A DNA stretch of 64,000 nt from Pseudogymnoascus verrucosus. Taxonomy: Eukaryota. A model generated the notes under the pieces. That model was not told the DNA's origin and did not search any database. It saw nothing but the letters and a program-made list of their open reading frames with translations. Below, piece by piece: positions 1-64,000 of the stretch. Within the stretch, counting starts at the first letter, position 1. Each line of letters opens with the position of its first letter. Both the position numbers and the translations under genes were made by a program. The stretch is taken from assembly GCA_001662655.1 (NCBI GenBank), contig KV460229.1; one strand, written 5' to 3'.

Positions 1-2
1 AC

Positions 3-2111
3 ACAGCAGTACATCTGCATGGGATGGAGGAAGAGGAGGCGAGAGAGCTGCTATTTACGAGAACCGGCAAGGAGAGAACGGAGCAAAATGTTGAATACGC
101 TGATGCTATTGTCAAGATGCTGGGTTGTTTGCCTCTGGCTATCGATCAGGCGGCTGCGTATGTGACGTCGAGGAATCTGCCTTTGGGGTCGTTTCTTGAG
201 CATTACTCGAAGAGGAAGGCGATGATCATGAAGCATACCCCTCAGCTGTGGGAATATAGACGGACACATGGAGAAGAGGGTGACGAAACCTCATTAAATG
301 CGTTCACTACGTGGGAAATGGACTTTCGACAGATCAAGCAGGAGGGTGTTCAGACGGAAAGTATTACCCATATACTGACACTCTTTGCGTTCTTCAATAT
401 TTTGAAGGTTTCGGAAGACCTATTTTCGGCATATTATAAGTCTTGTCCATTCCCGCCAACCTGGATGGAGGATTTTGTGACGGATGGAGAATGGGACTCA
501 TTTACATATGGAGATGTTATTGCAAGTCTACTCAAACTGTCGCTTCTACAGCAGCCACGAGCTGAGAGCAATGAATCCGAGTTCTCTATCCATCCTTTGA
601 TTAGGGATTGGATCCAACTGAGAATAAGTGCAGAAGAGCGCCGAGAATACCTCCATGAAGCGACACAGATACTAATGTCTTATGTCACCCTTAATCTCGA
701 GGGGACCATAACCCTTGCCAAACGCCGAGAAATCCTATCCCATCTCGACGCAGTCATGATGGCTGATTCTCAATATCTATCCAAAGGAAACCAACTAGGC
801 TACGGCGCTTTACGCCCCGTCTCACACACCTTTGCCACATTCTACGATACCTCCGGACGCTTCAAAGAAGCCGAAGAACTGCTCAAGCGCATCCTCGATA
901 ACGACACCGCCACAGAATCTCAGAACCTTATTGACCTCGACTCCCGCACAAGTCTCGAAACGCTTCTGAAGCTTTCCCAGGTCTATTTTAGCCAGGGTCG
1001 ATATGAGGAAGCTACTGAGATGGCCGAGCGCTGTTATAAGGGGTACACCGAGCTCGTTGATGCACAAAACCCTAACGTCGCCGCCGCAGCCATGAACCTC
1101 GCTGAGACATACTACAAGCGTGGCCGTAACGCTGATGCGCGCAAACTCTTCTCCTCCGCGCTGGATATCTACCAGGAGCACCTCCCTGCCAAAGACTTGC
1201 GCATCTACGCCGCGCAAGAGAAGCTGGCTGGTGTCCTCCGTAGCATGGGCGAGCACGAAGGCGCCTTTGCGCTGTATCGCCAGGCGCTGGCGGGGAAAGT
1301 GGCAGCACTGGGAGAGAAGCATGTCTCGACGCTACGCACCGGTGTCGCGCTCGCCAACAACTACCGAGCTCAATGCCAGTATGTGCCAGCGCTTGAGATA
1401 CTACTCCGTGCTGTGAGTATAACGACGGAATTACTCGGACCCGAGCACCCTGATACGCTGAATGCGATGATCCACCTTGGGATTTTGTGTCGGAATATGG
1501 GAAAAGCGGAGGAAGCAGAAAAGTGGCTACTGCGGGTTGTGGAGGCGGGTGGGAAGGCGTTAGGGGCCAGGCACCCGGATATTCTAAGGGCGGAGTTGGC
1601 GCTGGGCATGTTGTTTGTGCAACGGGGGAGAGTGGCGGAGGCGGAGCCGAAGCTGCGGATTGTGGTGTTGGGGCGGCAGCGGTATTTAGGGGTAAAGAAT
1701 GATGCGACTGTGAGGGCGGTGGAGATGCTGGGGTATTGCTTGTGGGAGACTGGTCAGCGGGATGAGGTGGAGGAGTTGTGTATGAGGAGCTGTGATGCGG
1801 TTGAAGAGGGGGGCGAAGTGGGATGGAAAGGGAATCAATATGCGGCCTGCGAGAGAGTTTTCAGGAAAGCTGTGACGAGGGGGGATAAAAATCTGGGGCG
1901 CGATCATCCAGATACGTTGGACTGTGTGCTTATGCTGGCTCAAATATGCGAAGCTCGGGATAGAGTGGGAGAGGCACGGCGGCTGTTTGAGGGGGTTCTT
2001 GATGCACATATAAAGAGGCTAGGTCTGGATGATTTTGAGACGGCGAGTGTAAGGGATAAGTTGGCAAGTTTGAAGGAGGAAGCAGAAAGCGAGAAGAAGG
2101 GAACGTGGTAG
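3..2111 (+). CDS. Fungal NLR-like protein (C-terminal part of NB-ARC plus TPR repeats), 5' end outside the window
   Basis: Frame is open from base 3. It has the NB-ARC GLPL-type motif LGCLPLAIDQAAAY, an MHD-like IHPLIRDW, and degenerate ~42-aa TPR repeats (LGEKHVSTL, LGPEHPDTL, LGARHPDIL, LGRDHPDTL). Confidence 0.9.
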   Translation, partial: TAVHLHGMEEEEARELLFTRTGKERTEQNVEYADAIVKMLGCLPLAIDQAAAYVTSRNLPLGSFLEHYSKRKAMIMKHTPQLWEYRRTHGEEGDETSLNAFTTWEMDFRQIKQEGVQTESITHILTLFAFFNILKVSEDLFSAYYKSCPFPPTWMEDFVTDGEWDSFTYGDVIASLLKLSLLQQPRAESNESEFSIHPLIRDWIQLRISAEERREYLHEATQILMSYVTLNLEGTITLAKRREILSHLDAVMMADSQYLSKGNQLGYGALRPVSHTFATFYDTSGRFKEAEELLKRILDNDTATESQNLIDLDSRTSLETLLKLSQVYFSQGRYEEATEMAERCYKGYTELVDAQNPNVAAAAMNLAETYYKRGRNADARKLFSSALDIYQEHLPAKDLRIYAAQEKLAGVLRSMGEHEGAFALYRQALAGKVAALGEKHVSTLRTGVALANNYRAQCQYVPALEILLRAVSITTELLGPEHPDTLNAMIHLGILCRNMGKAEEAEKWLLRVVEAGGKALGARHPDILRAELALGMLFVQRGRVAEAEPKLRIVVLGRQRYLGVKNDATVRAVEMLGYCLWETGQRDEVEELCMRSCDAVEEGGEVGWKGNQYAACERVFRKAVTRGDKNLGRDHPDTLDCVLMLAQICEARDRVGEARRLFEGVLDAHIKRLGLDDFETASVRDKLASLKEEAESEKKGTW

Positions 2112-2253
2112 AGAGAGTAAGAGGCAGGAGCAGTAGCACTAAATTGCAATACTATCACTATAAAGACTATTTAAAGATCAAGCAAGCCCCGAGCCCAAAG
2201 CGATAGCTCGCATAGTTATCCGTCAGCCACCGCAGTCGCGCATTACCTAGAGC

Positions 2254-2979
2254 CTAAATCTCATACTTATAATCCATGTCCAAGCTTGCCTTCCAAATCC
2301 GATTGGGATGCGTCTTGTAATTCACATAGTAAGTAGCCGCGAGGGGCTGCATATCCAGGTGCCAAATATCCCGACCTGTATCGAGATTATAAATCTGCGC
2401 CTTTTCATTCCACGATATCCGAATCTCCTCATCGACGGGGATACCATCCCCACAACCGAACAAGTCGTGGAACCTAATAGCTCCCCATTCGTGCCACTTG
2501 CCGCTGAACCATTGAGCAATGTGTAACTTACCATCGCCTCGTCGAAAAGAGAGGTGAAGATTAATACTCTTGTCGTCGATAGCCCAGAAGTTGAACTCTG
2601 TCACATCGCTGTTCGACGTCGGATGCGGGGTATCATCCATCTCTGGGTGCCCACTGTGCTCCATAGCACCCTCCAATTTCAAGGTGATAAAGCCGAGCTG
2701 GGCTTCGAAATGACGTGCCAGAGTGATGCCCCAGCAGTTTGCTTTGATGACATATTGTTTAGTCTCTGCATCGCCCCGGCCGAGCTGAAGAGGGCTAGCC
2801 AAGCTCTTCATTGAGGAAGATACCGAAGGGCCGCTACTACAGTATTCATATTTAGCTATGAGTTTGTGTTGTGAGTTTAAGGTCATTGATGGACACTCAC
2901 GTAGTAGGCAATGGGAGCTCGTATCCGTGTAGGTGGTACTCTGACTTTGGAACTGGTTTGAGCTGGACTGTTGATCCAT
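2254..2979 (-). CDS. Hypothetical protein, C-terminal half possibly galectin-like beta-sandwich
   Basis: 241-aa uninterrupted ORF with an AT-rich TATA-like stretch upstream (~3120). FNFW..DKSINLHLSFRR...QWFSGKW resembles the galectin LHxxxR..W strand pattern by eye only. Confidence 0.55.
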   Translation of the reverse strand: MDQQSSSNQFQSQSTTYTDTSSHCLLRECPSMTLNSQHKLIAKYEYCSSGPSVSSSMKSLASPLQLGRGDAETKQYVIKANCWGITLARHFEAQLGFITLKLEGAMEHSGHPEMDDTPHPTSNSDVTEFNFWAIDDKSINLHLSFRRGDGKLHIAQWFSGKWHEWGAIRFHDLFGCGDGIPVDEEIRISWNEKAQIYNLDTGRDIWHLDMQPLAATYYVNYKTHPNRIWKASLDMDYKYEI

Positions 2980-3552
2980 ACGAGAGCCCCGGAAGACTAT
3001 TGTGCGTCGCCATGAGGCTTGAATTAACCTGGTCGGCCATAGTTATGATGGACAATAAAGGATAAAGGATATAGAGGAAGTCCTTTTAACGCAGAGAAGA
3101 ATTGACAGCGGGTATGAGGTATTTATATACTACACGATTGCCTGATACAGGGCCTAGCCGGTGCGACATTGCACATGGGTAACGTCGAATTGGGAAACCT
3201 CATCTGTACTCTAGATGTAATTGAGGCTGGCTGAGTTTACAACTAGCACCATTTCCTTTGCCTATCAGATAGAGAATCTGTGTAAAATCGTGTGTATTGG
3301 GCTGAAGAAGACGCGGTGCCCGAACAGGAATATCACAGCTGAGTGCAGGAACCAGGGTTATATTGTAGCCAACCAAACAGCTTACAGGAGACGACCAATT
3401 GCCAAGACTGTAATGCATGAACCACGGGTTTAGGCTGCCGATAACGCCGCCCTGTTATACATGGCTCTTCAGCTTTTAAAATATTTAAGCTCTTTACTAC
3501 TATCGGCGGAGCCGGTTCTCCAGCAGTTAACTCAATAGTCGATGTAGACAAC

Positions 3553-5645
3553 ATGCCTGCTTGCATAGATTGCGGGTTTATCGACCTCATTGGTCTATAG
3601 ACTACAAAATCGTCCCGATTACACAAACCAAGCTTCCTTGAACTTGTATTCTCTGCCGAGAACTGCCTAAGCTGCGAGATCATTCTCGAAAGCCTACCAA
3701 CCCCGCCTGTTGCAGGGCTTCCGCTGCCTACATTGCTTGCGCCGAGTGCGCCACTACTTGTTGTGACTGTCAACGGGTACAAATATGCAAGGACGGTTGT
3801 AGACAGTCCTATAAACATAGACTCCTTAATATTCTACTTCGACGACCTGTGGAATATACAAGGACTAGATAATGTACAGGGAAAAGCAGACCCTAATTAC
3901 TTCCGTAGATGTCTGGATGTTTTTTCAGGTGAGTAGTGTCATAATTCTATCAGCTATCTTTATTAAATGCTACTTGCAACTTAGATAACCCTGCCACCTT
4001 CGATTACATTGTTGGCCGGCCGGTAAAACCAATACTAGACCCTGCCGTGGTATTTGGATGGTTTGACGAATGCAAAAAGCATCCAGAGTGCTCCGAGTAT
4101 TCAAACTTATCTGCAGTCCACAAGAGCGATTTTCCCTCCCATCTTATCGATGTCAATCCCAAAGAAGGCCCCATTCGATTAGTTCAATCAAAAATTAAAG
4201 GCACATGCAAAAAATACTTGACGCTGAGTCACCGGTGGAAAGATAACACAGTGAAGACTACGCAGCAGTCCCTATGTGCACACCAAAAGCGCCTGCCACT
4301 CGAAGAACTCGGTCAATGCTTTAGAGATGCTATTAATATCACAAAACGACTAGGATTTCGATATATATGGATTCATGCTCTATGTATTGTTCAGGATGCT
4401 CCTCTCGAAATGCAACGAGAGTGCTCGCACATGAAGGACATATATCAGAATTGTACGATCATGTTAGCAGCAGACCGTGCCGGACACTCAAACTCTGGGC
4501 TTTATCCGATCAAGCAAGTTTCCAAGGAGGCAGTACTGCCATTCCGAGGTCCAAGCGGGGAGCAGATTTCACAGTTCACAATAAGCAGTCGTCGGCTTAG
4601 CACTTTCGACTCTGATGTGATCCATGGCGTGCTCAGCCCCCGAGGTTGGACACTACAAGAGCGAGTTCTGGCTCCTAGAATGCTTTATTTCGGCAAGTCT
4701 CAACTGCACTGGGAATGCCGAACTTCTATCTGGAATGAGAGAACAGATTTCAAGCGCATCTCTTATACTTCTCGTATGTTAGACGATGCTCGAGAGATGA
4801 TTGCGGCCATAGGTAGAAAAAATCAAGGAATCCCTTCCAGCCGTGATATGGTCGGGACGGGCGTTGGGTACACTGAATATACCGTCTGGTATGACCTTGT
4901 GTCCGCCTATAGCTGCCGTAAGCTTACTTTTCCGGAGGACAGGCTGAAGGCCATTTTGGGCCTCGCCCAGTTGTTTCTGGGAATTATTAGCGACGTATTT
5001 GTATGGGGCTTGTGGAATAAGGACCTAGCTGCTGGGCTGCTTTGGAGCGTTCACGCAGCCGCGCCTATAACGAGACTTCAAGCCCCTTCATGGTCATGGG
5101 CATCGATGGACGGGGAACTTACATTTTATATCCCGAGTACAAAATGGGGCCGTCCGCTTCGCGGGAGCTTGGAAACCACATGCGACACGATCTCTCTTAC
5201 TGATTCGGAAGGCCCTCATGGTACATACCAAAGTGGACGATTTTCCTGCCGCTGCCCCGTTATGTTGGTAGCACTTTTAGCTAGCGCCAAGATCGAAGAG
5301 AATGAAGAATACCCTTACGACCATCTAAGACAGGAGCCAAATGCAGAGGTCCGCGATGTTGGGAATAAAGGGTTGGTAATTGGAACCGCAGCAATGGACG
5401 ACGACTCTCTGGTACAAATGTCAGATCCGCTACATCCATTGAAACTTCATGCGGCGATGTTTTACCGCCAACACCCTCTCCTGGCTGACGGCCAAATAGT
5501 AAATGGCAGAGAGCAAGTCTTACTTTCGTACTGTATATTGCTAAAGCCTCTTGTTGAAGATGGCATTTTTCAACGGTGTGGGTACGCGGAAATCCAGTCT
5601 AGCGCCTTTTCTAGAGTCGAGACGAGCAGCATTGGAATTGTATAA
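3553..5645 (+). pseudogene. HET-domain (heterokaryon incompatibility) gene with an in-frame stop near the start
   Basis: ATG 3553 reads MPACIDC...HKPSFLELVFSAENCLSC, then intron 3929-3984 joins in phase to DNPA..IVGRP and the 4047 ORF. HET motifs: YLTLSHRW, WIHALCIVQD, MKDIY, RGWTLQERVLAPR, PSWSWAS. In-frame TAG at 3598-3600. Confidence 0.8.
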
Positions 5646-6235
5646 AGCGCTATTCATTCTAGGACACCTTTTTAATTTTATGTACCCTGATAAAGAGCTC
5701 TTGTAGGCCTACAGTAGCAGCATGCCGTAGCCTAAAACATGCGGTGATGCGAACTCACACTTGCACCGCTATATACATTGTGGGGGTTAAATTTCAATAA
5801 TTAGCCAGGGTGCAAGAAAATAAACGTAATGACAGCTGGGCGGCGTTCTATAGAATATACCCTTTATGCATGGTAATATGTAATCTTAACTTTCGGAGGC
5901 CTTCGTCAAGGTTATGCTCTCTTCCGCCCCTGCAACCTTCTCAGCCTCAGCCACTAACGTCATTTAGGTCACATTAACCCCGGCGAGAAAGAGTGATTGG
6001 CGGACAATCAACGTCAACCCCTATTTCAGCTTGACAGCCGCCACTATGCACTAGCTTATACTGGGGAAGACGGCGCGGCGATCCGCCAACACCCCAAAAT
6101 ATAACATCGTCGCGATCTGCCTATCTGGGAAATAAGCGGCCTTCGTGAATTTACTCCGCGCTTACCTCGCTCTTTACCTCAACGACGACGACGACGATCA
6201 GAGCCAAAGATCTTCGTTATGGTGTCGCAGCAAGA

Positions 6236-7954
6236 ATGATGTTCTCCCGCAACGTCACGCCTATGGGTTTAAGCTTTCTCTTATCCCTAACGGTCTTTGC
6301 TTCCAGTACGCACAGCATCCCATGGCTTCTTCCCAATATCCCCATTGCCAGTTCATTTGCTAATACCTTCCCCAGACACCTTGGCTATCCCCTGCTACGT
6401 AGATCCCGAATATATATACGAGTCATTCACCGTCTCAAGCCAAGCAGAACTGAACAAAGCGGTTGAGGGCTGCACTTCGATTATTGGTATCCTTATTATT
6501 GGGGTCAATTACACAGGACCCTTCTCCCTCCCCTTTATTACGTCCATTAGCGAAGGGATCAGGACAGAATACGATTATACAACCGGCAATATCACGGACT
6601 CGCTTACATCTGTCGATGCTGAACATCTCACATCTATAGGCTACGTGTCCCTCACATATTCTCCAAAGCTCGCAAAAATATCGTTTCCAAATCTATCCAA
6701 TGTTACTTCTGGTATTGAACTCGAGGGGATTGGAGAATCTGCATCTGTAGACTTTCCGTCATTGAAGGTCGCGCCTGCAGATTTGAGACTCTCTGGCTAC
6801 ATTGGGACGTAAGTACTGAGCACGCCTTAATATGTTAAAACGCAAGCCCATTTCTAATTTTGCTTTAGTATCAACTTTCCGATTCTAGCAGAAGTCGGTG
6901 GTACCTTGCACGTAGCTAACGACAATGAGCATAGCGTATGGAATGAGGTCAACTACGTGCATGATTATAAAAGAAGCTACCCTCAAAGCAGCTACCCTTT
7001 TTTGGATGTCGGCTTTCCTGCACTGCAGAACGCTTCATCACTTGAAATCAAGGGAAATATATCAAGGTATAAATACCATAGTCATTACAATCACGTACTA
7101 ACACATGTCATAGCATAAATTTGCCACAACTTTCTGTAATAACTATGGACTACGGAAAAGAAGACATGAAACATGGGGTGTCTATATCAGCAAGCACGCA
7201 TCCATTGAATATTACCCTACCTAATCTTTCAGAGTCATCATTCATTTCTCTTTCTGGAGAAATTGGAAGGTTACTTGCATCCCAGCCCCTCACTTGTTCA
7301 TCATGCTAAGTTTTGCAGCTTTTCCTTCCCGAAGCTTCTTAGCACCGGCTCCCTCAAGGTCGATGCGTCTGCTCCTTTAAGCGTCAACATTACTCCGTTA
7401 GTGACAACGGATACGCTGGCATTGTCTGGGAATATCACTGGGTAATAATAGTCTTGTCCTTTTTATATTTCTTGTTGCTTACTTACCTACACAGACTATC
7501 ATTGTCATCACTTGAGCATGTTGGCGAAGTAAACATCAATAGTAAAGAGGTTCTTGATTGTTCTCCTGCCATTGCTGCGTGGGAAGGTGCCAATCATTCG
7601 ATCCCAGATGACAAGTTCAAATGCACTGGGCAGAAAGCCCCGCCGCCGAAGAAAACTTTTCCGAAGGCCGCGATAGTAGCGATTAGCATTGTCATCCCAC
7701 TCGTGATTATCATCACACTTGTCTTGTTATACATACAAAAAAGAAAGAAGGCTATTTGGAGGCGAGACGCGGCGCCACCCCCAGAGTATGACATCGCATT
7801 AGAGGCACTTCCAAAGTACTCCCCGCGAGAAGATGGGGGAAGTGTGAATCAATCCCCGCGAGAAGATGGGGGGAGTGTCAATGGTCCTGGAAGTGTACAG
7901 GGCTCTGAAAGCGTGGCTAGTACACAACCGTTAGAAAGGAGAAATGGTGTATAA
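6236..7954 (+). CDS. Type-I membrane protein with Ecm33/Sps2-like receptor L-domain repeats (about 6 exons)
   Basis: Signal-like N-terminus, GCTSIIG, repeated xFPxL..V.G.L motifs over several GT-AG-separated ORFs, TM helix AAIVAISIVIPLVIIITLVLLYI followed by KRKK, and cytosolic PPPEY/LPKY. Confidence 0.75.
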
Positions 7955-8155
7955 TATGGTGACTTTGTTGGCGTATATAGGTTCGAAGTATCGAAGCTAC
8001 CATGGATATTTTGCCGAGTCACTGGTGTCGAAGATAGACTAATATAATGTTAATGGCTTGACGGAATTAAAAACGTGGTACTCGACATTGTTCGCTTTCA
8101 ATACTATCGAAGCTATCTAACGCGATCCCTTTTGCGCTTGCAGATAGAGAGACAC

Positions 8156-8208
8156 AATGCCAATCCCCGCAATGCCAATCCCCGCAATGCCAATCCCCGC
8201 AATGCCAA
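8156..8208 (+). repeat. 15-bp tandem repeat (aatgccaatccccgc), about 3.4 copies
   Basis: Directly visible in the intergenic sequence. Confidence 0.9.
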
Positions 8209-8631
8209 GCTGCCAAAAAAAGCCTGGGACCAAACCCAAGAGATATGCGCCACAACCCCCGCATTGACCTGACAGTCTCACATTGGCAAGTGTCAAGCTT
8301 CGCTACAACTTAAGCTTGCCGCTAGACTAATCAAAGACGAAGATCGAAGATCTTCATAAACTAGGGTAAGCAGCGGTTGATATTTCCCCCGTGTCTCAAA
8401 TTTAATTGCGCCTTTAACCAATTATATTGCATGATATCCCCTACATTGAGATAACCTAGATAATGATTCGTGGGGCTGTGATAATTCAATGGGAAGGATT
8501 TAGGTGAGACTAATGTGGAGAAGTTCCTGTAGCTTATATAATATGCGTGGGGGTTTTCACATAGACAAGCTTCGATGCCCTTCATTCATCAGTGTGTTTA
8601 CATCTCACCAGCAGCTTCAATTTAAAGCAAG

Positions 8632-10278
8632 ATGCGACATCTACTATTATCCCTGGCATTAGCCTTCTCCAACGCAGATATGTCGCTTCAAAGTGTGCTT
8701 GCGACGCGGACAACTTCTACCTCTGGGTTGGGCCACAATGCAACCCCTATCCCAACGCCAACGGAGACTCCTTGCAGTAATAATGGTTATAAGTTGGAAC
8801 GGAGAGCGGGACTCTACTCCACCCCGCGTCGTATTTGTGGATGGTTCTCAGGCACAAGCGCTGGTAAGTGCATCCGCTTGGGACATAAATTTAAGGCTTC
8901 CAAATGGCCCCTCTATAGTCACTGACTTTGGATATCGATAGTTGCCTGGCAGTACAATGATGCGTTTGCAACTTGTTTTTTTAATTCCGACGTGAACATA
9001 GTTGGAAATGGGGTACCATTCCAGACGACTTGTGTTGATGGTGCACAATTAAGCGCAGGGCCCTGCACTACTTGTTCTGGCAGTGTGCTCGAATGGTATG
9101 TTTACTGTTCCCATCTCTCATTGGAAGTGTGCTGATTTAAGGAATGGTTTAGTTCGTCAACAGCCTCATTTTGTGAGACGTATTTTTACGGCTCAGACTA
9201 TTTCGCATATGGATGCGGGACGGAATCAGGAATAAGTCATATCTTGCAAACGACCCCGGACGGCATGGCCGATCCAATTGCCTTTCCTATATACACCGGA
9301 AAAAGGGGGATATCTATAGGAGTTCAATATCCAAGTGACTATCCAAGTGAGTCGAGGACAATAGAGACAAGCTCGTACTCCTTGCCTTCATCCACTGAGT
9401 CCACGGATTCGTCCGCCTCAACTCCCACAAGCCCCTTACTAGACCCTTCCACAACTCCCAATAAGGAAGCATCTTCTAAATCCGCTCCAGTGGGTGCTAT
9501 AGTGGGTGGAGTGATTGGAGGCGTCTTTTTAATTGCTCTCATCGTCGGCATTGTGTTGTTCTTGGTCATCTACTCGAGACGAAAAAACCAAAACCTCGCT
9601 CCGCCCCAACATCAGCCACCACAAAACGGGTTCGGCAATCGTCAGGTTAATCAATATCCTCCTATGCAGCAATATCCTCCGCCGCATAATCCCGAGGGAG
9701 GATTTGTCCCTCAAACGAATCCAAACCAGGATGGCTTTCCGCCACAGCAACCTGTAAACCCCGAGCTTAACCTGAATATTGTCAACCCACAAGGATTCCA
9801 CCAGAGGGCAGTTTCCCATATTCAGCTAAATCAGCATACGCCCCCGCCACAGCATCCTGCTAATCCCGAGCTCGATTCGCGTCTCATTAATCCGCAGGGC
9901 TTTAACCAGGGGGTTGTTTCTCATATTCAGTCAAATGGACATACGCCTTCACCCCCGCAACCCACTGCATCCGGGATTAATGAAAATCTGCCAAACTATA
10001 GCCAAGGCGTATCCCCATCCGAGCTTCCCCAAAGCCAATCAATCATTCCGCTACAGCAACCCGCTACACCTGAGCTGCATGGCAATCAACCAAGCTATGG
10101 TCAAGGGACATCCCCATTTGAGCTTTATCAAAACCAATCTACCACTCCGCAACAGCAGCTGGCTCAACCGGAACTTGATTCTCGTCCTGCTAACCAGGCC
10201 TATCTCCAACAAGTCTTTGTGTCTAACGGCCAGCCTCCGCAAATGAGAGATGGCTCGAGGATTCATGAGGCGCCGTGA
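8632..10278 (+). CDS. Type-I single-pass membrane protein: Cys-containing ectodomain, S/T stalk, Pro/Gln-rich tail
   Basis: Signal peptide MRHLLLSLALAFS, introns at about 8864-8941 and 9096-9152, TM VGAIVGGVIGGVFLIALIVGIVLFLVI followed by RRK, and tail repeats PELN/PELDS/SELP/PELHG. Confidence 0.8.
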
Positions 10279-11991
10279 AGTCATTAGGCCTCGGCTTAGC
10301 TATCAGTATGTCATGAGACAGCAGCAGGTCTTCGAGATGAACAGCGAGCGGTTACGAAGCCTAGACTACCCGAGCTACTCCTCCGCCAAGTCATTGGGCA
10401 TCGATCCTGCGAATGTGTTGTGAAAGAAAACGATCCTTCCATTATTCGGTGTGCAGACACACCGCTCATGCTGCATTGGAAATACTATATTCTACCCGAT
10501 ATGATATACGACGCACCAGCGGCACTTCCTTGGATGCAACGTCGCCTACACATCTTGCCGTGCTGGATGTTCTTACGTGCATCTATCAACCAATGGTACC
10601 GGTATGCCACGGCAGTGAACTATCTTAGCGACCTGGATTATGATGCCTAGAAATCCTACCTAGATATCTCCGCGGGCATGTGCTGGATTTGTACATCAGA
10701 GTTTGGTCAACGCTTGGGGGTAATTTTGTGACCGAACCCCGCCGTGATTAGGATCTATTAAGAGTCATCGGTCCGGATGGCATTCTGCTTGATCCACGGC
10801 ACGGAGTCTCTAAATGCTATGTGTGAATCAAGCTTTAAATATACTGAAAGTAGTAAGCAAGAGCGATTTCTAGAAAGGTAGAGTACGTCGCTGCTGCAGT
10901 ACTTCCGTAGCATATTGTAGATTTTAATACAATTTTTAAATATTTCAAAATATACTTCAAGGTCAGACCACATCCAGCATATCATTATTTTAATTCGGCC
11001 TAGCGATTGTAATGCCGCAAAACGGTATATACGTAGATTTATTACCTCCTCTCGTATACAGAAACGTACGTACCAAACCCTGCCAAGACTTTACTCGGGC
11101 GCTAAGATTGTTTTAGCTGTTACAATCTATTTTCGGAACAGAGGAAATGCACGGAGTCCAGCCTTACGCACAGGGAAAACGTCGGCTTTAGATGTGATTT
11201 CTTGTAAATGTCACCAAGAAAGCTCGAGCTCTGGCTTCCCCGCTTCCTTCAAGTCTCGGCGATCAAGCTAGGGAGTTGGATGATGCTACGGGAGGAGCCT
11301 AGAACCGTCCATAGATCGGCTGGGATATTTAGGGTTCTGTGGTGGGCGGCTGCTTTTTGTATAAAAATGTATCTGTTATTGTCGAGGCGTTGGGACAGAC
11401 CGATATGTATCCCACATGATTTGGTCACGCCTGCACGTAGACGTAGATTATATTGTATAATTTGGCCTTTCAATTGACTCTATTCCCCCTGTTCCACGCT
11501 GTCTGTGGGGGACGTGCTCTTATGCCCCTATTCCGGGCCGAGGCCTACCCGTTAGATTACTGACAGGTCCACGCTTACTTTGCTTGACTTCTCTCACCCC
11601 AACAGAGATTTATCAGTTCCGGAAACTTCAAGGCGTGAATCCTCCAGCACATTTTTTCTACAATAAAAATCCATGTCGTATCTCAACGGCCCACGTCGCT
11701 TGCATGGCAGTTATGTTTTCAGCTTGACGATCCTGAAGGATTCTTGTGGAGTTCCATCCGGAATCCTCCCATGGCTGGTCGGTGCGCATCTAGCCAACCA
11801 CCGGCATCCTTGCACGCCTCAGCCGCAACCTCATTTGTAATTAATTTCACTCCGCGGACACTCCACTCCTTCACGTTCAGGAGGAGGATTTATATTTACG
11901 CTCTTTATAAAGACTACACTTCCCCGCAAAGTGCGGTACTCCGTAATATCCATCATTATCTGTGACGTTTAAACCAATCCACAACACTAAA

Positions 11992-12632
11992 ATGAAGCTC
12001 CTCACCACCACCCTCGCTGTGCTCTCGGCACTCCCCCTTGCCCTCGTATGTCACCACCAGCGCGTACACACGTGATTGCCATTGCTGACCACGCTCTTCA
12101 TTGTAGGGCTTCGCCACGTACCCCTCCGTGGAACCCCTACCTGCCCGTGATATCTTTGCGCGCCAGGAGTTCATTGTAAGTCATGCTGCGCTTTCTCGAC
12201 CAAGCTGTAGCTAGTTATTGACGGCGTGTAGGAAAAGCATTTCTGCTACCCAGTTGAAGCGGTTCCCAGTCTTCGTCCTGGGAAGACTGTGGACGTGAAC
12301 AAGCTCGTTGCGCTGGTTTCAGTGGAGACGAACGATGTCTTGATGCTGAAGCAGACTTGTACCGTTTTTACGTGCTATAACAATATAGGGATCAACCTTT
12401 GCAACTTCGTATGTGCCCTCGACTAATTTTCGAAATGTCATCTTACTAATGTTGGCATCAGGATTCGAAGGATGTTGTGATAACCGCTCTCAAGCTGGCC
12501 CTAGAGATCAATGAAATTTCCGTCTATTGCAACCAGGGCGGCCTGACTGCAGGTGTAAAGTCTAGCAAGAATGGATACACCGTCACCGTGGGATCGATTG
12601 GCTCAATCAAGCCAGGATGGAGCTGTGCTTAG
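11992..12632 (+). CDS. Small secreted 6-Cys protein (156 aa, 4 exons), absent from the ORF track
   Basis: Exons 11992-12045, 12107-12175, 12232-12408 and 12462-12632 are all joined in phase 0 by canonical GT-AG introns. Reads MKLLTTTLAVLSALPLALG...CTVFTCYNNIGINLCNF...PGWSCA*. TATA-like tttataaa at ~11905. Confidence 0.85.
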
Positions 12633-12897
12633 AATCTGGTTGTCGACTATAATATACAGCAGCATTAATTTTATGCATCCACAAGTGACCAAATAGAACA
12701 GGCAAGAATTTATTTGGTATCTTGTGCGCCACTGAAATCGCATCAATGGATTATCCCTGTCTATCTAGGATCCAAACATCCCATGCTGTCTATTTTAACT
12801 ATCTCATCAAAGCTCACTGTCGTGCGGTTTGGGAGGGGAGGCTGTTGAACGAGGATCAAAATCATGGAATGTAATGAATTCTTGAGCTATGAATAAG

Positions 12898-13848
12898 CTA
12901 CCGAATCCCCGTGCTATGGAGGACAGGCGGGACATGAACACAGTCCATCATTCTTCCGAGCATCGGCATGTTACTGTTGACCACTTGTAACGCGACCGCG
13001 AAGAGTGGCGAGGCTGGGACGATGGGCCAGACTACCTTTCTTGCCAGCTTTGAAGCGCATGCTCCCGTCAATTTGTTTCGGCGTTGAGTCTGTGAATGTT
13101 AGCTGATTGCCAAGTGCATTATTCTGATCATGCGTACCGTAGCCGGTGCTTTTTGGTCTTCTGTCCCTTCATCGCTCTTTGTGTTCGTTGCATCCTCTGC
13201 CTCGTTGCTGGCTGAAAGCTCGACCTTGTCCATGGCGTGTTCGCATGAAGCCACATCTGGTGTATTCCCCTCCGTACCATGAAGGCTCCTCTCACTCTTT
13301 GTATCCGAAGCAGCATTGGAGAGAGCGGTGGGGGCGGCATCAGAAGCATCAGAAGCAGCAGAAGTAGCTGCAGCATCAACATCCACATCAATCTCCACGT
13401 CCTCCTCACGCTCTTGCTCCTTTTCATATTCCTCTTCGTCTCCCTCTTCCTCGTCATCCACGTCGTATTCACCGTCATATTCCCCAAACATCCTCTCAAG
13501 TTTCTCAAGTTCCTCGATCTGTAACTCCTTCACGACATCGAGGTCGACTCGTAGCTCAGTAAGCGTCTGGGACGCGTCGGGATCATCAACCCGGGAATAA
13601 TGGCGATGTGTCTGGTCCCATAGTCTCTCAGCTTCGAGTCGGGAATCCTCTGCGTCGTTCCAGTTTGTAGAAGCTGCGCTGAGGAGGATCAAGGTCATGA
13701 TGCGGTGATATCTTGGGAGGTCGGGTTTTTGAAGGAGATCTTGCGCTGCAGCGATGCACTCTTCCTCTTTGTCGCCGTCGTTGTATAATGCCAGCGCCTT
13801 GTTGTATTCTCGGTCGAAAAACTGCATGACTTGGTCGCCACTATCCAT
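12898..13848 (-). CDS. Hypothetical protein with helical (TPR-like) N-terminus and acidic low-complexity region
   Basis: 249-aa ORF plus a likely intron (GTACGC...GCTAAC..CACAG, ~13090-13137) into a short last exon. The 3' end is approximate. Confidence 0.65.
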
Positions 13849-15155
13849 TGTGATTGATGTATAGTTTGATGACTTGTATGGGTAGTGAATCTTGGCGATG
13901 TGGAGATGTGGAGAATGTAAATGAGAAGAATGGTGCTGTGATGTATGTTTTGTTTGTTTTTAGTTCTTTTGTGTCGAATAATCCGCCTATGAACCTACAA
14001 GCCCCCCTTATACCCAAAATCTAGTCTTCGTAGTTACCAATGTCTATGACGGTTCTCAATTTACCCTCCAACTTTTTTCTTGCTCAAATTATTTCTTGCA
14101 CTAATCTACATTTCTCTGCCAGCATCTCCTCTGATACCAAACCGCTCTTCTCTCTCTCGCTATAAAACTAGATCGGCAGGGAATAGTAGACGCAAATAGA
14201 CAAAGGAAGTAGTGGTTAAAATTGTTCTACGGGATCGTTAAATCTGGAGTCGGATTCTAGCCGACTATAAAAAGAAGGCGACACAGCTGTCCAAAAAGAG
14301 CCAGTTCGTTACTACGAAGAAACATGGAGAAGAAGCGGAGAATAATCTCAAGGTTCCCTCAACTATCACAGGAGTCATAGCAAAACTATCTCTATCTTCC
14401 GCCAATACCACTACCACTTCTGAAGCCAATCCCCCATGCAATCCGTGATACCCTCCCACCAAGATCGAACATAAAGCGCTTCCAGGCATCGCTCGATAAA
14501 GATCTCCAGATAGTTCAAGGCGTACCGCATGAGTACCCTCCACAGAAGACACACTCTCAGCACATTCCCAAACATGAGATGCAGGATGGTCGTGACTATA
14601 AGGTGGTCAAGGATAGACTGGACCTGTACGAGGTTGTCCAAGAGGCCAAATTAATAGTCATAGTCTAGAGACTTGATATGCAAAACGAAAGTCATTTAAC
14701 TCGGCGTGCTCTTCAACTGTTCATGGTGCATTTTGAGGCTACACACAAAGAAAAGCGGAATGTGAAGCCTACAATGCGTTGTACCAACCATTTTGAGATC
14801 AGGATGTACCCAACACAAGACAAAGCTGCAACGATAGGTCGCATCGATTGGAGCATTCTCAACTGTTTGCTCTCTCCGATTGAAGAAGAGACTTGGGGTC
14901 AAGTGCTAAATCAGACAGGTTGAACAACGCAGCGTAGATTGTCAAACGTCAACTGGGCGTTCGTTGTATTAGTTGCTCGATTTACAAAGAAACCATTATT
15001 TAAACGGATGGTTTTATAATATTAATTAATTTTGCATAATTATTTTGTTCTCATATTATTCTCCCAACTTCATTCCCATTAGATTATAATACTCACCAAA
15101 TAAACTCCAAACCTCGTCCCATTAAATTATACGTTCGCTCCGAACCCCCCCCCTT

Positions 15156-16479
15156 TTACTTGCGGGCAGTCAACTCAGCCCACAAGTCCTCCACGTCACG
15201 GCCCATAATATCCATAATCTTATTCTCATCACGCTTGGTGACAAATGTAGCAGCCTTCTCGCGCTCAAGCTCGACTGTCACAAGTATTAGCATGGTCACT
15301 ACACACACTAGGTAGGTTTCGACTTACCATGGACATAAACCGCGGCTTTCTTGCCAGAGAACATGGCGTGAGGGACGTTTGTGGAGTTGTCAGAATTCAT
15401 ATCACCGACTGCGTAGATTCCAAAGGCATCAGTCCTCATGCTCCCTGGATTGACATTCGCCTTCTCCCCGTAGTACTTAACACCTAGCGGCTTGCCGATG
15501 TAAGAGCGTTGCACGGATGGGAAATTTGTGATAAATGCCGAGCGGTTGAGAGAGCCGCCGTCCGCAAAATGGACACGGAACTCATCGTACTCTTTCCGCT
15601 CTGTGACATCCTGAACAATAGCACCATCTTGTAGTCTCTCAATGCTAGTGATGGTGCGATTGTCGAGCTTAACACCATATCCCTTGAGCTGTTGCTGCCA
15701 TCCCGGGCGCCTCTCATTGAGCGTTTTCACGTTTGCGTCCGTATATGTTCCATTGAGTAGAGCCACAATATCGGAGTTTAATGTCGCAACTTCCAAGACA
15801 CTTCCAACCACATCCAGGAGAGATCCAAGAATACCAAAAGGTTGGTCTCGATGTTCATAGCCTATTAAGTGGAAACAGTAAATTAGACATGATACGCCAC
15901 AAGGGTAATGGGAATAACTTACCATCACACCAGGGGCACCAAAAAATGCCGCGTGACCAAGCCTCCTTAATGCCCGGGGTTTCGGGGAGAATGTCCCGGA
16001 GACCAGTTGCCAGGATGATCTTCCGGCTAGTGTAAGTCTGCCCGGAGTTGTCGGTTGTGAGAAAGGACGAGCCATTGTTCTGAGAGACGATTGAGATAGC
16101 AGTCCTGAACTTAATCTGGGCAGTATCATATCTCGATATTTGCTCACGGGCTAACCCCCTGAATTGTTCCGGAACAGTGCCTGTGCATTAAATTAGACTT
16201 GATATGATAATAGAGTAATGAGGGACACATACCATCGTTACCGATAACATCGTGCATATGACGAGTCTCGCCGTTTCTATATTCTTGACTATCCAGCAAC
16301 AATGCAGTCCTCCGAACGCGAGAGACACCACTGAGAGCACTCAGACCGGCGGGCCCTCCTCCGACAATGAGAACATCGAAGTCAGTTTTGACAATGCCTG
16401 GTGCACGAGGCAAAACCGAAGCCTGGCTAACAGCCGAGCACAGAGCAAGAGCAACAGCAGCGACTTTGAAAAACCCCAT
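15156..16479 (-). CDS. Secreted FAD-dependent thioredoxin-reductase-fold oxidoreductase (sulfhydryl oxidase / GliT-like)
   Basis: Signal peptide MGFFKVAAVALALCSAVSQA, Rossmann motif DVLIVGGGPAGLSA, redox motif WCPWCDG, GIYAVGD, three introns, and last exon ending ELTARK*. Confidence 0.9.
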
Positions 16480-17958
16480 TGTGAGACGGCGTGGTGATAA
16501 TATTAGGCGGTAGTATGCAATAGGCACGGAAATCTTCACTGCCTAAGAAGAGCTCCGCTACAAATGTCCCAGGGGCGGGACTTTATATGTGTAGTTCCTC
16601 TGCCCATCTCTTGCCTCGTTGTCCAATGTGAGACATCAGCTTGTCTCTTGTGGTGGTTTACCTCGATCTTCATCTCCGCTTGTGAGACTTGAGCCAATCT
16701 CTCCTTTTGAAAGGAGTCTCATTGCGGCCCAGTGCTAATGTTAAAGTGCTCAGCTTCATCATGCACAGTCGATCTGCGGTGTTCCCTGTCATTAATTGCC
16801 CCATAGTAGAGGGCGCGAGCTTTAGGAGCTTGGACTGCTTGTGCTTCCCCACTAAGATGAGGGGGGGATAAAGTAGCGGCTTGAGAAACTGTCCCCTATA
16901 TCTGAGTAAAGGTATACCAGAAGTTCTTAAGATTTTAGGAGCTTAGTACCCCTTGCATTAAGGCACTACTTTCATGCAGTAACACGTTGTTCAGTCTGAT
17001 TGCGTCCTCTGTGTTCCCGGCGCTTTTCACTTTGAGTAACAATGACCGCAATCTAATCCGCGTCGTCCTGTTCCAGCATACTGCTCCAGTTCCAGTCAGG
17101 CTGAGATGCAGTGACAATAGAGAGCAGGTGCATAAATATTAGATTTTGGCCCACCAAGAGGCAGCTGAGATTCAGACAAATATTAAGTTATTGTTTCTCC
17201 TTAACCAATGGCGATGATCGGTGTTCGTTGGGATGGAGCGATCGGCGGCGCCTCCCGACCCGTTCCTGCACTGATCGACATTTAATTCCAAGGTGCCGAA
17301 GGGTCCTTTAGGTGAACAATTTAAGCACTATAACGGTAATTCTGTAATAATAACCATATAAATCAAATTAAAACTATGGTGAATTCCTGGGAGATAATAA
17401 TTTCAACACTATGGGCAGACTGAACTGTCACTAACTAACGGCGCGTCGTCGCAAACCGCGGTCTCAACGACCCCTGTATAAACAACCAGAAAGTAAATAT
17501 CGTCTTGGCTGCATATAAGACATTCACCTCCCCATCGGGAAGTGGCCGAGGGTCCACATTAGCTTGTTCACCCACCAGAGCTTTAGAGTGGGGTTGAGCC
17601 AATGCCCAGTTCCTCAAGATGCTGCGCGGATTTGGTTTTTTTAGTAAGGACCCGCCGTTGACTTCCTGGCCCCGATGAGACGCGGGCCGGCCCTCGTGTG
17701 CTCGTTCTGGAATTGGGATCGCGACGTGTTTGTTTGGATTGTAGGGGATGTAGATCCTGTGCGTATAACGGCGGCATGGACGCGTTCTGGCCGTAGTGGT
17801 GATGCTAATGCTGGTATGGTTGTAGTTCTGTTACAAGATAACTTCACCGTTATGGGAATATACATCTTAATTGCCGACCAATTCATTTGGAGAATAGTAG
17901 GTGGGACACTAACTTTAATACAATCATCTCTAGTTGTTCAACCCCATCTATCGCCTTC

Positions 17959-19127
17959 TCAAATGCTTTCCACCTCCTTCTCATAAACCCCCTTCCACTC
18001 CACCCCCTCCCCCGCAACCGTCTCCCCCCCTCCATACCACAACCTCCCCTCCCTCAGCACCAACTCCTGATCAACCACCCACTCCAGCCCACCCTCCCCC
18101 CAATACGTCTCCTCAAGCCACTGATTTATCTTCTCAATCCCCTCCACCCACCTCTCCATCTTCTCCGTACTATCATGATCCTCCGCATAAATAAACCTCC
18201 CCAGCGTCGCATGCGCACTGGGAACCACATACCTACTCCCCACCTCCACGCCCGTGCCGGCCGTCAAGGCGAATAGATCGCGGCGCAGGTGGTGGTAGGA
18301 GTATTTCTCATCCGCGACGGGGACGAAACTCAGCGCTACGGCTGCGGCGTCGAAGGAGACGAGCGGCTTGATGAGGCGGCTGGGGGATTTGGTGGGGGCG
18401 GAGATGATGGTTGGGATGACGGGGCTGAGGGCCTTGATGAGCGGGGGGATAGCGGAGGGGGGACGCGAGTGCGTGATCTCTAGGAGGGTGATGTGCATAT
18501 TTTCCGGGGGCATGAGCCAGATACCTGGGAGGTGTTAGTGAGTGGTACTGAGGGAGGGAGCGGGGTACGCACGAGGTGAGATTTCCTTGAGTTTGGCTTG
18601 GATGGTGGCGGCGAGGGTGCGGACGTGGGGGGGTGGACGGCCCCAGAAGACGAGGCTGTTGCGGGGGTCGATGTAGCCGGGAGAGATGGTGGGGTCGACG
18701 CGGCGGAGGAGGATGCCGTCGAGGATTAGGCCGGGGAAGGTTGGGGAGAGGAGGTTTGCTTTTTGTTGGGCGTTGCGGGTTTGGCGGTGGTTGGAGTATT
18801 TTTGTTGGAGGAGGGCCTGGGGGGTGTTAGTAAGGGGATACGGATAGATTATGGGATAGAAGTTGAGTATAGAATAGGTGAGGCCTAGGAAACCTTGAAT
18901 ATTACACGGAAAAGAATATAATAATATAAATTCGATTGGAAGTCAAATCCGAAGACAGATGAGGGGCATCCTATGCGGGGTAACTTGGGGAAATATCAAC
19001 GAACCGGGTCATCATTGCAAGCCTCAATCAGTGCATCATAAGGATTCGAAAAGGCCGAGCTGTCCACTCCGGATAGGTCGACAAAGCTATTCTTTGCATC
19101 TGCGGATTCTAAGAGGACTGAAGCCAT
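17959..19127 (-). CDS. 2H phosphoesterase (LigT / cyclic phosphodiesterase superfamily)
   Basis: Three exons (MASVLL...NPYDALIEACNDDP / ...DPRNSLVFWGRPP... / ...MHITLLE...AHATLGRF) with two HxT motifs. Confidence 0.8.
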
Positions 19128-19547
19128 GTTGGAGTTGTGATATAGAAAAGGCGGGGTTGCCCGGCTTTGGGGTAATTTTCCAGAGGATGAGGTTTGAATG
19201 GGGAAAGAAACTTTATATAACTGGGCATGAAGGGACTATTAAATAGAAAGAGCGGTCCCCAGATCCTCAATTCTAATTCCAAAATCGAAATGCTGCCTCT
19301 AATATCGTAAATTAATACGGATTGCCATGAGCACTGCCACCATAATCTCTTCGGTTAAGTGGGGACCGTCCCAATCACCACAGAAGATGCTCGGTTCTAA
19401 CCCGACGACAAAACATTACTATCCTGCAAACGGATTTGGGGAACATGGAATGCTATTTTTGCGTAGAAAGGTGGAGACTTCATCGGCCAAAAAAACAGCA
19501 AAAAGAGCAAAAAGAAACAAAAAATATACGGTTGTATAATGAGGTAT

Positions 19548-19619
19548 TGAACCACACCCGATTTGAACGGATAACCTTTCGCTCTGGAGGCGAACGCGCT
19601 ACCGTTGCGCCAGCAGTCC
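19548..19619 (-). tRNA. tRNA-Trp (CCA), intronless
   Basis: Reverse complement is GGACTGCTGGCGCAACGGTAGCGCGTTCGCCTCCAGAGCGAAAGGTTATCCGTTCAAATCGGGTGTGGTTCA. It has an A-box, anticodon stem TTCGC/GCGAA with loop CTCCAGA, a GTTCAAATC T-loop, and downstream T-runs. Confidence 0.92.
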
Positions 19620-20577
19620 CGGTAAGTTGAAAGTGTGAGCTAACATAGCCTGATATAGCGTTGAAAGTTCGGTGTGATTTACCCCGCTATGTGACTCGGC
19701 GGGGAACGGATTCCCGAACTTCATCAGGCGAAGTTGGTAAGAAAGATCGAGGCAGAGTGTTCAAGATAGAAGACGTGTACAGAAGATCATACTTCTGATT
19801 ATATCAGAATCTTCATATTGCCCTCTCGCTCTCAATGTTCTCCTTCATCCCCATGTCTTTGCCAGTCGAGAGTCGAGAGGGGAAAATGTGTCGCCTAATT
19901 AACAAGGCGACAATAACCACTTTGTGCACGGACCAGGTCGCGTCGCGTCTCCAACCGATCAATTGGAAATTGCACCCCTGGCCGTGTCCGGATACCTGGA
20001 TCAGCGTCATCCATGGAACAAGGAGTGTGGCCCTTTGACTTTTTATTTTGCTTTGTTTCTTGTTAGTGAAGCACGTTTGTTCAAGGTTTTATATTCCCTT
20101 TCGGCAGTTCGCATTCCTCCCCGCTCTTTCCTCATAACAAAGGTGAGATATCTTTCTTTATCCCCGCCGCTGGCTGGAGCTTGGCAACCCTTCGGGGTCC
20201 CGCGGGAGAACATGCCAATTGTCAGGGTCTTTTTATACTGACAGATGTGGATAGTTCAAGATACCCTTTTGCTTCTTCCTCCGCGATTATCTGTGTAGCT
20301 TGTAGCTTTCTGTATCATAACAGTTGGACCTCTTGCTCCACTGATTGTTGTTTGCTTTGTACTGGCTCTTCTTCGGACTCGGTGAGTCCCCTTCTCCTCG
20401 ATGCGCCCAATACACACAAATGAAGTCCCCTGAGGCCCGGCCGCATTTCAATATCACTAGAACACCTTGGGGCGTATACTGACTTATTTAGAAGACCCCC
20501 GCATATGAAACCGTCGACATAACTGGCTCGACACGCCGGCCTCCAGGCCCGTAGTCAGCTACACAACTGCTCGAATA

Positions 20578-23500
20578 ATGTCTCGACTACAAGCCCGATC
20601 CCGCAATGCCGTCAACTCAGACTCAGAAGACGATTTGGCGTTGAAACCCCCGCCACGAAGACAAACTCGGTCCATCACAAACAGCCCGAAGAAGCCTTCA
20701 AGCTTGTCTCGGGAGAACCCGACCCCTGCTCAGGATGACGAGGCAGATGATGAAGACGAGGAGATAGACGTCTTGACAACCCAGTCACCAAGCGTCCGCA
20801 ACGCAAGGGCAAATGCGAGGACACCAAAATCGAGGGGTGTTTCTGCTCGGAAAACGCCCGTGGGAAGCGCCTCACAGCGCAAGAATGGCGGTAAAAGGCA
20901 GACCCCGAGCAAGAGTCAGGCCGCGGCGAGCAGCTCTCAAGCAGCCATACAGGTTGACTCGGACGTTTCAGACTCCGAGCTGATTGTGCCTGGGTTCCCA
21001 GAGGGGAGAAGGTGGCTTCACAGCGTGAGAAGTATGTACAGTGTGGTTGCTTAGTTTGTTCTGTTGTCGTTGGTCAGCGTGTATTCTTATCTGGTTCATG
21101 TTACTACACCTGATGGTGGGCAATTTTGGACTTGCATGGATCACAAGTGTGTCTCCATTGGTCCATGGTTGTTCTGGCAGGTGAACCATGTGGCAGTGAG
21201 TGAGGAGATGCATGGGTAGTCCCCAAGTTTCGGTCACTGCTGGTTTATAGGTTGTGCTTTGAAGGGCTGAAGATTGTGGCTGTTGTGAGAAATGTCCCCC
21301 TTGTCAAGATGCCCCTGGCTCTTAACTTCATGGAATGGAACGAAGTTGGCACCACAAATCACAGGCATAGACTTGCACATGTTACATGCGAAAGCTGTCG
21401 TGCAAGGGGATATTTTGTCATAGCCGCGCCTGCGTGATCCCATGGGTGTTTCCTGTCCAAGCTGAGTTGAGGGCAACTTGACAAAAGCCTTATTGGCGGA
21501 CGTCGCTAATTTCATATTCACTCCCTTTGTGGCTATTTCCGCAACCGACTTACTCCTTCACCCTTCAAAATTTCTTGCTTCCTCCACCCTTCCTTCACAC
21601 TCTTTTCAACCCGACACCTTGTTCCATTACTCTCTTTTCAACCTTTCATCTTGCTTCATTGCACTCTTTTCAATCCAAGACCTTGGTCCATCACACTCTT
21701 TTCATTCCAGCATCTTGCTCCATCACAATCTTTCCATCCAACACCTTGCCCCATCCACTCTTTTGAATCCATCATCTTGCTCCACCACTGTCTTTTCAAC
21801 CCAACATCTCGGTCATACTGGCCAAATACTTTCCTTTCACACGATAACTTTCATTGCTGTATTAACAAGGCTCGTGTGGAACCTGAAGCTTCGTGGAATT
21901 ACTACTGACATGCCGCACAGTGCCTATAAGGACACCGAATAAGCAACGCGCCATATCTGATTTCTTCAAACCACACACGCTTTTGCAAAAGAAACCCGCT
22001 GCACCCACCCTTGCTCCCACAGTCCCTACTACCATAGCCTCTGACAGCTCTCCTTCCAATCCACCAAGTGACGACGATCCCGACGATGCCCAATTGAGCT
22101 CCCCTGTTGCTATATCTCCTTTGGCTTCTCGCTCACCCAGCCCAAGTGGGTCATCTGCCATGGCAAACAAGAGGCCTGGTAGAGCTGCAGCTAAGAAAGG
22201 TAGGCTATTGTCACGCGTCCTCACCTCCCGCAAGGATGTAGACACAGACGAGCCAAGTGATGTATCCGACTTTGCTGTCAGCAACGAGTCATCCCAAGGA
22301 GAGTCATCGGACGTGGAGAGTGGTGAATCCTCGGCGTCACCCACTGGAGAGTCTTCTGGGGCTGAAAGCGGATTCGGCTCCCACCCACCACCAAAGAGGA
22401 GGAAGCGACTCACTGATGCGTCGTCACCACTGGCAAAATCTGCCCGTAAGTACTCTTTCCTGTCCGCATCTTTGTTCCTCAACTTACATTTACTAGCCAA
22501 ACAACTCGTCAGAAAGAGACGCGTCGAGAACAGGGACACTACCTTCAAAGGGGCCGATAGAGTGCTTTTCCCTGAGCTCAACAACATCAAGAACGATGAC
22601 GACAATGAGAATGAGGATGCCATGGAGGGCGTTCAGACAGAGGCCTCATCTGACACATCAAGGCGCGCCAAAGCGCCAAAGAAGAAACCCACTGGAACAC
22701 AGGTGATCAAGCCGGAGACATATGTCTACAAGAATGGTCTCGCCCTGCACGAAAAGCCGATCTCTAAAATTGAGGATATTTTTGCCGACATGACTGATCG
22801 GGCTTTGGCAAAGATGAGCAAGAGCAAAGATGATAAGACCTTCCTTGACTTCCTTGAGCACATGAATGGCAGAAAGCTTCGTGTTGCGACTATGTGTTCC
22901 GGCACGGAGAGCCCAATTCTGGCCCTGAACCTTGTCTCTGAAGCTCTCAAATCTCGTGGCCACAACTTCGAGATCGACCATAAGTTCAGTGCGGAAATTG
23001 TGCCCTTCAAACAGGCTTATATCGAGCGAAACTTTTCTCCCCCAATCATCTTCCGTGATATTAAGGAATTGTCTATCCCCGGAGCTGTCGATGCCACAAC
23101 CGCATATGGTAGTAAGGCGAAGATTCCCAATAATATCGATATCCTCATCACAGGATTCTCCTGCGTCGATTTCTCTGGCCTCAACTCTACAAAGAGAGTC
23201 ATTGAGGAGTGTGGTGAATCCGGCGACACATTCTTCGCTATGCGCGATTATGCCAGAATCTTCCGTCCAAAGATCATTATCTTGGAGAATGTGATGGGCG
23301 CACCTTGGCTGAGAATCAGTGACTACATGGCCGCGATTGGGTATGCCTGCAAGCATCATTTCGTGGACACCAAGAACTACTACGTCCCTCACACCCGCCA
23401 GCGTGGATACATGATGTGTATTGATATGTACGATAAAGTGAAGAACGATAAGCGTAACAACACGGAGAAGAAACTTGTCAAAGATTTGGAATTTGGAGAG

Positions 23501-26500
23501 TACATGAAAAAGTTTGGTCAGAACGCCATCGAGACATACAGCCGCAGGATGGACTTCTTCAAACGCCCAGCCAGCTCCTCGGTTGAGGCCTTCCTCCTCG
23601 ATGAGGATGACCCACGTGTCATCGCCGGCCGTGCAGAGATGACGAAAGGAAACGCCGTCGAAGGCAGAAAGAGAGTCGTCGACTGGACTCGTTGCCAGGG
23701 CCGCCACGAAGACTACCGCTTCCGCATGGGACTTGGAGCGAGACGCTATTTGACGAACTGGGAAGATGGAGGATCCTGCACCCCAAGAGACAACTGGTGG
23801 AACGACTGGTGGAAGGCACAAGTCGAGCGTATCTGGGATCACATGGAGATGTCGTATTTGCGAGCCATGGTTAGGGGATATGATCTGGAATACAAGTTCC
23901 GCATCATCGACTTCTCGCAGAATATCGATCGTTCTTTGGATACGGGAGGTTCTGGCCTCACGGGATGTGTCACTCCAACTGGTATCCCATACAGTTCTAT
24001 GCGTGGAGGCCCGCTGATCGGTGTCGAGGCACTCGCGTTGCAAGGTTTGCCTGTCGATTCATTGATTCTCACACGCGAGTCTCAGGCGAAGCTTCAAGAT
24101 CTGGCTGGGAATGCTATGAGCTCCACCGTCGTCGGAGCAGCTATTCTCTCTGCTCTGATCGCTAGATTCGACGTGTTCGAGCGCGGAGACGGCATCCAAG
24201 AAGCAAACGCAGCCCCGGAAATTACCCAGACTATCGACGATCCCAAGGCCAACTTTTTCACAACGAGATTCGATGCTCATGTCCCACTTTCCGCTGCCGC
24301 TGCCATCAAAGCTGCCAACCAAAGCTACCGCGCGTGCTACTGTGAAGGCCGCGCTGGCGTCACTGTTGCCGCCCTTCAGAAATGCAAGGCTTGTGGCCAC
24401 ACTACTTGCATCAAGTGTGGCGTTTCTCCAAAGCATGACTATGCCAAGTTCTCGCCAACTAGAATTGCACCTTCGGAATTTGAGCAACAGTTAAAGAATG
24501 CTCTGCCCATGAAGGTTCTACTTGCGGGCATTTCAATTGATGATATCATCGAGGCTCGCGAGGACAGCGGTATCTCATTCAGCACGGCTGATAAAAAGGC
24601 GTTCGAGCTCTCCAGGGACCATGTTGCGCAGGCTCTAGAGTCCGAGTTGCGATTCCACTCGCTGAAGAGAACCGAAATCTGGGTTGTCTCGTACGAATCG
24701 ACCTACTCTCGCCTGGATCTTGTATTCTTTTTGGGACATGCAGAATGGCGTTTGTACGCCAAACCTGACGTTGATCTACCTGCCAACGATGCTCTTCGCG
24801 AGGCTTTGCAATATCCAATCGCTCGAATGCGCCCTACTGGAGACGACCTTGTCACTGGACAGTGGCAGATCTGGATCCCGAAGGCATACAAGTTCAATGC
24901 ATCGGTTGAAGGTCTCGGTGTCCCTGTGCCATCATTCCACAATGTCGTTGGCATTGCAGCGGCGGCTGATTCGTTTGTGTTCCCGCAGTATGAGATTACT
25001 ATGCCTGTGGATGCTGAGGACTATCTTGAAGTTGATCTTAGCGGCGTTTATACACTGCAAGAAGACTGTGGTATGTCTCAAGGCTCTCTCCACGTGAAGG
25101 TCAATGCCGCCGATCCTGAGAAGCGAACCTTCCTCTTCCATGACCCAGATCGCCTTGGAAACCATGACGACGATACTTTTGTGTTTTCCGAGGATAAGAG
25201 ACGCCTGCAACATGGAGAAGTCCGATCCCGTTTTGCTCGTGTTGACAAGAAATGGAGACAACCCAAGTTTGAGATGTCTCTTGATGGAGGTGTTGAAGTC
25301 ATCAAGAAAGGCAACAAGAAATTGAGCGTGTCCCAGGCCCGTCATTTGGATCCGATGACTTGCTATGTGGATGGCCAGTGGCTTGATATTGAAAATGCCA
25401 GCTTAGATCTGGCTCATGGTACAGCCAGCGGACAGTTCAGCCGTGCTGCCGAGGACTTCTCTATCGTTACATCTCTCAATGACTGTTGTGAGGCTCACGT
25501 TGTGCTGCAATGCGAAGCCGCCCTCCCCGAAGGAGAGTTCTCCAAGTATAGAAAGGATCACTGGCTTGAGATTGGCGAACTAGAGCAGAAGCAGTTCTTC
25601 TCCGAGTATGCCTGGCTCACTGAGAAAGCTCGAACCATCCCCGGCCTCGACACTTGGCGCGAGATTGAGAACCAGCTCGCCAGCCATCGCTGTGCTACGT
25701 GCGCTCCAGCAATTCCTAACATGAAGTGGAGACTGGACGAGAAGAGGAAGATTGTTCCATTCGAGGATCCCACTGAAGCTGCCCCGTTCGAGATTGCCAT
25801 GAAGAGCCGACCTTCGCCTCTTGTCACCCAAGTTTGCATCGATGACGCCGGCATTGTCGACTTGAAGCTGGCAGTCAACCCACAGACTCTTATCCATAGA
25901 GCTGCCGCGAAATTGCTCGGCGATGATGCGACGAGTGCTACCCTGGAATGGCGCCTCGTCACCGATTATGTTGCCCCACCAAAGATGGTTTTCCCAGCTT
26001 TTGCTTTGAAGAACAATGACGGTGATAAGCCTTCGACGAACCCGCCTCGTTTCAAATTTACTCTTCGCCCTGAACAGCAGAGGTCTCTGCACTGGATGGT
26101 CCAGCAGGAGGGAGAGAACGTCGAGCCCTTCGTCGAGGAGGAAGTTGAGGAGGCTAGTATCCCACTTCTGGGCTGGCGCGCTGAAGGTCGGGCATCCAGA
26201 GCGAAGGTCATTCGTGGAGGTGTGCTTGCGGATCAAGTTGGTTACGGAAAAACCGTTACTACCTTGGGACTCATCGACATGCAACGAACTTCAGATGAGA
26301 AGTCATCCAAGGAGGACATTCATGGCTTGATTCCAATTAAGGCCACTCTCATTCTTGTCCCTTCGCAACTCCCCGACCAGTGGTACAGCGAGGTTAGGAA
26401 GTTTTTGCCTGGCAGCTACAAGGTAACGGTCTTGAAGTCACTTGCATCCGTTGATAAGTATAGCGTGGAGGACTTCCAACAAGCCGATATCATCATCGCA

Positions 26501-29076
26501 TCTTGGTCTATCTGTGAAGGCGATAACTACCTGTTCAAGCTCGCTCAGTTTGCTGGTGTCCTCGAGTTGCCTGAGAAAGCTCCTGCCAGAGCACAGTCTG
26601 CTTGGTATGCCAATGCCATGAAGAAGGTGGCTGAGAATGTGGAGGTCCTGAAATCGAAACCTTCCTCTTTGAAGAAACACATCGACTCCCAGCTTACCGA
26701 AGAGGGCAAATCGGCCACCGATGTGGAGGCTTACGTCCCGTCGAAGCGTCTTAGAGGACAGGCATATCAGGATTACAAGGAGAGACTTCAACTCCAGAAA
26801 ACCCGTCTGGAAACCGCTACCGATCTCTTCGGTCAGGACGCCTTGAAGGTCGATGTGAAAGCAGATAAGAAGCCAGAGACCAAGAAGGAGTTCACGGTCA
26901 AGCCCCGAAAGGACATCTTCGGCCTCACCAAGTTGACAAAGACGAACAATTATAAGGGCATGAGGAGTCCGATTTTCGAGATTTTCAGATTCAGCCGCGT
27001 CGTCGTTGACGAGTATGCCTACGTTGCTGGTGAAGAGAGCTTGACGATTGCCAACCTCAAGGCTGCCGCCAAATGGGTTCTTTCGGGAACTCCCCCACTC
27101 CAAGATTTCCTGGACGTCAAGTGCATGTCGAGGTTCCTTGGCATTAACCTGGGTATCGATGACTTTACCACCGGGGTGATGAATGCTCAGAACATCAAGA
27201 CCATGACGAGAAATATGACATCTGGCGAGGAGTTCCGCACGTTCAACCAGAAGCAGTCTTTTGCTTGGCACGAGAACCGCCACAAGCTTGCGCAGCGCTT
27301 CCTCGACAAGTTTGTCCGCCAGAATATCGCCGATATCGAGGCAATCAACGGCTCTGTGCACATCATGCCGGCTATCCTCCCAGCTGCTGAGCGCGCGATT
27401 TATCTCGAGCTTCAGCAACTTTTGGCTGCTTCTGATTTCAAGATGACGAAGGGGAAGAGAGCCATGGAGAATGACCGTATGAAGCGCATTCGCGAGCTTT
27501 TGGGTCAGAGTGATAGCGTTGGTGAGGCCCTCATGAAGTGCGCATCCCATTTTACACTTGATGAGCTGCACGATGGCCTGAACAATGCTCCCGATGCGTG
27601 CGCTGTCATTGTCGGGATTAGAAACAAGCAACTCGATGACTTGGAGATTGATTTAAACAAGACTCTCAGACAGGCCGAATATCTCCACCTCAGCTGCGAA
27701 GAACCTTGCGACCAATACGTAAGCTTGAAGCGCCAGGTTGAGTCAAACCATTACGGTGACGTTGACGCATGTAATGCGATTTTTATGGCCATGAAGGAGG
27801 CTGCTAGGCGTAGCTCTCACGACGACTGGGAAGAGTTTTATATGACCCAGGAGGAGCGTGACATTGTTCTTGCAGCCGAAGGAAGAGCGAAGCCGGGTTC
27901 AAAGAAAGCCAAACCAACCAAGAAGAGAAAGCGTGCCGATTCTGAGAGCGATGGCATCTCGTCTGCTGATGCACCAGAGGATACCCAAAAGCTGTTGCCC
28001 TTGCTCCCATACGGCCGAAATGGCAATATCGAGTACGCGCACACAGCTCTGAGAGATGTCACGAATGTTCTGCGCAAGATGGTCATCGAGTATGTGAGCA
28101 GGAAGCGCTGCCTGCGCTTTTTCGACTATGTTAGGAATTTGCAGAAGCACTATACCAACCTGAGACTCGGGAATGAGGCTGGTGCAGGCTGCACTTGCTC
28201 GAAGTGTGAGAAGACCGGCCTTTCCCCTGAGGAGATTTCGATTCTGTCGCAGTGTGGCCACACTGCCTGCGACGGCTGTCGCGCGACGCATGAGAAGATG
28301 TTCTATAACAATCTGGCTGCCAAGGAAGAGTGTCTTGTCGTTGGATGCAGTGCGATTAACAAGCAATGGCAGGTCATTAAAGCCCCAGAGCTTGGTGTTG
28401 AAGATGATTCCACGAGAAAGGGTCGGCATTACGGCAAGAAGATTGAAGATATTATCAGCCTTGTCAAGAATATCCCAGATACCGAGCAGGTTCTGTTGTT
28501 TGTTCAGTTCACTGATTTGTTGGACAAGATTGTCGGCGCGTTCAAGGATAAGCGCATCACGTACCTTTCCCTGGATAGGGGAGATCCGGCCAAGACTCTT
28601 ACAAAGTTCCAAACCGAGACAGGCAAGGAGAAGTCCAAGGTTCTTATCCTGAACATTGGAGATGCATCTGCAGCTGGAAGGTAAGAATTCCAACTCCCAT
28701 TTATTAATAGACCCAACTAACCCGCCTCAGCAATCTGACCAACGCCAACCACATCATCTTCGTCTCCCCCTATCTCACCGATAGAGAGCAGACCTACAAG
28801 GCAGCCATGACCCAGGCCGTTGGTCGTGCACGCCGCTATGGGCAGACGAAGGCAGTGCACACTTACCACTTCCTGTCTCTCAAGACCATCGACGTGGACA
28901 CGTTTGAATCTCGCAACCATGTGATCCTCGACCACGAGAACACGACACCGCCCGACTACATGCCCTACTCTGGCTTTGCTAAATCGATGCCCATGGATGT
29001 GACTCCACAGGCCGAGGGTCTTGGTTCGAAATGGGGGTCGACTGTTGTAACGAAGGGGCTTCTGGCCGAAGAATAA
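20578..29076 (+). CDS. DNMT5: DNMT5-type C5-cytosine DNA methyltransferase fused to SNF2 ATPase and RING finger
   Basis: MTase motifs: TMCSGTESP, GFSCVDFS, ILENV, VPHTRQRGY, QDLAGNAM. SNF2 motifs: GGVLADQVGYGKT, VVVDEY, WVLSGTP. RING-like CSKC..CGHTACDGC..CLVVGC. HelicC QAVGRARRYGQ follows intron 28681-28730. The core 21921-29076 is firm; first exon 20578-21031 is inferred from phase-compatible splice sites. Confidence 0.9.
21598..21818 (+). repeat. Degenerate ~32-bp minisatellite, about 7 copies
   Basis: Units such as cactcttttcaacccgacaccttgttccatta, cactcttttcaatccaagaccttggtccatca and cactcttttcattccagcatcttgctccatca. Confidence 0.8.
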
Positions 29077-29439
29077 GGTGGATAGAAGGAGTTATTTTTT
29101 GTTTGGGTATAATATTTTGTTTGATTACGACTGTTTTATGGGAGCGGGGTGTTTGTTGGGGATATATACAGCGGAAGCACCGCATGTCGAAGTTAGTGGG
29201 TTTCGGAGTGTTCAGATTACTGTGCGGAAGGGCGTTGAGCCATGTTTGGGTTCGGGGTTATACTGTGGGATGGAAATGATTCAACATTTGTATGGTGTTC
29301 AAAACTAAGCATAGAGGGTCGGATGGATGGATTATACTTGTATAGAGTAGATACAGATACCAAATGTTACAATAATACCTGTAAACCAGATTTGATTTCT
29401 CGTGACATGCTTCGCTTTTAAAACACTCTTACACAACGC

Positions 29440-29954
29440 TCACAACTTCCCCCTCTCCCCCGCACACAACTTCTCCAAACCCCCCCTCAGCACCGTCCCC
29501 ATCCCATCCCGCGCGGGCCTCCCCGTCTCCCTCTCCACAAAAACATGCACCACCCTCCCCACCGCCTTGATCCCCTCCACGCCCTCCTCCCAAATCCCAA
29601 CCTCGTACGTGACGCTCGTCCGGCCGAGCTTGTGGACGCGCAGCCGCGTCTCCGCGACGGCGGGGAAGGCGAGCGAGGAGAGGAAGTCGGTGTGGGAAGA
29701 GGCGACGAGGCCGTATTGCGCGGAGGTGCGGGGGGATTGTCCGCAGTGCTTGGAGAGGTAGGTGTTGATTACTGAGTCGATGCTGGAGGGGGTTAGCTGG
29801 GGAATGGGAATTGGTACGGGGGGACAAACAGGAAGTTGTAGATTGAGTTGTTGAGGTGGTCGTACATGTCGTTATCGCTCCAGCGGGTGCGGTATGTGAG
29901 GACGTATGGGTAGTCAGAGCGTTTCCGCTCACGGAGGACGGCTGGGGAGTCCAT
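29440..29954 (-). CDS. Hot-dog fold acyl-CoA thioesterase (4HBT/YbgC-like), one intron, absent from the ORF track
   Basis: Spliced translation MDSPAVLRERKRSDYPYVLTYRTRWSDNDMYDHLNNSIY...LRVHKLGRTSVTYEVGIW...VHVFVERETGRP...GKL*. Confidence 0.9.
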
Positions 29955-30453
29955 GGTAGGAACGGTGGAGAGGCCTCAAGATTAGGGGAGTTTATGAGGT
30001 GGCCTCGTGAGAAAAACTTCTGGGAGAGATTTATAGAGCAATGGAGAGTATATTTCAGATATTCTAACTTCCCGCAGCGCATCCGCAACCGCAATGTTTA
30101 TAGAGTTAATCGGAACGGAAATCGCGGCAGCCGAGGTATGACGCTCTGGGCAGAGGCATAACACGCTAAACTTAATACGTCAAATTTATTATTCTGCCCT
30201 CTCCCGCCGCCCGACCGGATTATTTTCCCTCAGCCTTCTGGACAACGAGGGGAAGGCGCCACCAGCAACTCAAGTGCTTTCCTCCACGAACATTCGCATC
30301 CACGACCTCTCTCCACGACTAACACCCCCCCCCACATAAACCCTGTCGCCCTCACCCCGAATCGCTGCGCTCCTCTACGCCCGCAACCCGGTCCTCGCCC
30401 TCGTCCCGGTCCGTCAACAAATCGGCTGGCCGACGCTCGTCGAGAAACGCCCG

Positions 30454-32055
30454 ATGGCCGCCCCGCCGGCAGTGGTGGTGACACCCGCCGACCCATGGCC
30501 GCGGCCTTATGTGTTTGAGGATGGGCTGCGCAGGGTCGCGCCGTACCACTTCACGTATAATACGAACTGCAAGATGAGGTGGAGGGGGAGGGAGTTGTTG
30601 GATATCTTTGAGAGCGAATTTCGCGATCGGCCTGTCGAATATTATGTGAGTTACTTGTCTTCGGGGGGTAGTGGGCAATAGGGAATAGATGAGGAAGGGG
30701 CTAATATGGAACAGAAAAATGCGATAGAAACCGGCATGGTCGTCGTCAACGGCAAACCCGCATCGTTAACCCACGTCGTCAAGAATGGAGACGTTATCTC
30801 GCACACACTTCATCGGCACGAACCCCCCGTTACAGCAGCCCCCATCACGGTCATAAGTGAAGACGAAGACATGATGGTCATCTGCAAGCCGTCCGGCATC
30901 CCCGTCCACCCCGCTGGGCGCTACAACTATAACTCGGTGATCGAGATTCTGGCGGCCTCGCGCCCGGGATGGAAACCCCTACCGTGCAACCGCCTGGATA
31001 GGCTCACTAGCGGTGTCATGTTCATTGGCAAGCATCCGCGTGCCGCCGAGGAGCTGTCAACGCAGATCTCCGGACGCACAGTGCGGAAGGAATATGTAGC
31101 CCGCGTAGCTGGCAAGTTTCCCGACGGAGACGTCGTTTGTGCGATGCCGATCCTCCAGATCTCACCGAAACTGGGCCTGAATCGCGTGCGTGCTAGCGGC
31201 AAGCCAGCACGCACGGTGTTCCGACGACTCGCATACTACGGGCCTGAGGAGGGGGACGAGGAGGCAGGAGCGGAGGAGGGCAAGACAGAGGGTCGGCCGT
31301 GGGTGGGCAAGAAGGGGTACTCTATAGTGCGCTGCCTGCCCATCACGGGCCGCACGCACCAGATCCGCGTGCACCTCCAGTTCCTGGGTCATCCGATCAC
31401 GAACGACCCCATCTACAGCAACCAGCGGGTCTGGGGCGCGTCGCTTGGGGCTGGGGACGCGGATGCGATGCAGGCGGACGAGGATGTTATTACACGGCTC
31501 GCACGGATGGGGAAATCCGAGGTCGCGGACGCGGTGGCCTATCACGACGAGATGGTGGACGATTATAACAAGCGGAAGGCGGAGAAGATGTCGGGAGAGC
31601 TGTGTGAGATCTGCTCGACGCCGCTGTACACGGATCCAGGGGCGCAGGAGATGGGGATTTACCTGCACTCGCTGCGCTATGAGGATAAGGACCTCAAGTG
31701 GAGCTACAGGAGCGAGCTACCTGAGTGGGCGCTGCCGCCGGGCGGGGTGGAGGGGCCGCGGGAAGTGGGTGGGCTAGACGAGGTGGTCGATCTAGGCAGG
31801 CTGAGGGAGCTAGAGGAAGGGGAAGAGGAGGTGGGGGAGGGGGAGCGGAAGGAGGAGCATGAGCGTAAAATGGCGAGGCGGAAGGGCAAGAAGGGGGACC
31901 AGGGTGGCCGGGAGGGCGGAGTTCCGGTTGAGACTGTAACAGTGCCTGTCACGGTGGTTGGCGAAGGCGAAGCGACGAGCGCTCCACCTGCCGCTGCTGC
32001 TGCTGTTGTCGCTGCTGTCGCTTCTGCAACTGCTGCTGCTCCAGTGCTGTTGTAG
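30454..32055 (+). CDS. RluA-family pseudouridine synthase (Pus9 / Rib2 Pus-domain-like)
   Basis: S4-like N-terminus, KPSGIPVHP, catalytic NRLDRLTSG, TGRTHQIRVH, and intron 30646-30714. Confidence 0.9.
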
Positions 32056-35000
32056 TACGAGGGCGTAAGCACGTGACCATTTGAAACTTCATAAACGCCA
32101 CGGAAGAGACCGAGACCGCATGCGCACACACGTGCATGCGAGCTTGCATGGGCAATCACAGCCCAAGGTCGCATATTACACGTACATAACCAGCGTTACG
32201 CGACGGGTTTGTGGGACTGAGGCGCCGGGGGGATTGTGGCACCATCCGTAGATACCTCCGGAGCAGGACTCAGCCATTGAGTAGAGCATATATAGATCAA
32301 GGCACGCAGCTTCCGGCTACCCCGCCATCACACCCCCCCCTTGCTGCATGGTGACGGTCTGTGGTCTCGGCCTGCCCAGCCTCTACTGGACGAAGTACTT
32401 CCCTGCGTAGCGGCGATCTCAGACGCGCACGAGGGGCAGATCGGCGCCGGAGGCCCCGTCCGGACGTTCGTTATCGCGACCTTACTGGATGGGCGTAGGG
32501 GGTCGGGCGAGAGTGACGACGGCGTGCGCTGCAGGGGTTCAGGCGAAAGGCTTGGCCGCGACGCGACGCGGGTGGGTGATGGGGAAGCGCCGGTGAATGG
32601 TTGATGGGCGAGAGGGACGGAGGGAGGTTGGAGCGGCTTACTGGTACTGGATTACTGGATTCTGCAGTGGCGGCCGGGGTTGGAGTGCGGTGTGTGGTTA
32701 TGTGGGTGCGGATGGTGATGTGTTGAGGTGGTTTATGGCCATGTACGTGGCGGTGATGGTGATGGTGATGTATGGCGATGTGTGTGGTCATGATGTGGAT
32801 GGGAATGTGGATGGTGGGCAATATGGTGGAGTATATGCAGGCGCGGCTCGATCTGTATGTGGTGGTGTTGCGAGTTGCTGCGGGAGTGGTACGTGCTGCG
32901 TCGTCGCCTTGGTTTTTGGAGTGGAAATATGGTGGTGTGGATGTGTGGAGGAAGGGGGTAGGGGGGTTTAGGGGGTGGTTGGCCGGTTGAGACATCATAT
33001 TTGGGGATGGTGGAGATAGGATATGGGTACGAGATGGAGGATGGAGAATGGGCTTTCTCTCGATGTGTGCTCAAATGAGATGTGAATTCAGCGTGCTTAC
33101 TATACTTGTGATGCGCGTGCCGTTCTACTTCTTCATCTGCGCCACGGTTTCTTTTTTCCAAGATTCTGATTCCGGGGATACATACTATAGACGGAAGGTG
33201 AGGACGGGGAGATGGCGAGTGGGACTGATAGTACGTAGGATGACACTATTCTGTTGGATCTCTAACACTTGTACCGTACAGAACGGAACAGCGATGTTGG
33301 ATATTTAAGACTCTTTCTGTTGGATATGTGAGTAGTTTAGTTTGTCTCGTCTTATACCCGAGCTATTATACCCGTCATAGCTGAGTATAGTTTGTTGGAC
33401 TGTGGATATAGAAAATAGTAAGCACGCGCATAAACTGCAGACAGTGCAGTAGGAGTAGAATGGAGTAGAATAATGCTAGATAGTTCATGCCAGAAGCTAG
33501 AACCGGTGAGAAGGTGAGGAAGGTGCTAGCGAGGTTGACGACGAGGTTAGGCGTTTATTGTTAGTGGTAAAGGGGGGGGGTGGAGGTGAAAGGGGGGGTG
33601 GAGATGAATGGGGAAAGGACGGGGAATTGATGGGGAACGAACGAGAATTTAAGTACCCGCGACTTGTTATTCTTAGTTTCCGCAGCGCGTGTCCACATAC
33701 AAACTTGGCAACATCGACATGTACAAGCTACAAATATTCCCAGGGTATCCCAAGGATTCCCAAGGATTCCTAAGATCCCTCCTCTGCGCCTGCCGTCTCT
33801 CGTCTCCTAACTACGTAACAATACATAATTACGCTTCTTTACTTTTCTTCCATTGCTCCGGAGTACTGTACTTCGTATTTTATGCAAATTGGGTATGAAT
33901 TATAGAATAATTTCATAATGTGCTGTACTTTCCATGAAAGTGATATTCTCTACTAACAGTTCGCAATAGTACGTAAGTGGACATTCTAAAGATACTAACT
34001 AAATATACTAAAAATTATGAAAATACTCACTAACTCGACGAGCTCAACGTATTCATACTCACTCTCATACTTTTGCTCTCTGTACTCTACTTCCTTTAAC
34101 AGTTCTGACAGTACGCGTACTCCTTTCTTCTAATTGGAGCACGAGTATCTATCTCACTTTGTTCCTTAACTCTGCGTTGCCATTACATCCACAGCCGCAG
34201 ATTCTGCAGATTCTGCAGATTCTGCAAAATTCTGGAGCACCTGCATGTCCTCAGCTCCATTTGCCCTTCTCTTGTCACATTTTTGTATTTTCATCTCTCC
34301 TGTCTCGTAACATTCATATCGATCATATCGATCACATCGATCATATCTCGTGAGCTGCATCATCAGACGACTCTTCCTAACCGTGTCAACATTCTTGCTC
34401 TAGCCGACATTCTTGTTGTAGACTCTTGCCGTGCCAACAATTCTTGGAAAAATGCTGCATCATCTTGCCGCTCACCTTGCCGCTTCGTCACGGTGCTAGT
34501 TGTTGGTGTTGTATTGCTGGTGTTGGTTGTATTGCTGGTTGGATACGGAGGAAGTTCCGTATGTTCATCGGCATCATCCATCCGTCAGTACTACCCTACC
34601 TCGCGCGTGGAAACTCGCCCATCTACCTATTCCTAGACATCCATCGCCACCATCTCCCGACGTCTTTCCGCCGTGATGGTCGTTCAGCTCTCCAGGGCTC
34701 TGTATCAACGTCCTTGGCATGTCTACTGATATATTCTGAGGTATATCTCGATGAATGTCCACCTCCTCGGAGATCTTAATGTATAGTTGTGCACGACCAC
34801 GTTAACACTTCGCCACCTCGCCCATCTTGCCGTCTCTCGCCACTTATTGTGGACATCTATTCCAGCTGCCCGGTACCGGGCATCAGGGCGTTTGCCGACG
34901 ATGCCACTACTGAACATCCACGGCTTCGAGTACCGGCGCCGTACTATATGTACTCCGCGGGGCCGTGGGAAGTCTCCTATCCTGTCCTTGCCCCGGGCTG

Positions 35001-36762
35001 AACTGCCGACAGACGATAGATCATGACCTTCTCCTGTAGGAGTACTAAATAGTACTATCTAGTACATACCGTGGCTCACCGTGGTAATTTCCGTGCTTGC
35101 CACCACCAGGAACCATCAGGAGGCAGCTCGTTCTTTCCTCCAATCTCCACGCTTTACAGGCTCTGTTCTCCCTCATCTTCCCCCCCCCCCCTTTCCCGTC
35201 TAGATCACCATTACCACCAACCAGTAAATCTATCCATCCATCCATCTGTCCACTGATCCTTCCAACCTTCACCTCACCGCTCTCGCTGTCGCTGTCGCTG
35301 TCGCTCTTACTCTCACCGCTCCCATGGTTAGGACTGGCGGCTGACAGCCAACAAACTGACTCAACTGACAACTGTCATTATCTGTTGCATCGACGACAAA
35401 TCTTGGAAGTTCCCATAATAGCAGATACATATACCCCCCAACCACCAACATCAGCGTTTGAGACACCCCGTCCTAGCTTTGTTTTCACCCACAGACACTG
35501 CATAGAGCTTCTGCGGGTCAGGTAACTCTTAGGACTCTGCAAGGTGTGTCAGGCGTGTAAGGCATGCATGCCAATCTTTGATGGATAGATCGACTTCTCC
35601 ATTTTTGCCGCCCGCATTCTGTGCATTCTCCATTCTGCATCTTGCATCACAATCTGCCCATTCTCCCATTTCATTAACCCATTATCCCACTATAATATGC
35701 ATAGGCTAGGCACTAGGTATACGCGCGCATGGGTACATTAGAAACTAGCATGGATGTCTCCTAGTGCCTCCTGCACACATCCTAAATACATCCTACACAC
35801 ATCACTATAGTACACTCATTTACACACGTCCCTATTGAAGCTTCAGTCCCTGTATCACTTTCCTACCGCCTACATCCTAGTAATTCGGCAACAATGGGCA
35901 TGTCGCTCTCTCCCCCCGAACCAACGGTCCAACTACCCTGAACTAGATCTTGATCATTCGGGCTCTGCTTTCCCCCTTCTGCCCTGATTAGGAATTCCAA
36001 ATCTAGCACACGTCGTCGCGTAGGACACAAACGGCCCAAACCACCCCAATAGTGTGTGAAATGAGACAATATATTCAACAAAATTCGACAAGATGCCACG
36101 CATCTCGAACCTCACCCTCTCACCCTGGCCTCGGGCTGCCACCGAGTCTCCCCGAGATTCTCAAGGACATTGGTGGCGTTGGCATGTGGAACTCACCCGC
36201 CAAAATGGTCGACCTAGCATATAACTCCCGCTTTTCGCCTCCCTCTCCCCCCCCCCTCATTCGCGCTTTCCTTCTCCACATCCCTGGTACCAAAGGCTTT
36301 TTGGTCCCCATTTATCAGGATCTAAGGACACTAACGATCGGACTAAGAGGACTAACTAAACAGACTAAAAGGACGCCCTAGTCTCCCTGTCTAGCTGCCG
36401 GTCGAGACTTGCCATCATCATATTTCCAACCAAAGGGTTTGGTTACTTGAATAACAATATACTATCAGATCCAAACTCAGGATTCTTCATTTTCATTATC
36501 ACCATCTCCCTTATATTAGAAACGCAAGATACCAGCGCCAGTTATCATCTTTACCCGCAACTGGCAGTATCAAACTTTCTATACTCTCTACACCGGCTAG
36601 TCTGCCTAGTCCATCTCTTAAATGCGCTACCACAACCCCGAACGGTCGCCACCCTTCAACGTCACTCACGCCACTATTGCGTCCCCGAACTACAACTATC
36701 TCCCTCCTTCCCCCGCACATTCTTTGAACTGCACTGTCGACGACTTGCCCATTAACGACAGA

Positions 36763-38633
36763 ATGACCAATGCGAACACACGGCCTAATGGCCGGCCCTC
36801 GACTGAGAGCGAGGATGAGCACTGGCAAGCGAGAGATCAACCGCGCGGATCTCGGTCTCGGCAACCATCTAATGCCCATACCCAGGTCAGGCATCGCGGT
36901 GAGTAACTTCCCTCATGGCCCAAACCCCACGTCTTGAGCCGTTGAAAAATCACCCACTGACTCACCGTAGCCTCTCGCGCAGGCACCCGCTCAGTCAACC
37001 GCCTCTCCGCTGCCCAGCTCTCGCGCAAGCGTGCTAATGATCGCGAGGCGCAGCGTGCCATCAGGCAGCGCACCAAGGACCAGATTGAGACTTTGCAGCA
37101 ACAGGTGAAGCAGCTTACGGACCCGGAGAAGGAGAGGCGCACATGGAATGTTCACTTGCGCAACCGCCAGCTTGAGGATGAAGTCGCAACTCTGCATGAA
37201 CGCATCAACGCCATGGAGATGAGGAACACAGGCGCCATGGACGCTGGCGCTCCGCTCGGCGACCCCATGGGTGGCCCCAATCGTGACCTGCGCCCCCATG
37301 ACCTTAACATGCAGTGGCCTGGTATGGACATGGCATATGGCGGAGCCCACGGCTTGCCTCCCGGCTTTGACGGCGCAGGCATGGTACTCTCGCGCGCGGA
37401 TACGCCAGCTGGGGTGAGTGATATGGCGACGTACGCGCCGTCTGATGGGCTAATCTCACCCTTTCCCCAGACGGAATCTCCGGCAGCCAGCTTCACGGAT
37501 ATGGACCCCGCATCCAGGATCGACTTTGTCGGTGGTGCTGGCGGCGGCGGCGGCGACAACCTGGGCATTGGGAGCGACCTGGCTTCGCGTCAGTACTTCC
37601 TGCCATTCCAACACCTGCACCAGCCAATGCGCCGGACCTAGACAGACCAGAGAACTGACGAACTGGAACAGCGCAATCATGGACGACGGTCACATCACCT
37701 TTTGACCTCGAGGACGAATCTATCTTCTCCTCGCCGCCCTCGGCATATATGTCTCCCTCCGGCATGCCATTCGCTTTCCAGGGCCAACCTGGCCAGACAG
37801 GACAACAGATGGCGCCGACAAGCGCGCCAAGTAATATTACAAGCAGAACTACTTATAATCTAGGGACCGCCCCCTCGGCTCCACAACAACAGCAGCAACA
37901 GCACGCACAACCACCCCTCCAAAGCCCACAACCACTTCAACCCGCGCCTCCGCAGCAAATGCTCCAACCTACGCCCCAACGGCCACACTCTCATGTCCCC
38001 CTCCGCCCATCACCCCACCAACAACCTCCACCCTGGACTCTCATTCCCCGCCTCCTTACCCCCACAACCCCTCTCGACGCACTCCTCCACCACGCCCTAA
38101 CCGCCCACCGCGCCTGTCTCTCCGCCGCCTCCACTGATCCCCCGAAGCCAATCTACACAGACCTATACCCCTCGCCACCCGCGCACCCACCTCTACCACC
38201 CCTATCTGCCGCACTCACCCGGGCCGTCCACGCTGCCGGATTACGCACACCAGCCACCAGTGCAGCGGTGCTGTCAATCGCGCACTCCGTCGCGAGATGG
38301 ATGGCGCGGCCTACAGAAGGCACGTATGCGGGTGTACCTGCGTGGATGCGTCCCAGTCCCAGCGAACTAGGGGGGCTGCCGGCGTGGGCGGCGATGATGG
38401 TGCCGTTTGCTAGGGTGAGGGAAAGTGCTGCGGCTGGGGGTGAAGGGTTGTTGAGGGACTGGCTTACTGGTGTGGAGTTTGAGTGGGTTGGGGAGGTGTG
38501 GGATGGGAAGGGCGGTGTGGTGGAGGGGTTTGAGAATGCGGTTAAAGATATTGGACGGTGGAAGGTTGGGGGACGGGTGGGGGAGATGCTTAAAGAGAGT
38601 GGTGGGGATGTGAAGCGGGAATTTCTTTTTTAA
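36763..38633 (+). CDS. bZIP transcription factor with DUF3425-like C-terminal domain
   Basis: Basic region RKRANDREAQRAIRQRTKDQIETL follows intron 36899-36970. A second intron lies at ~37589-37671. C-terminal PAWMRPSP...VPFARVRE. An alternative in-frame ATG exists at 36622. Confidence 0.85.
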
Positions 38634-39341
38634 GGGCTAGCGCTATGGGAGCCGGTGTGATTGCGTGTTTGTTTTTGGTGGTTTTGTGCGGTGCACGCGA
38701 GGAAGGACCTGGTTTTATGGGTTTATGGGCGGCTTTGTTTTATGCGATTACGATGAATATGAGGAATGGGATGGGATATCGGGGGCATAAACGGGCCAAC
38801 AAAAGGATACTGGGGGAAATAGGATGGGGGTGTAAAGGGCATACGTACACATACATGGTACAGCATATATAACACGGGCTTTATATCGGGGTTAGCGAAA
38901 GGACGGGGAGGAGGCTATGAGCTTTTATCACATTATATTATTTATTTAATCCTTCTTGAAATCACCCGAAGGAGCATTATAGAATATTGATGGTATTTGG
39001 AATAAACCGGGCCTAGCACTTGATAGATTACTAGACAGGGCTGCGCGCGCTTGGCTGTGTGGCAATGATCTGCGCCGGCTGCATTCTGCTCCATTTTATC
39101 TTAAAAGGGACCGCAGGTGAGACGCGGGAGTTCCATCTTAGTGGATAGAGTCTCGGGTGAGAGATCTCAGATGGTGTGAGAGGCCCCTCTTGACTCTGAT
39201 CTGTATTAAGCTGCGGGTGATCCGTGATCCCCCATCCGTGACGATCGCTCTGGAAATAGATATTATATGTTGGCGGTCTTGCATAATGCGTGCGAGTGGT
39301 CTGGGTATCACTCATCCGTGGAGGGGGGGGGAATATGGCCA

Positions 39342-40609
39342 TCAGCCTGGCCCGGTCTCGGCCTCAGCCTCGGTGAAGAGGTGGCCGGTCCACTTTAGGA
39401 TGTAGTCGGCAGCATGGTGTGTCAGCATTCCGTAGCCTGGGTTGAAAACTGGAGCGAACATATCTGTAGTAGCATTAGTATGTGAGATTTTCTCTCGAGA
39501 CATATAAGACTCCTCCGAATATTGGCACTTACTCATATGCGCCGTGACCTCATCTTTAGCCTTATCATTCACTACCTCCTTCCACTTCCCTGCTTTAGGT
39601 AAATTGCAAAACGTCCTTCCTCCCGCCCCAGTCCCCGCCTCAGCACCCCGTCCCAACTTGGTATATAAATTCACCCACCCCACCTCCGCGCCTGCGCTCA
39701 CCGCTTCCACCCCCGCAACACGCGCCCTCAGCTCCTCAGGCCTCATCAGGCACCCCACAAACGCCATATGGCTCGTTGTCCAGTTTACCAACTCCCCTAT
39801 CTCGCGCCTCTTGGCGTAGGCCGCCGCCCCGCCCGCAGCTAGCACTGCTGCACCTCCAATCACGGCCAGCTTTCCCCAGTTTCCCCATCCCGTTGCGTCG
39901 GCTTTTTTCTCTTCCTTCGCGCTGCCCTCTACGGCAGTCAGTTTAAATGTATCGGCACTCCGCGTTGTTGGGGACTTCGCGCCGCCTGCGGCTGCGGCTG
40001 CTGCTGTTCCGCCGCCAAACATTCCTAGTCCAGTTAGCTGCGATAGAGTACTGGAGGCAGCCTTGTAATGCGCCTCGCCGCCGTAGGCGAGGACGCCGGG
40101 GCTGATTCCTAGGTACGGGGTGTCCATGGCGAGGACGCCTCTGATATTGGGGAACAGGTTCGTCGCCGGCGACGGTAGTGTGTTTTTTTCCGAGCCGTGG
40201 CTCGCCTCGCTAGGCAAGATGGTCTGCTCGCTCGCTATTCCGAGTAGGGCGTCCGCGGCAACGATGCCGCCCATGCTGTGGCCTATGAGGACGATGTGAA
40301 CACTTGGCGCGACGGAAGGGGAGGGCGTCTCAGCAGCAACTTCGAGGTCGATAACGTGGTCGAGAAGCCAAGTGCGGAAGGAGGCAACGGCTGCGGCAAG
40401 GTCACCGCGGGTTTCGTAGGCGGGGTAGACGAGGGGAAGGATGGTGGTATTGGGGAGGGAGGGGGCGAGGATGGAGGCGACATGATCGGGGAAGGAGGCG
40501 AAGGTTTTGTGGTCGCCCTATGGGGGTCAGTCGGTGGTGGAGAATAGGAGGGGGTGTAGCGTACCTTGAAGCCATGGATAAATACAAGAAGGAGCGTTTT
40601 ATTCTTCAT
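39342..40609 (-). CDS. Alpha/beta hydrolase (DUF676 lipase-like)
   Basis: LLLVFIHGFK/G split by an intron, nucleophile elbow IGHSMGG, AMDTPYLG, RTFCNLP, and DEVTAHM. Confidence 0.85.
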
Positions 40610-41164
40610 GGTTGTGTTTAGTGTTGGGATTGTGGTTTGGAGATGCGTTTGTGAGGGGAGAAGTGTCAGCCTTGCGGATTGCGGGGCGGCCCTTGGTGAT
40701 GTCAGTTGTGGCGGGAGAGGAGGATCGTTGTTCCGTTTCCGCCAACCACTGTTGAAATAAATCACGAATATAATTAGACCACATTCGTTTGCTCAGACCG
40801 AAGGAATATAGAAGTAAGTGTTTTGTTTAATTAGCTGATGTTGTGAAGTCTAGTACTATATGCTTGTGGTCCAATATTCTACGAAAACAAGCCTAATAAT
40901 CATCCGCTCAGTTACATTATAGTTGCTCACTAGCCTTATTTTCACACTTAAAGTTACTCATTATAAAATCAGCCGATGGTGCAAACTACTGATGTTTTAC
41001 GTCAACTTGAAGTGACTCAACTTATGCTAGATAGTTAGCTTTGTACCTATGATTTGTGGGTATATATTCTGATATTCTGTTCCTGTAATCTTTATTTTGT
41101 ATCAAACTAAACTTCCTCTCTGAACACTACACATGTCGACAAATATCCCACGTCACAAACGACG

Positions 41165-41668
41165 ATGGAAGCCGTCCCTTCCAAACTTACCTCTATCGAG
41201 GACTTGAAAGCTCAACCATCATTATGGTACAAAATCCATGTGCTTGTTTATGATCTTCGAAACTTCCAAGAGAATCCCATGGCTCAGGCACGACATGATG
41301 CAGTTGAAGATTTATTATATATTGGGGCGCCATACTTTGACCCGGTTGAAGTACAGCAACTAAAGGCCAGCATCGTAGATGCTACAAATAGCAAATCTTT
41401 GGAAATGCTCCTTGAAGATACCTTGAGAGAACTTCTGGAGAGAAGAATGAAAAAAAGGGTTGATAGCGGGGATTATCGCGTCTGCGCTGCACACGACATC
41501 GCACCAATCTTTGAGAAAGCTTTCAGCATCAAGCCAAACGATTTGCAAACGAACATTGACTTTCTTGCCCTCTTAGAAAGCTGCAAATTAGAGCCCAAGG
41601 GTATTGACAACTGGACAGGGCTGCTAAAAAAATCCTTCAAGCTGAACAACAAACACAAGAAACGTTAA
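41165..41668 (+). CDS. Hypothetical protein (167 aa)
   Basis: Single ORF with globular composition and good start context (acgATGG). No recognised motif. Confidence 0.6.
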   Translation: MEAVPSKLTSIEDLKAQPSLWYKIHVLVYDLRNFQENPMAQARHDAVEDLLYIGAPYFDPVEVQQLKASIVDATNSKSLEMLLEDTLRELLERRMKKRVDSGDYRVCAAHDIAPIFEKAFSIKPNDLQTNIDFLALLESCKLEPKGIDNWTGLLKKSFKLNNKHKKR

Positions 41669-43356
41669 AAACCTCCATTTGTTATTTTCTTCGGCCTCTC
41701 AAACACCTCCCTTAGCCGCCTGTCATATTCGCTCTTCTGCTGGATCTTACCAACGACGAATTCCTGGCTTTCCGAACACCAATATGAAGAAACAATACGC
41801 TCAAAGTTACTATCAGCGAAATGATCCGCAAATCTAGGCTGGAGATGTTGGATGAAAATGCCATATAGCCCTGAGATACTGTCTAGAGCTAGAAAGTAGA
41901 AGAAATTCCCACACTCCCACCCCTTCTGCATGGTGCATGCGCGGGATAATGAAATTGGTTTATCACTTCCTAGACCCTGTAGCGCCTCCTCACGAGCAAA
42001 GATTCTGTGAAATTCGCTATATTTAACTTCAATCAAGGCGAGTTCCTCATCAGCAAAGCCATCGACCGCTTGACTCGTAAGCCAGTACGGTGGGTGCTGC
42101 ATCTCCATAGGCAAAGAGCATGCCCACTCTAGATCAATGAAAAATTTGATATTCCACTCGTCATCCACGAATATATTGCTTTGATGGACATCGGTTTGGG
42201 TGAGGAGGAATGGCCCGCGGCGTAGATCATGGCGTATAAAGCGTGGAAGGACGGTCCGAATGATAGCTAGAGCAGCCATCTGTGAACGGCAATCAGACTC
42301 GTCGTTAATGGCGTTGAGTTGGTAAGTTAGATGGTTATCATGACAGGATAATACGTCGAGAAAGTAGGACTCCGTCGTAGCGTAAGTTGTATCTCGATCT
42401 ATCTTCGTTGGAATGCCCTCATTCTCTAATTGATGTATCTGAAGAGTCAGCGGGCGGTTCGCAAGTCTAACCACTCCGTCGTTGTCCATAGTAAAGGAGC
42501 CAATACGTGGCAATGGAATATTCCCTAGCGCAAGCATAATTCGTGACAAGCCCTGAAACAGATTGGCTAAATGGCCGTCATCCTGTCGGTAACTTTCCCA
42601 CAATGCTGATAGCATCGTGCCGTCGGTCTCTTCGAGGTAATCAATAACTAGGTGCCCTATCTCAAAACTATAGGGGCGCCCTGCTGATATATACCTACAG
42701 GGATTGTTGTGGCCTAACAGGAAAGAGAACTGGCGGCGAAGAGTCTCAAAAAGCCGTGTGAGTAGGGATGCGCCGTCTAATGCGATGAACTATGCCATGA
42801 CAATTAGCATTGTAGGGCCGATTATAATATTTCTTGGCAGATTACTTACGCTATAGCCCTTTGTGTCCTGCGCATCAGCTGCAAATGCAAACCCCCACAG
42901 GTGAGGAATAGGAACGTCCGGGCAGTTCTCGCGGATCCAAACATAAGTAGCTGCCTCGCAACGGACCTTTTCATTTGCATTGCCTGGATAATTTAACTCG
43001 CCAACCTTATAGGGGAGCGGGAATCGGATCATGACTTTTCTGCCAGGCCGTTTCTTCCAGTTGTCGATATAGAGTGGTAGGCACATGTTGAAGCTGCCAT
43101 GGACCCACTCATCGAAAGGCGATAGGCGGCATCTCTCAGTGCCTTTAAGGCGGAGATAGCAAGATACAACGGTTTCTATTTCCTGCGTATGCTGAAGTAA
43201 GTAGGCTACGAAGTCCTCTCTCTTCTGCCAATATGTCAATTGCTGGAGGACATTTTGCTCCTGGTCCGCCGCGTCGCTATAGCTGATATTTCCTCGTAAA
43301 GTTTGAAGGGTTATTCCTAAACCTAACGGCGGGAGACTTCGATTGAGATGCTGCAT
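41665..43356 (-). CDS. Aminoglycoside/choline kinase-like phosphotransferase (APH family)
   Basis: HGSFNMC, RFPLPYKVGE, EKVRCEAATY, intron 42790-42849, Brenner-like TDVHQSNIFVD and IDLEW. Confidence 0.85.
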
Positions 43357-43824
43357 TAGATATTCTGCATCAGAAACGCTGCATTAGAGATGCTGGGTTT
43401 AGAGTAGCCTTTTGTTGATATTTACCAGGCTGTGGTGGCCAGAGAGAGAGAGACCGCACCGACGGGGCTTCTCAGCCAATCAAAGCGTTTGAATATATCA
43501 TAGAACTCATAGTCAGCAACATCTATTGTTAGAGTCTCAAACGATTACAGACGGGTTTAAAAACGGATAAGTACTATAGGCCGTAGTTATCATATTACGA
43601 ACTGTATGGAAGCCTAGCGTTTAGGAGTTGAATACAATGGGGTAATTCTAACAGTCGACGTCGGCCATTGGTAGATACGCACGGGCGACATGGTGGTTGT
43701 TTCATAAACACCAAAAGCTTCTATTAACCACAGACGAAGAACCCGCTTTAAGGCCTTTGATATGAAAATATATTCCTTGAATTTTATTAAACCGACTATA
43801 CTACCTACTTGTCCCTTCCACATC

Positions 43825-46800
43825 TTACATCTCCGTCTCCGCCCCCTGTCCCCCGAACATCGCACCCGAAACGTCAACATCTACCATCTCTGTATCATTT
43901 GGCTCGGGAGGCTCCCAAAACTTCCCCGATTTTGCTCCCTCCCATTGTTCGGGTCCGATAAACCGTAATACTCCAGGTGGCCCGGCCCTACAGTGTAATT
44001 AGCCCTTCATTCACTTCGCTCAGGGACCCGGAAGCTCAAAATGTGATATAAAATAGTAACGAGAAGCAACAGAGGGAGCAACGGAGGGAACTTACACCCA
44101 CAGATCCGGACACGCAGTAACAATATGTGCAAACACGTCCACATCGACTTCCTGTTGTTCATCCCCCAAGCTGTTGAAGTACGTTCGTATATCTTCAGAA
44201 TCGATATCAACGAACATGAATCGGGGTGCGCGAGGAGGTGCATTTTGCATCCTCCAGAACTCTTGATCAAGACTGACGACGCGGAAGTCCGAGATATCAT
44301 TTGCGAAGTAGGCGGGGTCACGATCGAGAGGAGGAAGCGGGGGTCGGGGGTGCGGGAGGAGCTCTTGGTCACTGGGCCAGCCGGTGGAGAGGATGGTTAT
44401 ATCAATTGCCCCCAAGTGGTGAATGAATAAACTGTGAGGTTAAGGGGTTAGCAGAGCCTCATAGCAAATGTATGCGGAAGCGAAGCCAACAAGGGAAACG
44501 AAAGTGGGCAAGGATCGTGGGGGGGTGGTGGAGAGTACTTCAAGCATATCTTCTTCTCAATTGCGATGTGGCGGAGATACTGTTCAAATTCCTCCGGACC
44601 GACAACGTTGCGCCGCAGCCGTATCAACTCACGATTTAGGTATTCTAGAAGTAGGTTTATGGGCACCCGGTTGTGCATAGTGTCTAGCGCTAAAACTAGG
44701 CGTAGGTTGCAAAGCGACCTGTGGATATACTCATACCGCTCTGGCGCAGCATTTGGGGGAGACGATTCGTGTGAAAAGTTCGACTCATTGCCAGATTGGT
44801 CATCAGGGTCGGAAACGTCAGAGGACAAGGCCGTGAGAACTGAGAGGGGGGAGTCTAGAGGGTCAGCTATCGTGTGGATGGAGATGCATGGGGTATATAC
44901 CTGGTTCTGGGGGAAGACCTTCTAGGCCCATTTCTTCTCTTTCGCGCTGTGTTTCGTACCATTCATGCTTTTCCTTTTTACTAAGAAATTTGGCGCGCCA
45001 GTCAGACAAAGCACCGCGAGTTGTTGTTAATGCAGTGACTGCAAGGTTTTGGTTCTGTATTCGCCTCGTCTGGATGGTATGAGCAATTATACTGTCCTGA
45101 GAACTAATGTTAAGAGGCAGAGCTGGTGTATGAGAGGGTGGAGGCAGCCACCTCCACCTCTGTGAGGTTCCGACGGTGTATACTTGGGCACCAGAGGCAA
45201 GCTGACCGAGGTGTAAAGCTTTCCCGGTCTCGCCGTAGACTCGGACAAAGCTGGACCAGAAATCTTTCCGAGCAAGATCGTGAAAGTAGTGGTATGGGAT
45301 GGGATAGTATGTCTTTAGCTCCTCGTAGCTCTCTAGTGGGCGAGCGTATTTGATGTTCGTGCGGTTTATGTCATCGCCATCGCGTCGGGGCCACTTGTGT
45401 GCGAAGTAACTGAGAGGGGATGGTTCTATGGGAACCCTGTCTACGATGTAGTTCATGTTCTAAATTATAAATTGGCTATTGTAGTTTTAAAGGAGTTATG
45501 ATTGGAGCTTACTGCCATGGTTACTGAATAGCCGTACTCTGCCAGAGCTTCGTCCTCAAAGAAGAGTTCTTGCCAGGGGTAGTTTCCTTCAATGTCACGG
45601 TTCTGTCTCCGGTATAGATCACCTATAGCATGCTTTCTTTTGTCAGCGTTGCCCTGTGAGAGTAGATGACACTAATCTACCAATGACGCACCCCTATTTC
45701 ATGAACGATAGTACTCGCTATAAAAAACTGCATCCCTAATCTCTCGGCTTGCTATGAATAGTCAGCAAATGAGTAACCAACAGGTAATAGAAACAAAAAC
45801 ACACAGTCAACTTCTCTCGAAGAAAGGGTTTAAATAAGTGAATGGCCAGTGAAATCTCAACCGGATCAACGCCGAGTACATCATGCTTCACAGTAAAACC
45901 ATGATAGTATTGATCATTGTCTCTAAGATCATGCTGCAAAGGGCCCAGGCTAGTGACTGTATCTACAACCCCACTTTCTATTCCAAAGCTGATGAGGCCA
46001 CTTGCTTCAGCCAGTTCACGGCGTACTTGCGCTCGATTAGCGTAGAACACCTCTGGAGGGCGCCTGTGAATGGTTCTCAAGCCGTCCATAAATGACGAGT
46101 TGAAGACCCTGCGCTCTCCGTGTAGTAGTGTATCCCACCTACATTAGTTAGACTCAATTCTGTAACAATTACGAAAACAATGGCTGCCATACCAGTGGCT
46201 AATGTGGGAATTTGTGAGAAATTGTGATGCCAACTTGAGGATGGGTTCCAATATTTCCCAAACGAACGGGTTCTGTGCCTGTAATTCAAAGTATTAGTTC
46301 TGTGAAACTTGGTATATATCACCAACACATTACCTCCCAGTACCCAGGCTTCCCATTGCCAATTCTCCAAAACGCACGATTGGCTGGTATCGATTCACGA
46401 GTCCTCCAATGCTGACCCACAAGGATTGGATGGATTGCGTTGTCTAGTTTCAGCAATGGCGTCTCTTCTTTGACAAGAGTTGGGACTGCGTCGATAGCTT
46501 GAAGCTGGTTCGAATCGAAACCAAATAGCCTGCGTCGCTGCTCATTCCTTTTCGCCTCCTCCGTCCTGAATTGGCGCCAGGAAGGCCGATGTTGGAGGTT
46601 CATCGGCGTCCACCCGCTTTCTCCATTATTTAAGACGCGCGCAGCGCCAAATACTTTAGCCAATGCTGACTTCTTGTATTTCCTTTTCGGTGCGGATGAG
46701 GGTCGTGTTGAGTTGGCTTTTTTTTTGCGCTTCTTGACCCCAGGCCACGCGCCAGTTGGTTCTGGGAGGTCATTGGCTTTGCGTTTCTTAGGGAGCTGGC

Positions 46801-46840
46801 TGCCAAAGCCGGCTTTGAGTGGGTTATCATCAATCGCCAT
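43825..46840 (-). CDS. Multi-exon hypothetical protein with HExxH zinc-metallopeptidase-like motif
   Basis: ORF fragments chain through about 8 canonical introns. Basic N-terminus (KKRK, KKRKKK). STIVHEIG|HAIG is joined across intron 45633-45691, followed by FFEDEALAEYGYS. Some junctions are approximate. Confidence 0.65.
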
Positions 46841-47715
46841 GCGTATTTAAACCGAGTTGCTGCGAGAATTGTTGGTACAATTGGAACACCTCATTCCGAG
46901 AAAACAAGACAATAAAATAAAATAAGAAGGGCATTCTCTCAAGAAAACTGAAGGTAGCACAATAAGGCGCCTCGACCATCCTTTGTTATTCTTTGTAGCG
47001 ACGAATCCGGCACTCGACCAGAAAGACAATGAAATAACAGATCCGTATCCGGCCCCACGGCATGCGGCTATACCCTTGATAAAGAAGGGTATAGCCGCGT
47101 GCCGTGGGGCCGGATACTGATACAAGATATTGAGGAGAAGCTCATGTTGCGAGAGTTCATATCGGCATATAGGCTTGTGGGCTACTGGGGATTTTGAGTT
47201 CGCAACCAACGAGACATACAGTTGATCGATACCTACACCAGTATGGTGATAGCAGCCGCCATACTCAAAAAGGTGAGGGCCTGTTCGCTTGCTCACAAAG
47301 TACTGTCACGTCGTCTGATTGCACGCATTTGTTTTATCTCCTGACGAGACCACGATCAGTCTAAAAGCGCTGTCGGCTGGCGCGTCTTTCTTGTAAAGAC
47401 CGTCTGTGGAGGTGACATAAGGTCCCTATGCCGCTGGGACTCTAAAGCGCGCGAGTCCTCTATTTGGCTTCGCCGAGAAAATGGCGATGGAAATTCTCCC
47501 AGTCCAGTCTTCTCATCCAGGCCGTCGTGTCAAAACGGCGTGGCCACTGTATATCACCGTATCACCGTATTGGAGGTTCTATTCTCCGTCCAGGTCTCCC
47601 GTTGGATCTCCCACGGTGTCAAAGCCGAGACTACAGATGAGCTATGGGACTGGCCCAATGTCAAGAGGCTGCTGTTGAGCAATAACAAAATATCTTTTAC
47701 TTGTCAGTTTGGCAC

Positions 47716-48582
47716 TTAGCGCGGCCCAAAATATGATGTTCTTCCAGTATTTGGACCTTGTTCGGTAATTCGTTTGACTGACACTTGTTAGCTGGTAGGT
47801 CATCAGATGCTCCAAAGGTCCAAAGGTCACTTACACTTGCTCCAACTGAACGGCTCCGCAAGGTCTTTCAACGTCTCTTTCCAAACCCTCGCCGCCCAAA
47901 GTGTTACCAATAGATCAAACTCCTTCGTATCAATCGGAGCTTTCAACTCCAACCTCGGCGGCCGATCAACTTTACCATCATCTTTTCTCGTCAACTTTGT
48001 CTCCACGGCCACCAATCTACCGTCCCAATCTTTCCACTCAAGCTCATCTTTCCTGCTCAACTTCTGCTTCATGCTCTGCCCAATCTTAAAGTGCTCATCT
48101 GCACTGCACGAGGTCCACGAAGTCGAGATACCCTTCGCCATACCAAACTGCATCGGGATACCGCGATGCAGTTTGATGTCTTTGAAGACATACTTGGAGT
48201 TCGACTGGGCCTCAAGTGAGACAACGTCGCCAAACTCGGACATACCAGCGCGGAAATCGTACAGATGTCGCTTGCGTTGGCGAAGCGCACCCTCGCCGTC
48301 GTTGGTGGTCAGACGGTAGATGAATTTCTCGACAGCGAATGCTGCGGACCTGTCGATTGTAGGAGGGTTGCTCAACTCGTAGAGTGAATTTGTTGGTTGT
48401 GATTCCGCATAGATGAAGCAGTCGTCCATGATGAGGCATGGTAGCTCCCCTGTCATTAGCTGGTCGCGTGGTTGCGATTCGGCGACATCGTCGTAAGTCG
48501 GTGGCTCGATTGGTATGTGTGTGGAGGCCGACGCTGGGTCTTCGGTGTACGAAGGCGGCTCCTGGCGCGGTTGCGAGGCCAT
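47716..48582 (-). CDS. Hypothetical protein with N-terminal PPxY motifs
   Basis: 251-aa ORF containing PPSY and PPTY, then a GTAAGT intron into a short terminal exon ending YFGPR*. Confidence 0.7.
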
Positions 48583-48951
48583 CGTGAGAACTGTTTCCGT
48601 AGAAGAAGTGCGGGGTGGATGATGGTGGTTGGAAGTCGGGAGATTCGGTAGTATTTATCTATATTGTTATCGCCGGATCGTTGGAAAGAGGGGCCACTGT
48701 CGGAACGTCATTTTGGAAGCTCTTGCAGGGATTACTTCCTTCGTAAAATAGAGTGCGTTTATTAGGCAGATCTCTAGGCAGAGCAGCGTGGCTATGTAGG
48801 GATGTCCTGCCGGATGAAGCTGAAATAGGTCGATCTAGGATTCTGCCTAATATTAGTAAGTAACACAATACGACTAAAACACATAATAATCAACCAGTTC
48901 AGTCTAGTCCAGATAGCTGTAAATCTTTATAATGTTTATTTACTTTTCAGT

Positions 48952-50440
48952 TCAACTTGGTCTTATCATTAAATAGCTATTGACACTTTGGAGTGTCGAG
49001 CGACTTGGGTTTGAATCTGGTATGGCTGTCATGATCCATCCTAGGCGCCGCCGAATAAAGGCTTTGTCTATTCCTGAACCTTCTTGCCCCAGTTCAAACA
49101 AATCACCGTTCTCATCATACAGAATGCAAAGTATAGCAAGTGCTACTCCAATGGAGAGATCTTTGCCGTCGGGACATGCCACCACAATCCTGGGAGACTT
49201 GGTTTCAGCAGAGGCCGTCGAGAGTGACCTCTTGACGAAGTCAATCATATGAGGTAAAGCAGATCGTAGGTTGCGGCTTCCAATTTTGCCAGAGCCAATT
49301 CCAATCTCTAGCCTATGTTTATCTTTCTGCCAGCTTGCAGGGGCTGTAATTTCGGAGCTAACTGTGATAATAATATCGCTACTGCTAGCGGATTGAGCTG
49401 CGAGAGATGTCGACGACGTGACATAAAGAGAAGAAGTTGGTGGTAGAAGGGTAGGGCTAGGCTTGCCGGTACTGGTGTTGGAAGAGCTTGATACCAACTC
49501 TGTGATCAAGCTTGGGAGCTCAGATTCCGACGTGGAAAGTAGGAGCTCACTGTTTGGCCAGAACACGGTAGGAGTCAACCCATGGGCCCAGTTCTCAGTA
49601 TCATCCCCAGAGCCTTGAATGTATCCCCCTTCACTGACTTCACCACCGGCAACTCGCCGAGATGCGGTGCAGCATATTACGGGGTGATAATCGCTGAACA
49701 CTTGTTCCTCAACAGGGAGCGCCGACTCTGGTGTTACCCATAACGGTCTTATCGGTTTAGATATGTGCTCTCTGAGCGGTTTCATGTTGATGCCCAGGCT
49801 AGCGAAAGACTCTGTGAAGTCGTCTAATCGTGCAGCTATTTGGGCATTCTCAGAGGTCGAGACAGCTTGTGGGGGCGTGTAGAGGTTGTGATATTCCGGC
49901 TTGTCCGGGAAGAGGGAGCGGTTAATGACGCTACACCATATTGGAATTGTCTTGCTCAGGGCATCGGGCATTCCTGTCGTAACGTTAGCTCGATCTTGAG
50001 TAGACGGAAGGAGCTGACGAACTCTTTCCTCTCCGAGTAGAATCTACAATGATGCATCTACAAAGATTTAGTATTGCATTCAAACCCAAGTATTCCCCAT
50101 GCGCCTACCCATCACCCTTTCCAATCAACTCGAGGAGATGTGTGTTCAACCTCCGGGTACTAAACTTCCAAACGCCTGTATGTCCATCGGTGCTTTTGAA
50201 GTATGCGCTCCCTGATTTGGCCTCTGGGTTAATATACCAGCTTCCGCACCGTTCATTGGCGACTAGAGGGCGGCAGTATGCCCCCGACACGCTTTGAACG
50301 AAAGCGGCATCGACGAGGATCGACTGGAGGCGGTTGTGGATGGAGAGAGTGTGGCGTTTGATATCCCCCAGGGTCTTGGAGAAGTTATGATTCGCTTGTT
50401 CCGAGAAGATGAGGTCAGAAGCGGTAGCTGGTGGCGGCAT
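48952..50440 (-). CDS. RIT1: Initiator tRNA A64 2'-O-ribosylphosphate transferase
   Basis: LVANERCGSWY, AYFKSTDGH, IVDSTRRGK, MPDALSKTIPIW, YIQGSGDDTENWA, GKDLSIG, NPSRSTLQSVN; two introns. Confidence 0.93.
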
Positions 50441-50933
50441 TCTCCTCTTGTATCGTGGGAATTTGTGGTAATGGGAGTTTAAGGTGGGATCTCTCGGGGA
50501 TGGCTCGCAGTTGAAGTGACGGCATGAAGCCGCTGGAGAAGGTGCCAAGGGAATATTTATCGGACCGAACTTACACCTAAATTAGCTGTGGTTCACCGTA
50601 CCCTTGGAACTTTCCCCAATTGTTGACTTCGGATTTCTTCGAAAATATTTACAATAAACCAGTGAGCCTTTTACGCCGATTCCATAATTTATTTTCAACG
50701 CCTGATGCACAACGTGGAGCATTTGTCATATTCATAGTGTAAGGTGAGTGGTTTGTGCGGTGGTGAATGGTCCAAAGTGGAGCCTGTCCTCTGAGCACCA
50801 CCAATATTAAAGGGCGACCAGGCCCATCGTCATTTTTATCATTTTCTGGTCATTATAAACTTCTAAAAGGGTTTCGCTCCCAACTTCAGTTATTGCACTC
50901 GTACTATCGACAGTGTGAGCCATACAATCTATT

Positions 50934-51604
50934 ATGTTCAAATTCTCGACTCGTCTGGTCCCTTCAGGCCATCGTATCCACTGGAGTTCTTTGAGAAAGA
51001 TAACCCCTGCAACTACATTCCAGCTCCGGCCAAAATGCACCGAAAGTTCCCCAAAGGCTCCATGCAGCAAAAATGAAGGAAAGACGCTGCCTCCTGCGGT
51101 ATTTTCATCGCAATTTTGGGCGTCGAGGGCAGTATGGAATCGAGCTGGTCTAAATACGCTGCGATGTCTCGTTGGTTGTACTCTCGGGGACTTCTCATCC
51201 ATGTGGTATCTCCAAGCTTTCCATCCGGAACTTGGGACTGGGGCAATCATGGCGATTTCCAGTACGTGTGCCTGCCCATTGACTTGTATTTTCTCAGCTA
51301 ACGTGATTTAGTGGCGAGCGGTGTCACGACTTCTCTACTCCTGGAGACTGTTCTTCTCCGGCTCGGCCGTGATCAACTTGGCTGGATGGTAGCGGCCAAG
51401 ACGGCGGCAGGAATGAGTCTTATATCAATGATATCGATGGAACTGGCTGAGAACCTTGTTGATTACCATTTAACGGGGGGAGTCATTCAGCTCGACTCGC
51501 CGCAGTTCTGGGGAGCTGCCATTGTATCGATAGCAGCTGGGTTCTTGACGCCATTGCCGTACAATTACCACAGACTGCGGAAGTATGGCAAGGCATGTCA
51601 CTGA
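50934..51604 (+). CDS. DUF4396-type small membrane protein
   Basis: NTLRCLVGCTLGDF, intron 51263-51311, GMSLISMISMELAEN, and AGFLTPLPYNY. Confidence 0.75.
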
Positions 51605-51969
51605 GGTGTGATTTGCATAAAGTCGACAATGTTGTATAATAGTTCCATTTATTAGGCGTTTCAAAGGACGGTGTTAAGGACTGTAATAGTAGTTCAGTAA
51701 AATACCACTTATTATATACTACAATCCCTTACGTATCACAGTGATTACAGCAACTATAGTTCAAGTAAACTCAGGGCTACAACAAATAAGGCGGTTACCC
51801 AGGAATTATATTCTATATACATTCTCGTTGGATTTGGCACCTTGAAAAAAGGGTCTGATTGTAAACTGAGACCGTGTAAGAGGATATGCCTTGGCATTAT
51901 CAACCTGTATTTCCAGTAACGCCTGCAAGACCCATATCTTGACCTATTTGTAACACACTTCTATTCATA

Positions 51970-54906
51970 TCACTCCAGCCGCGTCACTACAGTCTTTAGA
52001 ATCTCTACTGTCTTCTTGGACGCATTCTTCGGATCCTTCGCAACGCTCTGCCATATCTCGCCATGCCTCGGCTCGCTAAGAATACACTTTGCCTCGACGT
52101 CTGCACGTTTCTCCTGATTTAATATTAGCGACTGCCTCTGCAGAGAGTTAATTGGCAAACTTACATCCGTTCCATGCTGCATCAGGAACTTATAATACCA
52201 CGCCCAAGTATCTCCCAAGTCCGGGTCCAACGCAATGCCCCTCTCGAACCAATTCTGCGCCTTTTCCAGCTTGCGCTCGCCCCAGAAGATGCGCGCTACG
52301 GTCACGAAGAGTATCGGATCGTCATCAACCTTCTTGATAGCTTCCAAACTGCGGGGCTTGCGCTGGGTTCGAGGCTCCAAGTGCCAAATAGACTCACTCC
52401 ACAGCAGACCACTCTTTGGGACTTCCTGTAGCGCCTTCGCCATGAGAACCTTTGCCTGACTAATATTATTTGCTCGTCTTTCGACGCGAATAGATTCCAC
52501 CCACAGCTCTGGCGATTTGGCAACAGCGAGGCGGGCACGGTCAAGTACAGATCGGGCCTTGACAACCATTCCTGCTTTCTCCTCGAGGCGTGAGTAGAGC
52601 AACCATAGAGCTACCGAACGGGGACAGGCTTTTGTGCCTGTGCTGTAGGCTTCGCGGGCTTGGGGAAGTTTCCCTTCGCCCTCGTAGATCTGTCCCTTCA
52701 TCATCCACAGCTTGTCAGCCGCAGGGAATAATTGCAGGGCTTCGTTAACAAGGTCCAGCGCGGCGTCGACATTGCCGAGCTGGCGCTCGAAAGAAACACT
52801 CTTCATCCAAACACGGTTGGTGGGAGCTTCTTGTCTCGCGACCTTGAGCAGATTCCTCGCCTGGTCCGGTTCGCCATTATCAGCTTCGAGCCTGACAGCA
52901 GAAAGCCAGATGTCTTCGTTGTTCGGGTTCTGGTTGAAGGCTCTGCCGAGTACCATCCTTGCCTCCTGGATCTCCCCAGCCTGCCATTTCTCTTTGGCGA
53001 GCATCATCCACAGAACCTCGCTCTGTGGGCAAGCCTCCACAGCCTTCTCCAACAAATGCGACAAAGTCTCCCTTGTACCGTGATTCTTCTCCAGGTCAGC
53101 AGCAGCAAGCCACAGGGTCTTGCTGTTGACAAATACACGGAGTGCGTAGGCATAGATAGCTCTTGCTGTTTCGTATTTCCCTCTCCCAATACTAGACTTG
53201 GCATCGTCCATCCAGATGTCCTTTCGGTCATCATCCTCGTCGAGGCCCCACCCCAGAATCTCTCTGATGATGTTGCCGCAGGTCAGAATTGCACCTTCGT
53301 CTTCGCACTTCTCGGCTTCGGTGATCCAGTCTTCTCTCTTAAGCATAGCAGACTCCTTGGCAAGGGCCTGGACGGCACGCTTCATGACATTGATCTTGCT
53401 CGGAACGCCACTTGCCACTTCTTGTTGTTCCTGAAGCCTTGCCGCAGCAATCCAAATTTCATGAGATGTTGGGACAGCTTTGCGGGCCTTGTTGAGAACC
53501 TTTTGCGCATTTTCAGCAGTTTCAAGTCTAGCCAGTGCCAGCCATAATTCGACGGACAGTGGGATGATCTCTGTTGCCTTGGCTAACAAGAGCTTGGCAT
53601 CGTTTGGATCTTCCTCCAGATTGACGGCCTCTTTCCATAGCAAAACAGATTGTGGGATGTGATCCAACGCGTGACGTATTACCCTCTTCTTAGCCCTCGG
53701 CTCTGCCTCAAGGTTCATAGCCTCAATCCATAGGGTTATCGAGTGGTCGTTATTCTTGATCGCGTTTGCCGCAATAATCTTCGCATTGTGGTTGTCGTTG
53801 AGTCGGATATTCTCCACCCACACATCTTCGCTCTTGGGACAGTGCTCGCAGCCCCGCGCGATGACATTCCTCGCAGCAACCATCTTGCCCGCAAGTTCTT
53901 CCAGACGCGCCGCCGCAATCCAGCCAGGGGCGTGCTTCGGGTTCGTTCGAATAACAGATTCCAGCAGCACTCGTGCGCGCTTGATGTCGCCCACTTGCGC
54001 ATCGCCTTCGCCGATATGTGATTTTGCCAGACTGGTGAGATAACCCTTAGGGTCAATATTTGTAGCACTTCCTGCCACGGAATCTCCACCATTGCCCGCT
54101 GAAGCCTGGTCCAAACGAACCTGCAGGACCTTATCTCTCGCCGCTCCGATATCCGCAAAGTTCGTCATTGTCCCGTCTCCTTGCTCAGTCGTTGACGCCA
54201 TTCCGTCCTCCATAACCGTCGTTCCCATTTGTCCTGTGGTCCCAGCGGCAGCCAACACACTATCCGGAACGGCATAGAACTTGTTCCTGAGAGCTTGCTT
54301 GCTCCTGCGATTCTTGCCCGTCAGATCGCCCACCTCTGGTAGGTTCGCCCAGTCCTCATCGGTAACGGTACCAAGCGCGCGCTTGAGGTCCGCAAACTGC
54401 TGTTGGATCTTCGGATTATTGCGCTCGTATTCTTCGCGCTCGGCTTTCTCGCGTGCTTCCCTGTAGGCCTGGTCGGTATTCTGTTCATCTTTGATAAACC
54501 ATCTGCTATGCAGGGTTGGGGTGGGGGTGGGAGAAGGGGGGACAAACCTGCGTATCTTCCGCCGCCTATCCATCTTCTCTTCTACATCTTGGTATATCCT
54601 GTCTGCCTCATCGTCCTCCCTGTCATACGTTCCCCCAGCGAATAGTCCGACCTCGTTCTCGGGATCCTGGAAGCGCTCGTCGTCGTCTTCCTCTTCTTTC
54701 TTCTCAGGAACTCCGTATGCTGATGGGGCAGCTGCGCCGAGCTGTGCCGCGCGCTTTGCGAGCGCTTCTTTGATCTGATCCTCACTCGGGCCCTCGCGCG
54801 CCGGCCCAAGATCTGAGCGGGTGGTGAATCCAGTGGCGCCACGACCGAGACCAGCGACGTAGTTCTCGGGGGCCGGTTGATTGAGAAAGTCGCGTCGTCC
54901 AGACAT
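51970..54906 (-). CDS. PRP6: U5 snRNP pre-mRNA splicing factor Prp6 (S. pombe Prp1)
   Basis: YVAGLGRGATGFTTRSDLGPA, KIQQQFADLKR, IDPKGYLT, HAT/TPR repeats, EPRHGEIW. Two in-frame introns at 54461-54547 and 52114-52164. Confidence 0.97.
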   Translation of the reverse strand: MSGRRDFLNQPAPENYVAGLGRGATGFTTRSDLGPAREGPSEDQIKEALAKRAAQLGAAAPSAYGVPEKKEEEDDDERFQDPENEVGLFAGGTYDREDDEADRIYQDVEEKMDRRRKIRRFVPPSPTPTPTLHSRWFIKDEQNTDQAYREAREKAEREEYERNNPKIQQQFADLKRALGTVTDEDWANLPEVGDLTGKNRRSKQALRNKFYAVPDSVLAAAGTTGQMGTTVMEDGMASTTEQGDGTMTNFADIGAARDKVLQVRLDQASAGNGGDSVAGSATNIDPKGYLTSLAKSHIGEGDAQVGDIKRARVLLESVIRTNPKHAPGWIAAARLEELAGKMVAARNVIARGCEHCPKSEDVWVENIRLNDNHNAKIIAANAIKNNDHSITLWIEAMNLEAEPRAKKRVIRHALDHIPQSVLLWKEAVNLEEDPNDAKLLLAKATEIIPLSVELWLALARLETAENAQKVLNKARKAVPTSHEIWIAAARLQEQQEVASGVPSKINVMKRAVQALAKESAMLKREDWITEAEKCEDEGAILTCGNIIREILGWGLDEDDDRKDIWMDDAKSSIGRGKYETARAIYAYALRVFVNSKTLWLAAADLEKNHGTRETLSHLLEKAVEACPQSEVLWMMLAKEKWQAGEIQEARMVLGRAFNQNPNNEDIWLSAVRLEADNGEPDQARNLLKVARQEAPTNRVWMKSVSFERQLGNVDAALDLVNEALQLFPAADKLWMMKGQIYEGEGKLPQAREAYSTGTKACPRSVALWLLYSRLEEKAGMVVKARSVLDRARLAVAKSPELWVESIRVERRANNISQAKVLMAKALQEVPKSGLLWSESIWHLEPRTQRKPRSLEAIKKVDDDPILFVTVARIFWGERKLEKAQNWFERGIALDPDLGDTWAWYYKFLMQHGTDVSLPINSLQRQSLILNQEKRADVEAKCILSEPRHGEIWQSVAKDPKNASKKTVEILKTVVTRLE

Positions 54907-56490
<1,584 letters not shown>

Positions 56491-57151
56491 AGTTACTTTG
56501 ACGTGCGATGTTCAAATGAGGCGTTGGTGGGGTTAGCGGGCGTTAGGAGGCATATTGTATGTGATGCATGCACAAGACATCACTTTATTTAGTAAGGGTA
56601 TATAGAAAAAAAGCCATACGGAATGAAACATTTTTTACAGTTAAAAACGAACGATCAAGTGGGCACTATTTACTCTCAGGGCATTCGCTCTTTGCCCAAC
56701 AGGTCATGGAGATGTTCAGTTGAAGGATCTAAAGGATGCTCTTGAGAATATCATGGATTAATGAGAATACCCTGTTGAGTGTTTTGTCCGAGCTACTTTC
56801 ATGAAGCTTTTGGTTTTCGGTGATAATATTCTGATAATAATTATCTCGGTGTCCCAATTATCATGGATATGAATTTAAATTGATTCGTAATGTTAGGCTA
56901 CATTTAAACTAATGGCTAAAACCAGCATCGGCCATAAGACCACATCTTTTACCATTTAACCACCCTAGAAATCGTGGGGGGTTAAGTTCTCATATTGTGA
57001 GCACAACCTCGTATATTTATTCTCAAAGCTCTAATTGGCTGTTCTCTTCATAAGCGACCCACTGTATACGGACGCGCACGTACCTGATGTTAGAGGCGCC
57101 CCACATGCCTATCTTGCTATTATTAAATAAGCTTAACCAGAACTATCAACG

Positions 57152-59892
57152 ATGTCATCAGTTAAGGACACTGTAGATCTTGGAGAGAGTACGAGCAGTA
57201 AGAGCTGGTAGACACCTCCCAGGTTGACTCGTCCTCTATTAGAAGATGAAGGTACGTTTTGATGTGCTCTCTAGCTATAAAAGCGCCTGTATAGACTAAC
57301 TATCGTAGCTCCTTCTGAAATCATTCCCTTGGAGCAGTCCAGTCCGCACGGAACAGGAATTCTAACTGTTATACTCTTCCAAGCTACTAATCTGAGCCTA
57401 CCACATCTGGGCGAAGGGTCTAGTTCAGTAGGGTTTGCTGATCCAGAACTGCACAAGCAATGGCTGCCTTATGCTGTCTTGGAATATGAAAAGTTCCAGG
57501 TATCCGCCGAGTCCATATGTTGGGGAAGGAAGGGAAGCGTTCATTGGATGGGCAATCCCACCCCAATTAAGTTTGACGTCTCTGCCTCTTCTGAGCTTAT
57601 CGTGCACCTGTTCGTCAGGAACTATGATGTTTCGAAAGAATGCCAAGTCGTACTGCTTGGGTCGATCAAATTGGACCCATTTCTGGAATCCCGGACTCTG
57701 GGTACGGTGGCGGTAGATGTTCAAGATGGGAGCGGAAGAGTGTTACTCGAGGTTTCTTACGTCGCGAAAGAGATACTCCCCTTAGATGACTGGAAAATGT
57801 GGCGAGTCTCCAAAGAAGTTAATACTGGCGATCTTGTCTATGTCAAAAAAGAAGACTCGGGTCGAAGCTACGCCATGAAGACGATCCCCATAGACCAAAA
57901 CGTTTCTGGGTTAGACCTGACATACAGCCTTTACTCCCGGATTGAACATCCCTTCATCGCATCGCTCAAATTTGCGTTCAAATCGTCTAAGGGGCTGAGC
58001 CTTCTTTCAGGGCTGGCTGATGGCGGACACCTTTTTTCTCACCTCCAAAGGCAGCGACGCTTTGACGTTGACGTTGCGAGACTTTATGCTGCTGAGCTAG
58101 TCTGTGTGCTGGAATATCTGCACGGCAAAGGTATTATTCTCGCATCTCTGAGGCCGGAGAATATCCTTCTAGACTCATATGGCCATGTCAGTCTATGCAG
58201 TCCCGGCCTCTTCGGGCTCGAGCTGAAGGACAGCGATCACATCATGCCCGGCACACCTGAGTATCCAGCCCCTGAGGTCGTTCTCGGCCAAGAAACCTCC
58301 CGGGAAGTGGATTGGTGGAGCTTGGGGATTATTCTCTATGAGATGTTGACCGGACTACCCCCTTTCTACCACGCAGAGGCCGATGAGCGAGAACGTAGAA
58401 TTATCGGTGAACCTCTACCACAGCTCCCTAACAGCCTTTCACCAACTGCCAGGGACATTCTAGTTGGGCTTCTCCACAAGGACCCTAAAAAGCGCCTGGG
58501 GGCAAACGGGTCTTCAGAGGTAAAAGCTCACGCGTTCTTCCACGATGTAGATTGGCATGAGCTACTTGAGCGGACATATATGACCCCCTTTAAACCCATC
58601 AATTCCACGCCAGTTTTCAGAGTCGAACCCGACAAACGCAACCCCCCCGCAGTGCGACGACAATCCAAAGGAATTATATACGAGAAAATGGAAATCTTCA
58701 GTTACACACGCTGGAATCCTATCGATAAGGTTAGGGATGGAAATGAAGATACTGCCTCGGAGAAGAGTTCTTCTAAATCTGAAGATGATGGGTGGGAGTT
58801 GGTGTGGGAGCCAATAACCCAAGAGTTCCATTTTAGGAATCGTTTCACTAACGAGAAACGCCCGGCAAGTCTCAAAGCTCCTGGGCCGGTGGTTGAGGCA
58901 CAGAAGCCTTTGGAATCTTCACCTACGGCTGGACGTAATTTCACCACAGCCCAAGATAGTGTTGAACTAGTTTCGCACAATCTTCCCAGTCAAGTTCAGA
59001 AGAAGGACGCACTAGCGGCTGCGTTGAAAGCTGGATACAGTAACCATACGATCTCACAAATCCTTGAATATGAAATAGACTTGAATACCTGGATTCTTTA
59101 CTACGACGAAAGGAGCGATGGAGACTTTGTGCCATTTTTACTAGACAACATTCCAACCACTCCGCTGGAATGGGCCGTGGGACACGATAACCTCGGTCTC
59201 GTCAACCTTTTCCTAGAAAAAGGAGCCGACGCGAATTATACTTGCTACAAGACACAGGGAACTACAAGACACAGGGACCTGCCCTCATAAAGGCAGTGAG
59301 GCGAAGGAACAAGAAACTTGTGGAAATTTTAGCCCAGAAAACAAACCGAGTCTCAATGACCAGATCCCTGTGTCTAGCTGTGGATCAGCAGGACACAGCA
59401 ATCGTCAATATCCTACTTGCGAGCGGCGTTAGCTGTGACTTCGAGGAATCAGATCGGCCTATTCCCCCCGATCCGTATTTTCACCAATGTACTTTCGGAA
59501 TCCCGCCACCACTCCAAGAGGGAGACTTCATAGCCCCTCTTGTTCGAGCAGCCAGGGCTGGTAATGCAGATATGGTCAGGCTTCTTCTTGCAAACGGTGC
59601 GGATCCCAATATTGGTTACCACGTATACCATAACCAGGAATACGATGGCCTTAACTTGGTAATACCAATTCACTTTCACTGCGGATGGGTCGTGCAGGTG
59701 GCAATGGAGTTACGGCATTTGGAGATTGTTCAATTGCTTCTCGACAGCGGCGCAGATGTTGATCTCCCACAGCCAGTCTGGCCGGTAAGGTCCCACACAT
59801 GTCCGCTGGTGCCGAGGAGCGTGTATCTCATGGTGACAGCTGGACTAGAGGCAGCAGTTGCGGCGGGAAAAGGCAGCGGAGTGGCTATTTAG
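57152..59892 (+). pseudogene. AGC (Ypk1/Gad8-like) pseudokinase with C2-like, WW-like and ankyrin regions, disrupted
   Basis: Kinase-fold motifs YAMK, HPFIASL, RPENILLD, GTPEYPAPE, DWWSLG. Ankyrin motifs TPLEWAV and PLVRAAR. In-frame TAG at 57209-57211 in exon 1 (intron 57252-57308) and a 17-nt duplication frameshift at 59245-59277. Confidence 0.8.
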
Positions 59893-60606
59893 GGGTTAGC
59901 ATCGTGTAAGAGGGATTATATGAGTATATTACGAAAACACAGCTCCCTACCGGATTAACATGTTTATTTAATGGTTATCTTCCCGAACCTTAGAACTACA
60001 GGTAGTTATAGTCCCTCACTTATCTATCCGCACTCTCCCTCCGTCCTTTTCAACACACACTTTGATAAATGTCTGCCGCTGTCGGTGTTCCGGCATTAGT
60101 TTTGCTGTTTACCACCTAAATACTTACTCGGTAAATAGTTCCGCTGAAAGCCGTAACATTAGGGTGATTACATGGGGTTGTATGGCATGACAGGGGTCAC
60201 CTGCTTTATATGGGGAGAGGAAGTACGGCAGTTGGGTTGCGCTTTAAACGATACAGTTTGCGTCTATTGCATAGTAAATTCTGAGATATAATTATGCGCA
60301 TGCTGCAGATCAGTATGAGAGTAACAATCTAGCTACCGGTTAAGACGGCATCAATACGAAATACGATGAAGTTCTGTGCCGACAATTGCATACTACTCCT
60401 TACAGCAAGATTTATAAGAGAAGAGTAAGCACGGCATATATTTACTGTATGAAAGTGATGTTTGACTGCGAGCAATCATGAGAAGACAGATTGAAAATAA
60501 CAGCGATATATAAGACTTGACCTGTTTGGTAATATTAACTCTCACTATCAAACCCACCACACAGAATCACCACATATCTCATTATACAAATTTTTATCAG
60601 CCAAAT

Positions 60607-61018
60607 ATGCAATCTACAGTACGATTTCTTCCGTTGTAATATAGAGTCTGATTTATTTCTAACAGCTGTATAGATCTTAAAGCTCGCGGTGTTGGCTGCG
60701 GCCGTACTTGCTTATCCTGGGCCACATGTCGAACAGCGCGATACACGCCAATTCTTTGGATATACCGACTTTGAGTGTGCGGGCGGCACCATAATGACTG
60801 GTCCTGTTACCACTGGAGTTTGTGTTGCAGCACCGGAAGCTATGACATCTGCTCAAATCTTTGGCTCGAACTTCTGGGACGCCCAGGTGAAATTTTACAG
60901 CGATTCGAGCTGTCAAGATGAAATCTCAGCGGTTACAGAGGTCGGCGACAACGAAGCCAGCTTGTGCTTTGATCTAGGGACAAAAGCAAAGAGTGTCAAA
61001 TATGTTAGCTCATTGTAG
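60607..61018 (+). CDS. Small secreted 4-Cys protein
   Basis: Exon MQST (60607-60618), intron 60619-60673, then ILKLAVLAAAVLAYP..EQR. Two internal half-repeats (YTDFECAG...TGVC and YSDSSCQD...SLC). Confidence 0.8.
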
Positions 61019-61634
61019 CCTTGTAGATACACAGTATCTAATTTTCGGGGCTGTTCTTGTCACACCTATCAATAGGAGAATTATAATATTCATATTTCCC
61101 CTCAAATAACCTCGCACATCTGTAAAATGGTAATTAAATAAATATTGTTTGCGTTGACGAGATCCTGTTATAACCTCTGCCACATCGGCAAAGGTAGTAT
61201 TCTAAGCTCGGAAGATGTCCTAATAGAGGAGATGATATGGTGTCTTAATGCTGACAAGGCACACGTGAGAAAACTAGTATAATGACGCTTATTGCACTCG
61301 TCGTATATATCAAAGGACCAACGGCAATAAATTGACGTTGTGCTCAGCGGGCCAGGTATATTTATATCACAAACACCCACGTCTGAGATTGTTGTCACTA
61401 TCTTTAGTCTCGAAATAAGCTTTGATTTGTCTTTAACTTTATCTAGAATTGCATTATAATGAGAGTTATGAGCTGTACTACAACTTCTCGGCAAGTATGG
61501 CCTTAAACAGTTGGCACACCACCATCAATCTGAAATTCAACAGCATAAATCTAGCTTCCTCATTTCAAGGTTTTGTCTGCACTTCAATAGTTAACACGGT
61601 GCTCTTATGGCGTCGTCCAACAGTATACTGACCT

Positions 61635-61856
61635 CTAGCAGTTGCATTGGCAGCAAATGGTCATGCCGCACCAGTTGCAAGGGCAGGCAACGTTGCATCG
61701 AGCCGCAGCTTGGGAGCGTTTGATCAAGTCCATGCTGAGATCCCCAGGATATTGCATCACAGCAGAATCAAGAGCCTTCCTGACAAGTGCATCGGGAGCA
61801 GCGTTTGTAACAGCCATAAGGCTCACGAGGGTGATGAAAACGGAAGTGATCTGCAT
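61635..61856 (-). CDS. Small secreted prepro-peptide with Kex2-type KR site and 8-Cys C-terminal core
   Basis: Signal MQITSVFITLVSLMAVTNA, pro-region, KR, then SQAAARCNVACPCNWCGMTICCQCNC*. Good start context (caacATG) and TATAAATA ~110 nt upstream on the minus strand. Confidence 0.85.
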   Translation of the reverse strand: MQITSVFITLVSLMAVTNAAPDALVRKALDSAVMQYPGDLSMDLIKRSQAAARCNVACPCNWCGMTICCQCNC

Positions 61857-62754
61857 GTTGTCTGAGTTATAGAACTGAACTGAAGGGTTTAGGTTGAGCT
61901 GGTGTATAAAGTGTTGTTTGTTGGTTGCGTTGTAATTCTTAAACAGAGAAGATTAAGGTGATATTTATACTCTATAGTCCAGTGCCGATATCGCCTGTAC
62001 TATCCGTAAGAGCTAACCATGAGTTCGTAAATGTCCTGTAGCCTGAATCAGTCGTATTTAGCCGTACCAAATACGGTATTGCTTTGCTGACGGACACCAT
62101 TGCTTTGAGTCTTTGATATTTAGTAGTATGAGAGGTTTGATTTACAGCTGTGGATATCTAGTAAGAGGGGAGCCTTATCGTAGGTATGTTTTAGCTTTGC
62201 CGCAGTGTATGCATGCACAAGGTCATGGCAAGGTTATGACCTAACCTACTTGCAGAAATACCATCAGGCTAAATATTTACAGTTTTATCCATACTAGTGC
62301 TGACTTTTATGCATAAGAATATCATTTACGAGGGGTGTCAAAAGCCAAGTAGGTGACCATCTGGATACATTTTACGTATATTGAATCCTTCTTCATCCCC
62401 AATCCTTTGGCGGATGCAGCTTCCGCTAGTAAAATTGCATGAACTGAGACATTCTCCGCTATAAATACTCTGACGGATAAGTATTCCGTAGCAAGTATGG
62501 TTTGTGGGGTATGGAACTGGCGGGGTACAGGAGCACGGAGGTGATTAGGGGGTTCCGCGTGTCCGAATTCGTAGGCTGAATCTGATTCACACAAAAGATC
62601 AATGAGAGAATTAGCGAATAGTAAGGATATGTGAATGTCCTTTAATAGTACGTACTTACGGGTTATAGCCTTGGACTTGTTCCGTCAGTTTACCACGGCA
62701 GTCAAGGGACCATTGTCAGCAGCAGCAGTAGCGGCTGAACCAATATGCAGTTAT

Positions 62755-63699
62755 TCACATTTCTTCATCTGGATCGTACATATATCTATTGGCAGTTGCA
62801 GTATCCCACATTACACGCCAATCCGCGCATTGATGTAACGTTCCCCAGCCATTGAATCCAAACTCATTAGGCACCACTGATGACTCGAGTGCCATATCCC
62901 CAGCACACATAATTGCCTTTTGTTCCAGAGAGTTAGCTACCGAATCAGTTACGGTAAGGTTCGAATACCATACCTGTCGCAAATAGTCAAAACAATGGTC
63001 GAGATGCGATTCAGGACGAAAAACGCGCCTCCTGGTTATTGGTTTGTCGGTTTCTGCGTTAAATTTTCCGGTCATCGAGCCGAAGTGCAACCTAATCGAT
63101 GCCTGTAGAATAAAGTCAGATACTTCGTAGCAGTGTAAAACTAGCAGAGCTTACGAGACAATGTAGTTGATGATACATAGACATGGAATACACTTCGGCC
63201 TTCGTGGAGGTGGAGTTTTTATGATGATCGGGGTAACTTGGCGGCAAATTGAATCTTTCGGGCTCCGTTATTGTAACCATGCCGCTACCAGCTGGTGCAT
63301 GAATTAGCCATATATAAAGGGCAAAAGTAGGTGGTAAACGGACTTGGAAATAAAGACTGCCAAGATGAATTCCCTTGATCGGTGTTTGTAAAATGGAAGC
63401 TCGGATCTGGCTGGAAAGTTACACCTCTCCGGGGTACTTCGAAGTCAGCGTCAGATAAACCCAACTAAAGTTAGAGCAGCTTACTTACCAAGGAGGAAGG
63501 GAGATCCTTTAGGTTCTTGGTCTGCTTGTTTAGTATATTGTAACCATGCCCAGGTGCTGAAACTTCCCACCCAGACGAAGAGCATTAGAAAAAACAAGAT
63601 CTTATAGTGGTTTAAACGACGTATCAAAGGAGTGCGGTCGGCGGGGTCATTTTCCGAGTCCTTATCGGATGTCTCATTCGCAAGGAGGTTGTAACTCAT
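62755..63699 (-). CDS. ustYa: UstYa / DUF3328 family oxidase (5 exons)
   Basis: N-terminal TM anchor, W..L.P.G.G, both HxxHC motifs (MYHQLHCL and HLDHCFDYLRQ), AIMCAGD..LE and GWGTLHQC.DW. Confidence 0.92.
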
Positions 63700-64000
63700 G
63701 GTGTAAAGCAATCCCACAACTGCTGCAAATGATATGTTTTTGCTTCATGTCATGGAGTTGTAGCCATTCTTTTTTATTTTACAATCCAAATTCTAAGAAG
63801 GACGGCGGAAAACCGGAGTAAACAAAACATCTGTAGATGGATAAACTAAACTGCCACAACTTAGATAAGCCTTTTGCATAATACCTTAATCTAAAATGGA
63901 GGATTTTGTATGCAGCTGCTAGGCTTTTGTTTTGGTTCGTACGGGTAAATTGTTTCACTAAAACTCGCAGCGTTCGGCCCGTACCACCCGCTAATGATAG

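What the first reader, a model, noticed from the sequence alone, without database searches (positions are those of the whole stretch)
61635..63699. Candidate new fungal RiPP system: UstYa/DUF3328 oxidase beside a single-core, 8-cysteine Kex2-type precursor
Seen: an intact DUF3328 gene with both HxxHC motifs lies on the same strand ~0.9 kb upstream of a 73-aa gene encoding signal peptide, pro-peptide, KR and SQAAARCNVACPCNWCGMTICCQCNC (8 Cys in the last 20 residues, one Trp). Known: DUF3328 oxidases mature dikaritin RiPPs (ustiloxin, phomopsin, asperipin), whose precursors are secreted, Kex2-processed and carry tandemly repeated cores cross-linked through Tyr. Inference: this precursor has no repeats and no Tyr in the core, so the pair could make a different disulfide- or metal-rich peptide class, modified at Trp, Cys or aliphatic residues.
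Basis: partly seen in the sequence, partly recalled or inferred. Interest (0 to 1): 0.85.

Follow-up and report, generated by a model that had tools for sequence, protein, structure and literature searches.

The report
UstYa oxidase paired with cysteine-rich peptide
A copper-oxidase gene of the kind that matures fungal peptide toxins sits beside a tiny expressed gene for a secreted eight-cysteine peptide, and the same two genes stay together in distantly related fungi, so they probably make a modified peptide of a type not yet described.

Summary
The window (a Pseudogymnoascus species) carries a 73-aa ORF at 61635-61856 (-): signal peptide, pro-region, KR, then a 26-aa core with 8 Cys. An intact 5-exon, 243-aa UstYa/DUF3328 gene (63699-62755, -) lies 898 bp upstream, with one membrane helix and both HxxHC motifs. 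RNA contigs from four public runs show a spliced precursor transcript, and one shows UstYa intron 2 removed exactly as modelled.

Precursor homologues exist only in Pseudogymnoascus and Pleosporales. In 9 of 9 metagenome loci with enough flank, a UstYa orthologue lies about 1.5 kb away, but on the divergent strand. An Exserohilum turcica gene model joins the two genes. Between the window's last 24 kb and these loci, only these two genes are shared. The linked UstYa proteins form their own clade (SH-aLRT 100), apart from other Pseudogymnoascus paralogues.

Across the family the invariant residues are Y-P in the leader and P-C-x-W-x-G-M-T-x-x-C in the core, while the Cys count varies (8, 7, 6, 4).

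Best reading (0.55): a two-gene, single-core, disulfide-laddered RiPP module. No repeats and no core Tyr, so it is not a canonical dikaritin. The chemistry is untested.

The parts
62755..63699 (-). UstYa/DUF3328 gene. Five exons (63699-63489, 63436-63344, 63291-63155, 63102-62974, 62916-62755), 243 aa.
   Evidence: Gene model. Pfam PF11807 on exon ORFs. Intron 2 (63343-63292) is removed in an RNA contig of run X1. Exon-by-exon tblastx similarity of 38-74% to the Pleosporales-like loci.
63544..63600 (-). Predicted single membrane helix of UstYa (residues 34-52).
   Evidence: Best 19-aa Kyte-Doolittle stretch starts at residue 34, mean 1.78. CctR has its helix at residues 38-59 (PMC12435403).
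63158..63172 (-). First HxxHC motif (HQLHC, residues 142-146).
   Evidence: Invariant in alignment A4.
62992..63006 (-). Second HxxHC motif (HLDHC, residues 180-184).
   Evidence: Present in all rows of A4 that cover the region.
61857..62754 (.). Intergenic spacer between the UstYa stop and the precursor ATG (898 bp). It holds the precursor promoter and a 5'UTR of at least 59 nt.
   Evidence: RNA contigs reach 61915. No tblastx match to the related loci here.
61635..61856 (-). Precursor peptide CDS, 73 aa plus the TAG stop.
   Evidence: ORF. Identical protein on record, within a cluster of 8 Pseudogymnoascus sequences. Distant homologues. dN/dS of 0.11-0.25.
61797..61856 (-). Signal peptide (about residues 1-20).
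   Evidence: Judged by inspection only, with no signal-peptide predictor run. Most hydrophobic 12-aa stretch starts at residue 6, mean 2.42. Small residues sit before the A-P junction. AF2 predicts a helix at 6-17.
61716..61796 (-). Pro-region (leader), residues 21-47, ending in KR. Y36 and P37 are invariant.
   Evidence: Alignments A2 and A6. R47 is present in 16 of 17 rows. Leader dN/dS is 0.05-0.19 within the Pleosporales-like loci.
61638..61715 (-). Core peptide, residues 48-73 (26 aa, 8 Cys). P59, C60, W62, G64, M65, T66 and C69 are invariant.
   Evidence: AF2 predicts a beta-hairpin at 60-63/66-70 with block pLDDT of 72-82.
61577..61632 (-). 56-nt intron in the precursor 3'UTR, starting 2 nt after the stop codon.
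   Evidence: A joint from 61576 to 61633 with GT..AG on the minus strand appears in contigs of all 4 runs laid.
61403..61576 (-). Remainder of the precursor 3'UTR.
   Evidence: RNA contigs of 423-487 nt cover 61403/61426-61576 joined to 61633-61904/61915.

Best explanation
This is a two-gene RiPP-type module.

1. The 73-aa pre-pro-peptide enters the ER, loses its signal peptide, and folds into a small beta-hairpin held by up to four nested disulfides. The pairing inferred here is C60-C69, C63-C68, and C54/C58 with C71/C73.
2. The neighbouring UstYa/DUF3328 protein modifies it oxidatively. This protein is a type II membrane protein whose lumenal domain carries the HxxHC...HxxHC binuclear-copper motif.
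3. The modification most likely falls in the invariant hairpin tip (P-C-x-W-x-G-M-T). It could be a C-H hydroxylation, a desaturation, or a Trp-centred cross-link.
4. Recognition would be helped by the conserved leader (Y-P-[AG]-[DE]-x-[ST]-x-[DE]-[LM]-x-K-R).
5. Kex2 would then cut after KR in the Golgi, and the 26-aa product would be secreted.

What is shown: gene structure, transcription and splicing, purifying selection, conserved linkage across two fungal classes, and a dedicated UstYa clade. What is inferred: that the peptide is the enzyme's substrate, the disulfide pattern, the order of events, and the kind and site of modification.
For: **Anatomy and expression**
- Both genes are intact, with the UstYa family hallmarks.
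- A spliced precursor transcript appears in 4 of 4 runs laid, from 4 studies. UstYa intron 2 is spliced as modelled in run X1.

**Family range**
- phmmer against 1.84 billion representatives gave 8 hits at E<=0.001. Six are real and two are repeat-protein artefacts.
- The named real hits are Pseudogymnoascus and Pleosporales: Setomelanomma, Alternaria and Phaeosphaeriaceae.

**Linkage**
- The metagenome scan returned 12 loci. A UstYa homologue lies 1.4-1.5 kb upstream on the opposite strand in L001-L009, which are all 9 loci with at least about 1.4 kb of upstream flank. L010-L012 are too short to judge.
- The E. turcica model SETTUDRAFT_44662 (P0018, 354 aa) is a UstYa followed by a complete precursor.
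- The Phaeosphaeriaceae sp. PMI808 orthologue and precursor are both listed on a longest contig of 1,110,220 nt.
- tblastx of window 40000-64000 against the loci matched only the UstYa exons and the precursor.
- L001 is flanked by Lipase_3 and DNA polymerase delta subunit B. No other Pfam domain was found within 10 kb.

**Dedicated enzyme clade**
- In the profile search, orthologues score 250-779 bits. A partial E. turcicum model (P0023) scores 164, and the rest score 145 or less. Seven other Pseudogymnoascus UstYa proteins score 102-110 bits.
- In the tree, 9 rows form a clade with SH-aLRT 100 on a stem of 0.71.

**Peptide conservation**
- Y36, P37, P59, C60, W62, G64, M65, T66 and C69 are invariant in 17 rows, while the Cys count is 8, 7, 6 or 4.
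- Precursor dN/dS is 0.11-0.25.

**Enzyme family**
- DUF3328 enzymes are O2-dependent binuclear-copper enzymes. Their lumenal domains act on C(sp3)-H bonds of peptides (PMC12435403, abstract and first third read).
Against: - No chemistry has been done, so nothing shows the peptide's mass differs from the unmodified form.
- Small disulfide-rich peptides normally fold using general ER machinery and need no dedicated enzyme.
- In what I read, no DUF3328 enzyme acts on a folded Cys-rich peptide. Described RiPP substrates are short repeated cores.
- Deep support for linkage rests on only three arrangements: Pseudogymnoascus tandem, one set of mutually syntenic Pleosporales-like contigs that are divergent, and one gene model. 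The 9 loci are relatives with 71-100% nucleotide identity and are not independent.
- One homologue (P0013) has KT in place of KR.
- UstYa expression rests on a single 159-nt contig of depth 2.8. Contigs cannot show co-regulation.
- The window ends 301 bp upstream of the UstYa ATG. Further cluster genes in this genome cannot be excluded.
Confidence: 0.55

Rival explanations
1. The two genes work together, but UstYa installs no C-H modification. It would act as a dedicated copper-dependent thiol oxidase or folding catalyst that sets the four closely spaced disulfides. The product would be an ordinary, though densely knotted, secreted peptide such as an antimicrobial or an effector.
For: Conserved linkage and a dedicated UstYa clade. 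There are 8 Cys in 20 residues. The pattern of Cys losses fits a nested ladder. A hairpin is predicted by AF2. DUF3328 enzymes use O2 and copper in an oxidising lumen.
Against: The invariant positions are mostly not Cys (P, W, G, M, T). Homologues with only 4 or 6 Cys keep the W-x-G-M-T tip. In the text I read, DUF3328 activities are hydroxylation, halogenation, macrocyclisation and isomerisation, not disulfide formation.
Confidence: 0.17
2. The peptide is not the substrate. It would be a copper-handling helper ('caddie') that loads the binuclear copper site of UstYa in the secretory lumen, and the true substrate is encoded elsewhere.
For: DUF3328 enzymes are copper enzymes. The peptide has C-x-C motifs. 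The genes are linked.
Against: The Cys count drops to 4 in some homologues, while the non-ligand residues W, G, M and T are invariant. A conserved pro-region ending in KR fits a processed secreted product. Hundreds of other UstYa genes, including the other Pseudogymnoascus paralogues, fall outside the clade tied to such a partner. The caddie idea is my analogy, recalled from bacterial tyrosinase systems, and rests on no call.
Confidence: 0.06
3. The genes are neighbours without functional coupling. The peptide would be a stand-alone secreted Cys-rich protein, and adjacency would persist only through inheritance or joint transfer of a small DNA segment.
For: UstYa is a large family, with 493 proteins at E<=1e-10 in one capped search. 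Small secreted proteins are common in fungi. All the Pleosporales-like loci are syntenic relatives.
Against: Nothing else is shared between the window's last 24 kb and the loci. Adjacency survived at least one relative inversion: tandem in the window and in the E. turcica model, divergent in L001-L009. Both genes are under constraint. The linked UstYa proteins form one clade distinct from the paralogues.
Confidence: 0.08

Closest known systems
Dikaritin RiPP clusters (ustiloxin, phomopsin, asperipin-2a, victorin)
   Same: A UstYa/DUF3328 oxidase with HxxHC motifs lies next to a gene for a secreted precursor with a Kex2-type dibasic site. Maturation takes place in the secretory pathway (passages read).
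   Different: The precursor has one core and no tandem repeats. The core is 26 aa with 8 Cys, and in the window it has no Tyr. No tyrosinase, methyltransferase or transporter was found within 10 kb in the related locus L001. The published mining rules I read require repeats, so they would miss it.
Epichloecyclin cluster (gigA precursor, GigB DUF3328)
   Same: A DUF3328 protein is needed to mature a secreted, kexin-processed peptide (PMC10540207, passages read).
   Different: GigA is a multi-core precursor cyclised through a conserved Tyr, and its cluster also holds a methyltransferase and its own kexin. None of this is seen here.
CctR and other DUF3328 enzymes of cyclochlorotine biosynthesis
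   Same: Same enzyme family and architecture: cytosolic N-terminus, one membrane helix, and a lumenal helical domain with HxxHC(x)nHxxHC. CctR is shown to be binuclear-copper and O2 dependent (PMC12435403).
   Different: CctR acts on a non-ribosomal cyclic pentapeptide within an NRPS cluster. Here the only conserved partner is a ribosomal peptide gene.
Acalitide (AcaA precursor, AcaB peptidase)
   Same: A fungal single-core RiPP stabilised by disulfide bridges that the authors attribute to general ER protein disulfide isomerase (PMC10840396, passages read).
   Different: It has two disulfides, head-to-tail lactamisation by a peptidase, and no DUF3328 enzyme. Searches with the window precursor found no other peptide family.
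Small disulfide-ladder hairpin peptides (for example hepcidin, sillucin). Recalled, not retrieved by any search.
   Same: About 25-30 residues with 8 Cys. A hairpin is predicted here.
   Different: No sequence or fold match to any solved structure. To my knowledge those peptides have no dedicated oxidase gene.

Membership tests
UstYa / DUF3328 (Pfam PF11807) | Match to the family profile above the curated cut-off | tested here: met
   The exon 4-5 ORF scores 33.1 bits against a cut-off of 25 (E 6.5e-08). The exon 3 ORF alone scores 21.7 bits. Orthologues P0017-P0023 carry PF11807 in the precomputed annotation.
UstYa / DUF3328 (Pfam PF11807) | HxxHC(x)nHxxHC motif | tested here: met
   HQLHC at residue 142 and HLDHC at residue 180. 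The motif definition is from PMC12435403.
UstYa / DUF3328 (Pfam PF11807) | Single N-terminal membrane helix with a lumenal C-terminal domain | tested here: inconclusive
   One strongly hydrophobic stretch at residues 34-52, in the position CctR has it. Topology was not predicted with a dedicated tool.
UstYa / DUF3328 (Pfam PF11807) | Binuclear copper site and O2-dependent activity | not testable with these tools
   Needs purified protein.
Dikaritin-type RiPP cluster | DUF3328 gene close to the precursor gene | tested here: met
   898 bp apart in the window. 1.4-1.5 kb apart in 9 of 9 informative loci.
Dikaritin-type RiPP cluster | [quoted passage not shown] | tested here: met
   Hydrophobic residues 6-17 followed by small residues and A-P. 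Judged by inspection, with no predictor run.
Dikaritin-type RiPP cluster | Kex2 dibasic site(s) bordering the core | tested here: met
   KR at residues 46-47. KR or RR is present in 16 of 17 aligned rows, and P0013 has KT.
Dikaritin-type RiPP cluster | Tandemly repeated core peptides | tested here: not met
   A single core. Tandem Repeats Finder found no repeat in the gene or within window 50000-64000, L001 or L008 that could encode one.
Dikaritin-type RiPP cluster | Side-chain macrocycle through Tyr or another aromatic residue | not testable with these tools
   The window core has no Tyr. Trp62 is invariant. The product is unknown.
Kex2-processed repeat proteins (KEPs) | Repeats separated by Kex2 sites | tested here: not met
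   One KR and one core.
Metallothionein-like peptide | A conserved Cys array as the main constraint | tested here: not met
   The Cys count is 8, 7, 6 or 4 across homologues, while P, W, G, M and T are invariant. A signal peptide and a pro-region are present.

The most novel reading that the evidence does not exclude
This would be the first UstYa-dependent RiPP class built on a single-core, disulfide-laddered hairpin rather than on repeated short cores. It would be a minimal two-gene cluster in which a lumenal binuclear-copper oxidase, guided by a conserved Y-P leader, installs a new modification at the invariant Trp / Gly-Met-Thr hairpin tip, possibly a Trp-centred cross-link. The module is shared by Leotiomycetes and Dothideomycetes. 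In Exserohilum it may even exist as an enzyme-precursor fusion, which I recall as the borosin arrangement.
Probability: 0.4. Interest if true: 0.85.

Novelty: new variant of a known kind. Interest (0 to 1): 0.72.

Why it matters
Most fungal DUF3328/UstYa genes have no known substrate. The mining rules I read look only for repeat-containing precursors. The one paper that considered a single-core case left it as speculation (PMC12048977).

This pair gives a concrete, expressed, evolutionarily conserved example of a non-repeat, Cys-rich partner. It would widen the search space for fungal RiPPs.

It also offers an unusually simple test system: two small genes and one secreted 2.7-kDa product. That could show what a copper-dependent DUF3328 enzyme does to a folded peptide. 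The peptide's biological role (antimicrobial, effector or signal) is unknown.

Tried and rejected
- **Whole-genome context:** no genome is held for the window, so sequence beyond base 64000 was not seen.
- **Word-indexed search with the precursor:** found only its own cluster.
- **ESM Atlas:** one hit at 0.80, which is noise level by the tool's own statistics.
- **phmmer false hits:** P0009 (2495 aa) and P0015 (513 aa) are repeat proteins and were dropped as false.
- **Complex prediction:** run with the Phaeosphaeriaceae sp. PMI808 pair (P0021 residues 64-253 with P0012 residues 20-67). It gave no answer, with scores of 0.00 in both runs and no controls folded. The tool did not use my alignments. 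This is not evidence either way.
- **Structure comparisons:** Foldseek of the AF2 precursor model against the PDB found nothing at E<=0.001. A PDB sequence search found only a chance hit at E 0.22.
- **3'UTR intron conservation:** aligning the region after the stop codon showed no clear conservation of the intron in the Pleosporales-like loci.
- **Four-Cys homologues:** the scan did not recover the contigs of P0014 and P0016, so their linkage is unknown.
- **Literature:** searches for the locus tags found 0 papers. 'WCGMT' found one irrelevant paper. DUF3328 + disulfide + core peptide found 7 papers, 6 listed, none with a relevant title or abstract. DUF3328 + Pseudogymnoascus found 3 papers. 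None of these searches describes this pair. Supplements and subscription journals were not searched.
- **Paper not read:** Chiang, Ohashi and Tang, JACS 2025, on a copper-dependent DUF3328 macrocyclase was seen only as a reference and is not held.
- **Earlier scan notes:** nothing on this place or sequence. One unrelated note mentions UstYa only as a comparison.
- **Chance adjacency:** rejected as the main reading.
- **Metallothionein reading:** rejected because the Cys count is variable and a signal peptide is present.
Full report
**What is in the window**

On the minus strand, a 73-aa ORF runs from 61856 to 61635, ending in a TAG stop. It reads as follows:
- a hydrophobic N-terminus, with the most hydrophobic 12-aa stretch starting at residue 6;
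- a pro-region ending in KR at residues 46-47;
- a 26-residue tail with 8 Cys, one Trp and no Tyr.

A UstYa/DUF3328 gene ends 898 bp upstream on the same strand. I modelled it as five exons: 63699-63489, 63436-63344, 63291-63155, 63102-62974 and 62916-62755. The four GT..AG introns are 52, 52, 52 and 57 nt, and the product is 243 aa. It has one strongly hydrophobic stretch at residues 34-52 and H..HC motifs at residues 142 and 180.

Pfam UstYa (PF11807) matches the exon 4-5 ORF at 33.1 bits against a cut-off of 25. It matches the exon 3 ORF at 21.7 bits, below the cut-off. The precursor matches no family above cut-off.

**Organism and surroundings**

The precursor is identical to a protein on record. 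It sits in a 90%-identity cluster of 8 sequences, and the named ones are all Pseudogymnoascus. No genome is held for the window.

The genes at lower coordinates are housekeeping: a PRP1-type splicing factor, a protein kinase with ankyrin repeats, an rRNA adenine dimethylase and Rit1. The window ends 301 bp upstream of the UstYa ATG, so that side of this genome is unseen.

**Both genes are expressed**

I laid four public runs on 61400-64000. Two are on record as metatranscriptomes and two are only guessed to be RNA.

Every run holds a contig that covers 61403/61426/61502-61576 joined to 61633 and onward as far as 61708-61915. The longest contigs are 423-487 nt. The joint skips 61577-61632, which has GT..AG ends on the gene's strand. 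This is a spliced precursor mRNA with a 56-nt intron starting two bases after the stop codon.

Run X1 also holds a 159-nt contig joining 63291 to 63344. That is exactly my UstYa intron 2.

Contigs cannot rank expression or show co-regulation. The UstYa evidence is one low-depth contig.

**The peptide family**

phmmer against 1.84 billion representatives gave 8 proteins at E<=0.001. Two of them (P0009, P0015) are repeat proteins that I rejected on reading them.

The rest are the Pseudogymnoascus cluster and five homologues of 44-51% identity. Three come from Pleosporales: Setomelanomma holmii, Alternaria rosae and Phaeosphaeriaceae sp. PMI808. Two come from unnamed JGI contigs.

In a 17-row alignment, the invariant residues are M1, A19, P21, Y36 and P37 before the core, and P59, C60, W62, G64, M65, T66 and C69 within it.

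Cys occupancy at the eight positions was as follows:

| Rows | Cys pattern |
|---|---|
| 13 rows | all 8 present |
| P0010 | 7 (C63 is Y) |
| P0012 | 6 (C63 is F and C68 is Y) |
| P0014, P0016 | 4 (only C60, C63, C68, C69 remain) |

Joint loss of 63 with 68, and of 54, 58, 71 and 73 together, fits a nested ladder: 60-69, 63-68, and 54/58 with 71/73. This is an inference from only two loss events.

AF2 with this alignment gives a mean pLDDT of 67.6, with block means of 72-82 from residue 31 to the end. It predicts a hairpin at 60-63/66-70.

Nei-Gojobori dN/dS over the ORF is 0.25 between the window and L001, and 0.11-0.20 among the Pleosporales-like loci. Both leader and core are constrained.

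So the family is defined less by its cysteines than by a leader Y-P motif and a P-C-x-W-x-G-M-T-x-x-C tip.

**The linkage test**

One metagenome scan with the precursor alignment matched 122 stretches. Twelve were confirmed as loci L001-L012.

With the window's UstYa as tblastn query, a homologue appeared upstream of the precursor, on the opposite strand, in L001-L005 and L007-L009. With the Pyrenophora teres orthologue P0019 as query, the first exon also appeared in L006.

That is 9 of the 9 loci with at least about 1.4 kb of upstream flank, and the start codons are 1.4-1.5 kb apart. L010 and L011 have only 299 and 959 nt of upstream flank. L012 starts inside the precursor. These three are uninformative.

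The nine loci are not independent. They fall into about four groups that are 71-85% identical to each other over shared stretches, and L001 shares 15.6 kb with L008. They count as one deep lineage. I call it Pleosporales-like for two reasons:
- its precursors nearly match the A. rosae protein;
- its UstYa exons are 44-83% identical to P. teres P0019.

Two further observations bear on linkage:
- The only database hit outside Pseudogymnoascus for the UstYa C-terminal ORF was Exserohilum turcica SETTUDRAFT_44662. This 354-aa gene model consists of a complete UstYa followed by a complete precursor, with its own Met and signal peptide. Whether the fusion is real or a prediction artefact, the two genes are adjacent on one strand there, as in the window.
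- In Phaeosphaeriaceae sp. PMI808, the UstYa orthologue and the 6-Cys precursor are both listed with a longest contig of 1,110,220 nt. This is weak support.

tblastx of window 40000-64000 against the loci found only the five UstYa exons and the precursor, and nothing else.

L001 carries Lipase_3 and DNA polymerase delta subunit B beyond UstYa. No Pfam domain was found in the 62 ORFs tested across its 20 kb, other than those two genes and UstYa. No repeat-type precursor was found in window 50000-64000, L001 or L008.

The pair is thus conserved across two fungal classes, without surrounding synteny, and through at least one relative inversion.

**A dedicated enzyme clade**

A profile of the two orthologues found 493 proteins at E<=1e-10 among 8000 scored candidates, and 120 were listed. 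The scores fell into clear bands:

| Group | Bit score |
|---|---|
| E. turcica, Pseudogymnoascus, P. teres, Clathrospora elynae, Phaeosphaeriaceae sp. PMI808, Alternaria alternata | 250-779 |
| P0023, a 133-aa partial E. turcicum model that falls in the same tree clade | 164 |
| All other proteins listed | 145 or less |
| Seven other Pseudogymnoascus UstYa proteins | 102-110 |

I built a tree of 92 rows: the window protein plus 91 of the 120 listed. The other 29 were left out for length (under 195 aa unless labelled, or over 320 aa), and P0018 was cut to 256 residues.

The tree puts the window protein, P0017-P0023 and the unnamed P0037 in one clade, with SH-aLRT 100 on a stem of 0.71. The other Pseudogymnoascus paralogues sit elsewhere.

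Direct evidence of linkage exists only for the window, for P0018 and (weakly) for P0021. For the other clade members no DNA was available.

**How it most likely works**

DUF3328 proteins were recently shown, for CctR, to have these properties (PMC12435403; abstract and first third read):
- they are homodimeric type II membrane proteins of the Golgi, endosome and vacuole;
- their lumenal HxxHC(x)nHxxHC motif forms a binuclear copper centre;
- they use O2 to functionalise C(sp3)-H bonds.

The precursor travels the same compartments. The simplest model is therefore that the pro-peptide folds, is modified by UstYa with help from its conserved leader, is cut after KR, and is secreted.

I put 0.55 on the peptide being the substrate of an oxidative modification beyond disulfides. 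Other readings and their weights:
- 0.17: UstYa only assists oxidative folding.
- 0.06: the peptide is a copper helper for the enzyme.
- 0.08: there is no functional coupling.

**Comparison with what is known**

The system works like a dikaritin or epichloecyclin pathway: a UstYa oxidase plus a secreted, kexin-processed precursor. It fails one defining feature of those classes as stated in the papers I read, namely tandemly repeated cores. In the window it also lacks the Tyr used for their cross-links.

A 2025 lichen study raised a 'single core peptide' only as a possibility. Acalitide is a single-core fungal RiPP with disulfides, but without a DUF3328 enzyme.

My searches of the held library found no description of this pair. 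Supplements and subscription journals were not searched, and one key paper could not be read.

I rate it a new variant of a known kind.

Noticed in passing
window 61577-61632 (-): The precursor mRNA has a 56-nt GT..AG intron that begins only two bases after the TAG stop. It is seen in all four runs laid. One related variant contig in X1 uses a joint 5 nt away (61581/61633). No clear counterpart appears in the Pleosporales-like loci.
   Followed up: partly
P0018 (Exserohilum turcica SETTUDRAFT_44662): This public gene model fuses a full UstYa to a full precursor that keeps its own Met and signal peptide. It is probably a prediction artefact. A real enzyme-precursor fusion would be remarkable.
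   Followed up: no
P0017 (Pseudogymnoascus sp. VKM F-4513), P0011 (Alternaria rosae): Both public gene models look wrong. P0017 skips the exon corresponding to window 63436-63344, which is present in the Pleosporales orthologues. P0011 (132 aa) runs past the precursor's stop region into unrelated sequence.
   Followed up: partly
P0014, P0016 (unnamed JGI contigs): These homologues have only four Cys and a shorter C-terminus, but keep P-C-x-W-C-G-M-T. The metagenome scan did not recover their contigs, so their linkage to UstYa is unknown.
   Followed up: no
L011:960-962: The precursor in this contig begins with GTG where all others have ATG. It may be a variant, a sequencing error, or an inactivated copy.
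   Followed up: no
window 60517-61018 (+): A small ORF of 109 aa with 4 Cys lies just downstream of the precursor, with a possible upstream exon. It has no Pfam match and no counterpart in the related loci, so it is not part of the conserved pair.
   Followed up: partly
window 60001-64000: GC content is 42.5-43.3% in the last 4 kb, against 45-60% in the rest of the window.
   Followed up: no
No P. destructans sequence appears among the precursor cluster members or in the orthologue group of the UstYa search. Only a paralogue, VC83_00726, is listed. The pair may be absent from that species, but the searches list cluster representatives only.
   Followed up: no
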